A stretch of DNA of 64,000 nt from Minisyncoccia bacterium (GTDB lineage: Bacteria > Patescibacteriota > Minisyncoccia > 2-02-FULL-40-12 > IGHO2-01-FULL-4-A). The notes under the pieces were generated by a model that had not been told where the DNA came from, did no database searches, and worked only from the letters and a program-made list of their open reading frames with translations. The stretch spans positions 34,683 to 98,682 of the forward strand of contig JBEKBN010000001.1 of NCBI GenBank assembly GCA_050015375.1, read 5' to 3'. The position numbers were made by a program, and so were the translations under genes. Below are positions 1 to 64,000 of this stretch, piece after piece (within the stretch, counting starts at the first letter, position 1; each line of letters begins with the position of its first letter).

Positions 1-653
1 TCATCAGCGGATCGAGGATCGCCGATACCAATAACAAGACCGTTTCCCGGGTTTTCGCTCTTGATACCAAAAACGGCATCATTGGTTATTACGACAAACG
101 GCTGCTTACGCCGGGCGGCGAATTTCTTCCTTACGCGTTCAAATTCGCCCTGAACCTTTCCGCCAAAGGCAAGATAAGCGCCTTCGGCCAAGCCAGGGAA
201 TTCAGCATCGGTGAAAATAAAAAAACAAATTTCGCGCTCGGTGGAAAATTTACAGTCGCGCCCGTGGTTTGCTCGGAAATCATGTCGCCAGACATTGTCA
301 GAAAGAACTCGAACGGCAAAGACGTCATCGTCGCCATGGCCAGCATGGCGATCTATCACGGCGCCAAAGATAATATTTCGGAAGTTTTGGCCGTTTCACG
401 TTTTCGGGCTGCCGAAAACCAAAAACCGCTTCTCTTATCAGCCAATATGGGGCTCTCTTACGCCATTGACGGCCGGGGAGTAGTCCAGAAGATCACTACC
501 GACGAACAGCCCCAGATATTAACAGGAGATATGGACATTGGCCAAGGAAAATCGTGGTATAATGGATATGGCAATTGGCCGGCATTGATTGCGGCCGGTT
601 TGGGCGTGGTAGCGTTAATTTTTATGAACAAAAAACATGTCAAATCGTCTTAA
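1..653 (+). CDS. lnt: apolipoprotein N-acyltransferase (Lnt), C-terminal part; 5' end lies outside the window
   Basis: Open frame from nt 3. Translation ...YDKRLLTPGGEFLPY...VCSEIMSPD...MGLSYAIDGRG resembles the carbon-nitrogen hydrolase domain of Lnt (catalytic Cys in CSE). C-terminal TM helix; TAA stop at 651-653. Confidence 0.5.
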   Translation, partial: ISGSRIADTNNKTVSRVFALDTKNGIIGYYDKRLLTPGGEFLPYAFKFALNLSAKGKISAFGQAREFSIGENKKTNFALGGKFTVAPVVCSEIMSPDIVRKNSNGKDVIVAMASMAIYHGAKDNISEVLAVSRFRAAENQKPLLLSANMGLSYAIDGRGVVQKITTDEQPQILTGDMDIGQGKSWYNGYGNWPALIAAGLGVVALIFMNKKHVKSS

Positions 654-1671
654 AATCGTTTTGGGCATTCTGGTTTTCATAACCGGCTTTTTGGTTATCC
701 GGGTTGGCTCCGTCCTGACAAGCAAAGTCAAGCTCGCCGACACCACCGCCAGTATTGCCGGCGCCATCAGCAATAACGGCGACTTCACGCCGGTGGACCC
801 GATGACCGTCGATTCCGATCATGATGGCCTTCCGGATCGGGAGGAAATAATTTACGGCACCGACCCTAATAATCCCGACACCGACGGTGACGGTTTTACG
901 GATGGCGAAGAGGTAGCGGCCGGCACTGATCCATTGGATCCGAATGACAACATAGCGACTAGAAAAGCCGGCACCAGCACCGGCAGTTTATCCTTGGTCT
1001 CACCCACGGCGAATTTGACCGACCGCCTCTTGAATACGGGCCTGGCATCTTTGATAGATGATTCGGGCAATCTGAATCCTGACGCCATGACCGACCAAAA
1101 ATACGCCGATATTTTAAATACTATAAACGCCGCCGCCGCCGCCGGACTCGCGCCGACGACGATCGCTGATAGCGACATCAAGATCATTAGCGACAACAGC
1201 CCGGCGGCCATTACCAAATACATCAACACCGTTTCTTCAATAATTGAAGAAGGAATATTTGGTCCCACCGGCGCGATGATAACCGGTACGTCCGACGACA
1301 TCATCGGTTTATCCCAAAATGAAAATTATTATCAAAATAAATATAACGCCTTGAAAGTCATTGAGGTGCCGTCGTCGTGGAAGGAAATAGACAAAACGAC
1401 TTTGACCAGTTTGCAATCTTTGGCCAATGCTACCAAAGCTCTCACACCCGATGCAATAAATTCCGACCCGGTCATGGCTAGTTATGCTTTGAATCAACTC
1501 CAGAACGCATTTTTAACCCTAACTGACTTGATCAGCCAAGCATGCAGTTTGGCCCAATCCCAGAATGTCCCGATCAAGGATTCAATTTTTGATATGCTGA
1601 AAGCCGTCAATGTATCGGCTTCTCCGACACCTCAGATTTCTGCAACACCTCAAGTTTCTCCGATACCATAA
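637..1671 (+). CDS. membrane-anchored secreted protein with thrombospondin-type-3-like Ca-binding repeats
   Basis: N-terminal TM helix (LGILVFITGFLVI), then DSDHDGLPDREE / DPNNPDTDGDGFTDGEE / DPLDPND aspartate-rich repeats. Start overlaps the lnt stop. Confidence 0.5.
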   Translation: MSNRLKIVLGILVFITGFLVIRVGSVLTSKVKLADTTASIAGAISNNGDFTPVDPMTVDSDHDGLPDREEIIYGTDPNNPDTDGDGFTDGEEVAAGTDPLDPNDNIATRKAGTSTGSLSLVSPTANLTDRLLNTGLASLIDDSGNLNPDAMTDQKYADILNTINAAAAAGLAPTTIADSDIKIISDNSPAAITKYINTVSSIIEEGIFGPTGAMITGTSDDIIGLSQNENYYQNKYNALKVIEVPSSWKEIDKTTLTSLQSLANATKALTPDAINSDPVMASYALNQLQNAFLTLTDLISQACSLAQSQNVPIKDSIFDMLKAVNVSASPTPQISATPQVSPIP

Positions 1672-1677
1672 TAAGCT

Positions 1678-3060
1678 ATGGCCAAATTTAAAAAAATCTT
1701 CGCTTCAGTTGTCATCGCCTTTTTGATTTTTGATCTCCTAGTAATTTCATCGAAAAATGCCCAGGCTGCTGCTTTTATCGGTGACCCTTTGGAATTCACC
1801 AAACAATACATAATTTACCCTCTCGTCAGAGCAATTGCCAATTCGTTTGAAAGTATTCTTATCAACAAACTCAATCAACAGATAATCGGCGCTAACGGCG
1901 CCGTGCCATCGTTCATCACCAACTGGCGCAACCATCTTTTGGATTCCGAGGCCCGAGGCAATGATGTTTTCCGCTCGGTTCTGGCTGATGCAAATATCTG
2001 CGGTTTTATGTCGAGTAACATTAAGACGGCTTTCGGCGCCGATCTGTTCGCCGGTTCGATCGCCGGCGCGACCGTGAAGGACGCCAGCGGCAAAGTCGTC
2101 TACACCAACGAGACCAATGTGCCGGGCATGGCCTCTTTCCAGGAATCGGCGAAGTGTACCCTGCCGGCAAATTTTGATGTCAATGCCTTCAATCAGGATT
2201 TTTCTAAAGGCGGCTGGGCGGCCTGGGATCAAATGCTTGAGCCCCAGAACAATCTTTTCGGCATCTACACAATGGCTTTGGGTGAACAGCAAGCTCAGAT
2301 CGCCACCGAGCAAACCTCGACTATGAACTCGGCTGTCGCCGGCAATGGATTTTTGTCAAGCAAGTTGGGCAATGCCGTGGGTTCGGCTCTAGGAGTAAGC
2401 GGATCAGCTACCGGGCCGACCGGTTGCGTTGACACGGCCGGAACCCTGTCCGGTGGGGTCCAGGGCCCTACCATGACTACCCGTTGCACCTTCATGGGTA
2501 AGGATGTTACGCCAGGTTTTCTTAAAGCTGGCGGCGCCGGTTCGGCGATAGGCACAAAAATCGGCCAACCTCAAGCAGCTAAAGAAATTACGGATGTTGT
2601 GTTGAGTCTTTTTAATGACGTGCTTAAGGTGGTCGCGGACGCGACCGGCTCGGTTGGCAACTATCTGGGTCAAGCATCATACGACGCGACTGTCGGCTCC
2701 TTACCTGGCTTTAGCGAAACCCAGAAACAAGCCGGCGCCAGCGACACCCAGATCAATCAGGTCCAGCAACAGGTCAATCAAACCTCGGCTCAACTCGGTC
2801 AAAAAGAAAGCGCTACGGCAAGCGCCGCCAGTGGCACTTGCAGTTCGACTTGCATGGCTACCAAAGCGACGACCTGCACAACTAACAACCAGGTCACCAC
2901 TTGCAACCCAGTGACCGATCCCGTAACCGGCCAGACAACACAAAGTTGCCAGACCAGCACCGACCCAACCGGCTACAACGCCTGCATGGCCCAAGCCCAG
3001 ACCGATTGTAACGCTCAATGCCCGGTCGTGCCTACAGTAAGTATTCCGCCTCCGCCCTAA
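1678..3060 (+). CDS. secreted Gly-rich protein with Thr/Cys-rich C-terminal tail, hypothetical
   Basis: Signal peptide MAKFKKIFASVVIAFLIFDLLVISSKNAQA. C-terminus TCSSTCMATKATTCTTNNQVTTCNPV...CNAQCP. First gene of the T4SS-like block. Confidence 0.45.
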   Translation: MAKFKKIFASVVIAFLIFDLLVISSKNAQAAAFIGDPLEFTKQYIIYPLVRAIANSFESILINKLNQQIIGANGAVPSFITNWRNHLLDSEARGNDVFRSVLADANICGFMSSNIKTAFGADLFAGSIAGATVKDASGKVVYTNETNVPGMASFQESAKCTLPANFDVNAFNQDFSKGGWAAWDQMLEPQNNLFGIYTMALGEQQAQIATEQTSTMNSAVAGNGFLSSKLGNAVGSALGVSGSATGPTGCVDTAGTLSGGVQGPTMTTRCTFMGKDVTPGFLKAGGAGSAIGTKIGQPQAAKEITDVVLSLFNDVLKVVADATGSVGNYLGQASYDATVGSLPGFSETQKQAGASDTQINQVQQQVNQTSAQLGQKESATASAASGTCSSTCMATKATTCTTNNQVTTCNPVTDPVTGQTTQSCQTSTDPTGYNACMAQAQTDCNAQCPVVPTVSIPPPP

Positions 3061-3067
3061 GACCTAA

Positions 3068-5230
3068 ATGCGACTATTTAAAATAAGCAAAAAAATCATT
3101 CCGATAATAGTCATCGTCGCGATGCTGATTTTGATTTTGCCCCAGCATCAAGCGAAGGCGGATCTTCCGGGCCTTGGTAGCATGGCAATAGGCGGCGTCG
3201 CGAGTTGGATAATGAACACAATCATCACAGGAGTGGGTACAGCGATTAGTTGGTCAGCTGGGCTTTTGGATTCTTTCATCGGCATGACTTCTTTTAACCC
3301 CCCATCCCAAGTTCAGGACAGTTGGAAAATGATTCGTGATTTCGTAAACATGTTTTTTATCCTGGTTCTGGTTATTATGGCATTCGGCACGATATTCGAT
3401 CTCCAAAAATATAACTATAAAACATTACTTTCGAGTTTTCTAATTGCTGCGATTTTTGTGAATTTTAGCTATGCAATCGGCATTTATATCTGGAACATCT
3501 CCAATGGCCTCGCTCATATTTTTTTGAGCACGATTCAGGGCGCAAGTAACCAAAGCGTGAGCGCAATCCTTGGCAACGGGCTAAGCTTGGGTCATTTTGT
3601 GACTTGGAACGGAGGCAATGCCGTAAATATCAGCGGCATTTCCAGCACGACAAGCATCGGGGCAGGTTCACCAATAATTACTTCCGTCTTCTTTATAGTA
3701 TTTTTAGTGATGGCTTTGATGGCAATCTTGTCGGCCGCTATTTTTGCTTTCATCAGAATCCCGTTCATCTGGTTCTTTCTTATCATTTCTCCAATCGCAT
3801 GGTTAAGTTATGCCCTGCCTAGCATGCGAAGCGCCGGTTGGAGCAAATGGTGGAAAAATTTTTTAGGCTGGTGTTTCTTTTTGCCGATTTATCTTTTTTT
3901 CCTGATGTTCGCCGTGATTTTTATTCATGTCAAGGACTCGAAAATTACCGAGATCGCAAAACAGCAGGCATTTTTGGCAGGCCCGCAGGCGCAATATGGC
4001 AACACTATGGCTGGGTTATTCCAGGCCATCGGTTTGAACGATATCTTCTTTTTTGTCGTAACGATTATTATCATGGTTTACGGATTGGCCATGGCGAAAA
4101 CGGTTGCCTTCGCGGGTGGTAGCCGAGCCATGAAAATTTTCGGTGGCATTGAGAACGGGGTCAAGCGCTACTTCCCGGGTTCGAGAACGGCACGAGGTAT
4201 ATACGCAGGTGCAAAGCAGGGATATGAGGCCAGAGTCGAAAGAGCCAAGACCGAGGGCGTTGGTTTTGGACGATTTAGAATTGGCGGTGAGAGTAAACTA
4301 AAAGGGACAATTGCCGAAATGGGCGGTTTTGGTGAAAGAGGGGCCAGAGAAAAACAGTTCGCCGCCGAAGTTAAAAAATTAAAAGAATCGATGGCAAATA
4401 TCGGCGATATCGAGCGTATCAGAAAAATGTCTCAGTCTGGCTCGGCTTACCAACAGCTTGCTGCAGCCGAAATACTCAGAGAAAGAAATGCGATGTCCGG
4501 CCAGGAGATGATTGATACGTACAAAAAATACCGAGAGAATAAGGCGTATGTTTCCGCGACTAGATTTATCAGTAGTGTAGACTTCAAGGATCTATCTGGG
4601 GAAGAAAGACGTGCCATCAACGCGAATCTGAATGTTACAGATCTTGAAGCTAAAAGAAAAATCGCCAAAGTCATGGCAGAAAAGGGCGACTTTAAGGCAC
4701 CACTGGGAACACCGGATAATATGAAAGTTCAAGCCGTCGCCGACCAGATTACTAAGGCCGCCGAATTGTTTGCTACGGCTGGGGACAGATTGGATATCTT
4801 GCAGAAAGCGAAGAAAGGTAACATCGAAGCAGCTGCTATAGCCACTGTTAATCTTAAGATACAGGATAAGGATGGGAATATTATTAAAACCACCGATGAC
4901 GCTATCACTAAGCTATTCATTGATTCTATCAGAAAAGCAAAGGTTGACGATATGATCGATCTTTCAAAGGAAACCCTCGCGAATGAGGAAGTAAAAAAGA
5001 TAATTCTGGATAAATTAGACAGAGATTTTCGGACAAAAAATGATTTTATGAATCGAGCAACTGATAAACAAAAAATGGCATTGGGTCTTCCTACTGGCCA
5101 ACAACCACCGCAGACATTCAATGTGGGCGAGGGAATTAGTAGCAATGTGGAACGAGACGGAAATCCGAAAGTAATTCTCGCTTCCGAAAATAATGTCATC
5201 GACCTCCGCAATAAATCTGGCGATGATTAA
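3068..5230 (+). CDS. polytopic membrane protein, VirB6/TrbL-like (putative T4SS channel component)
   Basis: 720 aa. N-terminal signal/TM, then about 6-7 hydrophobic helices in the first 300 aa, and a long charged C-terminal domain. Position upstream of VirB3-like/VirB4 genes. Confidence 0.4.
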   Translation: MRLFKISKKIIPIIVIVAMLILILPQHQAKADLPGLGSMAIGGVASWIMNTIITGVGTAISWSAGLLDSFIGMTSFNPPSQVQDSWKMIRDFVNMFFILVLVIMAFGTIFDLQKYNYKTLLSSFLIAAIFVNFSYAIGIYIWNISNGLAHIFLSTIQGASNQSVSAILGNGLSLGHFVTWNGGNAVNISGISSTTSIGAGSPIITSVFFIVFLVMALMAILSAAIFAFIRIPFIWFFLIISPIAWLSYALPSMRSAGWSKWWKNFLGWCFFLPIYLFFLMFAVIFIHVKDSKITEIAKQQAFLAGPQAQYGNTMAGLFQAIGLNDIFFFVVTIIIMVYGLAMAKTVAFAGGSRAMKIFGGIENGVKRYFPGSRTARGIYAGAKQGYEARVERAKTEGVGFGRFRIGGESKLKGTIAEMGGFGERGAREKQFAAEVKKLKESMANIGDIERIRKMSQSGSAYQQLAAAEILRERNAMSGQEMIDTYKKYRENKAYVSATRFISSVDFKDLSGEERRAINANLNVTDLEAKRKIAKVMAEKGDFKAPLGTPDNMKVQAVADQITKAAELFATAGDRLDILQKAKKGNIEAAAIATVNLKIQDKDGNIIKTTDDAITKLFIDSIRKAKVDDMIDLSKETLANEEVKKIILDKLDRDFRTKNDFMNRATDKQKMALGLPTGQQPPQTFNVGEGISSNVERDGNPKVILASENNVIDLRNKSGDD

Positions 5231-5234
5231 AATT

Positions 5235-5260
5235 AAAAAAGCGCGATTTGTCGCGCTTGT
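5235..5260. terminator. bidirectional hairpin terminator between convergent genes
   Basis: AAGCGCGA-TTTG-TCGCGCTT perfect 8-bp stem. A-tract on its left gives a U-tract for the minus-strand gene ending at 5289. Confidence 0.5.
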
Positions 5261-5288
5261 CAGTTTGTTCGCTTCTTCTTGAGCGGGT

Positions 5289-5912
5289 TTAAGCTCTCCT
5301 GTAGTTTAGCACATAACGAACAAGGTCTTTTATATAAGTATCTGAAACTTCACATCCTTTATATTCCTGAAATAGCACTCCGCCATACCACCCATTTTCT
5401 GGTCGCCTCCCCCTGAAACCACGCTTATGGACGCAAACCTCAAAATAAAAAGACCTTTGATCGGAATTATAGATAATATGGACAAGCCTATCCCTAAAAC
5501 GAGTGCTCGGGTCAAAGAGTAGATAACACTCTGAAACAGTCCATTGTTTATCCAGATTTTTTCCGTATACCTTGCTCTCGGTTCGAATTTCCATTCCGGA
5601 GTTAAGTTCTGATTCGATTAACTTCTTGACCCTGAGAGCGACCGGTTTAACTATTTGGAGATTGGGCTCATTTTCATATTTTTCTTGTAGTTTTTCAGAT
5701 TCCCTATGCTCTGTCTCTCTGTCTCGCCGCCTTTTTTCTTCTTCCCGTAGCTGTTCTTCGCGCTGTTCTTGTTTTTCTTGTAACAAATAAGCCCTATAGC
5801 CCTCCTGTTGACCCTCCCACTCTTCTCGGCTTTGGAATAAGCCTGGCGACGAACCGGGCTGATGTCCTCTAAGACCCCTTTCGTATCCATCGGTTTTCTT
5901 AGACATATTCAC
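5289..5912 (-). CDS. hypothetical protein with charged coiled-coil N-terminus
   Basis: 207-aa ORF on the opposite strand inside the T4SS-like block; E/R/K/Q-rich N-terminal half. No recognisable motif. Confidence 0.4.
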   Translation of the reverse strand: MNMSKKTDGYERGLRGHQPGSSPGLFQSREEWEGQQEGYRAYLLQEKQEQREEQLREEEKRRRDRETEHRESEKLQEKYENEPNLQIVKPVALRVKKLIESELNSGMEIRTESKVYGKNLDKQWTVSECYLLFDPSTRFRDRLVHIIYNSDQRSFYFEVCVHKRGFRGRRPENGWYGGVLFQEYKGCEVSDTYIKDLVRYVLNYRRA

Positions 5913-5992
5913 ACTCCTTTTGGTTGTTTTCTGCTATAATTGTATAGGTGCTGACTGTCTAGGACACTAACAGGGCCTGATAATTAAGTCAA

Positions 5993-6316
5993 ATGCGTTT
6001 TCAAGTTCCACAATTCATCGAGACCGAGACCAAGCTCGTCGGGCCGCTCACGCTCAGGCAGTTTATATACATCGGCGCCGGGGCGCTGATAATTTTCCTT
6101 CTCCGGTATGTTCTTACCAGCGTTTTTTTGTGGATCATGGCGGACATTCCCATCGGCGCTCTGGCCGCCGGTCTGGCGTTCTACAAAATTGACAGCGTGC
6201 CGTTGCCCCGCTATCTGGTGTCGGCGACAAGTTTTCTTTTCGGCGGCAAAAAATATATTTATAAAAAAGAACCGCCGGATAATTCCGATGTAAATCAACT
6301 CTTGAATAAAAATTAA
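5993..6316 (+). CDS. small 2-TM membrane protein (VirB3/PrgI-like position)
   Basis: 107 aa with two hydrophobic helices (GAGALIIFLLRYVLTSVFLWI, ADIPIGALAAGLAFY). Sits immediately upstream of VirB4-family ORFs, as VirB3/PrgI does in conjugation loci. Confidence 0.35.
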   Translation: MRFQVPQFIETETKLVGPLTLRQFIYIGAGALIIFLLRYVLTSVFLWIMADIPIGALAAGLAFYKIDSVPLPRYLVSATSFLFGGKKYIYKKEPPDNSDVNQLLNKN

Positions 6317-6317
6317 A

Positions 6318-6968
6318 ATGCCGCCAAACACCAAACCAGACAATAAAATAGCCACGACCAAGGATTTCGTCCAGATCGCCGATATCCGCGATTCGGTTTT
6401 GATCTTAAAAGACGGCGGTTTGAAATCTCTCATCGAGGTCAATTCGATGAACTTCGAGCTCAAATCAGCCGACGAGCAGACGGCTATTATTCAGTCGTTC
6501 CAGAATTTCGTGAACTCGCTGGATTTTTCTCTCCAGATCGTGGTCAATTCCCGAAAACTCGATCTCAAGCCCTATTTGAAATTCGTTGACGGCATCATCG
6601 CCGAGCAGAAAAACGAGCTTTTGAAGATCCAGGCCATTGATTACAGCCGGCTCCTGACCGGCCTGACCGAACTCTCCAACATTATGGAAAAAAAGTTCTA
6701 CGTCGTGGTGCCGTTTTTCGGCGTCGAGACGCCAAAGACCAAAGCCGGTTTTCTCAGCGCTTTCAAGGGCGTTCTGACGCCATCGGAATTTGCCAAAGCG
6801 ATCAGCGATGAGCAATTCCAGACCTACAAAACTCAGCTCGACCAACGAATAGAACTTATCGCCGGCGGCATCAGCGCTCTGGGACTTGAGGCCAAAGTTC
6901 TCAAAGATGACGAACTGAAAAAACTTTTCTATTCATATTACAATCCCGGGCAACATCTGGAAGCGTAA
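6318..6968 (+). CDS. VirB4-family N-terminal domain-like protein (possible 5' part of a split VirB4)
   Basis: 216 aa. DFVQIADIRDSVLILKDGGLKSLIEVNSMNFELKSADEQTAIIQSFQNFVNSLDFSLQIVV resembles the N-terminal region of Gram-positive-type VirB4/ConE/Orf16 ATPases, from memory only. In frame with the next ORF; separated from it by one TAA. Confidence 0.4.
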   Translation: MPPNTKPDNKIATTKDFVQIADIRDSVLILKDGGLKSLIEVNSMNFELKSADEQTAIIQSFQNFVNSLDFSLQIVVNSRKLDLKPYLKFVDGIIAEQKNELLKIQAIDYSRLLTGLTELSNIMEKKFYVVVPFFGVETPKTKAGFLSAFKGVLTPSEFAKAISDEQFQTYKTQLDQRIELIAGGISALGLEAKVLKDDELKKLFYSYYNPGQHLEA

Positions 6969-6983
6969 AACTCAAAACGAAAC

Positions 6984-8753
6984 ATGCCATTTTTCGGAAA
7001 GAAAAAAGAAAAAGTTCAGGAAGATACCGCCAAGAAAACCTTCGACGATATTTTGGCGCCTTCGGCGATAAATCTTTCGGCAAATTACATCCAGATCGGC
7101 GACAAATTCGCTCGGACCTTGTTTGTCATCACTTATCCGAGATACCTCAATACCAATTGGTTCTCGCCGATAATCAACATGGACCAGCCGATGGATATTT
7201 CTATTTTCATTCACCCCTTGGACACCGGCGTTATTTTGAAAAAATTACGTGACAAGCTTGGACGCCTTGAAGCCGAGGTCATGGAAGACGAGTCGGCCGG
7301 CAAGGTCCGCGATCCGGTCAAGGAAACGGCGGTCAACGACATTGAGGAGCTTCGCGACAAACTCCAGCAGGGCACCGACAGGTTTTTCGAATTCGGTTTG
7401 TATGTCACGCTTTATGGCGACTCGGTCAAGGAACTTGACGAAGTTGAGAATAAAGTTCGGGCGATTCTGGACGCCCAATTGGTCTACACTAAGCCGGCGA
7501 CTTTCCGGATGAAAGAAGGTTTTTTCTCGACCATGCCTTTGAGCAACGACCAGTTGGATGTCCATACTTCGCTTAATACCGAACCGGTTTCTTCGCTGTT
7601 CCCGTTCGTCTCTTACGACCTGACCACCGACAAAGGGATACTTTACGGCGTCAATTCGCATAACAATTCTCTGGTGCTTTTCGACCGGTTCAGTTTGGAA
7701 AATTACAACATGGTCGTCTTCGGTAAATCCGGCGGCGGCAAATCCTACGCCGTTAAATTGGAGATAATGAGAAGTTTGATGCTTGGCGTTCAGGTGTTCG
7801 TTATTGATCCTGAGAATGAATTCAAATATCTTGCCGATACCGTCGGCGGCACTTCAATAAAAATATCCATTTCGTCAGAGGACCACATCAATCCTTTCGA
7901 CCTGCCCAAACCCCAGCCAGACGAATCGCCGGCCGATGTTTTGCGTTCACATATTTTGGACCTGATCGGGCTTTTGAAACTGATGCTTGGCACGATCACT
8001 TCCGACGAGGAAGCTATTCTTGACGAAGCCGTCATTCAGACCTATGCCATCAAAGATATCACCCAAAATTCCGATTTTTCCAGCGCCACGCCACCTCTCA
8101 TGTCCGATCTCTTGAGCGTGCTTGAAGGCATGACCGGCGCCCAGTCGCTGGCTGTCCGGCTGAAAAAATATACCGAGGGCAGTTTCGCCGGTTTTTTGAA
8201 CAACCCGACCAATGTCCGGCTTGATAATCAGTTGGTCGTTTTCGGCATCCGCGACATGGAGGAAGAGTTGCGGCCGGTGGCGATGTATCTGGTTCTAAAT
8301 TACATCTGGGCTCAAGTCCGGAGCGACATAAGAAAAAGATTGCTGGCGGTGGATGAGGCCTGGGTTTTGCTGAAATACGAGGTTGGCGGCGCTTTTCTTC
8401 TCAATATCGCCAAAAGGGCCAGGAAATATTATCTGGGCCTGACGACTATCTCCCAGGACATTCCCGATTTCATGAATTCGGCTTACGGCAAACCGATCGT
8501 CACCAACTCATCGCTCCAATTGCTTTTGCGCCAGTCGCCGGCTTCCATTGACCTTGTCCAACAAACATTCAATCTGACCGATTCCGAGAAATTTTTCCTG
8601 TTGGAATCGCGAGTCGGCCACGGGCTTTTCTTCGCCGGCCAGAATCATGTCGCTCTCCAGGTCGTTTCTTCTTACGCCGAAGACCAGGTCATTACTTCCG
8701 ACCCGCGCCAACTGGCCGACATCGAAGAGGCCAAAAAAGAACTAGAAAAGTAG
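6984..8753 (+). CDS. virB4: VirB4/TrbE/CagE-family conjugal-transfer ATPase (ATPase core)
   Basis: Walker A VVFGKSGGGKSYAV. Walker B LLAVDEAWVLL (DEAW typical of VirB4/TraC). Region before Walker A (KFARTLFVITYPRYLNTNWFSPII...DISIFIHPLD) is typical of VirB4. Confidence 0.7.
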   Translation: MPFFGKKKEKVQEDTAKKTFDDILAPSAINLSANYIQIGDKFARTLFVITYPRYLNTNWFSPIINMDQPMDISIFIHPLDTGVILKKLRDKLGRLEAEVMEDESAGKVRDPVKETAVNDIEELRDKLQQGTDRFFEFGLYVTLYGDSVKELDEVENKVRAILDAQLVYTKPATFRMKEGFFSTMPLSNDQLDVHTSLNTEPVSSLFPFVSYDLTTDKGILYGVNSHNNSLVLFDRFSLENYNMVVFGKSGGGKSYAVKLEIMRSLMLGVQVFVIDPENEFKYLADTVGGTSIKISISSEDHINPFDLPKPQPDESPADVLRSHILDLIGLLKLMLGTITSDEEAILDEAVIQTYAIKDITQNSDFSSATPPLMSDLLSVLEGMTGAQSLAVRLKKYTEGSFAGFLNNPTNVRLDNQLVVFGIRDMEEELRPVAMYLVLNYIWAQVRSDIRKRLLAVDEAWVLLKYEVGGAFLLNIAKRARKYYLGLTTISQDIPDFMNSAYGKPIVTNSSLQLLLRQSPASIDLVQQTFNLTDSEKFFLLESRVGHGLFFAGQNHVALQVVSSYAEDQVITSDPRQLADIEEAKKELEK

Positions 8754-8762
8754 GCACGCATC

Positions 8763-9155
8763 ATGGCTTACGAAGACGAAGTTCAAATGCAATTGGCGGC
8801 AGATCGCGCTCGTCAACAAAAAGCAGAAGAGGAATCTGCCCGCCAGCAATCAGCACCCGAACAAAAACCGATGGGCTGGGGTGTTTTTTTAATTAGTTTG
8901 GTTTTGAGTTTGATTGCCGATCTCTGTGAGATTTCGATCGTGGCCGCGCCACTTGTTCTTTTCATTGATGTCATCCTCGGTTTTATTCTTGGATTTTCAG
9001 CCGGCGCCAGAAAGCAATGGAAAAAATGGATAGCTGGTTTTTTACCGATCCCTTTGGTAAGAGTTGCTCTGTTGATCTGGGCGTTTGTTTCGTCCCGAAG
9101 TGAAAAATTACAAGCGATCTCCAATATCGCCTCGAAGGTCGCACCAAAAGTATGA
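8763..9155 (+). CDS. small membrane protein, hypothetical
   Basis: 130 aa. Charged N-terminus, then two hydrophobic helices. Immediately follows virB4. Confidence 0.4.
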   Translation: MAYEDEVQMQLAADRARQQKAEEESARQQSAPEQKPMGWGVFLISLVLSLIADLCEISIVAAPLVLFIDVILGFILGFSAGARKQWKKWIAGFLPIPLVRVALLIWAFVSSRSEKLQAISNIASKVAPKV

Positions 9156-10228
9156 GATTGAAATCACTGATCATTTTTGTATCAATATTCGTAATCGCCA
9201 TGATTTCTTTTGGTATTGGTTTCTCTATCCTCAACAAACCGCCGGATTCCTCCAATCTCGCCGACTTGTCGCTGGCGGGGAATCCTTTGATAAACCGGTT
9301 CGTCTCCGACGCGCCCGAAATTACCGTCAAGCCGACCGGGGCGGTCAAGTTATCAAACGACACCGGTGAATATTCGATCCTCTCGCCCGACAAAAACAAC
9401 CTCCTTTTTTACGAGCCCCAAACCGGTCAGATACATTCGATAGACATCGCGTCATCGCTTGAAGGCAACGTCGTCGGCTCGACGCCGGCTTATCAATTAA
9501 AACCCGGCCTCACAAATTTGATCTGGTCCAGCGACCGGAACGAAATTATCGCCACGGGTCCGAAAGGATTCGTATATTATGACCTCAAAAATATCAAGAC
9601 GGTAAATCTCGACGCCGACATTAACCAAATCGTTTTCAAAAATGGTTCGTCGGTTCCCGGCGAAGCCGATATCGCTTATATGTCCGTCTCGCCCGACACC
9701 AATGTCGGCGGGATCTATATCCTCAACGCCGCCACCGGTGAAAAGAAAAAGATCTTCAACATCCAAACCGACAACTGGCAGATAAGTTGGCCGACAGATA
9801 GCAAGATCGGCCTTATGATAAACGGAGGTTTGTTTTTGCTCGATATTGCCTCCGGAGAATTGCAAAGAATGGATCAGAAATATTCCGCCGACGAAGTCAG
9901 CTGGTCGCCGGATGGAAAAAAATTGATCTATTCTTCCCAAAACAAACTCTACTTTTTGGACATTGCTTCCGGTCGCGAGACGGACCTTGATCTCGTCGCC
10001 AGTCCTTCGGATTGCGTCTGGGGTTCATTAGGAGCGGTTTATTGCATCACGGTTGATTCGTTCGTATCCTTCAACTCATTGGTCATGACGCCTGAGCTGG
10101 TGGCTGTTGCCGCTAATCCGTTTGGTCCCGCTGTCGCCGAGCTTAGCGTGGATAGCGCCGCCGGTTATTTGGTGTTCAGAGAAACCGGCTCGAATAAGTT
10201 TTATGGTATTTATTTCACCCCATGGTGA
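9152..10228 (+). CDS. membrane-anchored PD40/TolB-like beta-propeller repeat protein
   Basis: N-terminal TM (LIIFVSIFVIAMISFGIGF). Repeated ...SPDxxxLxY.. units (WSPDGKKLIYSS, MSVSPDTNVGGIYI) typical of PD40/WD40-like propellers. 4-nt overlap with the upstream gene. Confidence 0.5.
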   Translation: MRLKSLIIFVSIFVIAMISFGIGFSILNKPPDSSNLADLSLAGNPLINRFVSDAPEITVKPTGAVKLSNDTGEYSILSPDKNNLLFYEPQTGQIHSIDIASSLEGNVVGSTPAYQLKPGLTNLIWSSDRNEIIATGPKGFVYYDLKNIKTVNLDADINQIVFKNGSSVPGEADIAYMSVSPDTNVGGIYILNAATGEKKKIFNIQTDNWQISWPTDSKIGLMINGGLFLLDIASGELQRMDQKYSADEVSWSPDGKKLIYSSQNKLYFLDIASGRETDLDLVASPSDCVWGSLGAVYCITVDSFVSFNSLVMTPELVAVAANPFGPAVAELSVDSAAGYLVFRETGSNKFYGIYFTPW

Positions 10229-10291
10229 AACTTCCAGTTGCGCCTTTGGCGCATCATGCCGAAGGCATTTCTGGAAGTTCTACTACGGGGT

Positions 10292-11713
10292 TTACTCAAT
10301 GACCGGCCGCGGCGGCCGGAGCATGAGCATGGTTTTGAAGTCGTCAATGGTAAAACCGCCGAAGAGATACAGGATCGGGAAATAGACCAACGACAACAAA
10401 GAGAAAACAATGAAATGGAAATGGCCGAAAGACAACGCCAAGCAAGTGATGGCGGCGGCCAGAATTGATTTGACGGCGATCGAGAAACGGACAGTTGCCT
10501 GGGTCTGTTTTTTTATCAGCCAGAACAGCAAAAAAGTTATCAAAAGTTCGGTCAAAACCGTCGTCCAGGCCGTGGCCATGAAACTGTAGCGGGGGATCAA
10601 GACCAGATTGGCGCCGACATTGAAAACTGCGCCGACCATGTATACCCAGACGCCTTTTTTCTGGAGATTCAGGGCCACCAAGGCGTTGCCCGCTAAATTG
10701 CCGAAAAATATCAGCATGATGGCCACGCTCAAGACCTTCAGAACGCCGACCGACTGGCCGAAATCGCGGCCGCCGATGAGGTTGATGATGTCTGCCGCCC
10801 GAAGGTAAAGATAGCACATGATCGGAATGGCAAAGATCGCCAGAACGTCAAAACTTCGCCGATAGGCCTTCAGGAATTCCTCGCGGTTTCCAAAAGCGTG
10901 CCTCGACAAAACCGGCATCACCAAGCCGATATAGAGCGCCGGCAAGAAGATTATCGCCTCCAGAACTTTGTAAGCCGCCGAATAGACCCCGACATCGTAA
11001 GCCGGTTTCATCAATGACAACAAAACGGTGTCCATCTTGAAATACAAGAGGACAAAAACCAGAGAAATAGCGATGGGCAAAGCGGTGACGAAGATCTTCC
11101 GCCAGTATTTGAGGTCGAATTCCATTTTAACTTTGATGATCCGCCGCGAAAAGAAAAAGATCAAAGCGAAATGGGCAACTTCGGAAAGAACCACCGCCCA
11201 AATGAAATTCAGGAGGGTCGGTTTGGTCAGGACCAAAACAAGAACTATGGCCAACTGGACCGCCCGGGCGATGACATCGGCCAAAGAGACGAAATATATC
11301 CTCAAATATTTTTGGAAAATGCCGATCATCACCTGGCCCAAAGACGACAGGACGGCGTAGATGGAAGCGATGGCGATGCCGAACTTGACCTCGATCGGAT
11401 AATTGAGGGTCAACGCCAAGAAGATCCCGATCAGGCAGAAACCGACGATAAGAACCAGCCGCAAGGTAAAAATATTGTCGGAAATATATTTTTCGTCGGC
11501 GCCGTCGCGGGAAATTTCCCTGACCAAAATGGTATTGAGCCCCATGTCGGCCAGAGAAGAAAATATATACAGATAAGCCAGGATCAAACTGTATTGGCCG
11601 TAGCCCGCCGGGCCGAGATTGCGGGTTAAAAAACCGACAATGATTAAACTTATCCCGCCCAAGAGAAGGCGGGACAAAGCGGCAATACCAAAATTGTAGG
11701 GGATGGTGTTCAA
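10292..11713 (-). CDS. MOP-superfamily flippase (Wzx/PST-family polysaccharide biosynthesis protein, MurJ-like)
   Basis: 473 aa, about 12-14 TM helices. N-terminus ALSRLLLGGISLIIVGFLTRNLGPAGYGQYSLILAY characteristic of PST/Wzx flippases. Confidence 0.6.
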   Translation of the reverse strand: MNTIPYNFGIAALSRLLLGGISLIIVGFLTRNLGPAGYGQYSLILAYLYIFSSLADMGLNTILVREISRDGADEKYISDNIFTLRLVLIVGFCLIGIFLALTLNYPIEVKFGIAIASIYAVLSSLGQVMIGIFQKYLRIYFVSLADVIARAVQLAIVLVLVLTKPTLLNFIWAVVLSEVAHFALIFFFSRRIIKVKMEFDLKYWRKIFVTALPIAISLVFVLLYFKMDTVLLSLMKPAYDVGVYSAAYKVLEAIIFLPALYIGLVMPVLSRHAFGNREEFLKAYRRSFDVLAIFAIPIMCYLYLRAADIINLIGGRDFGQSVGVLKVLSVAIMLIFFGNLAGNALVALNLQKKGVWVYMVGAVFNVGANLVLIPRYSFMATAWTTVLTELLITFLLFWLIKKQTQATVRFSIAVKSILAAAITCLALSFGHFHFIVFSLLSLVYFPILYLFGGFTIDDFKTMLMLRPPRPVIE

Positions 11714-11723
11714 ATCCGGAGCC

Positions 11724-12212
11724 CTAGATCACCAGGGGTTTAATGACGATCCGGCGCCTGGGTTCTTCGCCGATGCTTTCAGTCAGGACTTCTTTGTAAG
11801 AGGCGAGTTCAGTGTGGACCAGCCGCCTTTCATAGGAACTCATCGGCGCCAAGGCCTCGGCGCGTTGTGTGTTAATGACCCGGCTGGCCGCGCTTTTGGC
11901 CAGATCCAAAATATATCTTGACCTGGATTTCCGATAATCGTTGATATCCACGGCGAAGTTGGGAATTTTCTGCTCCGGGCCGCCGACCCGTCGAAAAGCG
12001 ATCAGCCGGATGATGTGCTCAAGAGCGTTGAGATTTTGGCCGTTCTTACCGATCAAAATGCTCAAGTCCTTCTCGGATTCAATGGAGACCACCGGCAAAG
12101 CGCCGACTTCGAAACTGTTTTCAACCAATTTGACCTCGGCCTCAAAACCGACTTTTTCTAAAAGTTCCTTGGCGACAGACAAGATCTGATTGTCCAGTTT
12201 TGTTTCTTCCAT
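11724..12212 (-). CDS. khpB: Jag/KhpB RNA-binding protein (KH + R3H domains)
   Basis: R3H motif SYERRLVHTELASYKEV. Conserved position immediately downstream of yidC. Confidence 0.7.
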   Translation of the reverse strand: MEETKLDNQILSVAKELLEKVGFEAEVKLVENSFEVGALPVVSIESEKDLSILIGKNGQNLNALEHIIRLIAFRRVGGPEQKIPNFAVDINDYRKSRSRYILDLAKSAASRVINTQRAEALAPMSSYERRLVHTELASYKEVLTESIGEEPRRRIVIKPLVI

Positions 12213-12213
12213 G

Positions 12214-12939
12214 TCAGTTGATCGGGTATTTTTTGTTGATATATAGTTGTTCGAATATCGAATAAATGGTGGTCACAACCCAATAAACGACCAAACCGGC
12301 CGGCAGGCTCCAAGCGATTATTATAATCATGATCGGCAAAAAATACAACATCTGTTTGTTCATGACCGAAGCGGTCATGTCCTGGCTGTCTTTATTGGCT
12401 CCGGTCTGGGTCGGATGGATCATGTTTTTGGCCGCCAGGCGCGATTGGATCCACTGCATCGCCCCGGCTAAAACGGCCATGATCGGGTTGTGGGCGGTAA
12501 GATTTATGAAGCCGAGAAAGGTATTATTGATGACTCCCGGATGGCTGATGAAAGAGTACAGACCCGAGACGCCGGCCGGGTTCAAACCCGAGCGGAAAGC
12601 GCTGTAAAGCGCCAAAAGTATCGGGATCTGGATCAAAAGCGGCAAACAACCGGCGAAGGGATTCACCTTGTGGGCCTTGTAAAGATCCATCGTCGCTTTG
12701 GCGGCCGCTTGCTTGTCGTCTTTGAATTTTCTGTTTATCTCTTTTATCTCGGGCTGGAGTTTGGTCAGTTCTCTCTGAGAACGCAAAACTTTTATTGAGA
12801 GAGGGGAGAAAATGAATCGGATGATGATCGTCAGGACGATAATGGCCACGCCAAAATCCCGGCCCGGGATCATTTCATAGAGAAGGATCAGGATATTGAA
12901 TATCGGCCGAAATAAAATTGTGTTGAAAAATGCTATCAT
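12214..12939 (-). CDS. yidC: membrane protein insertase YidC (short form)
   Basis: 241 aa. Conserved YidC core (IIRFIFSPLSIKVLRSQRELTKLQPEIKEI; C-terminal positive tail). Synteny rnpA-yidD-yidC-jag. Confidence 0.85.
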   Translation of the reverse strand: MIAFFNTILFRPIFNILILLYEMIPGRDFGVAIIVLTIIIRFIFSPLSIKVLRSQRELTKLQPEIKEINRKFKDDKQAAAKATMDLYKAHKVNPFAGCLPLLIQIPILLALYSAFRSGLNPAGVSGLYSFISHPGVINNTFLGFINLTAHNPIMAVLAGAMQWIQSRLAAKNMIHPTQTGANKDSQDMTASVMNKQMLYFLPIMIIIIAWSLPAGLVVYWVVTTIYSIFEQLYINKKYPIN

Positions 12940-13160
12940 ATTAAATCGGTCCCGCCGTCAAACCAAGGATTACATCGCAAGATCCGCCAGCCGCCCAGAA
13001 GCACACCTTTGGCGACGCCGAATTTCTCAATGGCTTGGTAGGTGTACTCCGAACAGGACGGGTAAAACCGGCAGCGCATTGCTCCCATGTTCAAAAATCC
13101 GTGATCGGGCGAAAGCGTTTTTTGGTAAAGCCGGATGATTTTAAGTATAAAACTTTTCAT
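12936..13160 (-). CDS. yidD: membrane protein insertion efficiency factor YidD
   Basis: 74 aa with CRFYPSCSEY motif. 4-nt overlap with yidC. Confidence 0.8.
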   Translation of the reverse strand: MKSFILKIIRLYQKTLSPDHGFLNMGAMRCRFYPSCSEYTYQAIEKFGVAKGVLLGGWRILRCNPWFDGGTDLI

Positions 13161-13167
13161 TGGTTGA

Positions 13168-13250
13168 CCCCATTAGAGAGTGTTGATTAATCTTGTTTGT
13201 CTCCAAATTTCGGGGTTATTTTTCTAATTCACCCTCTCTAACGGGGTTGA
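13168..13250. repeat. CCCGTTAGA...TCTAACGGG-family palindromic element; right arm forms the 3' end of rnpA
   Basis: CCCCATTAGAGAG (13168-80) ... CTCTCTAACGGGG (13238-50) inverted termini with one A/G mismatch. Lies between the rnpA stop and the yidD start. Confidence 0.55.
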
Positions 13251-13575
13251 CAGATATTTTTTTGATGTTTTTTTCGATTTGCCCCTTGATTTCATCAAAC
13301 GACTTCTCTAGGATGATTGGGGTCGCCGTGATGACGGCGTCCAGCGGTAAATTTAAAAATAATTTCAGGGCTTCGGATATTCTTCTTTTTATCCGGTTCC
13401 GGTCAACGCTTTTTTTCGAGACCGAAACGGGCACGACGATGCCCCAGCGGGCGAAGTCCCGTCCGTTGGCCAGATACCTGATAAAGAAAAAACTGTTTTG
13501 GACAGTTTTCCCCTCTCTAAAAAGGCGGCGGAAGTCGTCTTTGGCGGTAATCCTGTTTTTTTTGGGTAAAGCCAT
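13216..13575 (-). CDS. rnpA: ribonuclease P protein component RnpA
   Basis: KKNRITAKDDFRRLFREGK...IRYLANGRDFARWGIVVPVSVSKKSVDRNRIKRRI typical RnpA; rpmH directly upstream. The last ~11 codons (VNPVREGELEK) are encoded by the palindromic element arm. Confidence 0.85.
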   Translation of the reverse strand: MALPKKNRITAKDDFRRLFREGKTVQNSFFFIRYLANGRDFARWGIVVPVSVSKKSVDRNRIKRRISEALKLFLNLPLDAVITATPIILEKSFDEIKGQIEKNIKKISVNPVREGELEK

Positions 13576-13584
13576 GCCAAAACA

Positions 13585-13722
13585 TTAAACGGTGATCCTT
13601 TTTCTGCCTTTCGCCCGTCTCCGGGCCAGGACCTTCCTGCCGTTTTTTGTCAGGGCGCGCTTCAGATATCCGTGCTTCGCTTTCCTTTTTTTCTTTCTGG
13701 GCCGATAAAGTGTGATTTTCAT
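13585..13722 (-). CDS. rpmH: 50S ribosomal protein L34
   Basis: [45 protein letters not shown]; ATG at 13722 checked on the sequence. The longer track ORF is an upstream extension. Confidence 0.85.
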
Positions 13723-13918
13723 GGATTTTCGCGGCTGTCGCCGATAATTTAATTTACATAATCTTAACAAATTATCATGATAAAATCAAATTTGGAAACC
13801 ACCGGGCCGGGTCTTTTCCCTGCGGATATTCGCGGTTTTGCGATATCCACTTTTTGTTCACAGATTATCAACCTTCGCCTTATCCCTTTCGTTGACCGTT
13901 TAACCTATACTTAACACC
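13723..13918. promoter_or_regulatory. rpmH-dnaA intergenic region with DnaA-box-like 9-mers (oriC part / dnaA promoter)
   Basis: TTATCATGA (13771), GATATCCAC (13841), GATTATCAACC (13862), TTATCCCTT (13877); AT-rich; classic origin synteny. Confidence 0.5.
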
Positions 13919-15289
13919 ATGACCAACGACGAGCTTTGGAAGGCCGTACTGAGCGAGATGGAAGTTTCTCTTTCAAGGGCTAATTTTACGACTTGGTTCA
14001 AGGGAACCACGATCGTTTCAAATTCGAACGGCGCCGTTTTGGTCAGCGTCCCCAATGGTTTTGTCAAAGAGTGGCTCGAAAATAAGTTTAATAAGCAAAT
14101 CTTCAAAGTGGTCCAGAATTACCACCCCGAGATCCGCGAGATAAAATATGCCGTCGGCAATAACCGCTCCCATTCTATCTTACCTAAAAAAGATTTTGCC
14201 CAATTCATTCCCGAGAAGATGGTTGACGACAGGTCCGATGCCGACATCGACAAGGTCACCAACCTCAACAAGCGCTACACTTTCGACTCCTACGTCATCG
14301 GCTCGAACAATGAGCTGGCTCACGCGGCCAGTTTGTCGGTGGCCAAAACCCCGGGCAAATTGTACAATCCGCTTTTCATCTACGGCGGGGTGGGGCTTGG
14401 CAAGACCCATCTCCTTCAGGCCACCGGCAATTTCATTTGTTCCAGATTCCCCGACAAAAAGGTTTCCTACATCTCTTCGGAACGGCTGACCTCGGACATT
14501 GTCGAATCCATCAAAAACCGGACTATCGAAGAGATGAAGCAACGCTATGCCAAACTTGATCTTCTTATCATCGACGATATTCAATTCATCGCCGGCAAAG
14601 AAAAGACCCAGGACATATTTTTCTCCACCTTCAACGAGCTTTATGGCAAGAACAAACAGATCGTCCTTTCTTCCGACCGGCCGCCGAGCGCCATTCCGGC
14701 CCTCGAAGCCCGACTGCGGTCGCGGTTCGAAGGCGGCATGCTGGCTGACATCGGCGCCCCAGATTATGAAACCCGCCTGGCAATACTTAAGATCAAAGCC
14801 AAAGAAAAGATCTTCGATATCGACAACGATTCTCTTTCATATATCGCCACCAATATCCAGAAGAATATCCGGGAACTTGAAGGCGCCCTGAACCGGATCA
14901 TCGCTTTCAGCCAGATCTACAATAAAGTTCCCAACCTCAAAGAGGTCAAAAAATTATTAGCGGCATATTTAAGCACGCCCTTCCGGAAAACCACTTATCA
15001 GTCCATCCTGAAATCAGTCGCCGATTTTTATGGCGTTTCTCTCAATGACCTGACCAAGAGGAGCCGGAAAAAAGAAGTGGTCCGGCCCCGCCAGGTGGCT
15101 ATGTTTTTGCTCCGCGAGGAAGCCAAATTGTCTTTTCCCGAGATCGGCTCCAAGCTTGGCGGCCGCGATCATTCCACGGCCATTCACGCCTATGAAAAGA
15201 TAAAAAAAGAAGAGGATGGAAACGAGAACACCAAACAGGAATTGGTTTTGATCAAAGAACGGCTTTATCAATCATTTGAAAGTTCGTAA
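13919..15289 (+). CDS. dnaA: chromosomal replication initiator DnaA
   Basis: Walker A GGVGLGKTHLLQA; Walker B LLIIDDIQF; sensor II and DnaA-box-binding C-terminal helix-turn-helix (VAMFLLRE...LGGRDHSTAIHA). Confidence 0.95.
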   Translation: MTNDELWKAVLSEMEVSLSRANFTTWFKGTTIVSNSNGAVLVSVPNGFVKEWLENKFNKQIFKVVQNYHPEIREIKYAVGNNRSHSILPKKDFAQFIPEKMVDDRSDADIDKVTNLNKRYTFDSYVIGSNNELAHAASLSVAKTPGKLYNPLFIYGGVGLGKTHLLQATGNFICSRFPDKKVSYISSERLTSDIVESIKNRTIEEMKQRYAKLDLLIIDDIQFIAGKEKTQDIFFSTFNELYGKNKQIVLSSDRPPSAIPALEARLRSRFEGGMLADIGAPDYETRLAILKIKAKEKIFDIDNDSLSYIATNIQKNIRELEGALNRIIAFSQIYNKVPNLKEVKKLLAAYLSTPFRKTTYQSILKSVADFYGVSLNDLTKRSRKKEVVRPRQVAMFLLREEAKLSFPEIGSKLGGRDHSTAIHAYEKIKKEEDGNENTKQELVLIKERLYQSFESS

Positions 15290-15522
15290 GGATACCAAAA
15301 ACTGTGGACAAGTATGTTCATGAATATCTCATGAGCGGCCGATAAATACTTGCTTGATTTTTCAAAATGATTCGCGGTATATTTTTTATCAGTCAGTTGT
15401 GAAATATTTACCACGATATTATTAACACAATGTTAGTTCCGAAAAGCCAGAGGATCATTGGACCAAATCGACAAAACAAAACTTATCAACAATCTTAATA
15501 GTAATGATTTCTTTTCTTTAAT
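15290..15522. promoter_or_regulatory. dnaA-dnaN intergenic AT-rich region with DnaA boxes (probable oriC unwinding part)
   Basis: TGTGGACAA (15303-15311) is the reverse complement of the TTGTCCACA box. TTATCAACA at 15486-15494. AT-rich tract 15500-15522. Confidence 0.5.
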
Positions 15523-16611
15523 ATGAATATAATTATTAACAGACAAAAACTTCAGTCGGCGCTTGGCGTGGTCGAGAAAATAATTTCCAAGAATGTTTCT
15601 TTGCCGATCCTCAATACCATTTTACTTAAAACCGAGAACGGCCGGCTGAAATTGTCGGCTACTAATTTGGAAATGGGCATCAAGTACTGGGTCGGCGCCA
15701 AAATAAACAAAGAAGGCGAAGTCGCCGTGCCCGCCAGAGTATTTTCTGATTTCATCAGCAACGTCAATGACGAAAAACTGAATCTGTCGGTGGAAAAAAA
15801 CGTCATTTCCATAAATTCTGAGCATTACAAAACCCAAATTCTGGGTCTTGATACCAAAGAATATCCGATCCTGCCCAAAGCCAAGAATGCCGTCGAATTC
15901 AAGATTTCCAGCTCGACCCTGAAGAATTCTCTGGCGTCGGTATTCGATTCCTCCTCGCTTTCCGAAACCAGACCGGAGATCGCCGGCGTCCTTTTGAATG
16001 TCGGCAAAAACAAAGCCGAATTCGCCGCCACCGACAGTTTTCGCCTGGCCGAGAAAATAATTGACGTCCGGGACGGCATAGACCGTTCAATGATCATTCC
16101 CCGGACGACGGCCTTGGAATTGATGCGGATCTCGGAAGGCGCCGAACAGGAATTGACTCTGGCGGTGGCCGACAATCAGCTTTTCGTTTCAGGCGAGGAT
16201 TTTGAATTCGTTTCCCGGCTCATTGACGGCCATTACCCGGAATACAAAAAAGTCATTCCCGAACGATTCGTGGCTTTGGCCAAAGTTGATAAGGCCGAAT
16301 TTGAGAGAAATATCCGGATGGCCAGCGTTTTTTCTTCCAATGTTTTTGATATCAAACTCAAAGCCGCCGGCAACCTGCTCCAAATAAAAGCCCAAAACAA
16401 CGATCGCGGGGAGATCCTGACCAACATTCCCTGCCTGGTGAAAGACGGACCGTTCGAGGTTTCGGTCAATTATCATTATCTTTTGGATGGCATCAAATCA
16501 ATTCCGACGGCCAATCTCATCATCCAATTCACCGGCGACGGCAGTCCTTTGGTTCTCAAAGGCGAAGAGAAAAAAGACCAGACGTATATCATAATGCCGT
16601 TGAGGGGCTAA
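15523..16611 (+). CDS. dnaN: DNA polymerase III beta sliding clamp
   Basis: 362 aa. MNIIINRQKLQSALGVVEKIISKNVSLPILNTILLKTENGRLKLSATNLEMGIKYW typical DnaN N-terminus. Confidence 0.9.
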   Translation: MNIIINRQKLQSALGVVEKIISKNVSLPILNTILLKTENGRLKLSATNLEMGIKYWVGAKINKEGEVAVPARVFSDFISNVNDEKLNLSVEKNVISINSEHYKTQILGLDTKEYPILPKAKNAVEFKISSSTLKNSLASVFDSSSLSETRPEIAGVLLNVGKNKAEFAATDSFRLAEKIIDVRDGIDRSMIIPRTTALELMRISEGAEQELTLAVADNQLFVSGEDFEFVSRLIDGHYPEYKKVIPERFVALAKVDKAEFERNIRMASVFSSNVFDIKLKAAGNLLQIKAQNNDRGEILTNIPCLVKDGPFEVSVNYHYLLDGIKSIPTANLIIQFTGDGSPLVLKGEEKKDQTYIIMPLRG

Positions 16612-16618
16612 TCGTGGA

Positions 16619-16684
16619 CCCCGTTAGAGTCCACGCCCGCGCTTGCGCGTCCGTAGGACTTGGGCGGGTCTGACTCTAACGGGG
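16619..16684. repeat. CCCGTTAGA...TCTAACGGG-family palindromic element (copy a)
   Basis: CCCCGTTAGAGTCCACGCCCGCGCTTGCGCGTCCGTAGGACTTGGGCGGGTCTGACTCTAACGGGG. About 90% identical to the reverse complement of the 19120-19183 copy. Confidence 0.7.
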
Positions 16685-16965
16685 TGGATAGTTTGAAATC
16701 AAAACTCGATTCTCTCAAACAAAAATTGACCGCCAACGAGGAGGCGGATAAAAAACTGAGAGCCGATATTAACGGCGTCCTGGAGGCGATATTCCGGAAC
16801 CAGCGGCTTGGACCCGGACAGATCAGAGAGTTTCATCTCAAGAACGGGGTCTTGTTTTTGGAGGCAAAAAACAAGGTTGTCGCCAACGAACTTTTTCTCA
16901 AAAAAGAAGAGCTCAAAGCGCTTCTTCAAAAAAACAAAGACATCAAAGACGTGGTGATAAGATGA
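16684..16965 (+). CDS. DUF721/DciA-like small protein (start codon uncertain)
   Basis: About 95 aa. C-terminal NGVLFLEAKNKVVANELFLKKEELKALL resembles DUF721. Gene position after dnaN matches B. subtilis yaaB. Track start 16660 (TTG) lies inside the hairpin; GTG at 16684 or TTG at 16693 more likely. Confidence 0.4.
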   Translation: MDSLKSKLDSLKQKLTANEEADKKLRADINGVLEAIFRNQRLGPGQIREFHLKNGVLFLEAKNKVVANELFLKKEELKALLQKNKDIKDVVIR

Positions 16966-16977
16966 GAAGATTTATGG

Positions 16978-19119
16978 CTAGTTGGTTGACGCGGGTGTTG
17001 GCGCCGGTGTCGGTAGAGGCGTCATATTTATCTGGCCCGTGTTCATGGCCCATCTCTCTACGACCGCTTCCCAATTTTTGAATTGTGGATCGTCTGATGG
17101 ATTTGTCGGCGGCGGGCCTTGGGGGTCCGTTTTGTCAACGTAATATAAAATCGAATGGATGCCGTCAGGCCCGAGATACTGGCCGTTGAGCATAATTTTA
17201 TCCGTCTGGACCGGATCGGGCTTGATAAAATTTTCTACCGGCGTGCCATCAAGCGCCCGCGACATGAACTCATGCCACATTGGGCCGGCGGCCGAAACAC
17301 CGGCGCCGGCGGCGGTCATGGAACTGTTGTCATTATTGCCGGTCCAGACGCCCGCCGCCAAAGATGGCGTGTAGCCGATCAGCCAGCCGTCGCGGTTCTC
17401 CTGAGTGGTGCCGGTTTTAGCCGCCACCGGCCGGTCGGGGAAATACAGGGCGCTGTTGTAACCGAATTCCGGCGCCCGGGCCTTGTTGTCGGAAAGCATA
17501 TCTGAGATCGTTCTGGCGATCTGAGGATCCAGCACCCGCTCTTCGTCTTTCCGGTATTCTTCCAAAACTGTGCCGTCATTGGCGACGACTTTCAAGATAA
17601 AATTCTGAGCTTCTTTGATGCCGTCATTGGCGAAAACGCTGTATGCTGAAACCATATCCACCAATTTCACTTCGCCGCCGCCAAGGACCAGTGACAACCC
17701 GTATCGGGAGCGGTCGTTGAGAGTGGTGATGCCCATTTGATGAGCGAGGTTGATGGTGTCGTCAAGACCGGCCAAATACAAAACCTGAACCGACGGCACA
17801 TTGAGAGACATCCCTATAGCTTGGCGGGCGGTGACCGGTCCCCGGAATTTGCCGTCGTAATCTTGGGGATGGTAGCAAGCGACAGTACCAGTCGGGTCGA
17901 AACTCTGATCACCCGACGGATCGCAAGTCGGCGTGAATTCGGTTTTGAGATCGAACAAAACTGTCGAGTCGGTAAAACCCTTTGAGATAAGTTCGGCGTA
18001 AGCGAAGGGTTTGAAAGAAGAACCCGGCTGTCTGGGCGCGGTGGCGACATTGAAATTCCCCTGGTTGGCGATATCAAAATAATCACGGGAGCCGACCATG
18101 GCCAGGATCTGTCCGGTCTTAGGATCGGCCGCCACCAAAGCGGCGTTGGTGGCTTTATATTGTTTGGCGTTGATGTTGCCGTATTTGGTGACGACATCCT
18201 GAGCGATACTTTGAAGGTTGGTGTCGAGAGTGGTGTAAACTTTCAGGCCGCCGTTATCAACCATGTCCTCGCCGTATTTATCAATAAGATATTCTTTGAC
18301 CATGATCACAAAATGGGCCGCCTGAAAATCCTTTGCCGGCGGAATGAAATCCGGTTTGATTTTGATAGCGACATTGTAGTCGTCGGCGGTAATGTAGCCG
18401 AGATCTTTCATCCGTCCCAGAACGTAATTCCGGCGGGCGATGAGTTCGTCGGTGTGGTTGCCGTAGGGCGAGTAATAGGTCGGCGCTTGGGGAATGGCTG
18501 CTAGCGTTGCCGCTTCGGACAAAGTCAGGTCAGAAGCGTTTTTGTTGAAAAATGTCTGGCTGGCGGCCTCGATGCCGTAAGCGTTTGAGCCGTAGGGGAT
18601 CTGGTTGAGATACATCCAGAATATCTGGTCCTTGGTGTATTTTCTCTCGATCTCAATGGAGAGAGCCACTTCTTTTATCTTTCGGGGAATGGTTTTCTCG
18701 TCGGATAAAAGAGCGTTTTTGACAAGCTGTTGGGTGATGGTCGAGCCGCCTTGGGACGCTTTCAAGGTAGTGACGTCCTTGTAAGCCGCCCGCAAAATTC
18801 CCCAAATATCTATCCCCTGGTGGTTGTAAAAGTCGCTGTCCTCGGCGGCTAAAGTCGCTTTCCGGATGACATCGGGCATCTGATCCCAGGGAATGATCGT
18901 TCTTTTTTCTTCGCCGTGGACATCGTAAAGGAGATTGGTGCCGGTCCGGTCGTAGATCTTGGTTGACTCGCTCAATTTGCGGGACATGATGACCGAGGGA
19001 TCGGGCACTTGGCCGGCATAATAGACGAAAAGCCCGGCCAAAACAACAATACCGATAACGATGAGGCAGACGGCGTAGAGCAATAGCTTCCTAAACAATC
19101 TGAAGCGGTTTTTTTTCAT
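16978..19119 (-). CDS. bifunctional penicillin-binding protein 1A (glycosyltransferase + transpeptidase)
   Basis: TM anchor, then GT motif AAEDSDFYNHQGID and TP motifs GSSFKPF / SxN / KTGT. ATG at 19119 (MKKNRF...); the longer track ORF reads through the upstream palindromic element. Confidence 0.85.
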   Translation of the reverse strand: MKKNRFRLFRKLLLYAVCLIVIGIVVLAGLFVYYAGQVPDPSVIMSRKLSESTKIYDRTGTNLLYDVHGEEKRTIIPWDQMPDVIRKATLAAEDSDFYNHQGIDIWGILRAAYKDVTTLKASQGGSTITQQLVKNALLSDEKTIPRKIKEVALSIEIERKYTKDQIFWMYLNQIPYGSNAYGIEAASQTFFNKNASDLTLSEAATLAAIPQAPTYYSPYGNHTDELIARRNYVLGRMKDLGYITADDYNVAIKIKPDFIPPAKDFQAAHFVIMVKEYLIDKYGEDMVDNGGLKVYTTLDTNLQSIAQDVVTKYGNINAKQYKATNAALVAADPKTGQILAMVGSRDYFDIANQGNFNVATAPRQPGSSFKPFAYAELISKGFTDSTVLFDLKTEFTPTCDPSGDQSFDPTGTVACYHPQDYDGKFRGPVTARQAIGMSLNVPSVQVLYLAGLDDTINLAHQMGITTLNDRSRYGLSLVLGGGEVKLVDMVSAYSVFANDGIKEAQNFILKVVANDGTVLEEYRKDEERVLDPQIARTISDMLSDNKARAPEFGYNSALYFPDRPVAAKTGTTQENRDGWLIGYTPSLAAGVWTGNNDNSSMTAAGAGVSAAGPMWHEFMSRALDGTPVENFIKPDPVQTDKIMLNGQYLGPDGIHSILYYVDKTDPQGPPPTNPSDDPQFKNWEAVVERWAMNTGQINMTPLPTPAPTPASTN

Positions 19120-19183
19120 CCCGTTAGAGTTAGCCCGCCCAAGTCCTCCGGACGCGCAAGCGCGGGCGTGAACTCTAACGGGA
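19120..19183. repeat. CCCGTTAGA...TCTAACGGG-family palindromic element (copy b, inverted relative to copy a)
   Basis: CCCGTTAGAGTTAGCCCGCCCAAGTCCTCCGGACGCGCAAGCGCGGGCGTGAACTCTAACGGGA. Abuts the PBP1A start codon. Confidence 0.7.
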
Positions 19184-19227
19184 TTCATAATCTTTGGATA
19201 AGCATATTTTGCCATAAAAAATCGATT

Positions 19228-19302
19228 TTTACAAACCCCTCACTTGGAAAATACTTGCGACAAGGTCGCGAAGTCCAAATAGTATTTTCCAAGTGAGGGG
19301 TA
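19228..19302. repeat. 75-nt hairpin with 20-bp perfect inverted repeat
   Basis: CCCCTCACTTGGAAAATACT (19228-47) / AGTATTTTCCAAGTGAGGGG (19283-19302). Loop contains the GCGACAAGGTCGC mini-hairpin. Confidence 0.6.
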
Positions 19303-19353
19303 AACAAAAACCCCGCCCATGAGAGGGCGTGAAGCGCTATCTCATGGGCGGGG
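19302..19353 (-). terminator. rho-independent terminator of the yebC-ruvC-acidic ORF transcript
   Basis: CCCCGCCCATGAGA / TCTCATGGGCGGGG 14-bp perfect stem. On the minus strand it is followed by TTTTTGTTT. Confidence 0.65.
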
Positions 19354-19361
19354 TCAATGTC

Positions 19362-19589
19362 TTATATTCCCGGCTCTTCATCGTCCTCGTCATCTGGCAA
19401 GTCGTCGTCTTCTTTGTCCTCGTCTTCATCCTCGTCCTCTTCATCTAGATCTTCCTCGTCTTCCGGGTTTTCGTCAGCGTCTTCGGCTTCCTCGTCTTCC
19501 AATTTTTTTCTCTTTTTTGCTTCGTCGTCTTCCTCTTCTTCGGTCGCATCCTCGTCGCGGACCAAGAGTTTGTATTCTTCTTTTAACAT
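19362..19589 (-). CDS. small highly acidic (D/E-rich) protein, hypothetical
   Basis: MLKEEYKLLVRDEDATEEEEDDEAKKRKKLEDEEAEDADENPEDEEDLDEEDEDEDEDKEDDDLPDDEDDEEPGI. Lies between ruvC and a strong terminator. The Ser-rich ORF on the opposite strand is its antisense shadow. Confidence 0.35.
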   Translation of the reverse strand: MLKEEYKLLVRDEDATEEEEDDEAKKRKKLEDEEAEDADENPEDEEDLDEEDEDEDEDKEDDDLPDDEDDEEPGI

Positions 19590-19662
19590 ACCCGACAATA
19601 TTCCTTTTGCCCTTTCCCTGCCGCCCGCGCGACCGGTCAAAAACAAAAGAAAGCGGTTAAGA

Positions 19663-20136
19663 TTAATACAATATAGTATTCGCACAGCAAATTGCAATAG
19701 CCAAGGCGTCAGCGGCGTCATCGGGCTCGGGAATGGTCTTCAAACTCAATATCAATTGGACCATCCGCTGGATTTGTTTTTTCTCGGCCCGGCCATAACC
19801 GGTGACCGCTTGCTTGACTTGAAGCGGGGTGAATTCGGCTGGCGTGATGCCATTTTTGACCGCCGCCAAGAGGATAATTCCCCGGATCTCGCTGACCTCG
19901 ATGACGGTTTTGTTGTTCTTGAAAAAATAGATATTCTCAATGGCGAGTTTGTCGGGCCGGAACTTTTTTATCAGCTCGTCAATGAAATCGTAGACCGTTA
20001 AAACACGGTTGGCATTTTTGATGTTGGCCGGAGTCCGAAAAACGCCGAACTTCACCGGCTTGTAGCTTTTTTTGTCGTAATCAATAATGCCGTAGCCGAT
20101 GAGGGATGTACCCGGGTCAATGCCGAGGATGCGCAT
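19663..20136 (-). CDS. ruvC: crossover junction endodeoxyribonuclease RuvC
   Basis: MRILGIDPGTSLIGYGIID... catalytic Asp in DPG; ATG at 20136 checked. The longer track ORF begins at an upstream GTG. Confidence 0.85.
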   Translation of the reverse strand: MRILGIDPGTSLIGYGIIDYDKKSYKPVKFGVFRTPANIKNANRVLTVYDFIDELIKKFRPDKLAIENIYFFKNNKTVIEVSEIRGIILLAAVKNGITPAEFTPLQVKQAVTGYGRAEKKQIQRMVQLILSLKTIPEPDDAADALAIAICCANTILY

Positions 20137-20142
20137 GGGGGA

Positions 20143-20170
20143 GTTTGTAGTTTGTAGTTTGTAGTTTGTA
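20143..20170. repeat. (GTTTGTA)x4 perfect tandem heptamer repeat
   Basis: gtttgta gtttgta gtttgta gtttgta in the 63-nt ruvC-yebC spacer. Confidence 0.8.
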
Positions 20171-20199
20171 GAACTTCCTACACCGCTACTTACCACAAA

Positions 20200-20733
20200 C
20201 TACTCACTACTAACTAAATTGGAGTAGATATTTTCGACATCGTCTTGGTCGTCGAGTTCGGTGAAAAGTTTTTCAAGTTTGTTTTTTAAATTCTGGTCGG
20301 AGATTTCAAGCGGGTTTCGCGGATTCCATGACTGGTCGAACATCCAGTTGAGTGAATTCTCCGGCACCATTTTGGCGTCATTTTTGAACAAAATATTTTT
20401 TATCTCACCGATGGTTCGGTTTCGGTTGTCGGTAATACCTTCGACGACAATGGCGACTCCATTTGGTCCCATCGCTTGGATAATGAATTCATCTAGCGCG
20501 GCGGCATCTTTTTCAGATGCTTTTTTGATAGCCCGTTCGATGTTGTCATTGGGCATATTGAAATCGCGCGCCTCGTCAATGGCGTTTTGAAGTTTGTAAT
20601 TCGCTTTCGGATCGGCGCCGTCTCGGGCGGCCATCGCGATCTTTTTGGCGAATTTACTGAAAATCTGGCCCTTTTTCTGGTCGTTAACGCCTTTTTGCCT
20701 CTTAATTTGTTGCCATTTACTGTGCCCACTCAT
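20200..20733 (-). CDS. yebC: YebC/PmpR-family transcriptional regulator (short form)
   Basis: MSGHSKWQQIKRQKGVNDQKKGQIFSKFAKKIAMAARDGADPKANYKLQNAIDEARDFNM... conserved N- and C-termini of YebC. Only 177 aa; a middle segment appears absent. Confidence 0.75.
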   Translation of the reverse strand: MSGHSKWQQIKRQKGVNDQKKGQIFSKFAKKIAMAARDGADPKANYKLQNAIDEARDFNMPNDNIERAIKKASEKDAAALDEFIIQAMGPNGVAIVVEGITDNRNRTIGEIKNILFKNDAKMVPENSLNWMFDQSWNPRNPLEISDQNLKNKLEKLFTELDDQDDVENIYSNLVSSE

Positions 20734-20856
20734 ATTTTTGTATTTTTCATCTTAAGTTAACCCCTTTTTAATATCTTGGTCAATATTGGAAAAAGGTGGT
20801 AAGATTGTCTGGCAATGAAAAGCTATTTTAAAATTCAAAAATATCGGGAGGTCATT

Positions 20857-21645
20857 ATGAAATGGCTATGGGTGAGTTCTGTTTTTGTGTTTGTTTTCAT
20901 TTTGGGATTATCGGGCACTTCTCGAGCGCAAACCGCCAGCTCGGCCAGTGATGTCCGGCTCGATTATGTCAGGAATCAATTGCTTGCTGGTGGATTTAAT
21001 CAGGCACAAGTAGGGAATTTGCTTACCGACAGCCGGATCCAGCTTTTGCCGAAAATTTCCGTCGCTTACAAACCGGCGAATTGGACGGCGGTCGCCAAAA
21101 GAATGTATTCGAAAACATCGGTTCAGGCCGGCGTCAATTATATCAAAAGCAATCAAGCAATTTTTGACGACACGCAAAAATATTATGGCGTGCCAAGCGG
21201 AGTCATCGCCGGCATCATGGCTATCGAGACCAATTTCGGAAGCAACGTCGGTAGTTATCCCGTTTTTAACGCCCTCTATTCGCGGATGGAACACTGGCCG
21301 GCAAGTTCCTGGCAATATCAGGCGGGAGAGCTGGTGGCATTTTCGAAATATTGTCTGAACGCGAATTTTGATTGTCTACAATTGAAAGGTTCATACGCTG
21401 GCGCCATCGGTCTCGTTCAATTCATGCCCGATTCTATTTTGGCCTACGGCGTGGATGGCGACAAAGACGGCGTTGTTGACCTCCTCAACGCGGCCGATGC
21501 CGTTCCCAGCGCCGCCAATTTTCTTATCCGCCACGGCTGGTTCGTGAATAAACTCAAAGCTCTCGGCAGTTATTACGGCTCACCCGTCGGCTATCCAAGC
21601 ATCGTCCTGACCTACTCGACTCTGGTTGCGAAAGGGTTGAAATAA
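20857..21645 (+). CDS. lytic murein transglycosylase (MltB-like SLT domain), secreted
   Basis: Signal peptide MKWLWVSSVFVFVFILGLSGTSRA. AGIMAIETNFGSN and GAIGLVQFMPDS motifs of the lytic transglycosylase B family. GGGAGG Shine-Dalgarno before ATG 20857. Confidence 0.7.
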   Translation: MKWLWVSSVFVFVFILGLSGTSRAQTASSASDVRLDYVRNQLLAGGFNQAQVGNLLTDSRIQLLPKISVAYKPANWTAVAKRMYSKTSVQAGVNYIKSNQAIFDDTQKYYGVPSGVIAGIMAIETNFGSNVGSYPVFNALYSRMEHWPASSWQYQAGELVAFSKYCLNANFDCLQLKGSYAGAIGLVQFMPDSILAYGVDGDKDGVVDLLNAADAVPSAANFLIRHGWFVNKLKALGSYYGSPVGYPSIVLTYSTLVAKGLK

Positions 21646-21857
21646 CATTACCCACAATTTGTGAACAGATTATCAACTGGTGGCGTGGCGCGGGCGGACG
21701 GGGAGGAATAGAATATTTCTATGGCCAAGAAAACAAAAAAGGAATATCGGAGTTCCAAAACCGGCCAGATGGTCTCGGCTGATTTCGGCAAGAAACACCC
21801 ATCAACGACTGAATGGGAAACCATACCAATGAAACTTCCCGTCCGAAAAAAGAAAAA

Positions 21858-22280
21858 ATGAAAGCCGACATGACGATTCTCAAAGAATTCAAACAATTTC
21901 TGCTTCGGGGAAATGTGGTTGACCTTGCCGTCGGCGTCGTTATCGGCGCCGCGTTCGGCACCGTGGTCTCAGCGTTGGTCAAAGACATCCTGACCCCGCT
22001 CATCGGAGCCATCGCCAGAGTGCCCGATTTTTCCGGTCTCGCCTTCACCATCAATAAAAGCAAATTCTTATACGGCAATTTTCTCAACGGCATAATTTCT
22101 TTTTTACTTGTGGCGACGGCGATTTTCTTCTTCGTCATCAAGCCCATGAATTACCTTGTTTCCCGTTCCCACAAAGAACCGCCGGCCGACCCAACGACCA
22201 AAAAATGTCCGGAATGTCTGAGTGAAATTCCCATCCAGGCCAAACGTTGCGCCCATTGTGCCCAAAAACTCGAAGAATAA
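21858..22280 (+). CDS. mscL: large-conductance mechanosensitive channel MscL
   Basis: ILKEFKQFLLRGNVVDLAVGVVIGAAFGTVVSALVKDILTPLIG is the hallmark MscL N-terminus. Start at ATG 21858 or 21870. Confidence 0.85.
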   Translation: MKADMTILKEFKQFLLRGNVVDLAVGVVIGAAFGTVVSALVKDILTPLIGAIARVPDFSGLAFTINKSKFLYGNFLNGIISFLLVATAIFFFVIKPMNYLVSRSHKEPPADPTTKKCPECLSEIPIQAKRCAHCAQKLEE

Positions 22281-22289
22281 TTTTCAAAC

Positions 22290-22541
22290 ATGAACAAAGA
22301 AAAACCATCTATAATTTTGCGGGACGGGACGGAAATTTACGGGTCGCATGGGCCGACGGAAGAAACCAAAAAAGCGGTGGAAGAGCAGGAACAACGGGAT
22401 ATTGAATTTGCCAAACAATTCCGGGACCTGGACAAGAACGCATTACCTCCGACCGTGGAAGTTCCCAAAGAAGAGAAAAAAGACAATGTCATCGAATTTC
22501 CTTCCCGGAAAAAAGCTGACGGCCAAAAAGAGGCGGCGTAA
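22290..22541 (+). CDS. small hypothetical protein upstream of fic
   Basis: 83 aa, charged, no motif recognised. Directly precedes the Fic gene. Confidence 0.35.
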   Translation: MNKEKPSIILRDGTEIYGSHGPTEETKKAVEEQEQRDIEFAKQFRDLDKNALPPTVEVPKEEKKDNVIEFPSRKKADGQKEAA

Positions 22542-22576
22542 ACGGTCTCTCTGAAAATAAACGAATTAATTCACTC

Positions 22577-23560
22577 ATGGCGGAAAAAGAACCAAAAAAG
22601 GGAGAAATAGTCATCTACAAAACCTCAAAAGGGCCGGAGTTGGAAGTTAAGTTGGAGAAGGAAACCATTTGGCTGACGCAGGCGCAGATTGCTTTACTTT
22701 TTGATTCAGAAAGAAGCGTTATCACAAAACATCTAAACAACATATTCGAAGAAGGCGAGATTGATCAGAAAAGCAATGTGCAAAAAATGCACATTGCAAA
22801 TTCTGATAAGCCCGTGGCATTTTATAGCCTCGATGTCATAATCTCCGTCGGTTATCGGGTCAATTCAAAAAGCGCAACCCAGTTCAGGATTTGGGCGACG
22901 AGAACCCTCAAACAGCATCTCATCCAGGGATATACCATCAATGAAAAAAGATTGCTGAACGCAAGGGCGAAATTCGCCGAACTCCAAAGCGCCATTTTGT
23001 TTTTAAGCGAGAAATCAAAACACGAACTTCTTGGCGGACAAGAACAGGAAATATTGAACCTGCTTTCAATCTATTCGAAGACCCTTACCCTCCTTGAGCA
23101 ATACGATACCAATAAGCTCAAAACCGTTTCCGGCAAAAAAGCCAAGTTCGTTTTAGATTACGCAAAATCAAAAAAGATAATCGAAGATGTTGGAGTCGGA
23201 TTGGCCTCAATGGGAGGCGCAGGGGATTTGTTCGGCCAAGAATATACGGGTAAATTGGAGGCCATTGTCAAAAACCTCTATCAAACATATGACGGCAAAG
23301 AACTCTATGACACCATTGAGGAAAAAGCCGCCCATCTTTTATACCTAACCATCAAAGACCATCCTTTCGCTGACGGCAATAAAAGAATCGCCTCATTTTT
23401 GTTTGTTTATTATTTGGACAAAAATAGCTATCTTTACAAAGAAACCGGCGAAAAGAAGATTAACGACAATGCTCTGGTAGCCCTAGCCCTGTTGATTGCG
23501 GTCAGCAAACCACTCGAGAAAGATGTTATGATAAAAATAATCATGAATTTGTTGGTTTAA
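22577..23560 (+). CDS. Fic/DOC-family protein with RhuM-like N-terminal domain
   Basis: Fic motif HPFADGNKRIASFLFVYYL (HPFx[DE]GNxR). N-terminal region ...WLTQAQIALLFDSERSVITKHLNNIFEEGE... typical of RhuM-type proteins. Confidence 0.75.
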   Translation: MAEKEPKKGEIVIYKTSKGPELEVKLEKETIWLTQAQIALLFDSERSVITKHLNNIFEEGEIDQKSNVQKMHIANSDKPVAFYSLDVIISVGYRVNSKSATQFRIWATRTLKQHLIQGYTINEKRLLNARAKFAELQSAILFLSEKSKHELLGGQEQEILNLLSIYSKTLTLLEQYDTNKLKTVSGKKAKFVLDYAKSKKIIEDVGVGLASMGGAGDLFGQEYTGKLEAIVKNLYQTYDGKELYDTIEEKAAHLLYLTIKDHPFADGNKRIASFLFVYYLDKNSYLYKETGEKKINDNALVALALLIAVSKPLEKDVMIKIIMNLLV

Positions 23561-23629
23561 TTTCCATTCGCCCGGAAAGAGTTTCCCCGGGCCCGTCGGA
23601 GGATTGAAAAAATCCGGGGGAGATGTAAA

Positions 23630-24058
23630 ATGAAGGGGAATCTGGCGGCTCGATCTATGGGAAACACCTACCTCTCGTATCAGCAATTAAAAAAACCATC
23701 ATGGTCTCCGCCGAGCTGGCTTTTCGGCCCGGTCTGGACGGCGCTTTATATTTTAATCGTCATTTCCTTCGGTTACACCGGCTGGCTGTTTTTCAACGGT
23801 AAAATTTCCTTCCTCATCCTTTTGCCGTTCATCCTGAATCTAATTTTCAATTTTTCTTTTACCACTATCCAATTCAAACTCAAGAATAATCTGCTGGCGG
23901 CCGCCGACATCTTGCTTGTCTTAGCCACTCTCATCTGGGCCATGGTTGCCATCTATTTTGACGTCCGCTGGATCGCCTATCTCCAAATACCATATTTTCT
24001 CTGGGTTTCCTTCGCGACCATACTGCAACTGACAGTTACATATTTAAACCGGGAATAA
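23630..24058 (+). CDS. tspO: TspO/MBR-family tryptophan-rich sensory protein
   Basis: KPSWSPPSWLFGPVWTALYILIVISFGYTGWL; 5 TM helices, Trp-rich. Confidence 0.7.
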   Translation: MKGNLAARSMGNTYLSYQQLKKPSWSPPSWLFGPVWTALYILIVISFGYTGWLFFNGKISFLILLPFILNLIFNFSFTTIQFKLKNNLLAAADILLVLATLIWAMVAIYFDVRWIAYLQIPYFLWVSFATILQLTVTYLNRE

Positions 24059-24251
24059 ACACTTCGGACAACGAAAGATATTATTCTGAATGGCCCCGAC
24101 CCGCCGGAACCGTTGACCCTCACACCAAATTTTGGTGTGCGGGTTGATTTTTTGAGCAAAAAGTGGAATAGTTTGTGTTTGAACCGAGAAAAGAGTAGAA
24201 TGGAAGCCGGGTATTTAAATCGTAATATTAATTTTTTAAATCAAATTTCAC

Positions 24252-24800
24252 ATGAATATCAAAGATGTAAAAACAGCAATAAAGGTTGGTGATTTTGTAT
24301 TGAGGAAAAATCATAGAAATAAAATAGATATCAAATATTTATCTAGTTTAAGCAGTGACATACTTACTGATAATTCGGCCAGGGTTTATTTAATAATTCA
24401 AGACGAGATTATTAAGAAAATCGGAGGCTCTGCTTCAAAAGGGGGAATTAAGGCAACAATGGCATTCTATGTTTCAGCCATGGAAGGAAGTCCGGGCGTC
24501 CCCAGGTTTGTTCTTCACCTCCTTATTGAAAGAGCTCTAATTGGCAAATCAAAAATGGAATTATACATGATAACTTCTCCTAAAACACTTGCCAGGGTCA
24601 GTGGCTTATTCGGCTATAAGAAAGTAAAAATTGCAAGTTTTAAGGAGATGGAGGATTTATGCAAATCCGATTATTTTTCGATAGAAAAGAAATATCCCGA
24701 TTGGAATTTCCAAGAAAATCACCAACCGTATCCTCCTGACTTGGCAAAAGAGCATAATTTATACCACCAAAGACGGCTCAAAAATAAACTTAAATTTTAG
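24252..24800 (+). CDS. hypothetical protein (AT-rich gene, convergent with lexA-dam fusion)
   Basis: 182-aa ORF at very low GC; no motif recognised. Confidence 0.35.
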   Translation: MNIKDVKTAIKVGDFVLRKNHRNKIDIKYLSSLSSDILTDNSARVYLIIQDEIIKKIGGSASKGGIKATMAFYVSAMEGSPGVPRFVLHLLIERALIGKSKMELYMITSPKTLARVSGLFGYKKVKIASFKEMEDLCKSDYFSIEKKYPDWNFQENHQPYPPDLAKEHNLYHQRRLKNKLKF

Positions 24801-26328
24801 GTGGACAGAAAATAATTATCTCGTGAGACTCTTTTATGTGATTCCCATTACCATTCCTTCGATTCAATCCTATTCTGGTTTCCCCTTGGCCCATAGTGTA
24901 TTGCCATGAAGGGAAAAGTTGCTGAAATTCCTTGTAATGTTCTTTTATCGTCGGGCAGTTATTATATGAGAGGATGAATCCTCCTTTATGATTTTTTAAC
25001 AAATCTCGCAAATCCTCATGAGGGAATCCCTTATGATGAACAGGTATATTTCTCATCGGATAGATCCCTTTAAACATTTTTGAATCTTTACCTATGTAAT
25101 AAGGGGGATCGCAATACAAAAAATCGTCGGGGTGATCTCTAATGACATCCCTAAAATCCGCACACTCAACTTTAAGATTATTGGGATCAAAATCTCGGAT
25201 ATTTTCAATTGTCCTCTTATATTTTTTGTCATTCAAATAAATGTCAGATGACCAGCCCATAAACCCTGGGCCATATGATAAATTGAAGTTGTAAACATAA
25301 TAGACAGCCAAAGTTAGCGGATCTAGTTTAACTTTCTTTTTCCACACATCATTCAATATTAATCTAATTCTTTCAAATGTTTCCTTGTTTGGTTTCAACT
25401 CTTTCAATTTTTTATAAAGAAGTTTTGGTTTATTAATCTGAAACCCCCAGTAATTACAGAGAATATCAAAAATATCATAACCAATAACTTCCAGGCCGAG
25501 TTCTTTACTCATGGCTATTTCGATTGAACCACCGCCGAAAAACGGTGATACAACCCTTTTTATATTCTCTGGCAGTAACTCAACTATATGACCCACGGCT
25601 AAACTTTTTCCACCCGCATATCTTATGGGGGAAAGAGCAACTCTTTTGTATTTGTTCTGACTGTCCGGATTAGAACTTCTGATACGGTCTAAGAAAGTTT
25701 TTTTTCTGAGCGCTAATGTATTGTTCTTATTGCCATTTTCCAAATTTCTTATAATTTTGATTACGATACCCCGGATCTCTAATTCTTTACGATAGATCGG
25801 CAATATTTCCTGATTTGCCGGTTGTAATCTAAAGCGTCCACTTTCTCGATAGATTTTTTTTAGGGTCGCCTTATCGTCATCAATAATTGCTACTACAGTT
25901 TGACCATCATCGGCGGTTTTTTGCTCACGAATTACCACGGTATCCCCGTCAAATATCCCATCGTTAATCATGCTATTGCCCGACACTCTTAATGCATAGT
26001 GCCTGCCAGCAATTGGAATTTCAGTCTGGGGAATAAAGATATTTTCTCCGTGCATCTCAAGCGCTTCAATCGGTTGACCAGCGGCAATTGTCCCGAGGAG
26101 GGGGATACGGACCAGTTTAGTCGAGGTTTTGACAATTTGAATTCCTCGCGCGCGGCCGTTAGCTTTTTCCAGATATCCCTTGTCCTGCAGGATCATCAGA
26201 TGTTCGTGTGCCGTTGACGGCGAAATCCTAAGTCGGCGGGCAATTTCACGTTCGGTCGGAGCGATGCCTTTTTTTGCGATGACTTTATCCACAAGATCTT
26301 TCACTTGTTTCTGTCTTGGTGTGAGCAT
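24790..26328 (-). CDS. LexA-like repressor (HTH + S24 peptidase) fused to Dam-type N6-adenine DNA methyltransferase
   Basis: N-terminus MLTPRQKQVKDLVDKVIAKKGIAPTEREIARRLRISPSTAHEHL (LexA HTH). ...VSGNSMINDGIFDGDTVVI...TLKKIY (S24 Ser/Lys dyad). Linker, then SPIRYAGGKSLAVGHIVELLP...SPFFGGGS (motif I) and LYCDPPYYIGK (DPPY motif IV) of D12-class Dam MTases. One uninterrupted 512-517-aa ORF. Confidence 0.65.
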   Translation of the reverse strand: MLTPRQKQVKDLVDKVIAKKGIAPTEREIARRLRISPSTAHEHLMILQDKGYLEKANGRARGIQIVKTSTKLVRIPLLGTIAAGQPIEALEMHGENIFIPQTEIPIAGRHYALRVSGNSMINDGIFDGDTVVIREQKTADDGQTVVAIIDDDKATLKKIYRESGRFRLQPANQEILPIYRKELEIRGIVIKIIRNLENGNKNNTLALRKKTFLDRIRSSNPDSQNKYKRVALSPIRYAGGKSLAVGHIVELLPENIKRVVSPFFGGGSIEIAMSKELGLEVIGYDIFDILCNYWGFQINKPKLLYKKLKELKPNKETFERIRLILNDVWKKKVKLDPLTLAVYYVYNFNLSYGPGFMGWSSDIYLNDKKYKRTIENIRDFDPNNLKVECADFRDVIRDHPDDFLYCDPPYYIGKDSKMFKGIYPMRNIPVHHKGFPHEDLRDLLKNHKGGFILSYNNCPTIKEHYKEFQQLFPSWQYTMGQGETRIGLNRRNGNGNHIKESHEIIIFCPPKI

Positions 26329-26343
26329 ATTATAATTATACAA

Positions 26344-26395
26344 TATATACCCGAGCAGAACCCGAGCAGTTATCCACAGTCAATTATTGAATCAA
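26344..26395 (-). promoter_or_regulatory. putative leaderless promoter/operator of the lexA-dam gene
   Basis: Minus strand: TGTGGATAA (perfect DnaA-box 9-mer), then CTGCTCGGGTT-CTGCTCGGGT tandem direct repeat, then TATAAT ending 5 nt before the ATG. No Shine-Dalgarno sequence. Confidence 0.4.
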
Positions 26396-26502
26396 ATTAT
26401 GAAGAGAGTATTATTGTATGTTAAATTATTAATTAAAATAACTATCGTACGAAAAGGGCTTCAAACAAAACCCTTTCAGTAGGGTAGTGAAAATTAATCT
26501 CA

Positions 26503-27015
26503 ATGTACAAAAATATTCATAATTTCGTTCCATTTCAACATGACAATCAAGATTTTAAAAACAAACTAATAGGTTTTGCACGCAACCAAGATAAGATAAA
26601 AATTGAAGGTGTTTTTACGGCAACTCTAATCTATACAAACCTCGTTGATTATTTAGCTACGAACCTGTTCGATAATCTAAATAAAATGTTATCAATTTTT
26701 ACATTTAAAAAATTTGGTGGCGTTTTTCATCTAGATACATCCCAAAAAAGGACCCATTTATCAGTCGGAGAGTTACAGAGAGAATTAAGTTATTTCGAAT
26801 TTCCAAATCGAAATGATTTTTTGGCATGTTTAGAAGAATTCAGGAGGCTCCGAAATGAAGTTATGCATAATCTCATGGGAGTTGATCCCAACGACACAAC
26901 AATGAAACTTGATAAGGGTTTAGCGAGGATTGCAGAGATTTCCGAAGATATTCTAGCGAAATATAATGTGATTTGTGCAGGGCTTATAACTATTTGGAAT
27001 AACGCCAACGCTTAA
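26503..27015 (+). CDS. hypothetical protein
   Basis: 170-aa ORF in the AT-rich island; no motif recognised. Confidence 0.35.
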   Translation: MYKNIHNFVPFQHDNQDFKNKLIGFARNQDKIKIEGVFTATLIYTNLVDYLATNLFDNLNKMLSIFTFKKFGGVFHLDTSQKRTHLSVGELQRELSYFEFPNRNDFLACLEEFRRLRNEVMHNLMGVDPNDTTMKLDKGLARIAEISEDILAKYNVICAGLITIWNNANA

Positions 27016-27053
27016 AGGAGTAATATAATTAATCAAGAAAGGAGGTAAATAAT

Positions 27054-27281
27054 ATGCATAGGCAAAATAAACAAGTAATAGAATATATTCTGCTCATTTC
27101 AATTATTATATTACCCTTTGTCGCGGGGTATATATTTAATGATTACAAAATACCAGCATTTCTCTTTTTGCTTGGTACTGCTCTGTTTCATGTTGTCAGA
27201 GAAAGGATTCAATCGAATATAAGCGGAGAGGGGGTCAGAAAAATTACAGTGGGTAGCAAAGCACCCCCTGGATCCAGCTAA
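27054..27281 (+). CDS. small 2-TM membrane protein
   Basis: Strong Shine-Dalgarno AAAGGAGGT 8 nt upstream; two hydrophobic helices. Confidence 0.4.
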   Translation: MHRQNKQVIEYILLISIIILPFVAGYIFNDYKIPAFLFLLGTALFHVVRERIQSNISGEGVRKITVGSKAPPGSS

Positions 27282-27364
27282 AGGTGATTTATGGCTTAAA
27301 ACAAAAGACTGACATGGATAGCGAAAATCGTACAGCTTGGATTGAGGGAAAAACAGTGCGATAA

Positions 27365-27850
27365 TTGATTGTCATGGAAAGCACAACAACATTTGTTCGG
27401 GATTTAATTAAGGGTCGGATTGCAGAAACGATTTTTGAAATGATGTTTCGGGAAACCGGAAAATTTACCATTCTCCGTTTTGGCTATGAATATACCCAGC
27501 CGGAACTCGCCCAGTACAAACATTATTTAAGATTACCGGAAGCCATCGAAAATATAGATAATTCCCCGGACTTTATTTTGTTATCGAATGATAAAACAAA
27601 AGTATATTTAGTTGAAGTAAAATACAGATCAAGTTTTGACTCAGACAAGATAAAAGTGATTGCCCAAAGCATTGCTTCAAGATGGCATTCCCCATACTTA
27701 TTTATCGCTACTCCAAAGGGTTTCTTTTTTGAACCATGCAATACAATCATCAAAAATAATGGAAACATCGGGCAATTATTTGATAATAAAGTGCCAAAAG
27801 AAATCCAAGAGAAATACCTAGAACTACTCAATGAATTTGAAAGAAAATAA
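27365..27850 (+). CDS. hypothetical protein with PD-(D/E)xK-like motif (module 1 large gene)
   Basis: ...SPDFILLSNDKTKVYLVEVKYRS... fits the PD...(D/E)xK nuclease signature. Central region shares HSPYLFIATPKG ~ HIYLFAPAHVAG with the 27968 gene. Confidence 0.4.
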   Translation: MIVMESTTTFVRDLIKGRIAETIFEMMFRETGKFTILRFGYEYTQPELAQYKHYLRLPEAIENIDNSPDFILLSNDKTKVYLVEVKYRSSFDSDKIKVIAQSIASRWHSPYLFIATPKGFFFEPCNTIIKNNGNIGQLFDNKVPKEIQEKYLELLNEFERK

Positions 27851-27859
27851 CGCCAACTT

Positions 27860-27958
27860 GTGATCCGGAAAATCAAAAATAAATATGTGGTTTTGTCCGA
27901 GAACGGCGAGCGGAAATTCGAGAGGTATAAATTTGAAAAAGCGATCAAACAGAAGTAA
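27860..27958 (+). CDS. tiny conserved ORF (module 1), VIRKIKNKYVVLSENGERKF-family
   Basis: 32 codons from GTG 27860. The peptide is nearly identical to the N-terminus of the 28438 ORF, while the DNA differs at synonymous positions. Confidence 0.4.
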   Translation: MIRKIKNKYVVLSENGERKFERYKFEKAIKQK

Positions 27959-27967
27959 AATTAAGGC

Positions 27968-28396
27968 GTGGGGAAAATAATAAAAATATCTGAAAAGCTG
28001 TATCAATTCAGGGATGAGACGGCCCTGATCATAGTTGCGGCCAAGCAGGAAGGCCGCGTTTTTCGCGCCGGCAACGGCGAACTCGAGCTTCTGGAAAAAT
28101 TCCGCGTCTCCACACCGCACTTTTCCGACAATGAAGGAATGTCGCAGGAGCGTGGACGTCGGGAAAATATCATTGAGGAAAACATCCATCACGAATACTT
28201 TGAGCATTTCCAAAAACTTTTGCGTTCCCTCGCGCCCCGTCTCAAGCCGACCCATATTTATCTCTTCGCTCCGGCTCATGTGGCAGGGGAGCTGGAGAAT
28301 ATCGTGAGACCGATCTTCGGCGCTCTGGCCGTCAGAACCGTCACCGGTATTTTCACCAAAGACACGCCGGTTGAATTCCTTGAACGGCTTCATTGA
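27968..28396 (+). CDS. hypothetical protein, divergent paralogue of 27365 gene (module 2 large gene)
   Basis: 142 aa; SLAPRLKPTHIYLFAPAHVAGELE aligns with SIASRWHSPYLFIATPKGFFFE of the upstream gene. Higher GC. Confidence 0.4.
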   Translation: MGKIIKISEKLYQFRDETALIIVAAKQEGRVFRAGNGELELLEKFRVSTPHFSDNEGMSQERGRRENIIEENIHHEYFEHFQKLLRSLAPRLKPTHIYLFAPAHVAGELENIVRPIFGALAVRTVTGIFTKDTPVEFLERLH

Positions 28397-28437
28397 GCCA
28401 GTGATTCATCGGGAACAAAAAATCAGAAAACTATTTC

Positions 28438-28578
28438 ATGATAAGAAAGATAAAAAACAAATACGTCGTCCTGTCGGAGAATTCGGGGCGGAAGTTCGGG
28501 AGTTACCGGACTCTAAAGGAAGCCAAAAAGCGCCTCCGCCAAGTTGAGTTCTTCAAGCACCGGAAATTCAAAAAATAG
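28438..28578 (+). CDS. tiny conserved ORF (module 2), MIRKIKNKYVVLSENSGRKF-family
   Basis: 46 codons, ATG 28438 to TAG 28576-78. Not in the supplied ORF track (<60 aa). Confidence 0.4.
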   Translation: MIRKIKNKYVVLSENSGRKFGSYRTLKEAKKRLRQVEFFKHRKFKK

Positions 28579-28686
28579 CCGCAGGGCTATTTTTTGATGA
28601 TTTGACATAATATCTTAAATCAGGTAATTTTAATCAGTTTTTATAACGCAGTTAGGACTGGGTTTTAGGCCCAAAGAAGGAGGTTT

Positions 28687-29358
28687 ATGGGGTGTGTTCC
28701 TTGGACAATAAAAGAGGTGAATTTTCTCCGCCGTCTTGTTAATAGCCAGAAATTAAGCTCCGGTAAAATTTATCGCAATTGTTATTTCGTCGGCAGGAGT
28801 CTCGCGTCGATAAACAGCCAAATGTCTTGTCTTGGCTTGAGCAGTCTGGCCACGAAAGGGCGAATGAAAAATAGCTGGCGGCTGAGCAAAGAGGAAAAGG
28901 AAAAACTCTCTGTTTTTTTAAATGGTGAAGGAAGGCACATGCCGAACAGCGATGTTGCCAAAATTCTCGAGACCAGCGTCCGGAATGTCAGAAGATATCG
29001 CCGCCGGTGGAAGTTAAAACTTAACCCCAAAGAATCCTTCTCCTCGAAAATATTCAAGCGAACGCACAAAAGGTCTATCGTGGCATTAAAGAATGGCTAC
29101 GCCGATTATCGCGAGAGACGCCCAATGAGGCGCCGGGCCGAATTGGTTGAACTATTCCGACAATTGGCCGAATCTCGTTGTAAAATTCCACACCGGAAAT
29201 GCAAGGATTGCGGCGAGTGGTGGTTTGACTCGGAAATATTTTTTTATCACGCGAGAATCATGGCAAATAACAAACTCCGCTTGTCGAATCATTGCAAGGC
29301 CTGCGGATTTCCATGGATAAACAAGAAGAGAGCCAAAGCAAAAAAAGTTGCCGCCTGA
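28687..29358 (+). CDS. basic protein with C-terminal Cys4 zinc-ribbon, hypothetical DNA/RNA-binding
   Basis: Shine-Dalgarno AAGGAGG. Arg/Lys-rich. CKDCGEWW...NHCKACG zinc ribbon. Confidence 0.4.
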   Translation: MGCVPWTIKEVNFLRRLVNSQKLSSGKIYRNCYFVGRSLASINSQMSCLGLSSLATKGRMKNSWRLSKEEKEKLSVFLNGEGRHMPNSDVAKILETSVRNVRRYRRRWKLKLNPKESFSSKIFKRTHKRSIVALKNGYADYRERRPMRRRAELVELFRQLAESRCKIPHRKCKDCGEWWFDSEIFFYHARIMANNKLRLSNHCKACGFPWINKKRAKAKKVAA

Positions 29359-29401
29359 TATTCTTGACAAAGCTGGGCTCAAAACCCGGTTTTTTAATAC
29401 G

Positions 29402-29434
29402 AAAAAACGGGATTGATTTTGGGTCAATCCCGTT
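29402..29434 (-). terminator. rho-independent terminator for the minus-strand gene ending at 29460
   Basis: AACGGGATTGA-TTTTGGG-TCAATCCCGTT 11-bp stem; on the minus strand it is followed by TTTTTTCG. Confidence 0.6.
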
Positions 29435-29459
29435 GGGGTTGAATGTCCTAGCGGTCTCT

Positions 29460-30380
29460 TTATTTTTTGAGCCGATATTTATTTGCATCGATATACAACG
29501 TAAAACCCCAGGCGTAGCGGCGCGTGCTCAAGTCGACAATAACATCCTGCATTCCCGGCTCCATTGTCAATCTGGGGCGCGAAGTGCTGGCAAAAACCAA
29601 GATACCGAATAAAGGCTCTCCGATCTTGACGCCAACATACGGCTGGGAAAAACTCATCGTGGCCAGCGGAAATGTTTTGTAGGGTTGTATTGCCGCCCAC
29701 CGGTCGTAGCCGTTTTCAATCCGCAGTTTGGTTTTGTCGTTGGTGTAACCGCCGAGAATAGCGAAATACTTTTGGATGCGAAGTTCCAATTCACCGGCCG
29801 GCCGCACGGACCAAAAGGAACTATTTTGAATAGAGTAATACACCAAGCTCATGCCAACACCGGCTTCGGGCGTTCCATATTGGTTCACCTCGCGCGAACT
29901 GCCATCGTTGCCGTTGCCAGTTTCCATTTTATCGCGAAAAACAAAATGAATGTTTAGCCCGCCGCGAATCACCAGTCGGCTGAATAGGGTATATTGAGGC
30001 ATGAGAGCAAAACCAAGACTCGCAACCTGGCGAATATTGATGGGAGAATCGGAAACGATCCTAGGCGTGCCCGGAGGCATGATCCAGCCGTCATCCGGAT
30101 GGGACGGAATCGTTCTTGCTTGCAAAGGAAAATTGGAAAATATCCCCAGCCGCTGGCCGGAAGTGAACAGCATGGGCCTCACCTCCAAGCCGAAACCAAA
30201 TGGTTTGTCGTAATCATGCTTGTCAGTTTCATCCTGGTCCGGATCCTGGGCGTCTTGTTTCGGTTTGTCCGGTTGCGCTTGCTGACCCTTACTTTCTGGC
30301 TGTCGGGTTTGGGTTGTTTGGGTTTGGGCGAAACAATACCCGGAAAACAACAGAAAAACGGCGACTATCTTCGAAATCAT
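29460..30380 (-). CDS. secreted protein, hypothetical
   Basis: Signal peptide MISKIVAVFLLFSGYCFAQ (start at internal ATG 30380). Q/D/K-rich low-complexity segment, then a beta-rich domain. Confidence 0.45.
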   Translation of the reverse strand: MISKIVAVFLLFSGYCFAQTQTTQTRQPESKGQQAQPDKPKQDAQDPDQDETDKHDYDKPFGFGLEVRPMLFTSGQRLGIFSNFPLQARTIPSHPDDGWIMPPGTPRIVSDSPINIRQVASLGFALMPQYTLFSRLVIRGGLNIHFVFRDKMETGNGNDGSSREVNQYGTPEAGVGMSLVYYSIQNSSFWSVRPAGELELRIQKYFAILGGYTNDKTKLRIENGYDRWAAIQPYKTFPLATMSFSQPYVGVKIGEPLFGILVFASTSRPRLTMEPGMQDVIVDLSTRRYAWGFTLYIDANKYRLKK

Positions 30381-30535
30381 GGTGAACCTCTCTTTCCATT
30401 CGTTCCTGATTTTCAAGGAACTCGCTAGCGCTAAAATACCGCGCAACCGGCAGATAGTCAATGCCGGTTAATTGTTCCCGTGGCCTGATGATTTTGGCAG
30501 CCGGATATGTTAAAATATATTCAGTCAACAAACTT

Positions 30536-30826
30536 ATGAAAAGAACTATCTACGTTTTCTTGGTGATGGTTTTGGGGCTGATTTTGAGTTTTATCGCTCA
30601 CGCGCTGATCGAGACGGCGCATATCAATTCTGCCATCGCCGGAGGGATCGTTTTGGTCAATCAGGGAATTTTCGGCAGTTATTGCGTCTTGCCGGTTTGG
30701 CTCCAGATTTTGTTGCCTCTCGCCGGAATCATCGGCGGATTTTTCATGGGCAAAACCTGGTGGCGAATGGTCTACATCCAAAAACGCCATTTCTGGCGCC
30801 GGAAAAATCTGAAAACCCATTTTTGA
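30536..30826 (+). CDS. small 3-TM membrane protein
   Basis: MKRTIYVFLVMVLGLILSFIAHALIE... three hydrophobic helices. Confidence 0.4.
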   Translation: MKRTIYVFLVMVLGLILSFIAHALIETAHINSAIAGGIVLVNQGIFGSYCVLPVWLQILLPLAGIIGGFFMGKTWWRMVYIQKRHFWRRKNLKTHF

Positions 30827-30892
30827 TGTCAACCTTCGCCATTGTTTCGCTTGGCGGCAACATTGTATAATAGGTTAGCGAGCTATTTTTTT

Positions 30893-31642
30893 ATGCCTGA
30901 TATTCCACCTCCAACTCCGCCCATTGCCCCGACTCCGTCGGTTTTAGAACCGAAAATCTCGGAACCCAAGATACCCCATTCACCCAAAGTCACTCTGTTG
31001 ACGATTCTTGTTGTAATTTTAACCGCGCTTGTTAGTGGTGGTGCCGTTTATTTGTGGGAGCAAAAACAGATCGCCGGGTTGCAGGAAAACAATCAAATTT
31101 CGCAGGATAATACCTTGCAGAATCACCCTAATCTTAGCCAAAACAATTCCCAAAATACAGAAAGATATTCTGACGTCGGCGTTCCTCTCGCGGGGACATT
31201 CTCATATCCGTACCAAGTCCAATGGATGAACACAACCGCTTCCTTTGCTTTGACCGGCGTTACCCTTGGGGACATAAAAATTTCAGGCGATTACGGATAT
31301 TATGATACCTCGGGTGTTATAAAAAATGGCAGTGTCATCCATGCCCTGGTCCTTATTTTCAAGATTGGCACAGGAAATTCTAATCTGTGTGTTGATTCGC
31401 CAATGAGATATATCGACTCGAATGGAAATCCATTCCCGCCGATAACGGGCCAATATATGTCTGGTGCCGGCGACTGTTCCGCGAACACGACTTATACGAA
31501 CCAAAAAGTAATTTTTGAAGTTCCAAGCGATGAGAAGACATTCAAAATTACCACTGGCGCGTCGCCAAGTTATTTCTTCACCGTCAATTTCAAAGATGAT
31601 GGAAGCGTCGAGTTAACAAATGTGAAATTACCGAGCATTTAG
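30893..31642 (+). CDS. membrane-anchored extracellular protein, hypothetical
   Basis: Pro-rich N-terminus, TM helix VTLLTILVVILTALVSGGAVYLW, extracellular domain. Confidence 0.4.
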   Translation: MPDIPPPTPPIAPTPSVLEPKISEPKIPHSPKVTLLTILVVILTALVSGGAVYLWEQKQIAGLQENNQISQDNTLQNHPNLSQNNSQNTERYSDVGVPLAGTFSYPYQVQWMNTTASFALTGVTLGDIKISGDYGYYDTSGVIKNGSVIHALVLIFKIGTGNSNLCVDSPMRYIDSNGNPFPPITGQYMSGAGDCSANTTYTNQKVIFEVPSDEKTFKITTGASPSYFFTVNFKDDGSVELTNVKLPSI

Positions 31643-31672
31643 TTGACGCCTTTGAAATTATTCTAAGCTAAC

Positions 31673-31700
31673 CCGATCGAGCAATCGGCCTTTTTTATTT
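31673..31700 (+). terminator. weak hairpin + T-tract terminator
   Basis: CCGAT-CGAGCA-ATCGG followed by CCTTTTTTATTT. Confidence 0.35.
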
Positions 31701-32264
31701 GCAGGGAGCGTGGAGAGTTTTACTAGGAAATGCCGCCAAGGCATCGTTTAGATTTGAATATGACAAAGGATTGACCAAAGATTTCCAATTGTTGTCGGTA
31801 TCGCAATAAATGTATTTTGAACGGGGATAGGCCAACTGACTAGTGTAGTAAATATGGCTACCGGGCGCAGGTGTCAAAGTCAGCGTTGGCGTTGGCGAGA
31901 ACGTGGCCAGAGGGATTGCTGTCGGGGCTGGGGTGGCCGTGGTCGGGACGGGAGCGGCGGAGACGAGCATAGAGGTGATTGGCGTCGTCGTCGTCTCATC
32001 AGCGCCGGCGATAGAAGACGGAATCGGCGTCGGGGAGATGGTGGAAACGGGGGAAGCGGGCGCGGCGGTAGCCGCGCCCGCGGTATTTTTCCTGACCGTT
32101 TTTGGCGTGGCAGTCGGCGAGAGTTGTATTTCTTGCGTTTTCTGCGCCGAAGCCAATATCGCCGCCATTTCATCAGCCGGATTTTTCGGCGAACCTAATT
32201 TATCTACGGCGAGTATCGCGCCCAGAGTGACGGCGAAACTGATTGCGGCAACGAGTAATCTCAT
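31695..32264 (-). CDS. secreted Thr/Pro/Ala-rich protein, hypothetical
   Basis: Signal peptide MRLLVAAISFAVTLGAILAV; low-complexity TPAPTAIPLATFSPTPTLT. Arg-rich ORFs on the opposite strand are antisense artefacts. Confidence 0.45.
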   Translation of the reverse strand: MRLLVAAISFAVTLGAILAVDKLGSPKNPADEMAAILASAQKTQEIQLSPTATPKTVRKNTAGAATAAPASPVSTISPTPIPSSIAGADETTTTPITSMLVSAAPVPTTATPAPTAIPLATFSPTPTLTLTPAPGSHIYYTSQLAYPRSKYIYCDTDNNWKSLVNPLSYSNLNDALAAFPSKTLHAPCK

Positions 32265-33286
32265 ATGAACGATTCCTGTGTTTCTTTCCCTTTCAATCCC
32301 AGATGTTTAATAGCCAGATCGGTTATCATCCTTCCTCGTGATGTCCGGGCAATGAAACCCAATCGCATCAGATACGGTTCGTAGACATCCTCGATCGTGT
32401 CTTCTTCTTCGGCAATGGCGGCGGCAATAGATTTGAGCCCCACCGGTCCGCCTTTGAAATTTTTGGAAATAACAGTCAAAATTTTTCGGTCGGTGTCTTC
32501 AAGACCTATATTGTCAATGCCAAGAAGCGTCAATGCCTCGGTGGCCAAAGCCGGCGTCAGGATGTCGGAGTTCTTGACTTGAGCGTAATCGCGGACCCGT
32601 TTCAATAAACGATTGGCGATCCTGGGCGTGAAGCGTGAAGAAGCGGCGATCTTGGCGAGAGCGTCAGGCGCGGCTTTGATCTTCAAAAGTTTTGCCGAAC
32701 GGGTCAGGATTTTCTCGATCTCATGCTGATTATAGAAATCCAGTTTGTAATGAACGCCAAAACGGGAACGAAAAGGGTTGGATAGTAGTGAAATTCTGGT
32801 GGTGGCGGCGATGAGCGTGAACCGCGGCAAGCTGACCTGAAGAGTTTTAGCCGAAGCGCCCTTGCCGATGATGATGTCGAGATTGTAATTTTCCATTGCC
32901 GGATAAAGCGTCTCTTCGACGGTTTTGTTCAAGCGATGGACTTCGTCAATGAAAAGAAAATCGCCGTCGGAAAGCCCGGTCAAGATCGAGCCAATGTCGC
33001 CGGCTTTCTCCAGCGCCGCGCCCGATGTGATGCGAATGCCGGCGCCAAATTCCTTGGCGATGATATAGGCGAGGGTGGTTTTGCCAAGACCCGATGGGCC
33101 GTGGATGAGAATATGTTCGAGGGGTTCTTTTCTTTTTTTGGCGGCGGCGACAAGAATTGCCAGATTTTCTTTGACATTCTCCTGGCCGATATATTCGCCG
33201 AAAGTTGACGGTCGCAAAGCCAGATCGAGGTTCTTTTCGTCATTCTCCGCAATTTCGGGCACCTTATTAAGATTATTTTTCGTCAT
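32261..33286 (-). CDS. ruvB: Holliday junction branch migration helicase RuvB
   Basis: Walker A GPSGLGKTTLA; Walker B FLFIDEVHRL; RuvB sensor and C-terminal winged helix. Confidence 0.95.
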   Translation of the reverse strand: MTKNNLNKVPEIAENDEKNLDLALRPSTFGEYIGQENVKENLAILVAAAKKRKEPLEHILIHGPSGLGKTTLAYIIAKEFGAGIRITSGAALEKAGDIGSILTGLSDGDFLFIDEVHRLNKTVEETLYPAMENYNLDIIIGKGASAKTLQVSLPRFTLIAATTRISLLSNPFRSRFGVHYKLDFYNQHEIEKILTRSAKLLKIKAAPDALAKIAASSRFTPRIANRLLKRVRDYAQVKNSDILTPALATEALTLLGIDNIGLEDTDRKILTVISKNFKGGPVGLKSIAAAIAEEEDTIEDVYEPYLMRLGFIARTSRGRMITDLAIKHLGLKGKETQESFI

Positions 33287-33301
33287 ATATGTTGAGGCTT
33301 G

Positions 33302-33439
33302 CCCCTCACCCAGAAAGCATTAGTTCTGTACTTCGCAAGTCCTATTAGACCAGCCCCATTTACATAATCGGATGCTATGCGAATGGCTTTTTCAATCAGC
33401 AGAACCAATGTGGCTTGCAGATGCTTTCTGGGTGAGGGG
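33302..33439. repeat. 138-nt element bounded by 19-bp perfect inverted repeats
   Basis: CCCCTCACCCAGAAAGCAT (33302-20) / ATGCTTTCTGGGTGAGGGG (33421-39). Confidence 0.6.
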
Positions 33440-33526
33440 TTGACACGCCACCCATATTAAGCTAAAATTAGGTAGACAAGTTAATTCCCAATAAGGGATT
33501 TTTAATTTACGCGAAGCTACCCAAAA

Positions 33527-33690
33527 CCCTTGTAATCTGCAGGCAACTGAGGTCTTTTGATTCAACACCAAGCGGTCTCAATCGGAGTTTTTTCGCAGAT
33601 GGGCAATCTGGTTCCGACTGGATTAAACCTCGGTATTACTCTGCCCCGGGCTTCCTAGAAGTTCGGGAATTGCCTGCAGATTAGAAGGGT
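33527..33690. repeat. 164-nt element bounded by 20-bp inverted repeats (1 mismatch)
   Basis: CCCTTGTAATCTGCAGGCAA (33527-46) / TTGCCTGCAGATTAGAAGGG (33671-90). Interior holds an internal palindrome CCCGGGCTTCCTAGAAGTTCGGG. Confidence 0.55.
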
Positions 33691-33708
33691 TTTCCCTTGC
33701 CAAAAAAC

Positions 33709-35376
33709 TCACTGGCCAATAACCCTCATCACTTCCTCGATAGTGGTTTTGCCTTCGATAGCTTTGAGCAATCCGTCCTGAAGCAAAGTAATCATACCCT
33801 TAGCCACAGCCATTTCTCTAACATCGGAAATTGCCGGTGATCTCTGGATCAATTTCTCCAATTCTGGATCAATTTCAAATAATTCATAAACCCCGACCCG
33901 GCCGGAATAGCCGGTGGAATTGCAAGCCGCGCATTTGTCCGGATAAACGACCTCCGACTTCTCGTTGAAATTTTTCAAACGTTCATTGCCGTTTTTGGCG
34001 AACGCTTTTTTGATGATCTCAAAATCCTCTGGTTTTATTTTTTGTTTTTTGCCGCATTTTGGGCAAGGCCGGCGGACAAGACGCTGGGCCATGACGGCAT
34101 TGATGGCCGGAGCGATGGTGATGGGCTTGACCCCAAAGTCAATCAAGCGGGGGATAGCGCCGGCGGCGTCGTTGGTGTGAAGGGTCGAGAAAACCAAATG
34201 CCCGGTCAACGCCGCTTGCATGGCGATCTCGGCGGTCTCGACATCGCGGATCTCACCGACGAGAATGACGTCCGGGTCTTGGCGGACGATGGAACGGAGG
34301 CCGCTGGCGAAAGTATAACCGGCATCGGGTTCGACTTGGGTTTGGGCGATGCCTTCGATGTGATATTCAACCGGATCTTCAATGGTGATTATCTTGATGT
34401 CGGGATTGTTGATGTGTTTGATGAAAGCGTAAAGTGTCGTCGTCTTGCCTGAACCGGTCGGTCCGGTGGTCAGGATCGCGCCGGTGGTTTTGTCGAGTAA
34501 TTTTCTGATGATTTCCAAGGTGTCAGGACGCATGCCGAGATCTTCAAGTTTTTGTTTGATGGTCAACGGGTCGAGAATACGCATGACGATATCCTCGCCG
34601 TAACTTCCCGGCAGGATCGAAACCCGGACCTCGATGTCGTTGTCTTTTTCTCTGATTGTGAATCGGCCATCCTGAGGTGACTCGTGAATGTTTATTTTGA
34701 GACCCGACATCAATTTTATTCTTGAAAGCAATTGGCCGTAACCGTCGGGCGAAAAATTGACGACATCGTTCAAAACGCCGTCCAGCCGGTAGCGGAGGCG
34801 GATGGTTTTTTCCTCGGGTTCGAAATGAATATCGGAAGCCCCGATCTTCAAAGCGCCGGCGATGAGAATGTTGAGAACCTTGGTCACCGGCATGCTGGTC
34901 AGTTTGTCCTTGAGGTCGCTGATATTTTTGATCTCTTTTTCAATGCCCAAAATCCCGGTGTCTCCGATAGAAATGATATTGAGAGATTCTTGTGCCCCTC
35001 TCAAGGTGTAACGCTTCCAAGCCAAAGCCAAGCTGGTCTCAGAGACAACGGCCAGATCACAAATAAAACCGGCTGCCGCCAGTTTTGAGAGGGCTTCTTT
35101 GGTTTTGGGATTTTCCGGGTCAAGAACCGCCACTTTGAGCTTGCGGCCGGTCTTAGTGATGACGGCGAGTTGGCCGGCGTGGGCGTCGCTTTCGTCCAAA
35201 ACCGACAAAGCGTCTGAATCAATAGGGAAGGCCTTCAAATTGAGATAGGGAAGGCCGGTTTTTTTGGATAATTCCTTTGATTCGTCCTCAAATTGCTGGA
35301 GTTTCATCGCCTCCATCTTCTCATTGAGCTTTTTTTCGAGGTCGGAACTTGAATTGTTCGTGGTCTGTGGTGGCAT
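33709..35376 (-). CDS. type II/IV secretion-family ATPase (PilB/GspE-like)
   Basis: Walker A GPTGSGKTTTLYA; Asp/His boxes; C-terminal tetra-Cys CPKCG...CAACNSTGY of GspE/PilB. Confidence 0.85.
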   Translation of the reverse strand: MPPQTTNNSSSDLEKKLNEKMEAMKLQQFEDESKELSKKTGLPYLNLKAFPIDSDALSVLDESDAHAGQLAVITKTGRKLKVAVLDPENPKTKEALSKLAAAGFICDLAVVSETSLALAWKRYTLRGAQESLNIISIGDTGILGIEKEIKNISDLKDKLTSMPVTKVLNILIAGALKIGASDIHFEPEEKTIRLRYRLDGVLNDVVNFSPDGYGQLLSRIKLMSGLKINIHESPQDGRFTIREKDNDIEVRVSILPGSYGEDIVMRILDPLTIKQKLEDLGMRPDTLEIIRKLLDKTTGAILTTGPTGSGKTTTLYAFIKHINNPDIKIITIEDPVEYHIEGIAQTQVEPDAGYTFASGLRSIVRQDPDVILVGEIRDVETAEIAMQAALTGHLVFSTLHTNDAAGAIPRLIDFGVKPITIAPAINAVMAQRLVRRPCPKCGKKQKIKPEDFEIIKKAFAKNGNERLKNFNEKSEVVYPDKCAACNSTGYSGRVGVYELFEIDPELEKLIQRSPAISDVREMAVAKGMITLLQDGLLKAIEGKTTIEEVMRVIGQ

Positions 35377-35422
35377 GTACTAATTTTAACACTCAAAAGG
35401 TCTAATTTCTAAAAACTTATTC

Positions 35423-35490
35423 ACCCCGGTTAGAAGTCGGAAGTTTTTGACTTCCGCCGGCTCGCGTTAGCGAGCCGGACTTCTAACGGG
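35423..35490. repeat. CCCGTTAGA...TCTAACGGG-family palindromic element (variant GTTAGAAG)
   Basis: CCCCGGTTAGAAGTCGGAAGTTTTTGACTTCCGCCGGCTCGCGTTAGCGAGCCGGACTTCTAACGGGG; two internal hairpins. Confidence 0.6.
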
Positions 35491-35585
35491 GTTCACCTTA
35501 TTGACTTCGGTTTAGCAGTAATCACCCGCCCCGTCCAGAAAATTATCCACAGTCGGGATTGGCCTCCGACGAATTCGCATCCCCT

Positions 35586-35799
35586 CAGCCTTTTCTCGAG
35601 ACGCTTCGACTCTATGCGCCCAGCGGGCGCCTCATTGTCCTCCGCGTTTACGCTCCGGACAATCAAGGACGTCTCTCGCTTATCGTCGAATCCGTCCTCG
35701 TCCCTCCGCAGGCCTGCGGAGGGACACCTTGCTCGGACGTGAAAAACTTTGATTACAAGGATTTTTCACTGCGTCTTCGACGGTACTCGAGAAAAGGCC
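35586..35799 (+). ncRNA. candidate structured ncRNA / structured repeat, copy A (homologue of 53431-53687)
   Basis: Terminal inverted repeat CAGCCTTTTCTCGAG / CTCGAGAAAAGGC. Shares conserved blocks with copy B: CTCGAGACG.T.CGACTCTATG, CCCAGCGGG, ACAATC, CTTATCGTC, CCGTCCTCGTC, GACACCTTGCTCGGACGT, CTTCGACGGTACTC. Variable hairpins sit between blocks; one stem shows a compensatory change. Confidence 0.5.
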
Positions 35800-35899
35800 A
35801 AAGGGACGCCGATTTACATTCGGAGCCAAGCCCGACTTCTTCATGGAGGTTATTGGTTCTTTCAAAATTGGCTTGAGAGATATAGAATCGAAACATAGT

Positions 35900-36466
35900 A
35901 TGAGTATCCCAAAAAAATCGGCAATTGTTATAGTGGTGGTTTTGGCAGTTGGCGTTGGTTTGTGGGCGAGAAGGGCCAATGAAAACGAAATTGCTGCAAA
36001 ATTGGCGAGTGAGGAAACAGCGAATATCATTGCCACTCAAAACACGCCGGAGATTACACCGGAAGGAACATTGGCAAAAGTAATTCGGGTCATTGATGGC
36101 GATACGATCGTCATCGAAGGCGGGGAGCGCGTCAGATATATCGGCATGGACGCGCCCGAAACCGTTGACCCGAAAAAACCGGTTCAATGTTTCGGCCCGG
36201 AAGCTTCAGCTGAAAACAAATTGCTGGTCGAAGGCAAAACCGTCCGTCTGGAAAAAGATGTTTCTGACAAAGATATATATGGCCGCCTCTTGCGATATGT
36301 TTGGTTGGACGGTACCAACATTGACCTTGAATTGGTGCAACTTGGTTTTGCCTTCTCCGACCCTTTTCCACCAAACACAAAATACAAAAATCAAATTCTT
36401 CAAGCCGAACAATCCGCCCGCTCCGCTCATCTTGGTCTCTGGTCCGCCTGCCCGCCAAGGGATTAA
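35900..36466 (+). CDS. thermonuclease (staphylococcal nuclease/SNase-like), membrane-anchored
   Basis: N-terminal TM, then VIRVIDGDTIVIEGGERVRYIGMDAPE...GRLLRYVWLDG SNase fold motifs. Internal ATG 35900 (MSIPKKSAIVIVVVL) preferred over the track start. Confidence 0.7.
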   Translation: MSIPKKSAIVIVVVLAVGVGLWARRANENEIAAKLASEETANIIATQNTPEITPEGTLAKVIRVIDGDTIVIEGGERVRYIGMDAPETVDPKKPVQCFGPEASAENKLLVEGKTVRLEKDVSDKDIYGRLLRYVWLDGTNIDLELVQLGFAFSDPFPPNTKYKNQILQAEQSARSAHLGLWSACPPRD

Positions 36467-36583
36467 CTAGTGATACGGGTCATTTCCGCCATCTGATCAA
36501 CTAAATGATATCAGCCAGATTGATTTTTACCCCAAAAAGTGAAATGATTTGGTTGATGAGTCCACGGATAAACCCGAAACTAT

Positions 36584-37276
36584 TTGTATATGAATCTGCA
36601 GGAATTGAAACAATTGAAATTTAAGAATTTGGGAATTAGCCGAGAAAAATTCGGAAAAATTTATAGTTTCGTTGATTTTGGGAATGTTAATTATTGGTTT
36701 CATAGAGACAAAATTGGTCCCGATGCCGCGCCGCTTACCAATAATCAGCGGTTAATTGTCGATTTGGAAAAACTTTCCGAATTCTTATCGTTTTTTTCGG
36801 AGCAAAAGCGTTTTTATTACGGCTGGCACAGACGGCTTTCGCGATCACAACACATAATTATTAAAGCCGAAAAAGTTGGTTTTATTAAAATTACCAAGCC
36901 CATCCAATATATCAAACATTATATTTATGAGGAGAATGAATTTAACGGTGAAAAATCACGAATTCTGAAAGATACTCTCGGCGCAGAATATATTGAAATT
37001 CCAAAAAGCAATTTCGATGTTGAAATTACGCTAGACGCACTCCGACTGAAGAATGAATATGATACCCTCTGCCTTTTTTCTGGCGATAGCGATTTTGTCA
37101 GGTTAGTCCAATTTTTGGTAAAGGAAGAGAAACAAGTTATTATTGTAGCTTCGGGCCAGGTCTACTATGCGTTAAAAAAGTCGGCCAGCTTGTATATAAA
37201 CGCGCAACAGATTAAATCGTTTATTGTTTCAACAAAAGAAATCACGCCCCATAAGGGGCGCGATTTGGATATCTGA
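36584..37276 (+). CDS. NYN/LabA-like PIN-domain protein
   Basis: FVDFGNVNYW ... CLFSGDSDFVRLVQ motifs of the NYN (LabA-like) nuclease domain; AT-rich gene. Confidence 0.6.
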   Translation: MYMNLQELKQLKFKNLGISREKFGKIYSFVDFGNVNYWFHRDKIGPDAAPLTNNQRLIVDLEKLSEFLSFFSEQKRFYYGWHRRLSRSQHIIIKAEKVGFIKITKPIQYIKHYIYEENEFNGEKSRILKDTLGAEYIEIPKSNFDVEITLDALRLKNEYDTLCLFSGDSDFVRLVQFLVKEEKQVIIVASGQVYYALKKSASLYINAQQIKSFIVSTKEITPHKGRDLDI

Positions 37277-37412
37277 TCCGCATCCGCGGACAGGGTAGTT
37301 TTCACTACAAACCCATTCTACCACAGCGTTTGTGAAGAAAGCAAGAATTGTCCACAAGTCACAAGAATGAGTATCCTTGAAACTATTAGCTAATCAGCGT
37401 AAAAATTAAAAC

Positions 37413-38504
37413 ATGAATAACCCAACACCTTTTCAGCTAGAGTACCCATTAAGTCAAAGAAGAAAGTTTTGGAAAAAGCTCATTTCACGAACCATGTTTT
37501 TTATTGCCTTGTTTATTTTTATGGTGATTTTTTTGGGAGTTTTTGTAGCGATTGAAAGCAATTACGGAGGCCTCCTCGTGATAATTCCGATTTATCTGGT
37601 CGGAGTTTTAATTTTTGTCTTTCTCCCTTATTCAATTTATCTCGGGGCATACATAAAAAGATATTACTATGATGTTGGCGATAATTTTATCAGTATTCAA
37701 AAAGGGGTTTTTGGTCCGACAGAAATTCATGTACAATATCCTAAAATTCAAGATGTCTATGTTGATCAGGATATTTTTGATAGGATTTTTAGGATTTACG
37801 ATGTCCATATTGCTAGCGCAACGGCAACATCAGGAATAGAAGCCCACATTGATGGAGTGAATGCCGAAACCGCTGAAGTTTTGAAAAATATGATTCTTGG
37901 CAGGATTCAGGGATTTTCCGAACAGAGTGGAAATAGCCAACCGACCCAATCACAAGCGTCAGAACCTCGGGTCTTCACATTTGATAATAAAATATCCTCG
38001 GAAACTTACCCAATAAGCTCAGGTTGGTTGGTTTCTAAAATACCTGGAATTATCCTTGTTTCTGCCGTATATACTTATATTCTTTTTATTTTTTTAAATG
38101 CGTTTAAATTTAATTCCTTAGCCCTAGTTATTTTTGTTTTCTTGGTTTGTTTTGCTTTCAATTTTTTTTGGAAGTTAATTTGGAAATCGAAATATTATTT
38201 TGAATTTATGCCGGAATATATTTTGCAAAGAACTGGCATTATATCTAGACAGGAAAAACATCTACCCTATAGATCAATCCAAAATGTTACCATAAACCAA
38301 AGCTGGCTGGATAGGCTGTTAAATATCAGCAACATCAATATTGAAAATGCGGCTCAAATCACAGTCGGTTCCGGAAGAAACAGAAGAGTCATGAATGAGG
38401 GAGTGGTCGTTCCCGGATTATCAAATGATTTGGCCCAGTCTTTGTTGAGGGTAGCGAACGATGTTTCTTTGTCCAAATCAAATCCGTCTCAGATGGGGCT
38501 ATAA
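37413..38504 (+). CDS. membrane protein with bacterial PH (bPH_2/YdbT-like) domains
   Basis: Two TM hairpins, each followed by a ...G..EIHVQYPKIQDVYVDQDIFDRIFRIYDVHIASA-type bPH_2 segment; the second copy is ...LPYRSIQNVTINQSWLDRLLNISNINIENA. Confidence 0.5.
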   Translation: MNNPTPFQLEYPLSQRRKFWKKLISRTMFFIALFIFMVIFLGVFVAIESNYGGLLVIIPIYLVGVLIFVFLPYSIYLGAYIKRYYYDVGDNFISIQKGVFGPTEIHVQYPKIQDVYVDQDIFDRIFRIYDVHIASATATSGIEAHIDGVNAETAEVLKNMILGRIQGFSEQSGNSQPTQSQASEPRVFTFDNKISSETYPISSGWLVSKIPGIILVSAVYTYILFIFLNAFKFNSLALVIFVFLVCFAFNFFWKLIWKSKYYFEFMPEYILQRTGIISRQEKHLPYRSIQNVTINQSWLDRLLNISNINIENAAQITVGSGRNRRVMNEGVVVPGLSNDLAQSLLRVANDVSLSKSNPSQMGL

Positions 38505-38608
38505 CTGAAGATCTGTTGACTTAATTTTTCGCTTTTGCTATACTTGAATTTCAAGGTTGAATGCTTTTATGTCCGCTAGATAAGCGGGCATTTCTGTAAT
38601 ATAACAAA

Positions 38609-38742
38609 TGTCCGAGCGCAGGCGAACGAAGTGAGCCGAGCACGGAAACAGTTGTTAACCCAGCACATAAAGCGTTATGTGCTGGGTGTAAGAATTGTTT
38701 CCGCTCGCTTCGCACTTCGTGCTTGCTCGCGGACAATTCTAA
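38609..38742. repeat. 134-nt imperfect long palindrome immediately upstream of nusA
   Basis: TGTCCGAGCGCAGGCGAACGAAGTGAGCCGAGCACGGAAACA ... TGTTTCCGCTCGCTTCGCACTTCGTGCTTGCTCGCGGACA. Central perfect 13-bp hairpin ACCCAGCACATAA-AGCG-TTATGTGCTGGGT. Confidence 0.55.
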
Positions 38743-38743
38743 C

Positions 38744-40021
38744 ATGTTAGATACCAAACAATTCATTTCATCCATAAAACAGATCGCCGAGGAAAAAGGA
38801 ATTCCCCAGGACAAGGTCGTCGAAACGATCGAGGCGGCCATTGCCGCGGCCTACAAAAAGGACTACGGCGAAAAAGGCCAGATCATCCGGGCCAAACTGG
38901 ATGTCGAGACCGGCGATATCAAGATAAGCCAGGTCAAGTTCGTCGTCGAAGGCGTTGACGATGAGGGTTTTGTCATTGGCGAATTGCCCGAACATCATCG
39001 GATAGAAGATCGGGAAGAGCGGATCGAACAGGCCAGAAATCAACTTGAGAATTTGCCGGCCGACCAAATCCCGCCCGTTGAAGGCACGCCCGAGGAAGAA
39101 ATAAAAGTTAAATTCAATCCCGAGAAATATCTGACCCTTGTCGATGCCAAAAAAATCAATAAAAAATCAAAACTCGGCGACGAGATAATAACTCCTCTTG
39201 AAACCAAAACCGACTTTGGCCGGATCGCCGCCCAGACCGCCAAGCAAGTTATCATCCAGCGCTTGCGGGAAATTGAAAGGGAAGTCGTCTTTGAGGAATT
39301 CAAGAAAAAAGAAGGCGATGTCGTCTCGGGCGTCGTCCAAAGAAGCGAACGGCGAATGGTATATATCGACCTTGGCCGGACCAATGGCATCCTTTTACCG
39401 ACCGAGCAAATTCCGCAGGACAATTATCGCATTGGCCAGCGACTCCGGCTCTTGGTTTTAAGAGTTGAGGAAACCAGCAAAGGACCGGCGGTAATTTTGA
39501 GCCGTTCCCATCCCCGATTGGTTTTGAAATTATTTGAATTTGAAGTGCCGGAGATCGAAGCCGGCAGTGTGGTCATCAAAGCCATTGCCCGCGAAGCCGG
39601 TTCCCGCTCAAAGATCGCCGTGGCTTCCACCGATGAAGGCGTTGACCCGATAGGTTCCTTGGTTGGCCAAAAGGGCGTCAGGGTCCAGACGGTCATCAAT
39701 GAATTGGCCGGCGAGAAAATCGACATCATTGAATGGAACGACGACCCGGTCAAATTCATCGCCCACGCTTTGTCGCCGGCGAAAATTTTGGATATTAAAA
39801 TTATTGACGAAAAAAGACGCCATGTCTTGGCTGAGGTCGCCGACGACCAGTTCTCGTTGGCTATCGGCAAAAAGGGCCAGAACGTCCGGCTGGCGGCAAA
39901 ACTCACCGGCTGGAAAATCGATGTCCGGGCACCCCAGCAAAAAATATCATCCGAGGAAGTGATGGTTGACGAAGAAAATCCGGCGATCGTGCCGGCGGAA
40001 GAAATACCGGCGGTAAAATAA
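38744..40021 (+). CDS. nusA: transcription termination/antitermination factor NusA
   Basis: N-terminal domain, S1 domain and two KH domains (LIGQKGVRVQTV..., IGKKGQNVRLAAKLTGWKIDV). Confidence 0.9.
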   Translation: MLDTKQFISSIKQIAEEKGIPQDKVVETIEAAIAAAYKKDYGEKGQIIRAKLDVETGDIKISQVKFVVEGVDDEGFVIGELPEHHRIEDREERIEQARNQLENLPADQIPPVEGTPEEEIKVKFNPEKYLTLVDAKKINKKSKLGDEIITPLETKTDFGRIAAQTAKQVIIQRLREIEREVVFEEFKKKEGDVVSGVVQRSERRMVYIDLGRTNGILLPTEQIPQDNYRIGQRLRLLVLRVEETSKGPAVILSRSHPRLVLKLFEFEVPEIEAGSVVIKAIAREAGSRSKIAVASTDEGVDPIGSLVGQKGVRVQTVINELAGEKIDIIEWNDDPVKFIAHALSPAKILDIKIIDEKRRHVLAEVADDQFSLAIGKKGQNVRLAAKLTGWKIDVRAPQQKISSEEVMVDEENPAIVPAEEIPAVK

Positions 40022-40069
40022 AATTTTCCCAATTCGTATATTCGTAAAAATTCGTAATTTCGTAGTAAT

Positions 40070-41356
40070 ATGGAATCAACAACAAAAAAACTTCCCGACT
40101 CAAAAGTAAAATTGAGCGTCCGTCTGGACAAAGCCGAACTTCTTGAATTTGTCGAAGAAGCCGAGAAAATACTTGCCAGCGAGACCCACCTCGAAGGTTT
40201 CCGGCCTGGCAAAGCGCCGAAGGAAATTGTCCGCAAACGGATCGGTGAGGACAAGATCAAAGAGGAAGCATTGTCCATCGCGATCCGCTCCAGTTTCGCC
40301 GAAGCGATCAAAAAAGAAAAATTGGATGTCATTGACCAGGCCGATTTCAAGATCGGCAAAAACACGCCCGATTGCCTGGAATATGAGATGGTCCTTTCGG
40401 TTTTTCCGGCCGTGGTTTTGGGCAAATATACCGGTTTGAACATCAAAGAAAACAAAATTGCCGTGACCGAAGACGAAATTAAAAAGACTCTTGATGAATT
40501 GGTTAAAATGCAGGCCACCGCCAAAACCACCGACCGGCCGGCGAAAGCCGGCAACCGAGTAGAGGTCAATTTTGAAATATTTTCCGAAGGCAAATTAATA
40601 GACGGCGGTAAAAGCGAGAACCACCCGCTGGTCATCGGCGAGAAAAAATTCATTCCGGGTTTTGAGGAACAAATTGTCGGCATGCAAACCGGCGAGAAAA
40701 AATCGTTTGCCATTCAAGTGCCCGCCGATTATGTCCAAAAAGAGATTGCCGGCAAGGAGATCAAAATAGATCTGGAATTGGTGAAAGTCGAGGAATTGCT
40801 GGTGCCGGTTTTGGACGATGGTTTTGCCAAAAGCCTGGGCAAATTCGCCGATCTCACCGCGCTCAAAGAAAATTTGAAAAAAAGTTTGGAAGCCGAAAAA
40901 GAGGCCAAAGAAAAAGACCGCGTTCGGTTGGCGATATTGTCGGAGATCGTCGGCAAAAGCCAAATGGAATTGCCGGCGACTTTGGTGGAAGAACGCCTCG
41001 ATTCAATGATCCGCGACTTTGATGAGGACTTGCATCAAAAAGGGATGGAGCTTGGTTTGTATCTGGCTCATTTGAAAAAGACCCAGGACGATCTGCGAAA
41101 CGACTGGCGGCAAAAAGCCGAACAGCAGGTCAAGATGAGTATGGTCGCTCGGACCATCGCCCGCCAAGAAAAAATAGAAGTCAACGACGAAGATATTGAA
41201 AAAGAATTCGCCACCCTTTCCGACTATTACACCCGCCAAGGAATGCTCGAAGACCTCAAACAATCGGATCCGCTGGCGATAAGATCGCGGATAAAAGATG
41301 TTCTCCTGAACGAAAAAGTTTTTGACTTTCTGGAGAAGAACAATGTTCAAACTTAA
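40070..41356 (+). CDS. tig: trigger factor
   Basis: MESTTKKLPDSKVKLSVRLDKAELLEFVEEAEK...GFRPGKAPKEIVRKRIG ribosome-binding motif; FKBP-like middle domain. Confidence 0.9.
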   Translation: MESTTKKLPDSKVKLSVRLDKAELLEFVEEAEKILASETHLEGFRPGKAPKEIVRKRIGEDKIKEEALSIAIRSSFAEAIKKEKLDVIDQADFKIGKNTPDCLEYEMVLSVFPAVVLGKYTGLNIKENKIAVTEDEIKKTLDELVKMQATAKTTDRPAKAGNRVEVNFEIFSEGKLIDGGKSENHPLVIGEKKFIPGFEEQIVGMQTGEKKSFAIQVPADYVQKEIAGKEIKIDLELVKVEELLVPVLDDGFAKSLGKFADLTALKENLKKSLEAEKEAKEKDRVRLAILSEIVGKSQMELPATLVEERLDSMIRDFDEDLHQKGMELGLYLAHLKKTQDDLRNDWRQKAEQQVKMSMVARTIARQEKIEVNDEDIEKEFATLSDYYTRQGMLEDLKQSDPLAIRSRIKDVLLNEKVFDFLEKNNVQT

Positions 41357-41378
41357 ACCCCTCGCGAACGAGGGGTTT
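41355..41378 (+). terminator. hairpin directly after tig stop
   Basis: AAACCCCTCG-CGAA-CGAGGGGTTT 10-bp stem. Confidence 0.5.
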
Positions 41379-41401
41379 AAGCTGACCAACCAACCGGTTA
41401 C

Positions 41402-41424
41402 CTGCCGAGGCAGTTTTTCTCTTG
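41402..41424 (+). terminator. rho-independent terminator
   Basis: CTGCC-GAG-GCAG followed by TTTTTCTCTT. Confidence 0.5.
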
Positions 41425-41559
41425 CAAAAGAAGCGAAGCCGTTCTAAAATTAGAGTGACTTCGACGGCATCCCGCTAAAAGCGGGATGCAGGGTATTCGC
41501 AAGACCACGGCTGGTCAGTGTCTGGCATAAGTATAGCAGGTATAAAGTCGTTTGTCAAG

Positions 41560-41574
41560 CCCGTTAGAGTTGGC
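41560..41574. repeat. truncated copy (left arm only) of CCCGTTAGA palindromic element
   Basis: CCCGTTAGAGTTGGC, same start as the 19120 copy (CCCGTTAGAGTTAGC). No matching right arm downstream. Confidence 0.35.
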
Positions 41575-41583
41575 TCAACTTTC

Positions 41584-41961
41584 ATGTTTTCATCCAACAA
41601 ATACTCATTTTTTTTCTTGCGTTTGGGATTGGCGGCAGTTTTTCTGTGGTTTGGCGTAGACAAGCTCGTCAATCCCAACTACTGGCTGGCCACTTGGTGG
41701 CCGGGTCAACTTTCGAGTATTGTCAGTCATTTTAGTTTGTCAGAAACGCAAATGATCTACGCTCTGGGCGTTTTTGAGATCTTAACCGGTTTGAGCTTGC
41801 TCACGAATGTCTTCGCCAAATTCTTTTCAACCCTTGCAATAATTTATCTGGTTGCTATTCTGATCGTAAATGGCTGGACCGAAATTACCGTCAGGGATTT
41901 CGGCCTGATGGGAGGATTTCTGGCGATAATTTTCTGGCCCAAATTTCGAAGCCGTTTTTAA
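41584..41961 (+). CDS. DoxX-family membrane protein
   Basis: MFSSNKYSFFFLRLGLAAVFLWFGVDKLVNP... DoxX pattern with 3-4 TM helices. Internal ATG 41584 preferred. Confidence 0.6.
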   Translation: MFSSNKYSFFFLRLGLAAVFLWFGVDKLVNPNYWLATWWPGQLSSIVSHFSLSETQMIYALGVFEILTGLSLLTNVFAKFFSTLAIIYLVAILIVNGWTEITVRDFGLMGGFLAIIFWPKFRSRF

Positions 41962-41965
41962 CCTT

Positions 41966-42820
41966 ATGGATACTGATAATTTAGAAAATCAAAATCCGGA
42001 ACCTAACGCGGTTTTTCGGGAAGAGCAAAAACCTGAACCGAAAAAAGATAAACCGGTCTATTTGCAACTGGCATTGCCGGTGGCGATAGTTCTGGCGGCG
42101 GTTTTGATTTCCGGAACTATTTTATACACTCACGAGCAAAGCACTCCCGGTAATAACAATGGCACCGCCGCCATCGGGAACAAAGCCGATCAGATCGTTC
42201 AAGCCAAGATCACCAGCTCCGATCATATTATTGGCAATGCGAACGCTAAAGTGACCATCGTTGAATTTGCCGATTTTCGTTGTCCGTTTTGCGAGAGATT
42301 TTACTCCCAAACCAAGGACCAGATAATCCAGAGCTATGTTAACACCGGCAAGGCCAAATTCGTTTTCAAAAATTATGCCTTCCTCGGCCAAGAGTCCGTC
42401 TGGGCGGCGGAAGCGGCTGAATGCGCCGGAGAGCAGAATAAATATTGGGAAATGTTCAACTGGCTTTTCACCAATCAAGCGCCCGAAACCAATTTAACTT
42501 TCTACTCGAAAGTAAATCTCATCAAAGATGCCGGCAAGGTCAGCGTGGACACGACCCAATTCGCCAGCTGTCTTAACACCGACAAAACGGCCAGTGTTGT
42601 CTCCAGCGATTTGTCAGCAGGTCAATCGGTCGGCGTTTCCGGCACGCCGTCGTTTTTGGTCTTCAGCAACAAAGATGCCAGTTTTGACGTCAGCATCATC
42701 AAGGCCCAAGAGCTCCAGAACGTTAACATCATCAACCTCCCTAACGGCAATTCCTTCATCATCGGCGCCCAGCCATTCTCGGTTTTCCAGACGGCGATAG
42801 AAACGGCACTAAAGAAATAG
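41966..42820 (+). CDS. DsbA-like thiol:disulfide oxidoreductase, membrane-anchored
   Basis: TM anchor, then thioredoxin fold with CPFC active site (FADFRCPFCERFY). Confidence 0.75.
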   Translation: MDTDNLENQNPEPNAVFREEQKPEPKKDKPVYLQLALPVAIVLAAVLISGTILYTHEQSTPGNNNGTAAIGNKADQIVQAKITSSDHIIGNANAKVTIVEFADFRCPFCERFYSQTKDQIIQSYVNTGKAKFVFKNYAFLGQESVWAAEAAECAGEQNKYWEMFNWLFTNQAPETNLTFYSKVNLIKDAGKVSVDTTQFASCLNTDKTASVVSSDLSAGQSVGVSGTPSFLVFSNKDASFDVSIIKAQELQNVNIINLPNGNSFIIGAQPFSVFQTAIETALKK

Positions 42821-42891
42821 GTTTTTACTCTTAAAATAAAAAAGCACGCGTATGCCTAACTAGCATATAGCGTGCTTGTGAATATTATTTA

Positions 42892-44028
42892 TCAACCGGC
42901 GAATGGTTTGCAAACCGCCCGCTTAAGGTCGTGATAATACAGATGAACTCTGGCCCTAAACGGCGCAGTCTTCTTAGGCTCCGCCAGCGGCACATTCTCG
43001 CAAAGCAGGATTCTCATGTCGGCATACTGCCGGTCAAGTTGGGCCGTCTTCTTTTCGGCGAGCATCTTTTGCCGGGCCAGTTGAACCGCTTTTTTGTCTG
43101 CTACTGCTTTTCGGGCTTCTTCGGACAAAATCGGAACTGCACGAGGTTTCGTTATCTCCATCCGCTTCCAGAATTTGATGATATTCCGTATTAACCAACG
43201 GATAGCGACAACGATAGCTCCGACAAAAACCGCCAGCGCCAAGCCGTAAATGGAGATGAGAATAAAGAGTGGTCCCATTTCACGAGGCGCTTCCTTGAAG
43301 TTGTTGGAAAAAAGGTCGCGAAAGCAGTCATTGAAGGGATGGAACAGGGGTTGAAAACGAAGCACTGGCCGCCATCTCTTGGGTGGCAGGAAAAAGTGTT
43401 CGGCGCTCCCGACATCGATGGCGTTAAACCAGAAGCCAGTTGCCAAAAGAACCAATACCGTCAACCAGCGCCAGAAAATCTTCCAGATGATCCACAAAAG
43501 CACAAGGGGCGGTTGAACAGTGTAGGCCGGGAAAATGCGCCGTCTCCGAAATTGGCATTGGTCTTTCGGTTTGGATTCAAACCAGAAATTAACCCACCTC
43601 CATTCCCAGCGCGGAGGCCGCTTGGCGAATAACGCGTCCGGAACCTCAACGGTCAGTTCGGCCTTCCCGAAATACGGCAACATCGGATCAAAAACCTTCA
43701 CTCCGGTCGTCCGGTCGAACAGATCGGTTGGATACCGGTCGTCTCTGCGGCGAATGTACCTTGCCCACGGATCAGCCCCGCCGTCGTTCCAAACAATTGA
43801 AGCATAGATTTTATTTGTTCCCGGTTCGCGGAGTTGGATAAATTCCTCCATCTGCTCGAAGGGCACTAAGAAACGGCGCTCTTCAAACCAAGAAGAGATG
43901 ACCACAAGCAGAACAAACACTCTCTGTGCTTTTTGGCTCTTAAGTAAATCAAGGTCCGCACGGTCAATACACCAGCGCACAACAATGGTGGCATCTTGTA
44001 TCTTGTTGTCGGTCATGAGCTTAAGCAT
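42892..44028 (-). CDS. hypothetical membrane protein (Trp/Arg-rich)
   Basis: 378 aa; several hydrophobic helices (LVLLWIIWKIFWRWLTVLVLLATGFWF, LFILISIYGLALAVFVGAIVVAI). Confidence 0.45.
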   Translation of the reverse strand: MLKLMTDNKIQDATIVVRWCIDRADLDLLKSQKAQRVFVLLVVISSWFEERRFLVPFEQMEEFIQLREPGTNKIYASIVWNDGGADPWARYIRRRDDRYPTDLFDRTTGVKVFDPMLPYFGKAELTVEVPDALFAKRPPRWEWRWVNFWFESKPKDQCQFRRRRIFPAYTVQPPLVLLWIIWKIFWRWLTVLVLLATGFWFNAIDVGSAEHFFLPPKRWRPVLRFQPLFHPFNDCFRDLFSNNFKEAPREMGPLFILISIYGLALAVFVGAIVVAIRWLIRNIIKFWKRMEITKPRAVPILSEEARKAVADKKAVQLARQKMLAEKKTAQLDRQYADMRILLCENVPLAEPKKTAPFRARVHLYYHDLKRAVCKPFAG

Positions 44029-44184
44029 AGATCTCCTTTCTGCGGTTTTGCCCGCTTTTCTAAAGTTTTAAGGTACTAAACCAAGTATTTCTATTCTATA
44101 TCAAACGGGACATATTGTCAAGAATGGCAATACTTGCTGAGTAAAACCAAAACGAGGCGGCGCCTCGTTAGGATATAATATTTG

Positions 44185-44257
44185 TCCGCCCGGAAGGACT
44201 TGAACCTTCAACATTCTCCTTAAGAGGGAGCTACTCTGCCAATTGAGTTACGGGCGG
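44185..44257 (-). tRNA. tRNA-Lys (anticodon CTT)
   Basis: Manual fold: acceptor CCGCCCG/CGGGCGG, U8, D-stem ACTC/GAGT, anticodon loop CTCTTAA, variable ATGTT, T-arm GAAGG-TTCAAGT-CCTTC, discriminator A. No encoded CCA. Confidence 0.75.
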
Positions 44258-44293
44258 ATTGTGCTTTTCATCTTATCAAAAATTTCTAAAAAA

Positions 44294-45400
44294 TCAAAGT
44301 CCGCTGGATTTCTGTTTTTTGATTTCAACAACGATGCCCGCGGAAGTGGTCTGGAGATAATTGCGGAAGGGAACGTAGAGTGAATCCAGAATTTGTTGTT
44401 TCCCCGGATCGGTCATGAGCTGGGGTTTGTAATTGATTGATTGGATAGGCAAAGCAGAAAATGTCAGGCCATTGGGAGTGAAATCGCCGGCGATGAGAAG
44501 CCCTTCCCGGGTTTCTTTTGAAAATGTCTGGTCAAAAAGAAAATTGCCAAGAGAATAAATTATCGGCGCGCCGTGATAAAGTTCGGCATCTTCAATGACA
44601 TGAGGATGACTGCCGATGACAATGTCGGCGCCAGCGTCAATCCAAACATGAGCGGCTTGGGCTTGGGCTGTCGTGTGGCCGGCTTTATATTCAACGCCCC
44701 AGTGAGGCATAACCAGAACCCGCATGGATGGGTCTTGTTTTGCTTTCTCGATTATCGGGACGAGCGCTTCGGCAATTTGGCCGGGTGCTAGCATATTCAC
44801 GCCGATAACTGTTAGCGATAATCCTAAGCCATGAAAAACGGCAATGCGGGAAATATCATTGCCGGCAGGTCCGCCAAATGTTTGGATGCCGGCAGAAGCT
44901 AAAACGGAACGGGTCGTGGCGATGCCTTCAGCTCCGGCGTTGTCGCTGTGATTATTAGCTTGGCTTACGCCATTGATGTGTAAATATGAAAGTGTGTTTG
45001 CAACGGCCGGCGGAAATCGAAATATCATAGTCGTCCGCGCGGAAACATTGTCCGGAATTGGTTTGTCGGTAATCGCTCCTTCCAGGTTAATGATCGCCGC
45101 GTCGTAACCCGAAAAGACCTGACTACCTAGATTCGAAAAAGCGTCATTGAAATCATTCCCGAAAGTGTGGTTTATCATCCGAGCGAACATGACATCGCCG
45201 CCGATAATGAAGCTGACGCTTGGTTCAGGGGTTGCCGTGGGAAGGGGAATAGCCGGACGGTGATCGGAAAGATCTATGGCGATGGTCGAAGTGTTTTGAT
45301 AATGATGGTTTATGAAATAAATGGCAAAAACAAAACAACATCCCAATAAAATCCCGACCAAACCACAAGCCACCATCTTTCGCGTGATGAGAAGCTTCAT
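44294..45400 (-). CDS. CapA/PGA_cap-family metallophosphatase (poly-gamma-glutamate synthesis-like)
   Basis: Signal/TM N-terminus. GGDVMFAR...DAAIINLEGAIT...VMPHWGVEY...HPHVIE motifs of CapA calcineurin-like phosphoesterases. Confidence 0.65.
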   Translation of the reverse strand: MKLLITRKMVACGLVGILLGCCFVFAIYFINHHYQNTSTIAIDLSDHRPAIPLPTATPEPSVSFIIGGDVMFARMINHTFGNDFNDAFSNLGSQVFSGYDAAIINLEGAITDKPIPDNVSARTTMIFRFPPAVANTLSYLHINGVSQANNHSDNAGAEGIATTRSVLASAGIQTFGGPAGNDISRIAVFHGLGLSLTVIGVNMLAPGQIAEALVPIIEKAKQDPSMRVLVMPHWGVEYKAGHTTAQAQAAHVWIDAGADIVIGSHPHVIEDAELYHGAPIIYSLGNFLFDQTFSKETREGLLIAGDFTPNGLTFSALPIQSINYKPQLMTDPGKQQILDSLYVPFRNYLQTTSAGIVVEIKKQKSSGL

Positions 45401-45405
45401 CTTTG

Positions 45406-45477
45406 CGCCCCCGCGAGGATTTGAACCCCGATCACTGGTTCCGAAGACCAGTACTCTATCCGTTGAGCTACAGGGGC
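45406..45477 (-). tRNA. tRNA-Arg (anticodon TCG)
   Basis: Acceptor GCCCCTG/CGGGGGC, D-arm GCTC-AACGGATA-GAGT, anticodon loop CTTCGGA, T-arm CGGGG-TTCAAAT-CCTCG, discriminator G. Confidence 0.7.
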
Positions 45478-45774
45478 CTCACACCTACTCACCTTCTGCA
45501 ACACAATTCTTTATTCTTCGTTTGAGTTGCAAATAGGCGTTACCTCTCAATTTTATACTAAACTCCCTGTGTTTGGCATCATCCTTTGAAAGATACGCTT
45601 CGTAATAAACCAAGACGAACGGTCTTCTTGTTCTTGTCGCTTCAACTAGCCCAGAATTGTGTTGCGTCAACCTTTTCCTTAGGTCGCTTGTATAACCAAA
45701 ATATAGCTCATCATCCCGTTTGCTCCTTAGAACGTATAAATAGTACATAGAAAAAGGTGAGTAGGTGTGAGGCC
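45475..45774. mobile_element. GIY-YIG gene cassette bounded by perfect 19-bp inverted repeats, abutting tRNA-Arg
   Basis: GGCCTCACACCTACTCACC at 45475-45493; its exact reverse complement at 45756-45774. The left repeat overlaps the first 3 nt of tRNA-Arg. The palindrome GAGGCCGGGGGCCTC follows the right repeat. Confidence 0.5.
45485..45748 (-). CDS. small GIY-YIG nuclease-domain protein
   Basis: MYYLYVLRSKRDDELYFGYTSDLRKRLTQHN...EATRTRRPFVLVYYE GIY-YIG motifs (YYLYVL, YFGYT, R, E, N). Confidence 0.75.
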   Translation of the reverse strand: MYYLYVLRSKRDDELYFGYTSDLRKRLTQHNSGLVEATRTRRPFVLVYYEAYLSKDDAKHREFSIKLRGNAYLQLKRRIKNCVAEGE

Positions 45775-45815
45775 GGGGGCCTCCAAACTTGACTGTTTTC
45801 CTTTTTCATTTTAAC

Positions 45816-45843
45816 AAAAAACTTGCCTCGCGACAAGTTTTTT
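45816..45843 (-). terminator. terminator after the 3D-domain gene
   Basis: AAAAAACTTG-CCTCGCGA-CAAGTTTTTT 10-bp stem, U-tracts on both strands. A second hairpin CACCCCCACACTC-TTGCAT-GAGTGTGGGGGT lies at 45853-45883. Confidence 0.6.
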
Positions 45844-45884
45844 GTGCCTCACCCCCACACTCTTGCATGAGTGTGGGGGTAAAC

Positions 45885-46469
45885 TTACGAACCGACAATT
45901 TGGATCTCAAGAGTGTGGCTGCCGAATTCAAGAGCGCTTTCGCGATCAGGGAACCAAATATCGATTTTTTGATTGTACCTTTTGTTCATTCTGTCCTCGA
46001 CAGTGAAAACCTTATCGCCGAAGTATTCGGGGATTTTGATTTTCGTTCCGAAGGGAAGGAAGTTAGCCGCGACCATACCGTCATAGACGTGAGCGCCGTC
46101 AGCGGCGATGAAAGGCGAAGCATCGGTCTGGTCGGGAGTCGAAGAATATCCCGTAACCGGAACTGTTAGCTCCTCCAAGATCGAATAAGAAGTTTTTTTC
46201 GTAGCGACAGGTTTAGCGTTTTTCACCGGGCTGTTCGTGGCCAAGAGGAAATTATCGCTGACAATGACCGAACCGGTTTGGGTGTCGGTCTGGGATTGAG
46301 CGACAACCGAATTGTTGGCGCCGATAAAAGCGACGCTGGAATCAGACTGGTTGCCGTTGCTGCCAAGTAAATTCATGGCATTGGCGCTTGAAGCTGCTAA
46401 TGAAAGCAAGGTGAAGGCCAAAAGACCGGCCGAGATCGCTTTATTGAATTTAATGTTGATTTTCATCAT
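45885..46469 (-). CDS. 3D-domain (MltA/YuiC-like) secreted cell-wall-binding protein
   Basis: Signal peptide MMKINIKFNKAISAGLLAFTLLSLAASSANA. C-terminal VTGYSS...GMVAANFLPFGTKIKIPEYFGDKVFTVEDRMNKRYNQKIDIW matches the 3D domain. Confidence 0.6.
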   Translation of the reverse strand: MMKINIKFNKAISAGLLAFTLLSLAASSANAMNLLGSNGNQSDSSVAFIGANNSVVAQSQTDTQTGSVIVSDNFLLATNSPVKNAKPVATKKTSYSILEELTVPVTGYSSTPDQTDASPFIAADGAHVYDGMVAANFLPFGTKIKIPEYFGDKVFTVEDRMNKRYNQKIDIWFPDRESALEFGSHTLEIQIVGS

Positions 46470-46481
46470 GTTTGTATTTAT

Positions 46482-46546
46482 CCCGTTAGAGGTAATCAAC
46501 CCTCGGGTTGATGCCGATTCGGATGTCCGAATCGGACCTCTAATGG
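46482..46546. repeat. CCCGTTAGA...TCTAACGGG-family palindromic element (copy e)
   Basis: CCCGTTAGAGGTAATCAACCCTCGGGTTGATGCCGATTCGGATGTCCGAATCGGACCTCTAATGGG; two internal hairpins. 12 nt upstream of the 3D-domain gene start. Confidence 0.6.
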
Positions 46547-46663
46547 GAATAAAAAACGGCCTATTAAGCCACTTTTTATGATAAAAGCCCTATTTGGGCT
46601 TCATGCTTCTAATACTATCACAGACCGTAATATTTGTCAACCCATGTTCGGGATTCTGTCAAC

Positions 46664-46740
46664 CCCGTTAGAAACAGCCCGCCCCAGGGCCTTTTGGGCG
46701 CGCTCACGTGCGGGCGTGGTTTCTAACGGGATCAAGTAAG
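46664..46740. repeat. CCCGTTAGA...TCTAACGGG-family palindromic element (copy f)
   Basis: CCCCGTTAGAAACAGCCCGCCCCAGGGCCTTTTGGGCGCGCTCACGTGCGGGCGTGGTTTCTAACGGG. Its CACGCCCGC...GCGCG...GGGCGGG core resembles copies a/b. Confidence 0.6.
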
Positions 46741-46750
46741 GGATTGCACG

Positions 46751-46780
46751 AAAAAACCGCCTCCAAAAAGGCGGTTTTTT
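46751..46780. terminator. bidirectional rho-independent terminator
   Basis: AAAAAACCGCC-TCCAAAAA-GGCGGTTTTTT. Confidence 0.65.
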
Positions 46781-46798
46781 CGCACAGACATAATTAAT

Positions 46799-47434
46799 TT
46801 AAAGCCGGATTCCAGTTCCGCCAATATTAATTCCCATTCCGCTTGTCGGCGGAGCTATTTCTTGAAAGGGCACCCCAAGAAAACCCGCGATTTGGTTAGC
46901 AATGGAGATGCTTTTGTCTTGACGAGTATTGATAAGCGGCGAGCCAAATGAAGCGATCGAGCCAATGCTTGCGCTCATATCTGGACGCATTCTACCCAAA
47001 GGCAACGCTGAACTATTTTTGAAAACTAGCACCGTTTGAATCATAAGCCGCGGCATTCTCGCATGAGTGGCCGACCGGCCGACTCCCGCACTTTCCCTCA
47101 CTAACTCCCACTCTTTTCTGCTTTCTACGTGAACTACATCGCCGATCTCATAAGTGAAGGTTTTGCCTCCAAAGATTCGCTTTTTTTGGTAAATAATTTT
47201 GTTGCCGGATTTGTTGAAGTCGACAACAATATAGCTGATCAAAAGCAATGTCAGTATCTCAACGATAGGGAATATGCACAAAATCAGGGCGCCTTGAGTG
47301 CCGGAGTGGCTGGAAAGAAAAACGAAAAACACAATGACCGAAGTCAAAACAATAACAACGATCATCGGCATATAACTGGAGAGTCCGCCGTCTTTGAGAA
47401 TTAATTCATCTGCGGTCTGGCTGATGATTTTCAT
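46799..47434 (-). CDS. hypothetical membrane protein
   Basis: 211 aa; two N-terminal TM helices, then a soluble domain. Confidence 0.4.
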   Translation of the reverse strand: MKIISQTADELILKDGGLSSYMPMIVVIVLTSVIVFFVFLSSHSGTQGALILCIFPIVEILTLLLISYIVVDFNKSGNKIIYQKKRIFGGKTFTYEIGDVVHVESRKEWELVRESAGVGRSATHARMPRLMIQTVLVFKNSSALPLGRMRPDMSASIGSIASFGSPLINTRQDKSISIANQIAGFLGVPFQEIAPPTSGMGINIGGTGIRL

Positions 47435-47449
47435 GGATATCGATAATTA

Positions 47450-48508
47450 TCAATTGGCATTCATCTCTACTGTCTGGGTGAAAATAACCTTGTTGAGGTA
47501 GCTGATCTGGATCGTTTTTTGGCCGGCCGTGTCGCTAATTTTAAAGAAACTGTTATGTTTATAGGGCGTGAACTCAAATGTTGTCGTTTGTCCAGGCGCG
47601 ATGGGTTCAACCAAACCTATTTGTTCGGGGACTTCTTTCGTAAACCCCAGTAAAACGGCTGTCAGTGTTGTATTTGAATCCGAGATCTTTGTACCTGTAT
47701 TTTTTACAGTAACGGTTATCTGCACATCTGGGCTGTTAACTATGGGGTGGGCCGGGTAGACGGTTGCGCTCGTTATGCTTAAATTAACAGAACCGTTTGG
47801 ATTGCTTGTGCTTTGTGGTGGATTGGTTTTGTTTTCCTCGTATGCGAGAGTCGCATCCATGTCAAGTTTCCAACTGCCTCCCTCGCTAATAAAAACCCAA
47901 TCAGCGGTAGTCGGAGCTCCGTTTGTTGCTGTGGTTGTTATGTTGGCAACAATGTTAGCGCCCGATTGAAACACGTTATTCACAGTGATTGACGTACCAG
48001 ACGGAACCAGTTGGCCACCAGAAGTGGAGATTTCATTAGCAGTTTTGGCAGAAACGTATTTAAGAAGAAGGTTGCCATTCCCACTTGAGATGTCCTGGCG
48101 CATGTCTGCGAGTATTGCTTTTACGGCATCTATATTGGTATTTGAGGCATTCGTGGTGGTTGAGGTGCTGGGAGTTGAAGTAACCGTCGGTGTTAAACTT
48201 GATGACGGAGAAACCGATGGTGAATTCGTGATATTTGTAACGGCGGCAATGGGTGATTTGTTGCCAGTTGATTTCCAGTAGAAATAGCCGGCGGCGGCAA
48301 TGATAATAACCAAGACCACGATTATTGAGATGACCAATCCCTTTTTTGATTTCTTTGGAGTATTAACGGTTGAGACATTACTAGACAAAGCTTCCGATAT
48401 TTCACTTTCCGGCCAGCCGGAATTCAAAAGCGCTTGCCTGATCTGTCCATCATTTATTCCCGACCGGCGGCTTTGCGCCACGTAGTCCAAAATTTGTTGA
48501 TTGGCCAT
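47450..48508 (-). CDS. membrane-anchored extracellular Ser/Thr/Asn-rich protein, hypothetical
   Basis: TM LVISIIVVLVIIIAAAGYFYW, then low-complexity PSVSPSSSLTPTVTSTPSTSTTTNASN and beta-rich domains. Confidence 0.45.
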   Translation of the reverse strand: MANQQILDYVAQSRRSGINDGQIRQALLNSGWPESEISEALSSNVSTVNTPKKSKKGLVISIIVVLVIIIAAAGYFYWKSTGNKSPIAAVTNITNSPSVSPSSSLTPTVTSTPSTSTTTNASNTNIDAVKAILADMRQDISSGNGNLLLKYVSAKTANEISTSGGQLVPSGTSITVNNVFQSGANIVANITTTATNGAPTTADWVFISEGGSWKLDMDATLAYEENKTNPPQSTSNPNGSVNLSITSATVYPAHPIVNSPDVQITVTVKNTGTKISDSNTTLTAVLLGFTKEVPEQIGLVEPIAPGQTTTFEFTPYKHNSFFKISDTAGQKTIQISYLNKVIFTQTVEMNAN

Positions 48509-48628
48509 ATCACAATTCTACCACCCTTTGAGGGGGGGGGCAACAATTGAGTTACGAACATCGAAACTTTGAGCGGGTAACGGGAGTCAAACCCGTATCT
48601 GATTCTTGGCAAGAACCCATAATAATCG

Positions 48629-49309
48629 TTATACGATACCCGCGTTTTTTTCAAATGAAACTTCTTGATATAATTCTATCCAACGCAATATTTTTTGCAA
48701 TAATTTCTTATTATGGACAATAACATTACATACTCCGTTTGATAGTCTTTTTGTCGGATGCCTGCCAACAATAGTAACCGACTTTTTGAATTGTTGCAAC
48801 GGTATAGCAACCAACTTAGACCAAAATCTTTTTTGTATTTCATCGTTTAAATCCGGGTATAAGAGAAGCCGTAAAAATATTTCTTCTCTTGGGATGCTGA
48901 CTGCTTCATGTAGAAATCTGTAAAATATCCTGATCATTCCCGGGTCAGAATTACTGAGACCAACGCTACCATGTTTCAAAATTCTAGCTCCTTCGCCCCA
49001 ATAAAGCATTACGCCGGAGATAAAAAGCGGATCAAATTTCTTGATCTTAAATTCAAGTTCTGCTTCTTTTCTGTATTCCTCATGAATTAAAGCCCATTTC
49101 TTTTTTGTAGCCGCAACCATTAACCTGAGTTTCTTTGGCGAAGAAAAGGAAGCTTCACTCGCGAGTTTGTTTTTTATCTCTTGCGACCAAGATAAATCTT
49201 TAAACCAACCACAAAGCGTGGCAGTAGGAATTCCTAGTTTTCGGGAGATTTCCTTATAGCTTTTATTTTTTCTTCTCAATTCAAGAGCTTTTTCCTTGTC
49301 GTTTCTCAT
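48629..49309 (-). CDS. HTH + LAGLIDADG-like (degenerate, single-motif) homing-endonuclease-like protein
   Basis: N-terminal HTH ...YKEISRKLGIPTATLCGWFKD; LYWGEGAR segment in LAGLIDADG position; paralogue of the 49659 gene. AT-rich; flanks tRNA genes. Confidence 0.4.
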   Translation of the reverse strand: MRNDKEKALELRRKNKSYKEISRKLGIPTATLCGWFKDLSWSQEIKNKLASEASFSSPKKLRLMVAATKKKWALIHEEYRKEAELEFKIKKFDPLFISGVMLYWGEGARILKHGSVGLSNSDPGMIRIFYRFLHEAVSIPREEIFLRLLLYPDLNDEIQKRFWSKLVAIPLQQFKKSVTIVGRHPTKRLSNGVCNVIVHNKKLLQKILRWIELYQEVSFEKNAGIV

Positions 49310-49507
49310 GTTTGTGGATAAGTTATCAAACTGCCTGTTGATAGTATAGATTTATTATACAACGGGGTTCAAAAAATGAAAGTCCGTTTTGTGGATAAGC
49401 CAAAGAGAAAGTGCATAAACGAAAAACCGTCAATTTAATGACGGTTTTTCCGATGTGCCGTGGGTCAAAATTAAAACAGGCAAAAGCTTGTTTTAATTCT
49501 TGATTTG

Positions 49508-49578
49508 TGCCGCGGAGGTGAATCGGACACCTTTCTAATGCTCTTCAGGCATCTGCTTTACCATTAAGCTACCGCGGC
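49508..49578 (-). tRNA. tRNA-Phe (anticodon GAA), unusual T-loop TCCGATT
   Basis: Acceptor GCCGCGG/CCGCGGC, D-arm GCTT-AATGGTA-AAGC, anticodon loop CTGAAGA, T-arm AGGTG-TCCGATT-CACCT (C at position 55), discriminator A. Confidence 0.55.
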
Positions 49579-49596
49579 AATAATTTTGTCGAACTG

Positions 49597-49668
49597 TGGG
49601 CCCAGTAGGAATCGAACCTACTACCTCTTCAATGTCAATGAAGCGTTCTGCCAGTGAACTATGAGCCC
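49597..49668 (-). tRNA. tRNA-Val (anticodon GAC)
   Basis: Acceptor GGGCTCA/TGGGCCC, D-arm GTTC-ACTGGCA-GAAC, anticodon loop TTGACAT, T-arm GTAGG-TTCGATT-CCTAC, discriminator A. Confidence 0.75.
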
Positions 49669-50360
49669 ATACCTATCACTTTGTCATGGTACATTTCACC
49701 AAGATACAATAATTTTCTTTGAATCGCAACATGGCCACATGTGATGACACAGACACCTTTATAGTCAGGATAAGTTTTCCGGCCGGCCGTTCTTTGATCC
49801 ATTGCGACGCCCGTGAAATTTGCAAGCGGAATCTTGAGGTTTTTTGACCAATATCTTTTCATTTTTTCAGGATTTTGATCGGCTCGAAGGTGGAGGGAGC
49901 ATTTAAAATCACAAATGGGGACACCATACATTTTCTTTAATGCGGTTATAAAGAATTTTAGTATTTTTAAATCGGAATTTCCCATACCGGTTCCCACGCC
50001 TTTTTTCATTCCTTCGCCGAGGTATAGAAAAGATAACGCTAATTCAAGTATATTTAAATTAGAAACGTCTATTTCTTTTAAAGAATCCTCCGCCTCTTTC
50101 TTGGCTTTTTCTAATCTGGCTTTTTTCTGGGCGTTATGCCAAAGAACCGCTTGCATCCTTGCTGTATCAAGTCCTTTTTGCGAATTTGCCGCTAATATTT
50201 CCTTCTGTTTCTTAGTTAGATTTATCTTTCTAAACCAGCCACTCAGAGTCGAACGAGGGATACCAAACTCGTGTTCAACTTTTGTCATAGATATACCTTG
50301 CCGTCGCATCGCTAAAGCGGATTCTTTCGACTTGTACCACCTTGATATCATAATATACAT
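49659..50360 (-). CDS. HTH + LAGLIDADG-like homing-endonuclease-like protein (paralogue of 48629 gene)
   Basis: HTH ...VEHEFGIPRSTLSGWFRK; ILELALSFLYLGEGMKKG LAGLIDADG-like block; RYWSKNLKIPLANF ~ RFWSKLVAIPLQQF in the paralogue. 3' end overlaps the first 7-10 nt of tRNA-Val. Confidence 0.4.
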   Translation of the reverse strand: MYIMISRWYKSKESALAMRRQGISMTKVEHEFGIPRSTLSGWFRKINLTKKQKEILAANSQKGLDTARMQAVLWHNAQKKARLEKAKKEAEDSLKEIDVSNLNILELALSFLYLGEGMKKGVGTGMGNSDLKILKFFITALKKMYGVPICDFKCSLHLRADQNPEKMKRYWSKNLKIPLANFTGVAMDQRTAGRKTYPDYKGVCVITCGHVAIQRKLLYLGEMYHDKVIGMGS

Positions 50361-50476
50361 TATAACATCGGTAATACGGATGAACAATCTAGTTATCAAC
50401 AAAAAACAGCAAACCGCTGTTGTGTAGAAAACAAAACTAATAACTAGTTTCGAGCTAATAATAATTTTGTGCCTAT

Positions 50477-50728
50477 TTATTCGGCAACTAAGACCGATCC
50501 TTCTTTGGCTTTTTGGGGGAGTTCAACTGCAACCTCTTCGCCTTTTTTGCCGCCTTTCACATTTTCATGGTTGACCTGGATTGAATTGATCGTGGCATCA
50601 AATTCATCTTCCCCGTGACGGACTTTCACGGCGTCACCAATTTTAAGAGGCGCCGACAATCTCACAACCGCCACTTTTATCTTATCGTACCAATGGATCA
50701 CTATGCCGATTTCTTTTTCTTTGGCCAT
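50477..50728 (-). CDS. small hypothetical protein
   Basis: 83 aa from internal ATG (MAKEKEIGIVIHWYDKIKVAVVRLSAPLKIGDAVKV...). The longer track ORF would run through tRNA-Leu. Confidence 0.35.
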   Translation of the reverse strand: MAKEKEIGIVIHWYDKIKVAVVRLSAPLKIGDAVKVRHGEDEFDATINSIQVNHENVKGGKKGEEVAVELPQKAKEGSVLVAE

Positions 50729-50764
50729 GATTATACGTTGAACAATTTTTTGATAAATCGACCT

Positions 50765-50849
50765 GTGCGCGGGAGAGGATTCGAACCTCCATGGACTTAC
50801 GTCCGCCACCACCTCAAGATGGTGCGTCTAACCAGTTTCGCCACCCGCG
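50765..50849 (-). tRNA. tRNA-Leu (anticodon GAG), long variable arm
   Basis: Acceptor GCGCGGG/CCCGCGC, long D-loop, anticodon arm CCATC-TTGAGGT-GGTGG, variable arm CGGACGTAAGTCCATG, T-arm GAGG-TTCGAAT-CCTC, discriminator A. Confidence 0.7.
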
Positions 50850-50855
50850 CATTAA

Positions 50856-51578
50856 CTATACTGAACTTGCAATATTATGTAAATTATCAACCCGTAAAGC
50901 AGAATATATTTTTTTAAACTTTCTTTCAAGCCTTGGCCCTGTTGCGTTGTGGTAAACCCTCTCAATTAAAATTTTAGCTTCTTTTTTTGCGTATTTCAAT
51001 TGATATGCACGACATGTCTTATTGTAGTAATCTATATGTCCGTGAACATTGCATAATGCCATTGTTCTGTCTCTGAGCCATTTTAAATGATTTAAACTTG
51101 CAGACACAAACGATAGATAGAACAAGAAACTCGAAGCCCAGCGCTTATCCCAATAAGAATAAAAACTTCCGTCACCGTCCAAACAACCCCTGAGAAAATC
51201 GAAGTAATACTTATCCGGGATATCCAATTTTCCTAATATTTTTGATTTCGCTGGCATTAAACCAATCGAAAGTAAGAAATTATAGAAATTTTTATCTGTG
51301 AATTGCACGAAGTAATATTTTCGCTCCGGAGCAAAGCCGCTTTTCTTTAGGCACACCTTGCTATTTATTCCAAGGCATTTTTTAAATGTATCAATTTGGT
51401 CAATATCTTTTGACACAAAAACCATTGCCCTTCCATTTTTTGACAAGTTGCCATCTGTCGCAATTAGGCCTATAGCATACGCAAGTTTAGCTGACCATTC
51501 AGTAGATGTTCGTTTGAGCATCTTCATGCCATAATTATAACTCAAGCGGAAGCGTATAGCAATGCTCCCATTTAACAA
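50856..51578 (-). CDS. double-motif LAGLIDADG homing endonuclease
   Basis: Motif 1 LAYAIGLIATDGNL; motif 2 FLRGCLDGDGSF. 240 aa; ends 7 nt from the tRNA-Leu 5' end; AT-rich. Confidence 0.75.
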   Translation of the reverse strand: MLNGSIAIRFRLSYNYGMKMLKRTSTEWSAKLAYAIGLIATDGNLSKNGRAMVFVSKDIDQIDTFKKCLGINSKVCLKKSGFAPERKYYFVQFTDKNFYNFLLSIGLMPAKSKILGKLDIPDKYYFDFLRGCLDGDGSFYSYWDKRWASSFLFYLSFVSASLNHLKWLRDRTMALCNVHGHIDYYNKTCRAYQLKYAKKEAKILIERVYHNATGPRLERKFKKIYSALRVDNLHNIASSV

Positions 51579-51593
51579 CCTAACTGGGTAACT

Positions 51594-52013
51594 TTATTTT
51601 TCGGCTTCTTGAGAAGAGGGTTCGGATTCGGTCCGTTGGCCAACAGATGGTTCAATGATCTTCACTTTCCGGCGGGTTTCGCGGGCGGACTTGGTGCGAA
51701 GATAATAGAGTTTGGCTTGTCGGACTTTGGAAGTTTTAGCTATCTCAAATTTTTCAATTGTCGGCAGATGCAACGGAAAAACCCGCTCCACTCCAATGCC
51801 GTTAGAAACTTTCCGGACAGTGATGGTTGCATTGGGTCCGGAGCCGTGTTTGCGAGCGATGACCATGCCCTCAAAAACCTGAACCCTGGTTTTGGCGCCC
51901 TCCTTGATGCGCTGGTGGACTTTCAGTGTGACTCCGGGCCGGATATCCGAAAACGCGCTTCCTTTCGGATCGGTGGCGGTTGTTTTCGTATTGAATGTTT
52001 GAATCTGATCCAT
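51594..52013 (-). CDS. rplS: 50S ribosomal protein L19
   Basis: [91 protein letters not shown]; ATG 52013 checked. Confidence 0.85.
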
Positions 52014-52056
52014 TATTTTTCTCCAATTAAATCGGTCTTTGCATCTTATCCTAAAA

Positions 52057-52866
52057 TCAATTTTTTGGCAAATTGTCCAAAAAGTTTTGTAATTCCGGCG
52101 GCAGGTCGGTTTCAAGGGTCAATGCTTCGCCAGATGGCGTTCCCCCACTACCAACATTTTGGTGTGGGGGTAAAGTGAATGATAGTTTTTGAGCGTGAAG
52201 AAAAAGCCGTCCAAGTTCGGGCGGACAGCCTTCGCTCGATTTCGAGCTTCGGCGAGGCGAAGACAAACTGGAACCATAAAGTTGATCACCGACAATCGGG
52301 TGGCCGATGGATTTCAAGTGGATTCTGATTTGATGGGTGCGCCCTGTTAGAGGTCTTACCTCTAACAGGGTAAAGCCGGTAAACTCTTTTTCAACTTTAT
52401 ATTCGGTGACCGCTGATTTTTCTTTTAAGTCCCTTTTACCGTGAATTTGGGTGGTTTGTTTGGTGCCAATCTTGCCGATAGATGTTTCGATTCTGCCGGA
52501 TTCTTTTTTCATTTGGCCGACGACTAGAGCAATATATGTTTTCTTGATCTTGTGTTCTTGAAATTCTTTTTTCAGATAATCAAAAGCCGGCTGGGTTTTG
52601 GCAATTATCATCAAACCTGACGTCTCTTTATCTAGACGATGAACGATTCCTGGCCGCAAATCAACCCATTGGCCGAGCATCTCGCCATGTTTATCGGTGA
52701 CATTTTTGATCTCCGGATATTTTTCCAAAACCCAACTGACCACGCTTTCCGAGGTATCCGTCCGATTGACCGGATGCGTCAAAAGCCCCGATGGTTTATT
52801 GATGACCATTAAGTCATCATCCTCGTAAACAATTGAAATGTGAGATAATTCTGGTATCATGTTCAT
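52057..52866 (-). CDS. RluA-family 23S rRNA pseudouridine synthase (RluD-like)
   Basis: [16 protein letters not shown] (catalytic Asp) and [18 protein letters not shown] motifs. The conserved LLEVRPLTG is encoded by a perfect 12-bp palindrome. Confidence 0.85.
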
Positions 52867-53220
52867 AGTTCATATTTTGGAGGATTTTATGATCATTTCA
52901 CCTTGTAACGGATTAAGAAAATGCTGGCGACATCCCGGCGGATGCGCTCGGATTGTTATTGATCCGCGGGATGAATACGCCACTCGTATGCGAAATAAAG
53001 CAAGGCGACGTCGTTTATGGCATATCGTTTTGGAACAATATCGAATTTGTAAAAAGTGGCGCTTAAATCCAATCCCGCCAGAACTTCATTTGCAAGTTGT
53101 TCTTCTTTTGGAACAAGTTCAAATGGAAACGGAACAGAGATTTTTAGAGAAGGAACAAGGAAAAAGTAATGGTTAAAATTAACTCATCCTGACCAGTTTA
53201 TCTGGTCTTTTTCATTTGTG

Positions 53221-53292
53221 TGGGCAGTGTAGGAATCGGACCTACGGCCTTTTGTGTGTAAAACAAACGTTCTGCCACTGAACTAACTGCCC
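53221..53292 (-). tRNA. tRNA-Val (anticodon TAC), T-loop TCCGATT
   Basis: Acceptor GGGCAGT/ACTGCCC, D-arm GTTC-AGTGGCA-GAAC, anticodon loop TTTACAC, T-arm GTAGG-TCCGATT-CCTAC, discriminator A. Confidence 0.7.
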
Positions 53293-53297
53293 AATTG

Positions 53298-53371
53298 TGC
53301 GCGTGCCTGGACTCGAACCAGGGACCCCGTCTTTATAAGAGACGTGCTCTAACCGACTGAGCTACACGCGC
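53298..53371 (-). tRNA. tRNA-Ile (anticodon TAT; reads AUA)
   Basis: Acceptor GCGCGTG/CACGCGC, D-arm GCTC-AGTCGGTTA-GAGC (Ile-like), anticodon arm CGTCT-CTTATAA-AGACG, T-arm CCTGG-TTCGAGT-CCAGG, discriminator A. Confidence 0.6.
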
Positions 53372-53430
53372 ATCACGTTCAATAAAATCATAGATTTTTT
53401 CGGAGAATTGGTCAATCCAACAACCAGATT

Positions 53431-53687
53431 GCGCCCGTTAGTTTCGAGAGTACCGTCGAAGCCGCAGTCCCGATTTGCGTAATCGCAAATCGCGGACGTC
53501 CGAGCAAGGTGTCGTGTTGTAATTTCCGCAGAGCGAAGCGGGTGGGAAATTACAACACGACGAGGACGGCGAGACGATAAGTGGAGACTTCATCTATTGA
53601 GCCGAGGATTGTCAGCAGACAAACGAGGCGAAATGATGTTCCCGCTGGGAACATAGAGTCGGAACGTCTCGAGAAACCAACAGGCGC
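53431..53687 (-). ncRNA. candidate structured ncRNA / structured repeat, copy B (homologue of 35586-35799); between ftsH stop and tRNA-Ile
   Basis: Minus-strand sequence aligns block-for-block with copy A. Larger variable hairpins: 17-bp stem GTCGTGTTGTAATTTCC/GGAAATTACAACACGAC and CCGCGATTTGCG-ATTA-CGCAAATCGGG. Closing stem GTTTCGAGAG/CTCTCGAAAC plus CCCGTTAG-like termini. Abuts the ftsH stop codon. Confidence 0.5.
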
Positions 53688-53689
53688 AA

Positions 53690-55513
53690 TTATGCCTTGA
53701 CCAATTCGTAGAACTCTTTTTGCTCGATGGTCTCTTTTTCCATGAGAACCCCGGCAATGCGCTCAAGAATTTCCATTTTTTTTGTCAGAACCTCTTTAGC
53801 TTTTTTGTGGCCATTCTCAATCAGACGGCTTATTTCGGAATCAATGAGATTAGCTGTGGCTTCGGAATAATCATGATCGGTATTGAGGTCTTTGCCCAGA
53901 AATACCAATTCTTCTTTTTCGCCGAAAGTCACCGGCCCGATCTTCTCCGACATGCCGTATTGGGTGACCATTTTTCGGGCAAGTTCGGAAGCGACTTTGA
54001 GGTCGTTGGCGGCGCCGGTGGTCAGCTCATTGAATTTTAATTGCTCGGCGGTATAGCCGGCAAGTAAGATCGCCAACTCGGATTCAAATTCCGAACGTGA
54101 ACGCAAATGTTTGTCCTCGGTCGGCAATTTCAGAGTATAACCGCCAGCTCGGCCGCGCGAGACGATCGAGACTTTGTGGATCGGGTCGGCGTGAGGCACC
54201 GAGACCGTGACCAAAGCATGGCCGGCTTCGTGAAAAGCGGCGATATTTTTTTCTTTCTCGCTGAAAATGTGCGACCGGCGCTCGGGACCGAGAATGACCT
54301 TTTCAATGGCTTCGAACAAATTGTCCTGGGTAATTTCTTTTTGATTTTTTCTGGCGGCCAGGATCGCGCCTTCATTTATCAAATTTGCCAGATCAGCGCC
54401 GGAAAATCCGGGTGTTCTTTCGGCGACCTTGCGAAGATCAATGCTTTTGGCCAAAGGTTTGTCCTGAGCGTGGATCTTCAAGATCGCTTCGCGGTCGTTT
54501 ATCGAGGGTTCGTCAAGAATTATCCGGCGGTCGAAACGGCCTGGTCGGAGCAAAGCCGGATCAAGAATATCGGGCCTGTTAGTTGCCGCAAAAATGACCA
54601 CCGCTTCGTCGGTGCCAAAACCGTCCATCTCGACAAGGATCTGATTCAAAGTTTGTTCGCGCTCGTCATGGCCGCCGCCAAGTCCGGCCCCGCGATGTCG
54701 GCCGATGGCATCTATCTCGTCAATAAAAATTATCGAAGGCGCGGTTTTTTTCGCCGTTTCAAAAGTATCGCGGACACGTTGGGCGCCGACGCCGACGAAC
54801 ATTTCCACGAATTCAGAGCCAGAAACATAGTAGAAAGGGACAGCGGCTTCGTTAGCGACAGCTTTGGCCAGGAGCGTTTTGCCCGTGCCTGGGGCGCCGA
54901 CAAGTAAAATTCCCCGCGGCATGCGGGCGCCAAGTTTTTGGAATCTCCTCGGATCGCGCAAGAATTCAACCATCTCGTTGACCTCTTCCTTGGCTTCCAC
55001 CAAGCCGGCCACATCCTTGAAAGTGATCTTCTTTTTTCCGTCACCCTCGCCGCCGGCGATCTTGGCTTTTGATTTGCCGAAGGAGAAGGCCGTGGCCGCG
55101 CCCCGCTGGGCCTGGCGGAAAAAGAACCAGAAGATCAACAGAACAAAAAGAAAAGGCAGAACGATGGGTAGTACATTCGTCAAAAAAGCGGTCAGTCCCG
55201 ATTCATTTTTGATCTCAACATTAACCGCCGCCAATTTGGTTTTGTCGGCGCCAAGATTGGTCAAGCTGTCGCCGACGCCGACTCCGGTTTCCTTTTTGGA
55301 GGCCTCCTGGGTGTTGTCGTTGAGAACGATTGTGAGGTTGTCGGTCTGGACGGAGATACTTTTAACTTTGCCATCATTGATCTGGCCGACGACCGTGCTC
55401 AAGGTGACATTGCTGACTTTGCTTGCCGGCGGGGATTGGAAAAGCGCAAAAACCCCCGAAACGACGATCAGTATGACGAAAACTATAAGGATGTATTTGA
55501 TAAGGGATCTCAT
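53690..55513 (-). CDS. ftsH: ATP-dependent zinc metalloprotease FtsH
   Basis: TM anchors; Walker [16 protein letters not shown]; Walker [10 protein letters not shown]; SRH; zinc-binding HEAGHAL. Confidence 0.95.
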
Positions 55514-55566
55514 AGCGGGGTTATTTTAACAAACCGATATTATTATGACAATAGACGAGAGCTGAA

Positions 55567-56556
55567 TTAAACATGGCGAGGATCAAAAAACTTTTCAGAC
55601 AGTCCGAGGTCGACAACTTGGGCTAATTCATCCCAACTTATCTTGGTAGGTTCGATGTCGGGGGTCGGCGTTGAGCCGCCATTTAGGATCGAATTCGTGG
55701 CGGTGTCGTAATACCAATTATTCACCTCCGAGATTCTACCGCTTTGGATTAGGTCGAATAACTTTGAAGACAATCCGATTCCGGCGTGTTCGGCCTCCCG
55801 GACTCGTATCAATGCGACAAGCGAGCGTAGGTCAATTCGTTTTGTCGGCCTGGTCAAAATATTGACGAACCCAGCTTCTCGGCGCTGGACCACCACATCG
55901 AATCTGCCCCCAATTTGAGACCTTAAATAACCGGGCATACCGATATTGTCAGATTCGATCATAATGATTTTTAATTTTTTATCCCTTTGTTTTGCCGCAA
56001 ACTCAACGACTTTTCCTTCCAATTTTTTTTGTTCAAGTTCATTCGGAAATTCTTCGAATCTCCTTTTTTCTTCGTTATAGTGGGCGGCGATAATCGGCAA
56101 TATGGTGTTAACTACGAAATTGGGGTTATCTGGATAGCTTTTGTTCAAAGCCGCGATCAGAGCCGAAAGACCGAAAGCGCGATCTATCGGGTCAGAAGAA
56201 ATCGTGCCTTTGCCGAAAAAATCATCCCGCTTGGCATATTCCAAAAGCTTTGTTAATGTTGGGTCGTCATTAATTTCTAAAAAATCAACAACCAGTTGCG
56301 AGGCCGTAATTTGGTGTTCCTTGTTGTGATGATCGAATCTCCCGCCGCCGGTATCTATGAGAATGTGACCCTCATTTTCGAATTCTTCGGCTGACTTTTC
56401 TTTGGGCACGATTGGCCAGATCTCGACTCGAGCATTTTCTATCCCGGAAAATTGTTTACTTCCGAATATTTTTAAAATAAAAATGGCCACAATGGTATCT
56501 GGCTGGGGACGGACGGGGAGAATGATCTTGTTGTATACTGCTTGACCGCCGCTCAT
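55567..56556 (-). CDS. hypothetical protein with DTGGGRFDHH motif (DHH-phosphoesterase-like?)
   Basis: ILIDTGGGRFDHHNKEH recalls DHH-family metal-binding motifs; otherwise unassigned. Internal ATG 56556 preferred over the track start. Confidence 0.35.
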   Translation of the reverse strand: MSGGQAVYNKIILPVRPQPDTIVAIFILKIFGSKQFSGIENARVEIWPIVPKEKSAEEFENEGHILIDTGGGRFDHHNKEHQITASQLVVDFLEINDDPTLTKLLEYAKRDDFFGKGTISSDPIDRAFGLSALIAALNKSYPDNPNFVVNTILPIIAAHYNEEKRRFEEFPNELEQKKLEGKVVEFAAKQRDKKLKIIMIESDNIGMPGYLRSQIGGRFDVVVQRREAGFVNILTRPTKRIDLRSLVALIRVREAEHAGIGLSSKLFDLIQSGRISEVNNWYYDTATNSILNGGSTPTPDIEPTKISWDELAQVVDLGLSEKFFDPRHV

Positions 56557-56648
56557 AACAATGCAATAATACCATGGACGATATATTGCGTCAAACACTG
56601 GCATATTGTCAACCCCGGAAGGGATGTTCTTTAATAAGAGGACTGATC

Positions 56649-57812
56649 ATGAATTCAACCGAATTCCTTGAGAAAATGGACGTATTCTTAGGAACTGGCT
56701 TATCACATGAGGGTAAATCGGAAGAAAAACGGGCCGCACTTAATCGCTTTCTTCAAAATAGCATGAATCGTTTGCGAAAGCTCGCTCTCGAATACAAAAG
56801 CCGCTTCTTCCTTGGTTTCGTATTTGAGGAGCTAGTCAGAAGCGAGACAAGCTATTGGCTTGATACTGATATTGAAAAGAAAGCCGAGCGATTCATCTTT
56901 CAGTGCCTAGAAAACCAGGATAACCTCGGGATATTAAGGACTGGATTGTGGCACATTCCTGATGCTCTTGGTTTTTCGGCAAAAGGAGGAAAGCTTTGCA
57001 TTAAGCGTATCATTGAGGCCAAGACCAGCCCCTATTTGATTGATATCCAACAGATCAGAGGCCATATCCTGGATGTTCAGAGAGTTGTTGAAAGCATCAC
57101 ATCAAGAACCGATCGTATCGCGCTGGATGATTTTTTTTCTGGGTTTGAGTTGGCGATTTCCGATAATCTTGAAAAAATCGTTGTCATTCCTGCCGGATCT
57201 AAAATTGTCAATGAGAAAGTCGGAATGTTAGAAAGCGAAGACTGGCAATTGGCCACCTCGATCTTCTCGCTTGATGAAACGATATTTATTACAAAAGAGC
57301 TTTTCCCAGAAGCCGGTACCCAATGGCTGGAATTCAAAGAAAAAAAAGAATCAACTCCCTTGGCTGGCCAAATTGAAAGGCCAAGCGACGAAGACAGATA
57401 TATTTTTTCAGGATTGATGGATCCTTCATTGAAAAGTTTGAACGGAATCATTGGTTTTTATTCATCGTTGCTTAGTCAGATATACGCTTCCTTGGGCAAG
57501 ATGATAAAACGCGAGGAACTCATGGAAGCGGCACTTATCTGGGTTTGTACCGATCGGATATTATTGAGACCAGAGACGGCAAGGGATATGTTCAGCTTGG
57601 AAGATATCAACGAATCAGGAGAAGTCGAAAATTTCGATTTGCCAGACAGATTTCGGCGGTTACTCTTGAGTTTGAAGCGATATTTTGTCAACGACAAGGA
57701 CGCGACCCGCGTAATTATGAGGTTGTACGATATTTACCTGGAAATCAGGGAAGAAGTCGATGAGATCAATCCGGAACTTGTCACGGTTGAAGACGCCCTT
57801 CAGTTTATATGA
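56649..57812 (+). CDS. hypothetical protein (possible N-terminal P-loop GLSHEGKS)
   Basis: Start MNSTEFLEKMDVFLGTGLSHEGKSEEK; the GxxxxGKS-like string is weak. No other motif recognised. Confidence 0.4.
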   Translation: MNSTEFLEKMDVFLGTGLSHEGKSEEKRAALNRFLQNSMNRLRKLALEYKSRFFLGFVFEELVRSETSYWLDTDIEKKAERFIFQCLENQDNLGILRTGLWHIPDALGFSAKGGKLCIKRIIEAKTSPYLIDIQQIRGHILDVQRVVESITSRTDRIALDDFFSGFELAISDNLEKIVVIPAGSKIVNEKVGMLESEDWQLATSIFSLDETIFITKELFPEAGTQWLEFKEKKESTPLAGQIERPSDEDRYIFSGLMDPSLKSLNGIIGFYSSLLSQIYASLGKMIKREELMEAALIWVCTDRILLRPETARDMFSLEDINESGEVENFDLPDRFRRLLLSLKRYFVNDKDATRVIMRLYDIYLEIREEVDEINPELVTVEDALQFI

Positions 57813-57881
57813 ATTGTTTCAAAAAAATTACCCCGCCGAGTCGGGACCAAATGGTCCGCGACTCGGCGGGGTGTTTATTTT

Positions 57882-58847
57882 TCACCTCCTGTGGAAGTTT
57901 TTGTTTTGTTGCACGTTTGCCGTCATGGCAGGTACCCGGCGAAGAACTAGCTGGACCAGTTCATTGTCGGATAATCCCGTCGGTGGGATGGCCGTATATT
58001 GCTTACTGCTGTTCAGCATGGCCGGCAATCTATTGTCAAAAAACCAGATACCGGGTTCACGACGCTTGAGTTCGTCGGCAAGCTGGGTCAGGTCGAAGCC
58101 CCGTCCCTGAATCGCCGCGTGGCCGGATGGATTTCTGAAAACGACCAACTGATGTCTTCGGACGATTTCTCGTCGGAGATAGCGGTCATTTTTTTCAAGA
58201 GCAACATGGACGCCCTTTCCAAAATCATTAAGCTTGAATCCTCTCTTGGCATCGACATCCAACCTGGCTCTTTTCTGTTCCGCTTTGGCTTTCGCATAGG
58301 CAGTTCGGAAATATTCGGACCGGCTTTTGACGACCGGTTCTTCAAGCCCGAGCGCCGCAAGCCGTTCTGAATAATCGGTAACCGTGAACTCTTGTTTGAG
58401 ATTAGGCACGGTTCCGGTATTTAGAAAAGCTGCGACGACATCGCCGACCGCTTCTACGACTTCCTTCGGGTCGTATCCGAGATCGTGCATTTCCCGAAGG
58501 GTCCAGACGATGCTTTCGTTGTTTCCCTTCAAAAAACCCGTCTGGTTGTTTTTGTTTACAAGATCGATCAATATTTGCAACGCCGGTGTTTTCGGAATTG
58601 CAAAGTCGATGACGATCGACTCCAGCGCCGACCCCGTTCCGCGAGTGTGATATTTGTCGTTTCCGATGTCAATCGGGACAACATTATTTTCCTTCCAGAT
58701 TCGAAGTATCTCTTCTGTCGGTTCGACATTGTCGTCCCAAAACTGAAACACCGGCAGGGGAATACCAAGATGCAATTCTAAGACCGCTTTTGCCGCAATC
58801 TTGTCAAACTGCGGTTCCTGAATCATGACTACGCCTGCTTTTTCCAC
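57882..58847 (-). CDS. hypothetical protein
   Basis: 321-aa ORF, normal GC, no motif recognised. Confidence 0.4.
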   Translation of the reverse strand: MEKAGVVMIQEPQFDKIAAKAVLELHLGIPLPVFQFWDDNVEPTEEILRIWKENNVVPIDIGNDKYHTRGTGSALESIVIDFAIPKTPALQILIDLVNKNNQTGFLKGNNESIVWTLREMHDLGYDPKEVVEAVGDVVAAFLNTGTVPNLKQEFTVTDYSERLAALGLEEPVVKSRSEYFRTAYAKAKAEQKRARLDVDAKRGFKLNDFGKGVHVALEKNDRYLRREIVRRHQLVVFRNPSGHAAIQGRGFDLTQLADELKRREPGIWFFDNRLPAMLNSSKQYTAIPPTGLSDNELVQLVLRRVPAMTANVQQNKNFHRR

Positions 58848-58942
58848 GCTAGCCTCCGATCCAAAAAAGTGAATAGCTAAATTGTCAAATTACCATCGCG
58901 AATCTATTATATCACCAAACTTATATGATGTCAAATCAATAT

Positions 58943-58978
58943 AAAAAAACACCCCATTGCTCTTGAGAGCAAGGGGTG
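58943..58978 (-). terminator. rho-independent terminator after the 667-aa gene
   Basis: CACCCCATTGCTC-TTGA-GAGCAAGGGGTG; on the minus strand it is followed by TTTTTTTATATTG. Confidence 0.6.
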
Positions 58979-59009
58979 GCACGGCTAAATTTACCGTGAC
59001 TAGAATGAG

Positions 59010-61013
59010 CTAGTCCGCTGTCTTTTTCTCGGACAGCGGTTCAGTGGAGGTTTCGGTTGGCGATGTTTCCGGTGTGCCTGTGAGAGATATGAATCCGTCT
59101 TCGCGACGCTTCTCCCGCAGAAAATCCGGTATCTCCTCCGAGTCGGCGCCGAAATGATGCCGGGCCATGACGGATAGGGATTTTTGGATCCGTCCGTTGA
59201 TCGCGGCCAATTCTATCGGCTGATTTGAAGAAATCGGCCGGAAAAATTCGTCGGAGAAGTGGCCGATGGTTTTATCCACAAAAATCTTACTGTCCTCCAC
59301 GCGGAGAATAGCATTGGCCCAGGCCTTGATATCGCCCATACGCCACTCAAAGCCGAAGAAATAAAGTCCGGGCTTGGTGGTGATGAAATCAGCAAAGGCC
59401 TGCTTGTCTCGGAAAAGGTTTCTCACCTCCGGGCTTGATTCGAGAATCTCTTTGACGCGATGAGAAAGTTCCGCGTTTCTTACCGTGGCGAGAATCGACC
59501 AGATCCTCTTGTCGCGGAAGAGCTGGTCTTTGGGAATTGTCTTTCCAAGGTAGTCTCTGAGGAACGGCGCGGCCTTCAAGGTGCCGGTGGTCGCTTCAGT
59601 GATTGACATATTGTCGTGGCCATCGCCTGCGAAAGTCAAGACGAGGTGATAGTTACGGCCATCATTGCCCGTCCAGTCGCGGATGTGGACCGCACGCGAT
59701 CCTTTCTCGCCGGCGATCAGATCCTCGATGGAAATTTGTCCTTCAGTATCGAGTAGTTGGCATTGCGCCTTAAGCTCGGCGTCGAATGCCTCCTGTCGCT
59801 TGGCAACCTCATAGTAAGCGTGTTCCAAACTGATCTTGATAGGTGCAAAACCGATGGCAAGAAAATCGGGCTTGCCGTCACTGATCGTGATGGGAAGTTC
59901 ACGCTCGCTGTGCCAGGAAGTCTTGACCTTGTTGTCCTGTCTGTCGCGGAAGGTTTGGCGAAACATCACCTCGGCGGCGACGGTCGTCGTAGCTTTGATG
60001 GCCACTAACTTGTTGTTAGCGCGGCGGGTGATGACAATCTTTCCGACCGACGCTTCGTTTTCCCGAAAGAACATCGGGACAAAGGCGATGCGGCCAAGGC
60101 CGGTCGTTCTGATCAGGTCGTAGAACGATACTACACAGTCACCACTATCACTGGCTTCTTGTCGGATGTTCTCTTCCTTAGCTACAAAAGTAGCTGCGGA
60201 TTCGTTGCGTTGTTTCCAGTTTTGACTTTTGGCCTCTTTGATGGCCGCCTGGAGATTATCCAGAGCAGCAAACAAATTGACCACTTCACGGATGCGGACT
60301 CCTTCCGCATTGGGCAGAAAATACTGGCCATTGTTTAAGATAGGGACTATGCGCGATTCTGCATCTGTACCGTCATCGCGTTTGATAACGAGGTCGGAGT
60401 TGGTTGGCGGATTGAAAAAAATTCCGCCGGCGACACCTGCCTCGAGGATCTCGACGAGCTTATTGCTTGCTGATTTCGTGTCAATGCCAACATCACAATT
60501 TCCCTCGGGAATTCTGGCCAAGAGAGAGACAGCCAGCTTGATCCGCCGGTTGCGCTCTCCCATGCGGGCAACCACCGTAGGCTGTCTGAGAATAGCAGTT
60601 GAGATCTCCGTCCGACCGAGGTCGATCTCTGATTGCATCGTGGACACTGCGAGTTTAAAGATCTCCGGATTGACGTTGTTCTGGACGCCCTTGAGATCTG
60701 CAAGGTGTCCGGAAAGAATTCCGATCTCATTCTGCAAGTCGTCAATTTGTGTGGCAAGGTCGTCATCGCCTAGACTGCCGGCCTTGAGTCGAGCAATACG
60801 TTCGGTAATTCTCTGCTTGATCACATCGGTTGGCTCATTGGCCAGATCAGAAACAGCGGGCGCCACTAAAGAAATATTCGGTTGATCGGTAGACTGTGGC
60901 GACTGCATCCCAGGATCATTCTGGGTCGGTGAAACAAATGTAATTTCAGCCAACGGCTGATCGTTTTCGCCGACCACGGATCGGCGCAAATCAACTCCTC
61001 TTTTCTTAGACAT
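59010..61013 (-). CDS. large hypothetical protein (667 aa)
   Basis: Long uninterrupted ORF with GGGAGAG Shine-Dalgarno 8 nt upstream; N-terminal coiled-coil-like region; no recognisable catalytic motif. Confidence 0.45.
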   Translation of the reverse strand: MSKKRGVDLRRSVVGENDQPLAEITFVSPTQNDPGMQSPQSTDQPNISLVAPAVSDLANEPTDVIKQRITERIARLKAGSLGDDDLATQIDDLQNEIGILSGHLADLKGVQNNVNPEIFKLAVSTMQSEIDLGRTEISTAILRQPTVVARMGERNRRIKLAVSLLARIPEGNCDVGIDTKSASNKLVEILEAGVAGGIFFNPPTNSDLVIKRDDGTDAESRIVPILNNGQYFLPNAEGVRIREVVNLFAALDNLQAAIKEAKSQNWKQRNESAATFVAKEENIRQEASDSGDCVVSFYDLIRTTGLGRIAFVPMFFRENEASVGKIVITRRANNKLVAIKATTTVAAEVMFRQTFRDRQDNKVKTSWHSERELPITISDGKPDFLAIGFAPIKISLEHAYYEVAKRQEAFDAELKAQCQLLDTEGQISIEDLIAGEKGSRAVHIRDWTGNDGRNYHLVLTFAGDGHDNMSITEATTGTLKAAPFLRDYLGKTIPKDQLFRDKRIWSILATVRNAELSHRVKEILESSPEVRNLFRDKQAFADFITTKPGLYFFGFEWRMGDIKAWANAILRVEDSKIFVDKTIGHFSDEFFRPISSNQPIELAAINGRIQKSLSVMARHHFGADSEEIPDFLREKRREDGFISLTGTPETSPTETSTEPLSEKKTAD

Positions 61014-61345
61014 ATGCTTCTCTCCCGAAAACTTGTCAAAAGGATTGAACTACATTGAACAACACAGAACCAAACTAGACAAAATACGCCCTTATGAGAC
61101 ATTTTATCTTTCCCGTTTACCTCCTTTTCTTGTTAAATAACTGTCAGTTTACGGTGGTTATATTATATATCAAAACGATATCCAATGTCAAATTTCACCA
61201 TCAATACAAAAAACTGCTGATCTAGACAGCGGATTTGAGAAATTTCTCGGTTTTGATTTTTTCTCGGCGGCGGTTGTAGGATTTTTTGTCGGGGAGGGAA
61301 AAAGAGGGCTTAATTTTCAAATGGCCGCGGGGGATACGGAATTTT

Positions 61346-62470
61346 TTACTCGATTTTTTCGGGCTCATGCTTGATTTCGGGCTCATGGGCGGTTTCAGGT
61401 TCGTTTTTTTCTTCAACCGCTTCTCTTTTGCTTTGCAAGGTCAAAAGCATTTTATGTTCTTTGGGTTCGATGGTAACAATGGCCACTTTCTGCTTGTCGC
61501 CGATCTTCAGGACTTCGGACGGTTTTTTGTCGCCAAATTCCGATGTCGGGATCAAACCGGTGATCTCGCCGTCAAGCCGGATGAAAACGCCATAGTTCGT
61601 GATCCGGCCGACTTCGCCTTCCACCGTCTGGCCGACGGAATATCTTTCTTCGGCTTTGTCCCAGGGATTGGGTTTCAGGGCTTTCAATGACAAAGAAATT
61701 TTAGTGCCTTCGATGCTGATGATCTTGGTTTGAACCTTGTCGCCGGGTTTCAAAAAGTCGCGGGGATTGTCGATCAGCTTCCAATCGATCTCGGAAATGT
61801 GGATCAGACCTTCCAGCGAACCGGAAATTTTCACAAAGGCGCCGAAATCGGTAACATCGGTTATCTCACCCTCGACGACATCGCCGACCTGATATTTGCC
61901 GACTTCTTGTTTCAGCTGTTCGTCGTTAATGGCCCGCTCGGAAACAATGAGCCGGTTTTCTTCTTCCAGAAAATCAATTATCTTGACCTGGATCTCGGTG
62001 TTTCGCAATTTTTGCAATGCCTGGACGATCTTGGTGGTGTCGCCGCCGTCAATTTTCGGGTAATGCTCGGGCGACAATTGCGACAAAGGCAAAAATCCCT
62101 GAATGCCGTTCAGTTCGATGATCAGCCCACCCTTGTTGATGTTGACCACGCGGGTGGTAATGACCTCGCCGGAATCCTTTTTGTTTTTGATATCCTGCCA
62201 GGCGGTGGTCATCTGGGCGCGCTTGAGAGAGAGCTCGCGGTGGCCGTTCTCGTCTTCGATGTCAAGCAATATCGTCGAAACCCGTTGGTCGGCTTTGAGG
62301 GATTTCTGGAGATCGGTGTTATCGTAAAATTCGCCAGGATAAACCATGCCTGTGCCCAGCGCGCCGAGATCTATCAGCACCGAATTTTTGCTGACGCTCA
62401 AAATCTTGCCCTCGATGACCGAACCGGGTTTGGGCAATTCAAACTCGGTCTTGGCCATCAAGTCCTTCAT
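61346..62470 (-). CDS. rpsA: S1 RNA-binding domain protein (ribosomal protein S1-like, 4 S1 repeats)
   Basis: Four repeated ...G..V.G.V..I..FGAFV.L..G..GL.HISE... S1 motifs; acidic C-terminal tail. Start probably at internal ATG (MKDLMAKTEF). Confidence 0.7.
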   Translation of the reverse strand: MKDLMAKTEFELPKPGSVIEGKILSVSKNSVLIDLGALGTGMVYPGEFYDNTDLQKSLKADQRVSTILLDIEDENGHRELSLKRAQMTTAWQDIKNKKDSGEVITTRVVNINKGGLIIELNGIQGFLPLSQLSPEHYPKIDGGDTTKIVQALQKLRNTEIQVKIIDFLEEENRLIVSERAINDEQLKQEVGKYQVGDVVEGEITDVTDFGAFVKISGSLEGLIHISEIDWKLIDNPRDFLKPGDKVQTKIISIEGTKISLSLKALKPNPWDKAEERYSVGQTVEGEVGRITNYGVFIRLDGEITGLIPTSEFGDKKPSEVLKIGDKQKVAIVTIEPKEHKMLLTLQSKREAVEEKNEPETAHEPEIKHEPEKIE

Positions 62471-62549
62471 CGAAATAGCGCCCAGATTTGTTTGATGGGA
62501 AACAAGTTCCATAATGTAAAAGGAGTGTAACATGAATTTTTTTTGGCGT

Positions 62550-62578
62550 AAAGTGTGGGTTGAATCGGCATTTCGTTT
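62550..62578 (+). promoter_or_regulatory. sigma-70-like promoter with extended -10
   Basis: TTGAAT (62550-55), 17-nt spacer, TGcTATAAT (62570-78). Confidence 0.45.
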
Positions 62579-62590
62579 GTGCTATAATTA

Positions 62591-62667
62591 CTCTATGAAT
62601 CCCGTTAGAGAGCGTAGGCCAATATTGCGTTACTTGCCGATTGGCTTAGGTTATCTTATACGGGACT
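62591..62667. repeat. CCCGTTAGA...TCTAACGGG-family palindromic element (copy g) in 5' leader of MBL-fold gene
   Basis: CCCGTTAGAGAGCGTAGGCCAATATTGCGTTACTTGCCGATTGGCTTAGGTTATCTTATACGGGACTCTCTAACGGG; starts 13 nt after the -10 box, ends 10 nt before the ATG. Confidence 0.6.
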
Positions 62668-62677
62668 CTCTAACGGG

Positions 62678-63313
62678 ATGAATATCCAGTGGTATGGCCA
62701 ATCCTGTTTCCGGCTGGAGAGCAAAGGTTTGAGTATTTTGATCGACCCTTTTGTCAAGGATATCGGTCTGAAACCGCCCCGCCTGAACGACAATATTTAT
62801 CTGGTCAGCCACGACCATCCCGACCACAACAATGTCGCCGGTGCGGCCGAGGACGCGTTCATCGTCAAAGGCCCGGGCGAATACGAGAAATCTGGCGTGT
62901 ATATCGAGGGCATCCGGTCATTCCATGACAATGTTGAGGGCAAGGAGCGGGGACTCAATACGATCTACACGATCAAATTTGATGAAATCCACCTGTGCCA
63001 TCTGGGAGATATCGGACAAAACAAATTGACCGACGAGCAGATCGAAGCCATCGGCGACATTGATATTCTTTTCATACCGGTCGGCGGAACCTACACCATT
63101 GACGGCGCCCAAGCCGCTGACATGGTCAAAGAGATCGAGCCGAAGATCATTATCCCGATGCATTATAAAATCCCAGGTTTGAATATTAAAATAGACGGTC
63201 CCCAGAAATTTTTAAAAGAGATCGGATTGAAACCGGAAGAGAACGAGATTTTTAAGATCAATAAAAAAACATTGCCAATGGAAGAAATGAAATTGGTGAT
63301 GCTGAAAATATAA
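62678..63313 (+). CDS. MBL-fold metallo-hydrolase
   Basis: LVSHDHPDHNN (HxHxDH) plus downstream His/Asp ligands; 211 aa. Confidence 0.75.
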   Translation: MNIQWYGQSCFRLESKGLSILIDPFVKDIGLKPPRLNDNIYLVSHDHPDHNNVAGAAEDAFIVKGPGEYEKSGVYIEGIRSFHDNVEGKERGLNTIYTIKFDEIHLCHLGDIGQNKLTDEQIEAIGDIDILFIPVGGTYTIDGAQAADMVKEIEPKIIIPMHYKIPGLNIKIDGPQKFLKEIGLKPEENEIFKINKKTLPMEEMKLVMLKI

Positions 63314-63675
63314 TGAGAAAAAGCATTTGGCAGGAGATCAAAGAGCAACCACCCCACATTCGAGAAATTTTCATGTGGGTTTGTGTAGTGGCGATATTTT
63401 CGGTCATCGGTTTTTCCTGGTTCAGTTCGACGACAAAACAGTTTGCTCTCTTGGTGAATCCGGAGAATGCCCAGCCCAACGCCGACCAACTGGCTCAAAA
63501 TCAGGCCACTCCAACTTCGCCTTTCGCCACGATTTCAAAGTCATGGAGCGATTTAATGGCAAACATCGGCCAACTTTTCAATTTCACCCAAAAGACCAAC
63601 GATATTCGGATCGAGAATAAGAATTTACCGGAAGTGCCGCCAAATATTTTGCCGTTGTCGGGAGATAAGAAATAG
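63313..63675 (+). CDS. small membrane-anchored hypothetical protein
   Basis: One TM helix (IFMWVCVVAIFSVIGFSWF); overlaps the upstream stop. Confidence 0.4.
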   Translation: MRKSIWQEIKEQPPHIREIFMWVCVVAIFSVIGFSWFSSTTKQFALLVNPENAQPNADQLAQNQATPTSPFATISKSWSDLMANIGQLFNFTQKTNDIRIENKNLPEVPPNILPLSGDKK

Positions 63676-63765
63676 GAACAGCTGATAGCTAAGAGCTGAT
63701 AGACAATAGCTGAAAACAGATTGCTATTAGCCATGAGCTCTAAGCTATTAGCTGTATTTTGTTAA

Positions 63766-64000
63766 ATGGCCATTCTTAACGGGACAATAAAAAATCGGGA
63801 GATAAACCGCGAAATGCAGGAGTCGTATTTGGATTACGCCATGTCAGTCATCGTTGACCGCGCCCTGCCCGATATCCGCGACGGGATGAAGCCGGTCAAC
63901 CGGCGGATCTTATATTCAATGAACGAAATGGGGTTGAAGCACAACGCCCGTTACCGGAAGTCGGCGACGGTTGTCGGCTGGATCTTGGGCCGCTACCATC
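63766..64000 (+). CDS. gyrA: DNA gyrase subunit A, N-terminal fragment (3' end outside window)
   Basis: [57 protein letters not shown]... canonical GyrA N-terminus. Confidence 0.85.

Follow-up and report, generated by a model that had tools for sequence, protein, structure and literature searches.

A LexA repressor joined in frame to an N6-adenine DNA methyltransferase (MTase) is encoded in the 64-kb window, i.e., the whole stretch of DNA analysed here, which comes from a Patescibacteria (CPR) genome. From its domains and from the gene that accompanies it, the fusion is predicted to be the modification methylase of a mobile two-gene Type II restriction-modification (R-M) cassette. It is probably a dual-function methylase-repressor of the SsoII/Ecl18kI kind that also carries a RecA-sensitive switch, and DNA damage probably lets the cassette reset its own control. 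A sequence-only reading of the window had proposed the fusion, and profile searches and alignment establish that it is real and that all catalytic residues are present (Table 1). It is not unique: it belongs to a large family, and LexA is joined to at least five MTase families. No description of a LexA-MTase fusion was found in the literature searched, although an earlier mention is possible; the word "LexA" is absent from a 2025 R-M review, and the Aravind paper on SOS peptidases mentions neither methylases nor restriction.

Table 1. Features of the cassette, with positions in the window.
Feature	Position	Strand	Basis or remark
LexA-MTase fusion gene	24790..26328	(-)	512 aa + stop, one uninterrupted ORF
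LexA winged-HTH DNA-binding domain, aa 1-65	26134..26328	(-)	Pfam and E. coli LexA alignment
Ala83-Gly84 codons, predicted self-cleavage bond	26077..26082	(-)	Alignment and conservation
Peptidase S24 domain, aa 76-190	25759..26103	(-)	Ser119 at 25972-25974, Lys157 at 25858-25860
D12 (alpha-class) N6-adenine DNA methyltransferase, aa 202-506	24811..25725	(-)	Pfam, PADLOC
182-aa GIY-YIG nuclease, putative cognate Type II restriction endonuclease	24252..24800	(+)	Convergent
Tail-to-tail gene overlap	24790..24800	(.)	11 nt; leaves no space for a terminator between the genes
Putative LexA operator CTGCTCGGGT-T-CTGCTCGGGT	26349..26369	(-)	Direct repeat, 11-bp period
TGTGGATAA, perfect DnaA-box consensus	26378..26370	(-)	Abuts the operator, about -50..-42
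Second TGTGGATAA, intragenic	26285..26293	(-)	+36..+44; specific to the window
Two tandem TATAAT hexamers	26340..26335 and 26334..26329	(-)	Adjacent, before the ATG
Terminator-like hairpin and T-rich tail	26470..26485	(-)	5' of the cassette promoter; consensus match only

Reading Frame and Domain Architecture

The frame of the fusion is open for 517 aa when counted from a TTG (24790..26343, minus strand), and the ATG at 26328, which gives 512 aa with the N-terminus MLTPRQKQ, is the same start in all homologues. There is no methionine between residues 121 and 272, so the fusion gene is the only source of the D12 methylase; neither a second lexA nor a second MTase gene lies within the 64-kb window. 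The chance that two neighbouring genes were fused artificially by a sequencing or assembly frameshift is virtually nil. The continuity of the frame between LexA and MTase is confirmed by its recurrence: one unbroken ORF with the same three domains is present in more than 120 clusters, and in 72 loci assembled independently from separate samples and with separate assemblers, which refutes an artefact. The junction segment (aa 197-232) is likewise conserved and corresponds to the N-terminus of stand-alone MTases, and nothing in support of a frameshift was found. The full-length AF2 model of the fusion is poor (pLDDT 63.7) and uninformative on domain packing, including any obstruction of dimerisation or of access for RecA by the MTase.

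The N-terminal part has the composition of an entire LexA. Pfam matches LexA_DNA_bind (PF01726) to residues 2-62 (3e-17) and Peptidase_S24 (PF00717) to residues 76-190 (3e-26), the NCBIfam LexA equivalog TIGR00498 (cutoff 110.95 bits) is matched over positions 4-202 of 203 with 181.7 bits, and T. maritima LexA (3K2Z) is matched over its full length (5e-36). In the alignment with E. coli LexA (37% identity), Ala83-Gly84 corresponds to Ala84-Gly85, Ser119 to Ser119 and Lys157 to Lys156, which bears out the catalytic dyad that had been read from the letters. Across 118 orthologous fusions, whose LexA halves share a mean pairwise identity of only 69%, Gly84, Ser119 and Lys157 are invariant; taken together with 42 heterologous fusions, the Ala-Gly bond, the serine and the lysine are invariant or nearly so. 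The LexA part is complete and apparently self-cleaving, and the invariance of the cleavage residues in the 118 orthologues and 42 representatives argues for selection on self-cleavage while fused. Cleavage at Ala83-Gly84 would split an 83-residue DNA-binding domain from residues 84-512, which comprise the S24 domain and the MTase. It had been suggested that autocleavage might release the methylase, but such a cut would leave the S24 domain joined to the MTase.

It is conceivable, though distinctly unlikely, that the LexA part is deaf to RecA and does no more than bind DNA and dimerise, as a covalent equivalent of a C protein or as an SsoII-type repressor. According to this reading, the conserved Ser, Lys and Ala-Gly would reflect a recent origin or slow constitutive self-processing. 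Plain N-terminal HTH repressors on MTases do work without a protease (PMC2760811, PMC3978073), and the operator and promoter logic described below needs no cleavage. Nevertheless, the residues are invariant in 42 representatives from five MTase families and in 118 orthologues at 69% identity, and it is difficult to account for such invariance unless catalysis has been under selection.

The C-terminal part matches MethyltransfD12 (PF02086) at residues 237-479 over the whole profile (1.2e-33, positions 1-253 of 253) and the PADLOC Type II MTase profile PDLC03281 over positions 6-306 of 309 (4.6e-110). Motif I (FGGGS) lies at aa 264-268 and motif IV (DPPY) at aa 407-410 (nt 25099-25110); among the orthologous fusions G265, S268 and DPPY are invariant, and the other motif I positions are at least 90% conserved. 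To call the enzyme "Dam-like" was an overstatement: the Dam subfamily model TIGR00571 gives 58.4 bits, below its cutoff of 114.85, and the window shows no depletion of GATC. Its observed/expected ratio in the window is 0.99, which is weak evidence on specificity; in a pool of cassette loci totalling 165 kb the ratio is 0.52. Depletion of k-mers in the 64-kb window and in this pool yielded no consistent recognition target; GTAC (0.55 in the window, 0.62 in the pool) and AGNCT (0.38 and 0.73) are leads only. A methylome paper on H. pylori assigns ACGT to HP0483 and does not mention HP0481.

The Convergent Nuclease and the Mobile Cassette

The 3' end of the fusion gene overlaps the end of the 182-aa gene, whose convergent orientation had been described correctly. 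The product of this gene was resolved by fold comparison, which gives a GIY-YIG alpha/beta fold; sequence searches did not resolve its identity and returned no significant match in PDB, Pfam, NCBIfam or PADLOC. Compared with the GIY-YIG enzymes R.Hpy188I, R.Eco29kI and T4 EndoII, it has no significant match to any solved structure. The invariant residues R44, Y46, K55-K56-I57-G58-G59-S60, E134 and N152 fit the GIY-YIG pattern, NCBI names for the homologues in H. pylori are GIY-YIG nuclease or type II restriction endonuclease, and one H. pylori homologue matches a PADLOC restriction endonuclease profile (1.9e-4). The suggestion of a putative cognate nuclease can be retained; the statement that no restriction endonuclease motif is recognisable needs correcting, given this fold and the names of the homologues.

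Between genomic contexts that are otherwise unrelated, two genes alone are held in common, that of the fusion and that of the convergent nuclease. The GIY-YIG gene is convergent in 59 of 72 loci; the others are truncated contigs, one decayed copy, or loci with a different convergent gene of about 260 aa. An unfused pair of MTase and nuclease genes is present in DPANN archaea and in H. pylori, and MTase and nuclease stay paired across contexts in the manner of a Type II R-M system. The surroundings of the cassette form an AT-rich island, as had been claimed (GC 0.365 versus about 0.47), and the cassettes adjoin toxin or defence genes (Fic/Doc, AbiEii, HEPN-like). The cassette has no separate ORF for a small C gene, such as would be expected of C-protein-controlled R-M. 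A phage or plasmid origin was considered and rejected, since IMG/VR, the INPHARED phages and the PLSDB plasmids contain no fused homologue.

The same arrangement is found with other methylases. LexA is fused to MTases of the N6_N4, Eco57I-type, D12, N6_Mtase and C5 families, and the Ala-Gly, Ser and Lys residues are invariant in all 42 fusions tested across them, each representing a cluster at 50% identity. Convergent nucleases accompany other classes of fusion as well, among them one with a PADLOC Type II restriction endonuclease match and one of the Alw26I family. The DNA-binding domain of the window's fusion is identical at 48 of 60 residues to that of a fusion with an unrelated MTase (P0265), versus only 32-55% identity to those of other D12 fusions, and the domain recurs together with its operator on an unrelated MTase (L177).

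Promoter, Operator and DnaA Box

The upstream TGTGGATAA and the tandem CTGCTCGGGT were found where they had been reported, the copies of the latter at 26369..26360 and 26358..26349. If transcription starts at the ATG, the putative operator spans about -41..-21. It takes the place of a -35 element, for which there is no consensus match, and a sigma-70 consensus scan, finding no -35, missed the fusion promoter. In that scan, the direct repeat had come up as a terminator-like hairpin and was rejected, its arms being direct and not inverted. The hairpin listed in Table 1 is possibly an insulator; a comparable one lies 5' of the box in another locus (L175). No canonical SOS box, neither CTGT-N8-ACAG nor CGAAC-N4-GTTCG, is present near the fusion gene, in agreement with the first reading of the region.

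In 47 non-redundant promoters, a direct repeat with an 11-bp period adjoins the -10 element or overlaps it. Of 26 loci checked by hand, 19 have copies that agree with each other at 7/7 positions, with seven different cores, so both copies change together. The recognition helix of the window's fusion is SPSTAHEHL, in which Glu42 aligns with Glu45 of E. coli LexA, and the residue at this position predicts the core of the repeat: F or Y goes with TTCTA(T/A) in 27 of 30 cases, Q or E with TCGG in all 13 classified, and K with CGCT. This rule holds for DNA-binding domains that are only 38-46% identical and across MTase classes; the exceptions are an F helix with TGTTCGG (L134) and some E helices with CGGT instead of CGGGT. 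Because promoter and DNA-binding domain are adjacent, part of the co-variation could reflect co-inheritance. Conserved architecture, concerted change and co-variation with the helix uphold the view of the repeats as operator-like, and the 11-bp-period repeat behaves as a putative operator of the fusion. Stand-alone lexA genes of Patescibacteria have the same promoter design and the same operator types. No operator or box lies upstream of the nuclease gene in any of 35 regions, and with an operator-free nuclease promoter, any control of the nuclease would be indirect.

A TATAAT does precede the ATG; the spacing given for it, 5 nt, was not correct, since there are two hexamers, of which the upstream one ends 6 nt 5' of the ATG and the downstream one 0 nt. 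With a TATAAT 6 nt before the ATG and no Shine-Dalgarno sequence, the earlier proposal of a leaderless transcript fits. Similar spacing between -10 and ATG is seen in about 18 of the 47 orthologous promoters, and many others have leaders of 20-50 nt; a leaderless start is plausible for the fusion gene and for about a third of the orthologous promoters.

The TGTGGATAA box had been recognised as a perfect DnaA-box 9-mer, and it is an exact match to the consensus TTATCCACA. The genome encodes DnaA (13919-15289), and the dnaA-dnaN spacer holds one-mismatch variants of the box. The box occurs at 4.4 per kb at fusion promoters versus 0.015 per kb elsewhere, an enrichment of about 300-fold, and at none of 80 unfused MTase genes.

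The fusion might also be regarded as the main SOS repressor of the organism, controlling a genome-wide regulon, with a methylase that alters the epigenome during SOS. It does score above the LexA equivalog cutoff, the 64-kb window holds no second lexA, and the promoter design and operator types shared with stand-alone lexA genes make cross-talk conceivable. We nonetheless consider this very unlikely. The gene moves with the nuclease as a two-gene cassette through unrelated contexts and sits in an AT-rich island, DNA-binding domains are swapped between MTase families, and a single contig holds two LexA-MTase fusions whose helices and operators differ. Within the window, a multi-gene SOS regulon is not seen: the sole good operator match is at the fusion's own promoter, and the matches with two mismatches are intragenic. 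A genome-wide coupling of methylation to SOS, as envisaged at the outset, gives way to the control of a mobile Type II R-M cassette, which fits these observations instead.

Proposed Regulation of the Cassette

The proposed methylase-repressor would dimerise via its S24 domain, bind the 11-bp-period repeat across the -35/spacer region of its own promoter, which is probably leaderless, and repress its own synthesis; such binding and repression are what the conserved sites and the way they co-vary with the helix suggest. A naive cell contains no repressor, so MTase synthesis would come first and would be strong. As the two genes abut without a terminator, MTase transcription would run antisense into the nuclease gene and should dampen its expression. 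As the fusion accumulates, its promoter would close and the nuclease would be expressed. DNA damage, including cuts by the cassette's own nuclease where methylation is missing, would give rise to single-stranded DNA, and RecA filaments formed on it would trigger self-cleavage at Ala83-Gly84. Among the ORFs scanned in the 64-kb window, however, none was recA. Cleavage would detach the DNA-binding domain from the S24-MTase part, free the operator and raise the methylase-to-nuclease ratio, the outcome being a Type II form of damage-induced restriction alleviation. Through the invariant TGTGGATAA box beside the operator, the host may act on the promoter in a second way, with DnaA as the simplest candidate. 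Antisense control is known from convergent R-M systems, and the alleviation of restriction by DNA damage is a further precedent (PMC12707154).

Should the S24-MTase fragment be degraded after cleavage, the sign of the damage response would flip. It has to be considered whether the cassette is a suicide or abortive-infection switch, in which cleavage marks this fragment for degradation, methylation falls and the stable nuclease kills the cell. Activation of RecA by damage or by phage would then lead to amplified damage or post-segregational killing, not to relief. The conservation of the cleavage machinery in the 118 orthologues and 42 heterologous fusions is compatible with this, as are the toxin and defence genes nearby. 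In addition, the last residues of the N-terminal fragment would be ...GTIAA, similar to the VAA terminus that cleavage leaves on E. coli LexA and that ClpX is known to recognise; in that species, LexA fragments are substrates of ClpXP and Lon. However, cleavage also derepresses the promoter, so that synthesis would rise simultaneously, and a loss of methylation would take effect only through replication, so that the switch would be slow; we regard such a function as unlikely.

LexA-MTase fusions may represent a general mode of R-M control in Patescibacteria, a broader proposal to which we give somewhat less than an even chance. A portable unit composed of the DnaA box, the direct-repeat operator, the leaderless promoter and the LexA coding region would have been grafted repeatedly onto unrelated methylases. 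RecA-sensed damage, self-inflicted breaks included, would cleave the repressor off the methylase and shift the balance towards protection, while diversified pairs of helix and operator would insulate co-resident cassettes from each other and from the host SOS response.

Significance

R-M systems must keep the methylase ahead of the nuclease, both on entry into a cell and when repair exposes unmethylated DNA. This is known to be solved by C proteins, by MTases that bear a plain repressor domain, by antisense RNAs and, in Type I systems, by proteolysis after damage. A methylase with a self-cleaving SOS sensor would, if confirmed, be a new and very compact solution that ties restriction to RecA; it would be the first LexA joined to an enzyme and the first SOS-wired control of a Type II R-M system. 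CPR bacteria have tiny genomes and reportedly largely lack CRISPR, which suggests that R-M regulation is central to their biology. The pairs of helix and operator, with F/Y, H, Q/E or K at one position, constitute a natural LexA specificity series, which could serve as a source of orthogonal damage-inducible repressors. The invariant DnaA box beside every LexA-type promoter hints at a link of replication initiation to SOS and R-M circuits.

Comparison with Known Systems

A close parallel would be M.SsoII, M.Ecl18kI and M.EcoRII, in which an N-terminal repressor domain is joined to an MTase (PMC2760811, PMC3978073, PMC12707154). As far as architecture goes, the fusion resembles them in having an N-terminal DNA-binding domain and a putative operator at its own MTase promoter; in those systems, autorepression through that operator sets the balance of methylase and nuclease. 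They differ in that a plain HTH of about 70 aa is joined to C5 methylases and the promoters of the two genes are divergent or overlapping, whereas the window's fusion contains an entire LexA with its S24 domain, its genes are convergent and its nuclease promoter has no operator. In systems of the SsoII/Ecl18kI type the same operator governs the nuclease promoter as well; none of the 35 nuclease upstream regions of the cassettes holds the operator or the box. In Type I alleviation, host ClpXP degrades HsdR (PMC12707154); the proposed outcome is the same, damage lowering restriction, but the cassette would act at the transcriptional level by self-cleavage of a repressor carried on the methylase.

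The pair of genes next to typA in H. pylori encodes a 309-aa D12 MTase and a 204-aa GIY-YIG nuclease, with 52-57% and 39% identity, respectively, to the window's proteins. The MTase half of the fusion matches end to end the PADLOC Type II MTase profile of 309 positions, which is the stand-alone length. This pair, which by its position we take to be HP0481/HP0482, is unlike the window's in being unfused and co-directional, with no LexA, repeat operator or TGTGGATAA box.

Like lambda CI and SetR of ICEs, the fusion would be a RecA-sensitive self-cleaving repressor by which a mobile element would sense host DNA damage; those repressors are stand-alone proteins that control lysis or transfer, with no fused enzyme and no role in R-M control. 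With canonical LexA (E. coli; T. maritima 3K2Z), it shares the winged HTH, the cleavage-site region, the Ser-Lys dyad and, putatively, an operator at its own promoter, and it differs by its C-terminal enzyme of 315 residues, its location on a mobile R-M cassette, an operator that is a direct repeat and not a palindrome, and the lack of any further regulon evident in the window. Sanchez-Osuna, Barbe and Erill reportedly described, in 2017 (Environ Microbiol 19:3465), a Patescibacteria LexA with a direct-repeat binding motif, and the alphaproteobacterial LexA box is GTTC-N7-GTTC; both resemble the window's operator in being direct repeats with an 11-bp period. The window's repeat, CTCGGGT-N4-CTCGGGT, is a rarer variant, and in one class of orthologues the repeat GTTCTA-N5-GTTCTA is the very GTTC-N7-GTTC of the alphaproteobacteria.

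A LexA Repressor Fused to a D12 Methylase

A single open frame encodes three full-length Pfam domains. From the ATG at 26328 it yields a 512-aa protein whose N-terminus, MLTPRQKQ, is common to all relatives; an upstream TTG was rejected as a start because it sits within the promoter TATAAT elements. The in-frame joining of LexA to a methyltransferase (MTase), proposed in the sequence-only reading, is thus borne out. The first 200 residues score 181.7 bits with the NCBI LexA equivalog model, above its cutoff of 110.95, and the nearest solved structures are LexA proteins across residues 2-195 and DpnM-like methylases across residues 226-481. Alignment with E. coli LexA (37% identity) supplies the expected S24 features, with Ala83-Gly84 as the cleavage bond and Ser119 and Lys157 as the catalytic dyad. 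The description of the methylase as Dam-like goes too far, as the C-terminal part scores 58 bits, far below the Dam subfamily cutoff of 115. Since residues 121 to 272 contain no Met, the methylase can be made only as a fusion.

Features of the window and of related loci, with their coordinates
Feature	Coordinates	Strand	Remarks
Fusion open frame	24790 to 26343	minus	
LexA_DNA_bind	residues 2-62		full-length domain, Pfam
Peptidase_S24	residues 76-190		full-length domain, Pfam
MethyltransfD12	residues 237-479		full-length domain, Pfam
Convergent nuclease gene	24252-24800	plus	182 aa
Terminator-like hairpin	24970-24983	plus	T-rich tail
AT-rich island	22577-29358		
RhuM+Fic/Doc	22577-23560		AT-rich island
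170-aa protein	26503-27015		weak CARF/HEPN match, PADLOC 4.5e-5
161-aa protein	27365-27850		very weak REase_II match
223-aa weak-HTH protein	28687-29358		AT-rich island
TspO/MBR gene, window	23630-24058		
TspO/MBR gene, L005	746-1222		
TspO/MBR gene, L177	1396-1818		
dnaA	13919-15289		
dnaN	15523-16611		
226-aa ORF	48629-49309	minus	
Two perfect boxes	49313-49398		77 bp apart, plus degenerate copies
tRNA-Ile	53297-53371		anticodon TAT
Adjoining LexA-fusion genes, L149	1501-4564		
LexA-Eco57I-type MTase locus, L182	4001-8800		
Stand-alone lexA operon, L178	1125-2551		
Stand-alone lexA operon, L179	743-2169		

The same three domains, at 70-78% identity, recur in over 120 clusters (90% identity level) of a large protein collection, the named sources being Giovannonibacteria, Wolfebacteria and 'Patescibacteria group'. 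Among GTDB species representatives, full-length matches are confined to Patescibacteria-type bins, a few contigs excepted. Three contigs with a CPR-type cassette or MTase (L014, L029, L031) lie in bins labelled Gammaproteobacteria/Pseudomonadales and are probably mis-binned. No fused copy was found in IMG/VR, INPHARED phages or PLSDB plasmids. Mean pairwise identity among 118 fusions is 85% for the MTase half and 69% for the LexA half. One rival to the mechanism proposed below is that the LexA part no longer cleaves; Gly84, Ser119 and Lys157 are unchanged in all 118 proteins.

The MTase half alone matches GTDB species representatives of DPANN archaea at 70-78% identity, and of Helicobacter and Campylobacter at 52-57%. 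Unfused MTases of CPR bacteria are 70-78% identical to those of DPANN archaea (Pace-, Woese- and Nanoarchaeota; loci L021-L041, L152-L167), which points to recent MTase exchange among these ultra-small organisms. The T4-like cyanophages S-PM2 and Sf-CH11 (phage matches H9-H14) carry an MTase 48-50% identical, sometimes beside a GIY-YIG nuclease.

A Mobile Cassette with a Convergent Nuclease Gene

The fusion gene and its convergent neighbour are a mobile cassette: across four unrelated genomic contexts they are the only common genes, and the small (~180-aa) proteins share 74-84% mutual identity. The window's own copy has a named protein entry from a MAG of Minisyncoccia, a CPR class. A tail-to-tail nuclease gene is present at 59 of 72 fusion loci, with a 2-nt gap at most of them and an 11-nt overlap in the window. 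Contig ends truncate three of the remaining 13 loci, a fourth has too little contig left for the gene and a fifth holds a decayed fragment; at the other eight, an unrelated ~260-aa gene occupies the same convergent position. This partner of eight of the more divergent D12 fusions (L124, L127, L128, L144, L149, L014, L016) has the motif ...KKDVID...IHSVKSG..KKWQIFLYG and matches neither Pfam nor PADLOC; it may be a PD-(D/E)xK-type nuclease replacing the GIY-YIG partner.

In H. pylori, the homologous pair adjoins typA and is unfused and co-directional. Its MTase has 309 aa; its other member, of 204 aa, is named by NCBI as GIY-YIG nuclease or type II restriction endonuclease and is 39% identical to the window's 182-aa protein. 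The conserved pairing agrees with the earlier suggestion of a cognate nuclease; the accompanying remark that this protein has no recognisable motif does not stand, given its GIY-YIG fold, seen by fold comparison, and a homologue named as a nuclease. The MTase half aligns over the full length of a PADLOC Type II MTase profile (4.6e-110). The terminator-like hairpin, ~170 nt beyond the nuclease stop and within the methylase 3' end, could end the nuclease transcript. Consensus matching, the only method applied, found no comparable terminator signal for the methylase transcript within the nuclease gene.

The Putative Operator-Promoter Module

The box, tandem repeat and TATAAT noted upstream of the gene were all found in their assigned places, and canonical SOS boxes are absent near the gene, as the sequence-only reading had stated. 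TATAAT ends 6 nt before the ATG, in keeping with the suggested leaderless promoter; about a third of the orthologous promoters have like spacing, and the others have leaders. If transcription starts at the ATG, the repeat lies at about -41 to -21. Across 47 non-redundant D12-fusion promoters, an 11-bp-period direct repeat abuts or overlaps the -10. Its sequence differs among loci (TTTCTAT, TTTCGAT, GTTCTA, TTTCGGT, TTCGGGT, CTCGGGT), and both copies vary together, with 7/7 positions identical in 19 of 26 hand-checked loci.

The repeat core tracks the helix residue aligned with E. coli LexA Glu45, a base-contacting residue in the LexA-DNA structure. A helix F/Y goes with a TTCTA(T/A) core (27/30) and Q/E with TCGG (13/13 classified); loci with H have GTTCTA or TTCGAT, and those with K have TTTCGCT. 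The rule is valid between DNA-binding domains just 38-46% identical, and also for one stand-alone lexA and for C5, beta-class and gamma-class methylase fusions. This conservation and co-variation favour the earlier view of the tandem repeat as a putative operator.

Helix STAHEHL and repeat CTGCTCGGGT, the combination found in the window, occur together again on a fusion to an unrelated MTase of the beta class; the DNA-binding domain of that fusion is identical to the window's at 48/60 positions and its promoter reads TGTGGATAA-CTGCTCGGGGTTTGCTCGGGT...TATAAT. Against other D12 fusions, the window's DNA-binding domain is 32-55% identical and the MTase halves 80-90%. The promoter, operator and DNA-binding domain have therefore been exchanged as a unit by recombination.

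At locus L149, two LexA-fusion genes adjoin on one contig, one with helix HHH and GTTCTA, the other with HKH and TTTCGCT, which fits insulated specificities of cassettes sharing a cell. That the fusion might be a true global SOS repressor is disfavoured because the cassette is mobile, because these two fusions of different specificity adjoin and because the window holds no other operator copies.

A DnaA-Type Box beside the Putative Operator

Of the 47 promoters, 33 contain the exact TGTGGATAA 9-mer, which may face either way and mostly lies close upstream of the repeat. Fusion promoter windows carry it at 4.4 per kb, the rest of the same contigs at 0.015 per kb, and it was found upstream of none of 80 unfused MTase homologues and none of 35 nuclease genes. 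As the box stays constant while helix and operator vary, its reader should be a different, conserved protein. The box is the DnaA-box consensus, and DnaA would be the simplest candidate. The window holds six exact copies versus ~0.5 expected by chance, by our own estimate, the tool's shuffles covering only matches with up to one mismatch.

Genes dnaA and dnaN lie at the cumulative GC-skew minimum of the window (1-64000), and their spacer holds one-mismatch DnaA boxes (TTGTCCACA, TTATCAACA), which places the probable chromosomal origin some 10 kb from the cassette. Two of the six exact boxes form a pair at 49.3 kb, between a 226-aa ORF and a tRNA cluster, one of them 4 nt from the ORF start codon, and could form a DnaA-regulated promoter or a DnaA-box cluster.

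LexA on Other Methylase Classes

Among cluster representatives at 50% identity, searched exhaustively, dozens of proteins of 430-840 aa resemble the LexA part over their first ~200 residues, with 45-59% identity. All 42 tested carry LexA_DNA_bind and S24 and keep the Ala-Gly bond, Ser and Lys; the MTase domains behind are N6_N4_Mtase (30), Eco57I-type (6), D12 (4), N6_Mtase (4) and C5 (2). Named members are again Patescibacteria, labelled only 'LexA repressor' or 'hypothetical'. A 3' convergent gene was present in 4/4 further fusion classes inspected in context, one with an Endonuclease_7 domain and a PADLOC Type II REase match (9e-19), another an Alw26I/Eco31I/Esp3I-family endonuclease. At L182, a C5 MTase and a convergent endonuclease of the latter family come after an 841-aa LexA-Eco57I-type MTase; the arrangement resembles a Type IIS system whose two methylases share the LexA-type promoter.

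The nearest stand-alone LexA (213 aa) shares an operon with a DpnI-family methyl-dependent nuclease, so LexA-type control extends to Type IIM/IV-like nucleases. Its promoter (L178/L179) has a ATGTTCGGTAA x2 repeat between two perfect TTATCCACA boxes.

A methylase with a fused repressor domain is an already known kind of control, but no description was found in the literature searched of a complete self-cleaving LexA that has joined methylases repeatedly, in five families or more, and brings along a portable operator-promoter unit; an earlier mention may exist elsewhere. Public databases have carried the fusion proteins since 2012 under names that say little about them.

Proposed Mechanism

Computation shows the fusion with its conserved catalytic residues, the make-up of the cassette, the fold of the nuclease, the box and the conserved operator that co-varies with the helix, and the exchange of the module; the working proposed from these is an inference. 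The fusion would bind the repeat and repress its own gene, by analogy with M.SsoII and M.Ecl18kI, which autorepress through plain N-terminal domains (PMC3978073, PMC2760811). As no terminator separates the two genes, transcripts of the methylase gene would continue in antisense through the nuclease gene; control of this kind is known for Eco29kI (PMC12707154). RecA filaments would trigger Ala83-Gly84 cleavage, removing the DNA-binding domain and derepressing the gene. The earlier idea that self-cleavage releases the methylase is not upheld, since the predicted cut would detach the DNA-binding domain instead. On balance the likeliest outcome is that DNA damage raises methylase relative to nuclease, which, if true, would parallel in a Type II system the restriction alleviation of Type I enzymes (PMC12707154). 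In the main rival the response has the reverse sign, with degradation of the fragment and death of the cell.

Genomic Surroundings

The AT-rich island reported around the gene is real and holds further defence- or toxin-like genes around the cassette; neither an integrase nor a flanking tRNA was seen at 22577-29358. A TspO/MBR gene lies close to the cassette at three otherwise different loci, one with a different MTase class, and may mark a shared insertion neighbourhood or be a coincidence. None of the depleted k-mers in the window was assignable to the cassette. AGNCT is strongly depleted in the whole window (39 observed versus 103 expected, ratio 0.38) and GTAC and ACGT have a ratio of 0.55, which suggests that R-M systems of other specificities are active in this genome; GATC, at 0.99, is not depleted. 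Elsewhere in the window, the tRNA-Ile gene directly adjoins tRNA-Val(TAC).

Follow-up and report, generated by a model that had tools for sequence, protein, structure and literature searches.

The locus at 27365–28578 of the window (the whole stretch of 64,000 nucleotides analyzed here) is likely to be a mosaic produced by recombination, centered on a single conserved micro-protein gene, rather than a duplicated two-gene module. Four open reading frames lie on the forward strand exactly where the first-pass annotation had placed them: a nuclease-like ORF at 27365–27850 (161 aa when read from a TTG; the public annotation starts at the ATG at 27374 and gives 158 aa), a tiny ORF of 32 codons with a GTG start at 27860–27958 (copy 1), an ORF of 142 aa with a GTG start at 27968–28396 (p142), and a micro-protein gene of 46 aa at 28438–28578 (copy 2). 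The two tiny ORFs had been described as related, and they are so beyond chance, with 21 of 32 amino acids identical in BLASTP (E 5e-12); a tblastn search showed them to be the sole copies of the small gene in the 64-kb window. The block said to be shared by the two large proteins, by contrast, did not hold up. The best BLASTP E-value between them was 11, with matches of just 3–4 residues, and the two proteins belong to different families with different folds. The duplicated DNA amounts to only ~90 nt, consisting of a leader of ~20 nt and ~22–23 codons of the small gene. Between these copies sits a tight insert of ~490 nt that holds a single gene, p142, and in the sister genome L094 the leader of ~20 nt is duplicated as well. 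According to the explanation we favor, the insertion of p142 would have duplicated the 5' end of its target; the intact small gene would have survived, and a displaced 5' fragment would have been left behind as a relic. Translation of this fragment may persist, as a short upstream ORF that runs up to the start of p142. Homologous recombination in the window lineage would have replaced a patch of ~125 bp with a diverged allele, and such an imported allele would yield the same protein with altered third positions, with no need for selection on the fragment.

Copy 2 is a real, widely conserved, and unnamed micro-protein gene under purifying selection. The homologue search proposed for the tiny peptide was fruitful for this 46-aa ORF: more than 120 close homologues of 43–50 aa were found in Patescibacteria and Acidobacteriota, and 426 species genomes, including those of Rokubacteria, Planctomycetota, and Verrucomicrobiota, contain the LRQVEFFK motif in exact form, the best 80 of these genomes being covered here. 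A profile search with the family returned 3142 clusters at 50% identity. Alignments describe very basic proteins of 44–46 aa in which the C-terminal KRLRQVEFFKH is almost invariant and the N-terminal half is variable, the N-terminal strands carrying an MIxKxK..Y.V.S pattern. Copy 2 holds every conserved position of this KRLRQVEFFKH family, which was defined from the alignments made here. The AlphaFold2 model of the 46-aa protein has a pLDDT of 89 and consists of three strands (residues 2–5, 8–12, and 19–23) and a helix (residues 26–41), with the KRLRQVEFFKH motif on the predicted helix. The protein had no match in Pfam, NCBIfam, PADLOC, or the PDB sequences. The top Foldseek matches of the model were lambda-integrase N-terminal and AP2 domains, with TMq values of 0.54–0.60 that were non-significant (E > 1). 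Like the model, the AP2, lambda-integrase N-terminal, and Tn916-integrase N-terminal folds consist of a three-stranded sheet followed by a helix; these DNA-binding domains share no sequence similarity with the micro-protein. On the basis of its charge and this fold resemblance, which is non-significant, the 46-aa protein probably binds nucleic acid.

Viral contigs carry the domain as well, more than 100 of them. ORFs of 40–56 aa account for about half of these occurrences, and the remainder lie inside phage proteins of ~250 aa and of 500–1800 aa, some of them portal-like. The family is thus large and unnamed, spans several phyla as well as phage proteins, and was missed by automatic ORF cut-offs, which makes it a reasonable target for characterization. 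The genes around it differ from lineage to lineage. Its neighbors in Patescibacteria include an R-M system, a GIY-YIG nuclease, a phosphoribosyltransferase, and a transketolase, and in Acidobacteriota the small gene sits between an ACT-domain protein (a glnD-like region) and a cold-shock gene. Because the neighbors differ between lineages, the micro-protein gene is counted as standing alone, with no fixed partner gene. A general defense hotspot beside it was unsupported, as ordinary neighbors were found in 10 other Patescibacteria loci. At the 3' end of the gene, a 13-bp hairpin at 28568–28597 on the forward strand, with A and T runs on either side, overlaps the stop codon of copy 2. Its folding energy is −17.3 kcal/mol (z = −4.9), and none of 200 shuffled sequences was as stable. 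A scan for consensus terminators did not list it; judged by its sequence, the hairpin is probably a terminator. No credible Rfam match to an RNA gene was found within 27000–29000.

The gene upstream of copy 1 belongs to another unit. The nuclease-like gene (27374–27850) closes a low-GC variable island at ~24170–27859 as its final gene and is not a partner of the small gene; the right edge of the island is the start codon of copy 1. The island further contains an endonuclease-like gene (24252–24800), a LexA–Dam-class methyltransferase fusion on the reverse strand (24790–26343), and a gene for a HEPN-like protein (26503–27015), all three assigned by domain match, together with a gene for a 75-aa membrane protein (27054–27281). 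GC3 values are 0.29–0.34 in the island, with which the nuclease-like gene (0.33) was grouped, versus 0.52–0.66 for tspO, copy 1, p142, copy 2, and the downstream genes. The conserved left flank is tspO (23630–24058, forward strand; Pfam TspO_MBR, E 7e-27). Repeat analysis detected no flanking repeats of the island beyond chance and no inverted or att-like repeats, and no recombinase domain was present among the ORFs of 24252–29358. The recombinase and att sites that would mark an integrative element or an integron cassette are hence lacking here, and the only direct repeats are those formed by gene fragments.

The PD...E-x-K motif that had been pointed out in the first large gene is real. E18, D66 (in PDF), E81, and K83 (in VEVK) make up a PD-(D/E)xK signature and are invariant in 30 homologues, and the family has more than 218 homologues across Patescibacteria. 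Profile matches to the protein were weak (TnsA_N, E 0.02; NERD, E 0.09), both falling below the curated cut-offs. PADLOC returned only REase_II (E 0.009), a precomputed PF08722 match is recorded for four homologues, and a PDB profile search with the protein found nothing. In the five contexts of nuclease homologues that were inspected (L007–L010 and L105), the small gene follows none of them. An arrangement of nuclease followed by small gene was also considered as a possible donor, and it was rejected on the same five contexts, which include that of the closest homologue (L105, 71% identity).

The strain comparison rests on one close sister genome, L094, and its codon counts cover 12–20 codons. 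L094 and L092 stem from one metagenome; L092 is identical to the window, and the three other assemblies of the window's population show 100% identity to it. On the left, tspO has 96% amino acid identity between the two strains, and the DNA is 93.8% identical over window positions 23400–24169. On the right, the unit of fragment, p142, and small gene is present in L094 with 88.8% identity over ~730 nt (window 27861–28583). Between the same flanks, the window's island is absent from L094, which instead carries RadC, NYN, an N6_N4 methyltransferase, and a ResIII/SWI2_SNF2 helicase, so its fragment is preceded by the helicase and not by the nuclease. Because L094 has a different island between the shared flanks, the nuclease can be regarded as island cargo, and the tandem duplication of a two-gene module proposed by the first-pass annotation has to be abandoned: the large genes are unrelated, and one of them is cargo of an island that has been replaced in L094. 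Because it is common to the window and L094, the arrangement of fragment, p142, and gene is older than the strain split.

Copy 1 itself is, judging from sequence comparison, most probably a relic of the small gene's 5' end. It is homologous to the small gene over ~27860–27928 only (codons 1 to ~22–23), its tail being unrelated sequence that reaches the p142 start. It matches the family over residues 1 to ~23 only and ends at residue 32, before the invariant KRLRQVEFFKH; it is also absent from the public annotation. Its GC3 of 0.58 resembles that of the native genes, unlike that of the island. Copy 1 is orthologous to L094 6297–6377, from which it differs at 9 of 60 nt in the homologous head, including a compensated frameshift in codons 15–17, and at 13 of ~45 nt in the tail, where a 1-nt indel shifts the frame. 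The change since the strain split is therefore close to the neutral rate or above it, when set against a dS of 0.12. In the first 14 codons, the versions of the window and L094 differ by one amino acid. Selection is not needed to explain the intact N-terminal residues of copy 1, given that the duplication does not go back much further than the divergence of the two strains. The earlier claim of purifying selection on a real micro-protein consequently has to be divided. It stands for the 46-codon ORF, with its homologues and confident model, and it falls for the 32-codon ORF, which is without the invariant helix, has a tail whose frame differs in L094, and takes no part in a divergence that is confined to a patch in copy 2.

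The pattern on which that claim was based, the same peptide with altered third positions, was reproduced. Over codons 2–20 of the two copies there are 5 identical codons, 12 synonymous codon differences, and 2 non-synonymous ones, and the dN/dS check that had been proposed (Nei–Gojobori, codons 2–13) gave 11 synonymous and 0 non-synonymous nucleotide differences. When the copies of both strains are compared, the two in L094 differ from each other at about 9 of 65 nt (~86% identical) and both resemble copy 1 of the window. The outlier among the four is copy 2 of the window, since the other three share the ancestral states, which are absent from it. Mismatches to L094 per 40 nt number 0–6 in p142, 8–20 from 28398 to ~28525, and 2 over 28520–28580, which delimits a high-divergence patch of ~125 bp (28398–28525) comprising the spacer after p142 together with ~29 codons at the start of copy 2. 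Nearly every coding change from L094 in this patch is synonymous. The dS relative to L094 is 0.92 for copy 2 versus 0.12 each for p142 and tspO. In codons 2–13 of copy 2, 8 synonymous and 0 non-synonymous differences from L094 were counted, and the spacer (28398–28437) has likewise been replaced, with indels. From this uneven divergence, we infer that the patch is an allele segment imported from a more distant relative. No donor was identified among 86 small-gene loci, in which the best match to the first 60 nt reached 77%. The synonymous differences in copy 2 would then have arisen because the imported allele had evolved under purifying selection elsewhere. The locus is thus a cautionary case, in which an identical protein with scrambled third positions mimicked selection on both copies and the sister genome alone revealed otherwise; the synonymous scrambling is better explained by a young fragment beside a functional copy that carries an imported diverged allele.

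Other explanations can be offered for the same observations. The synonymous changes in copy 2 might have arisen in place, either through selection against repeat identity, which would avoid deletion of p142, or through selection for changes at the 5' end of the mRNA. All 8 differences from L094 in codons 2–13 are indeed synonymous and fall on the branch leading to copy 2 of the window, and three of the 8 swap G or C for A near the start codon. Such a process, however, does not account for the replacement of the non-coding spacer, indels included, and it would need a rate about 8 times the background dS; moreover, L094 retains repeats that are ~86% identical without any such recoding. We therefore regard an origin in place as very unlikely. 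It is somewhat easier to imagine, though still unlikely, that copy 1 has a function, either as a truncated N-terminal peptide or as a short upstream ORF; the duplicated 5' end would then supply translation initiation for p142 through coupling or re-initiation, and the frame would stay open on that account. A start codon is kept in both genomes (GTG in the window, ATG in L094), and the frame is open up to the p142 start, with copy 1 stopping 9 nt before it in the window and overlapping it in L094. The single amino acid change in the first 14 codons would also fit this role, as would a promoter-like site at 27933–27961 inside the copy 1 tail. Nevertheless, neither the sequence nor the frame of that tail is conserved, and a stop-free tail of ~12 codons would arise by chance in about one case in three, as estimated from base composition. 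The substitutions and indels of head and tail have accumulated at about the neutral rate, and the invariant helix of the family is missing.

Two further explanations would tie copy 1 to its upstream neighbors. The first-pass annotation had likened the arrangement to a toxin–antitoxin or small defense module, in which each large protein would have its own micro-protein and both peptides would be under selection. The small ORFs do follow directly after the large ones, and the upstream neighborhood is defense-like, with its methyltransferase, HEPN, and nuclease genes. Yet the two large proteins have no relationship to each other, the conserved motif is missing from copy 1, and neither the small protein nor p142 has a PADLOC match. 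Nor does either large family accompany the small gene elsewhere, be it in the five nuclease contexts or in four contexts of p142 homologues outside this clade; homologues of the small gene occur in housekeeping contexts such as the Acidobacteriota one described above, and the fragment in L094 follows a helicase instead of a nuclease. A duplicated module of this kind is extremely improbable, and what the locus presents is no toxin–antitoxin or defense module but an ordinary relic beside an unnamed micro-protein gene. It is just as hard to credit that copy 1 is a foreign piece of a donor's small gene that arrived with the low-GC island. The GC shift near copy 1 and the coincidence of the island's right edge with its start codon, which is GTG and not ATG, would agree with such an arrival, as would the R-M or nuclease genes found directly upstream of the small gene in L001, L003, and L011. 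Copy 1 is nonetheless collinear and orthologous with the L094 fragment, whose upstream island differs, its GC3 is native-like, and the small gene lies downstream of none of the nuclease homologues inspected; the donor-derived part of copy 1 could be the first few bases at most. The comparison with L094 and the GC3 values led us to discard the island-borne fragment as a candidate.

Partial duplicates of the small gene recur in a few genomes. Of 90 loci covered by motif search and self-search, only those of the window, L094, and L011 had additional pieces of the gene. In L011, a 5' repeat of 40 nt (38 of 40 identical) and the full gene enclose an insert of ~485 nt that carries one DinB/DUF1706 gene. 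The same genome has a 3' fragment, KRLGQVEFFKHRK, 27 nt past the small gene, which differs from the resident copy mostly at synonymous sites. L094 also has a 3' fragment, of ~58 nt and with two non-synonymous changes, which lies after an insert of ~560 nt. Four partial duplicates, three of which enclose an insert, are thereby present in three genomes (one shared by the window and L094, one in L094, and two in L011). They are compatible with the idea that in some Patescibacteria the small gene serves as a docking site for single-gene cassettes, as a homology-based analogue of an integron without an integrase, although we consider this idea distinctly unlikely. Under it, DNA of ~490–560 nt would enter at either end of the gene and duplicate 40–90 nt of the target, the gene always being regenerated; the direct repeats could let a cassette loop out and move to other genomes via the same conserved sequence.

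Several known systems invite comparison with the mosaic we propose. Islands that insert in tRNA or tmRNA genes regenerate their target and leave a displaced gene-end fragment as a direct repeat. The present locus likewise has an intact target copy and a partial copy across the insert, and in those islands, too, the repeats can differ; here, however, a micro-gene that codes for a protein is targeted at its 5' end (in L094 and L011 also at its 3' end), each insert is a single gene of ~490–560 nt, and neither an integrase nor an att-type recombinase was found. The upstream region resembles exchanged variable (defense) islands in having conserved flanks with fully different content in two co-occurring strains, R-M-type content in both strains, and a local patch of high divergence. 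This likeness is seen in this clade only, the exchange being inferred from the comparison of two genomes. With type II toxin–antitoxin pairs, the locus shares small genes in the same orientation at close spacing; it differs in having no toxin or antitoxin domain and no conserved pairing, and one of its "partners" is a gene fragment. The recombination biology of Patescibacteria is poorly known, and this locus gives an example from that group in which islands turn over rapidly and partial duplicates have formed repeatedly beside a single tiny gene. Its interest is modest, resting on the uncharacterized micro-protein family and on the repeated partial duplications.

The single gene lying between the duplicated 5' ends of the small gene, p142, belongs to a small family of its own. 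Its 13 homologues share conserved AAKQEGR, FSDNEG, and YLFAPxH motifs, and the only Pfam match was a weak one to Host_attach (E 0.016). The AlphaFold2 model of p142 (pLDDT 80) matched eRF1, Pelota, Balon, and Vms1 in a Foldseek search of the PDB, with 26 matches at E ≤ 1e-3, the best being to eRF1 (E 6.5e-6, TMq 0.66). The eRF1/Pelota middle-domain fold is an RNase H-like core with a long helix after the catalytic loop. On this modeling, p142 is a stand-alone protein with a predicted eRF1/Pelota/Balon middle-domain fold, that is, a baeRF-1-like core. Its invariant FSDNEG loop occupies the position of GGQ in eRF1. A GGQ-type glutamine is needed for peptidyl-hydrolase activity and not for membership of the baeRF-1 superfamily. 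No invariant glutamine of the GGQ-type catalytic kind is present in the p142 homologues, which suggests that p142 is a non-catalytic member, as in reduced baeRF-1 families. The protein is a candidate for binding at the ribosomal A site. Stand-alone core-domain baeRF-1 families, including reduced ones, have been described (Burroughs and Aravind 2019, PMC6514570). p142 is like these in its length of ~140 aa, its restriction to the middle-domain fold, its lack of a conserved catalytic glutamine, and its weak Host_attach match. The likeness is drawn at the superfamily level, and no adjacent hibernation factor was seen in the p142 loci.

A conserved pairing of p142 with the small gene was considered and dropped, as it occurs only in the window and L094 and is absent in L096–L101, where the small gene does not lie alongside the p142 homologues in the four contexts outside this clade. 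A metagenome scan for further close p142 loci yielded three distant ones only. In one assembly, gene calling had put an ORF of 189 aa on the antisense strand over p142. The forward-strand gene is favored over this antisense ORF because it belongs to a conserved family and has a dN/dS of about 0.16 relative to L094 (dN 0.019, dS 0.12).

In two co-occurring strains, the defence-type genes carried between tspO, the conserved left flank of the low-GC variable island, and the small-gene unit are entirely different. In the window (24170-27859), this cargo comprises an endonuclease, a LexA-methyltransferase fusion, a HEPN protein and a PD-(D/E)xK protein, versus RadC, NYN, an N6_N4 methyltransferase and a ResIII/SWI2_SNF2 helicase (type III R-M-like) at L094, the sister genome locus (773-6296). 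The strains also differ 3' of the small gene (window 28584-30507 versus L094 7010-8848), and homology restarts at the gene for a membrane protein of 121 aa (30508-30826; 85.6% identity). Thus, the small-gene unit, which consists of the 5' fragment, p142 and the small gene, is an islet flanked by two variable stretches.

Within the window cargo, the fusion ORF (24790-26343, minus strand) joins LexA to a D12/Dam-class methyltransferase, and a second fusion ORF, at the Patescibacteria small-gene locus L011 (1068-2519, minus strand), carries an N6_N4-class methyltransferase part. In these single-ORF fusions to DNA methyltransferases, the LexA part is complete, with HTH and S24 peptidase domains (TIGR00498, 183 bits). 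GC3 in the window fusion falls from 0.42 in the LexA part to 0.34 in the methyltransferase part. Because LexA is fused to two different methyltransferase classes in two genomes, a recurring SOS-linked R-M arrangement is suggested. A 170-aa HEPN-like protein (26503-27015), bearing an Rx4H motif of the HEPN type (RNEVMH) and matching CARF_HEPN in PADLOC (E 4.5e-5), is encoded nearby, and a 75-aa membrane protein (27054-27281) comes next.

The 158-aa PD-(D/E)xK family (window 27374-27850) shows 47-71% identity across many Patescibacteria. DNA-repair genes often lie near its homologues, including RmuC and RuvB at L007 and UvrB and UvrA at L010, and another locus, L008, has the order tspO, a downstream Shedu-type SduA_C gene and then the homologue. 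This protein may act as a nuclease in DNA repair and not in restriction.

In the p142 family, with a predicted eRF1-middle-domain-like fold (142 aa; window 27968-28396), the site of the eRF1 GGQ loop is taken by an invariant FSDNEG loop (residues 47-58), and no glutamine is conserved; this combination points to a ribosome-binding protein without catalytic activity. In one public assembly (L091), the gene caller picked an overlapping 189-aa antisense ORF (window 27824-28393, minus strand) in place of p142; conservation across the p142 family argues for a spurious call.

At L011, a DinB/DUF1706 gene is enclosed between a 40-nt 5' repeat and a full small gene. This insert (~485 nt) and that of p142 (~490 nt) are nearly equal in size, and both are tight and single-gene. 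At L094, a ~560-nt insert is followed by a 3' fragment of the small gene. The L011 3' fragment differs from the resident small-gene copy mostly at synonymous sites. These further partial copies, with the full L011 gene, lie at 4561-4599, 5086-5235 and 5263-5310 (L011) and at 7557-7613 (L094).

Over 100 viral contigs (IMG/VR, L106-L185) also encode the micro-protein domain. About half of these occurrences are 40-56-aa ORFs; the remainder lie inside proteins of ~250 aa and 500-1800 aa, often C-terminally, with portal-like sequence in some of them. Some proteins (P0254, P0258) carry two tandem copies of the domain.

Follow-up and report, generated by a model that had tools for sequence, protein, structure and literature searches.

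The 64-kb stretch of DNA analysed here (the window) comes from a metagenome-assembled genome that its FtsH and PilB homologues assign to a Minisyncoccia bacterium (Patescibacteria/CPR), on contig k141_447878 of the ENA assembly ERZ27250144. It carries dnaA–dnaN at 13.9–16.6 kb and, on the same side of dnaA, two intergenic elements in opposite orientations: copy A (+), in the spacer between pilB (33709–35376, − strand) and a gene encoding an SNase nuclease (35900–36466, + strand), and copy B (−), between ftsH and tRNA-Ile. A perfect DnaA box made the pilB–SNase spacer a candidate origin of replication, which was dropped, dnaA and dnaN lying 20 kb away and the boxes being scattered. The original prediction had aligned the two segments block for block and placed copy A between pilB and a thermonuclease gene; the alignment and all of its listed blocks are present, and the gene context confirms the placement. 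We denote the family F1. Its parts in the two copies, together with promoter-like sites from a sigma-70-type scan, are given below, where R1 is the covariance model built from A, B and a third copy, C.

35383–35411, − strand: promoter-like site of pilB
35586–35799, + strand: copy A, whole element including the closing stem (R1, 249 bits, E 3e-70; fold z −8.7)
35588–35600, + strand: 5′ arm of the closing stem of A, GCCTTTTCTCGAG
35592–35616, + strand: conserved 5′ block of A, TTTCTCGAGACGCTTCGACTCTATG (23/25 positions identical to B)
35616–35630, + strand: hairpin of A with the invariant CCCAGCGGG apex, its outer stem showing two both-side changes relative to B
35637–35660, + strand: copy-specific hairpin of A, GTCCTCCGCGTTTACGCTCCGGAC
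35679–35702, + strand: conserved blocks CTTATCGTC and CCGTCCTCGTC of A, the 5′ strands of the invariant long-range helices
35700–35725, + strand: module of A in which GTC and GAC enclose the perfect 20-nt palindrome CCTCCGCAGGCCTGCGGAGG
35723–35740, + strand: invariant block GACACCTTGCTCGGACGT of A, predicted to be single-stranded
35739–35769, + strand: hairpin of A with a G-AUUA-C loop cap, its stem differing in B
35768–35798, + strand: conserved 3′ block ACTGCGTCTTCGACGGTACTC and closing-stem 3′ arm CTCGAGAAAAGGC of A
35861–35901, + strand: promoter-like sites of the SNase gene, downstream of A
53387–53415, − strand: promoter-like site of tRNA-Ile, TTGACC-17-TATGAT (10/12), between B and the tRNA
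53431–53687, − strand: copy B (R1, 204 bits, E 2.5e-57; fold z −9.8)
53467–53497, − strand: G-AUUA-C hairpin of B, with a 9-bp stem unrelated to that of A
53511–53561, − strand: 17-bp perfect hairpin module of B, GTCGTGTTGTAATTTCC/GGAAATTACAACACGAC, replacing the 20-nt palindrome of A

The element had been described as having two copies; a pattern scan adds a third. An exact two-block pattern gave no match in genome contigs and, among the matches listed for metagenome contigs, one chance match and one true match, copy C, on contig k141_245518 of the same assembly; exact pattern scans of viral contigs gave none. Cut at the contig end in that scan, C is complete in the retrieved locus L010 (559–785), which contains the pattern but was missed in the incomplete metagenome set; there it lies next to a response regulator gene and upstream of a histidine-phosphatase-like gene and alaS. 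The AlaS encoded beside C has a 100% identical counterpart on another contig of this ENA assembly, so C belongs to the same genome as A and B. F1 is known from these three copies in one genome, about 80 kb of whose roughly 1 Mb were examined.

The core of F1 is built from the blocks TTTCTCGAGACGyTyCGACTCTATG, CCCAGCGGG, CTTATCGTC, CCGTCCTCGTC, GACACCTTGCTCGGACGT and ACTGCGkCTTCGACGGTACTC, at which A and B are identical in 90 of 93 positions (97%). In the whole window the 18-mer GACACCTTGCTCGGACGT is found at exactly two places, for an expectation of 0.03, and CTTCGACGGTACTC likewise occurs twice. The segments separating the blocks are unrelated between A and B in sequence and length, and each forms a near-perfect hairpin. 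These inserts occupy fixed, non-random positions, so that a copy of 215–260 bp contains three to four perfect hairpin modules, swapped wholesale between copies. The copy-specific hairpins named in the original prediction are among them: the module GTC-CCTCCGCAGGCCTGCGGAGG-GAC of A is identical in C, and a 51-nt hairpin containing the 17-bp stem takes its place in B. Copies A and C share the same 3′ half (97% over 117 nt) and differ in the 5′ hairpin and the outer stem.

Terminal inverted repeats close both A and B, as had been proposed, with a stem in B (GCGCCUGUUGGUUUC/GAAACUAACGGGCGC) that is actually 15 bp long. The ends of F1 form a short, imperfect inverted repeat, TTTCTCGAGA...TCTCGAAA, which lies within a locus-specific palindrome that supplies the long closing stem. 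This repeat of about 8–10 nt, TTTCTCGAG(A)/(T)CTCGA(N)AA at the ends of A, B and C, forms the inner end of the closing stem and is, in RNA terms, part of helix P1; in the 5′ arm of A, TTTCTCGAG is the conserved family end and the outer part is specific to the locus. Four independent assemblies (L002, L004, L009 and L012) break inside F1.

A single reading frame is open across the whole of copy A (35559–35876), and a small protein of 105 aa could be encoded there. The conserved blocks of A are in a different phase from those of B and C, the corresponding frames in B and C carry stops, the copies differ in length by numbers not divisible by three, and the public annotation calls no gene at this position. 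A protein product can practically be dismissed, in agreement with the earlier judgement that the ORF is spurious, and F1 is non-coding. Nor does it match a known RNA: with Rfam 15 at the gathering threshold the window yields tRNAs only, and A and B at E ≤ 10 return only miRNA-type hairpin noise, consistent with the prior remark that no known-RNA signature was recognisable. Blastn against phages and plasmids found no match, and our literature search found nothing relevant on CPR repeats or RNAs or on the F1 block sequences. With no match in Rfam, phages, plasmids or viral contigs and no paper found that contains its blocks, F1 is a new family. Structured mosaic intergenic repeats are an already known kind of element, within which the F1 architecture and the CPR host set F1 apart.

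The fold energies of A and B lie far below those of shuffled sequences (z −8.7 and −9.8). RNAalifold divides F1 into a closing stem, a 5′ domain and a 3′ domain. The 5′ domain holds two hairpins inside GAGAC/GUCUC, one with CCCAGCGGG and one that is variable. In the 3′ domain, the enclosing helices UAUCGUC../..GACGGUA and CCGU/GCGG surround the variable GTC...GAC hairpin, the invariant single-stranded ACACCUUGCUCGGAC and the G-AUUA-C-capped hairpin. On the proposed strand, the long helices contain two invariant G·U pairs, and the closing stem of B has two further ones.

In a model-based alignment of A, B and C, 92% of cells are paired, and both-side changes occur in 19 of 71 predicted pairs among the three sequences, compared with 7.0 ± 2.2 in shuffles and 3–5 in slid controls. 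The double change noted earlier in the CCCAGCGGG hairpin is present, CG/CG in A and UU/AA in B (pairs 37–49 and 38–48). It had been read as evidence of selection on pairing. The 19 pairs do keep their pairing through these changes; however, covariation is found only in the local hairpins and the closing stem, and the long-range helices GAGAC/GUCUC and UAUCGUC../..GACGGUA (helices 2 and 6) show zero variation among the three sequences. Moreover, compensatory changes alone do not show selection on RNA, because arm-to-arm correction or recombination at the DNA level can keep palindromes complementary. The two strands of F1 fold equally well, its stems are about 95% Watson–Crick, and one of its modules is a loop-less perfect 20-nt palindrome; such features mark DNA palindromes no less than RNA helices. 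Counts of G·U versus A·C, compared for strand assignment, gave no consistent bias.

It is possible, though less than probable, that F1, together with the elements C′ and F2 described below, constitutes a genuine structured non-coding RNA family. Its RNA would be made from an unrecognised promoter of its own or by read-through, be released by cleavage of the closing stem (RNase III-like), and act through its single-stranded core and loops, for example as a protein-binding scaffold, a sponge or a new ribozyme. The contrast between some 93 core positions that are 97% identical and hairpins that are unrelated speaks for it, as do the 19 pairs with both-side changes, fold z-scores of −8 to −10, the G·U pairs in the long helices and in the closing stem of B, and the loops CCCAGCG and G-AUUA-C, which are kept across F1, C′ and F2. 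A core so conserved beside hairpins saturated with change, together with the asymmetric loop motifs kept across the three, would be expected if purifying selection acted on a functional molecule that is single-stranded. F1 resembles large orphan structured RNAs defined by comparative genomics and present in Rfam, such as the raiA motif, HEARO and ROOL, which are multi-helix molecules of about 200–260 nt with conserved junction nucleotides and variable peripheral stems. Unlike them, it has no Rfam match and no stable genomic association, its long-range helices lack covariation, and it is not conserved at orthologous loci. The lack of strand asymmetry in folding and in G·U counts also weighs against an RNA family, as does a sample of three sequences from a single genome.

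Transcription signals do not favour an independent RNA either. The sigma-70-type scan, which CPR promoters may escape, found no promoter-like site 5′ of any F1 copy in the copy's own orientation, and no terminator-like site lies 3′ of A, B or C. Promoter-like sites of the downstream genes are instead positioned after F1 at all three loci, the one after C being TTGACT-16-TAACAT, which is also kept in a relative. Promoter-like sites for pilB and for the SNase gene on either side of A suggest that A lies in the spacer of divergent promoters, and such sites suggest the same for C. Copy B starts 2 nt past the ftsH stop codon and ends 16 nt ahead of the −35 element of the tRNA-Ile promoter-like site, which makes a tRNA-Ile promoter downstream of B the probable arrangement.

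All three copies are oriented as their downstream gene, in keeping with an RNA family and with a cis-regulatory leader (a riboswitch or attenuator) of that gene, for which the complex conserved core also speaks. The downstream genes are unrelated, however, encoding the SNase nuclease, tRNA-Ile and a histidine-phosphatase-like protein; the promoter-like sites intervene between element and gene in each case, and orthologous genes in relatives lack the element. A leader function is scarcely credible on this evidence. No conserved neighbouring gene is shared among the element loci.

The orthologous sites in relatives reveal turnover. Site B is empty in relatives whose FtsH is 79% and 76% identical (loci L005, L007 and L100), where the order is ftsH, a classical terminator consisting of a hairpin and a T-run, a promoter and tRNA-Ile(tat). 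These empty ftsH–tRNA sites indicate that copy B is lineage-specific and occupies the usual place of the terminator. At site C, a relative with an 84% identical AlaS has flanks that are about 97% identical and a different element between them, which we denote C′. This 230-nt structure (z −8.5) has a 16-bp closing stem and two G-AUUA-C hairpins, and shares only short similarities with F1 (TTTCTC, TyCGAC, CCTCGTC and GG.TACTC). The 3′ arm of C′ persists in our species as the remnant GGGATGGCTCGC, and the C′ hairpin GCAC-TTTCTCG-ATTA-CTCGAAA-GTGC corresponds to the ends of F1 with nothing between them. At site A, a relative with a 72% identical PilB carries an element of a second family, F2, in the same orientation, and a 74% relative has just an 11-bp stem. 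Orthologous sites in close relatives that are empty or otherwise occupied weigh against an RNA family. The original description of a structured RNA-like element accordingly stands in part: F1 is non-coding, strongly structured and outside the Rfam families, but it has no promoter or terminator of its own that we could find, its strands fold equally, and its sites turn over. In a relative, a tRNA gene is flanked by a long inverted repeat of similar kind, which suggests that processing stems exist in the lineage and would suit an RNA family.

Several of these features recall MITEs, which the original prediction had named, in plain form and with inserts at random positions, as the alternative to its own reading; F1 comes near to a plain MITE without fully matching one. 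F1 is likewise short and non-coding, has at its ends a short inverted repeat (TTTCTCGAGA/TCTCGAAA) that may correspond to a terminal inverted repeat, and shows dispersed copies at three loci together with presence/absence polymorphism, as at the empty ftsH–tRNA sites; C′ contains an ‘ends-only’ derivative in a relative. Unlike at MITEs, no target-site duplication, consistent direct repeat or clear insertion boundary was found at the three copies, whose flanks are inverted, not direct, repeats (GCC/GGC, GCGCCTGTTGG/CTAACGGGCGC and CTCTTGGTC/GACCAAGAG), and change takes the form of module replacement at fixed positions rather than scattered mutations. None of the about 50 window ORFs searched with Pfam encodes a transposase, a reverse transcriptase, or an IS110, TnpB or RAYT-like protein, and no autonomous element with F1 ends was found among the window ORFs, viral contigs, phages or plasmids. 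A simple MITE is disfavoured because no target-site duplication, window transposase or autonomous partner was found, and because the core is 97% identical and the loop motifs are conserved while the hairpins are saturated with change.

Two other classes of mobile repeat fit F1 poorly. REP/BIME-type palindromic repeats have units of 20–40 nt, a high copy number and a RAYT transposase in the genome; the F1 unit measures 215–260 nt, has an asymmetric core and three copies seen in about 80 kb, and the window encodes no Y1-transposase domain. Elements derived from IS200/IS605 show a replication-strand bias and subterminal hairpins and lack a terminal inverted repeat. No replication-strand bias is seen for F1 (n = 2), and the opposite orientations of A and B on the same side of dnaA disfavour a strictly strand-specific transposition of single-stranded DNA.

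Three copies of F2 were seen (L013:3738–3913; L098:2384–2565; L098:3752–3903, − strand), and a second model, R2, represents this family. Its grammar is like that of F1, with long closing stems, a CCCAGCG hairpin, a long GUCG/CGAC helix, an AUUA hairpin and swapped hairpins. It includes a side hairpin capped by CCCAGCGA and the sequence CAUCC, and the long helix UUGUCGGUUGCC/GGCACCGACAA encloses a terminal hairpin that has a G-AUUA-C cap in one copy. Conserved blocks again coexist with hairpins exchanged wholesale, and both-side changes occur in 17 of 63 pairs. Two F2 copies from different organisms, whose loci are not orthologous, are 95–97% identical in their outer parts, compared with 70–84% for host proteins. 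The two ORFs next to F2 copies show no relationship and lack Pfam domains, and a conserved F2 partner gene was dropped as a candidate. Rfam searches of F2 and C′, at gathering and permissive thresholds, found no family, as for F1.

With filters off, R1 gives only a weak match to an F2 copy (E about 1e-3), which makes homology of F1 and F2 plausible, not proven. F1, C′ and F2 have the asymmetric loop motifs CCCAGCG and G-AUUA-C in common, set on different stems, and the three occupy the same kinds of place, either the spacer of divergent promoters or the stretch from a stop codon to a promoter. F1 seems to belong, as one branch, to a larger group of elements built alike, C′ and F2 included. It is unlikely, although conceivable, that the three form an unrecognised structured-RNA superfamily of Minisyncoccia whose RNA form is functional or propagating, for instance as a self-cleaving or self-mobilising RNA or a ribonucleoprotein scaffold, with DNA turnover as its consequence. 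Members of such a superfamily would share a closing stem of the processing type, a hairpin capped by CCCAGCG, a GUCG/CGAC helix and a hairpin with a G-AUUA-C tetraloop. The orientation of F2 is inconsistent with flanking transcription, a further point against an RNA family.

Further copies, which the original prediction had proposed to seek with a covariance model, did not appear: R1 finds A, B and C and nothing more in the window, in an extra 9.4 kb of the source contig (L017) or in the surroundings of ftsH in 53 other Patescibacteria (870 kb). R1 and R2, run over 0.87–1.0 Mb of other Patescibacteria ftsH loci, yielded no additional members; these loci come mostly from distant genomes (≤68% identity), so the search speaks to breadth, not to close relatives. 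The absence from 870 kb of other Patescibacteria loci again counts against an RNA family.

The alternation of a conserved scaffold with variable segments also invites comparison with guide RNAs. F1 would then supply a mobile or defence system encoded elsewhere in the genome with its guide or scaffold (as a bridge RNA, omega RNA, tigRNA or retron ncRNA does), the F1 core binding a protein and the variable parts conferring specificity. TIGR-Tas and related systems are reported in parasitic bacteria, including Patescibacteria (PMC12045711), and in TIGR arrays and IS110 bridge RNAs, as in F1, short conserved motifs alternate with variable segments (PMC12045711). A TIGR array consists of tandem units with two alternating 8–12-nt repeats and 9-nt spacers, beside a Tas gene encoding a Nop domain (PMC12045711). 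F1, in contrast, is a single unit without such periodicity, has neither 9-nt spacers nor box C/D-like UG...CCA motifs, and has no Tas or IS110 gene nearby; no Nop-domain ORF occurs in the window, and F1 was rejected as a TIGR array. A retron ncRNA was likewise rejected, no reverse transcriptase gene being adjacent at the three loci. More generally, no Nop/Tas, IS110, IscB, TnpB or reverse transcriptase gene lies beside the copies or in the window, and Rfam gives no match to HEARO or to RNAs of the IS605 type. Each variable part pairs with itself to form a stem and is no single-stranded guide, and in 80 kb of the genome no other match to the arms was found. A guide RNA is very unlikely on these grounds, and so is the corresponding division of F1 into scaffold and specificity segments.

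The reading that we prefer, and to which we give an even chance, is that F1 is a mosaic, palindromic, non-coding interspersed repeat restricted to one Minisyncoccia lineage and comparable to a MITE, BIME or BOX element. It rests on the properties described above, F1 being multi-copy, lineage-restricted, absent or replaced at orthologous sites, mosaic, strand-symmetric and without transcription signals of its own, and having at its boundaries a short inverted repeat that is conserved and lies within palindromes specific to each locus. BIMEs of E. coli, BOX elements of Streptococcus pneumoniae, ERIC sequences and the Correia elements of Neisseria are mosaic intergenic repeats of bacteria. Like F1, they are non-coding, 100–250 bp long, multi-copy, strictly intergenic and self-complementary; they combine conserved with variable or optional modules, are present or absent at orthologous sites, often lie beside terminators or promoters, and, once transcribed, fold into stable RNA structures. 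F1 differs from them in having no sequence similarity, a long asymmetric core of blocks in place of a simple imperfect palindrome, wholesale hairpin replacement at fixed positions, a locus-specific outermost stem, a copy number that is so far very low and a CPR host with a small genome.

As a repeat of this kind, F1 would be acquired, lost and swapped as DNA, in intergenic spacers that form hairpins. Its stems may be kept complementary by templated correction from arm to arm and by recombination between copies, and its core and loop motifs (CCCAGCG and G-AUUA-C) could be recognised by the factor that propagates it. Copy B, if read through from ftsH, would yield a very stable RNA structure, which may serve as a 3′ end protector or as a substitute for the terminator.

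The small, streamlined genomes of CPR/Patescibacteria have a non-coding content that has hardly been explored. The lineage studied here carries large, modular, hairpin-rich repeat families at hot spots between promoters and after stop codons, with one repeat (B) standing in for the terminator of a gene (ftsH). These families bear on CPR genome evolution, on assembly fragmentation and on transcript ends. Their sharply conserved core and loop motifs point to a recognising factor, either protein or RNA, whose identification would bring to light, in an uncultured lineage, either a new mechanism of mobilisation or a new function of RNA.

The structured intergenic repeat family F1 breaks up assemblies of this organism: four independent assemblies (Logan, JGI, ENA) terminate inside copy A, between pilB and the SNase gene, or inside copy C, elsewhere in the same genome (L002, L004/L011, L009 and L012), and these ends coincide with the boundary of the sequence common to the two copies.

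Just upstream of copy A lies a further palindromic feature:

Window 35424-35491, Y-shaped element, closed by CCCCGGTTAGAAG.../...CTTCTAACGGGG

Its inverted repeat, CCCGTTAGAA/TTCTAACGGG, occurs again in the window at ~46.6 kb and ~62.6 kb, and in a relative the same repeat flanks a tRNA-Pro gene (L014:1514-1624), which suggests either a processing stem or a tRNA-capturing repeat. Elsewhere, a tRNA-Ile gene (window 53297-53371, - strand) follows ftsH both here and in relatives L005, L007 and L100; its anticodon, UAU, is uncommon among bacteria. A 240-aa ORF (window 50856-51578, - strand) adjoins tRNA-Leu and has a weak, sub-threshold match to LAGLIDADG_3. Inteins are present in FtsH (P0005, P0018) and GyrA (L005) of relatives, and homing-endonuclease-type elements seem common across the lineage.

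The perfect DnaA-box nonamer TTATCCACA occurs six times in the 64 kb, against ~0.5 expected, and these boxes are dispersed among intergenic regions:

Window 26285, 26370, 35543, 49313, 49390 and 59272, DnaA-box nonamers
Window 13919-16611, dnaA-dnaN

One box is kept upstream of pilB in relatives L098 and L099, in the form ATATCCACA, where it adjoins the conserved CTTCGGTTTAGCA. Two perfect TTATCCACA boxes lie at the start of a single 517-aa ORF (window 24790-26343, - strand) that combines LexA DNA-binding, S24 peptidase and D12-class N6-adenine DNA methyltransferase domains, an unusual fusion. Genes for PrgI, a TraC-like protein and a VirB4/TraG-type ATPase (window 5993-8753 and, in further source-contig sequence, L017:1-183), together with a large serine recombinase ~15 kb upstream, suggest that a conjugative or type IV secretion element has integrated beside the dnaA region.

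Besides the F1 sites, six intergenic gaps of the window fold far more stably than their shuffled sequences (z -6 to -17) and contain long perfect hairpins; among the window's gaps a closing stem of the type ACCCCTCAC.../...GTGAGGGGT recurs. The same stem type closes copies of F2, a second family found in related Minisyncoccia, which share conserved blocks (CCCAGCGA, UUGUCGGUUGCC/GGCACCGACAACGG and GACCAUGCU) with hairpins swapped between copies:

Window 19216-19356, 33287-33708, 38505-38722, 41357-41517, 46500-46798 and 49310-49506, strongly folding intergenic gaps
Window 38505-38722, + strand, nusA leader, consensus promoter TTGACT-17-TATACT at its start
L013:3738-3913, F2 copy
L098:2384-2565, F2 copy, annotated as a 68-aa gene
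L098:3752-3903, - strand, F2 copy

In L098, two F2 copies in inverted orientation bracket a 274-aa ORF, and an F2 copy upstream of nusA stands in place of the leader hairpins, which in the window follow the promoter as ~180 nt of very stable structure (z -8.8). Nested palindromic intergenic elements seem abundant in this genome.
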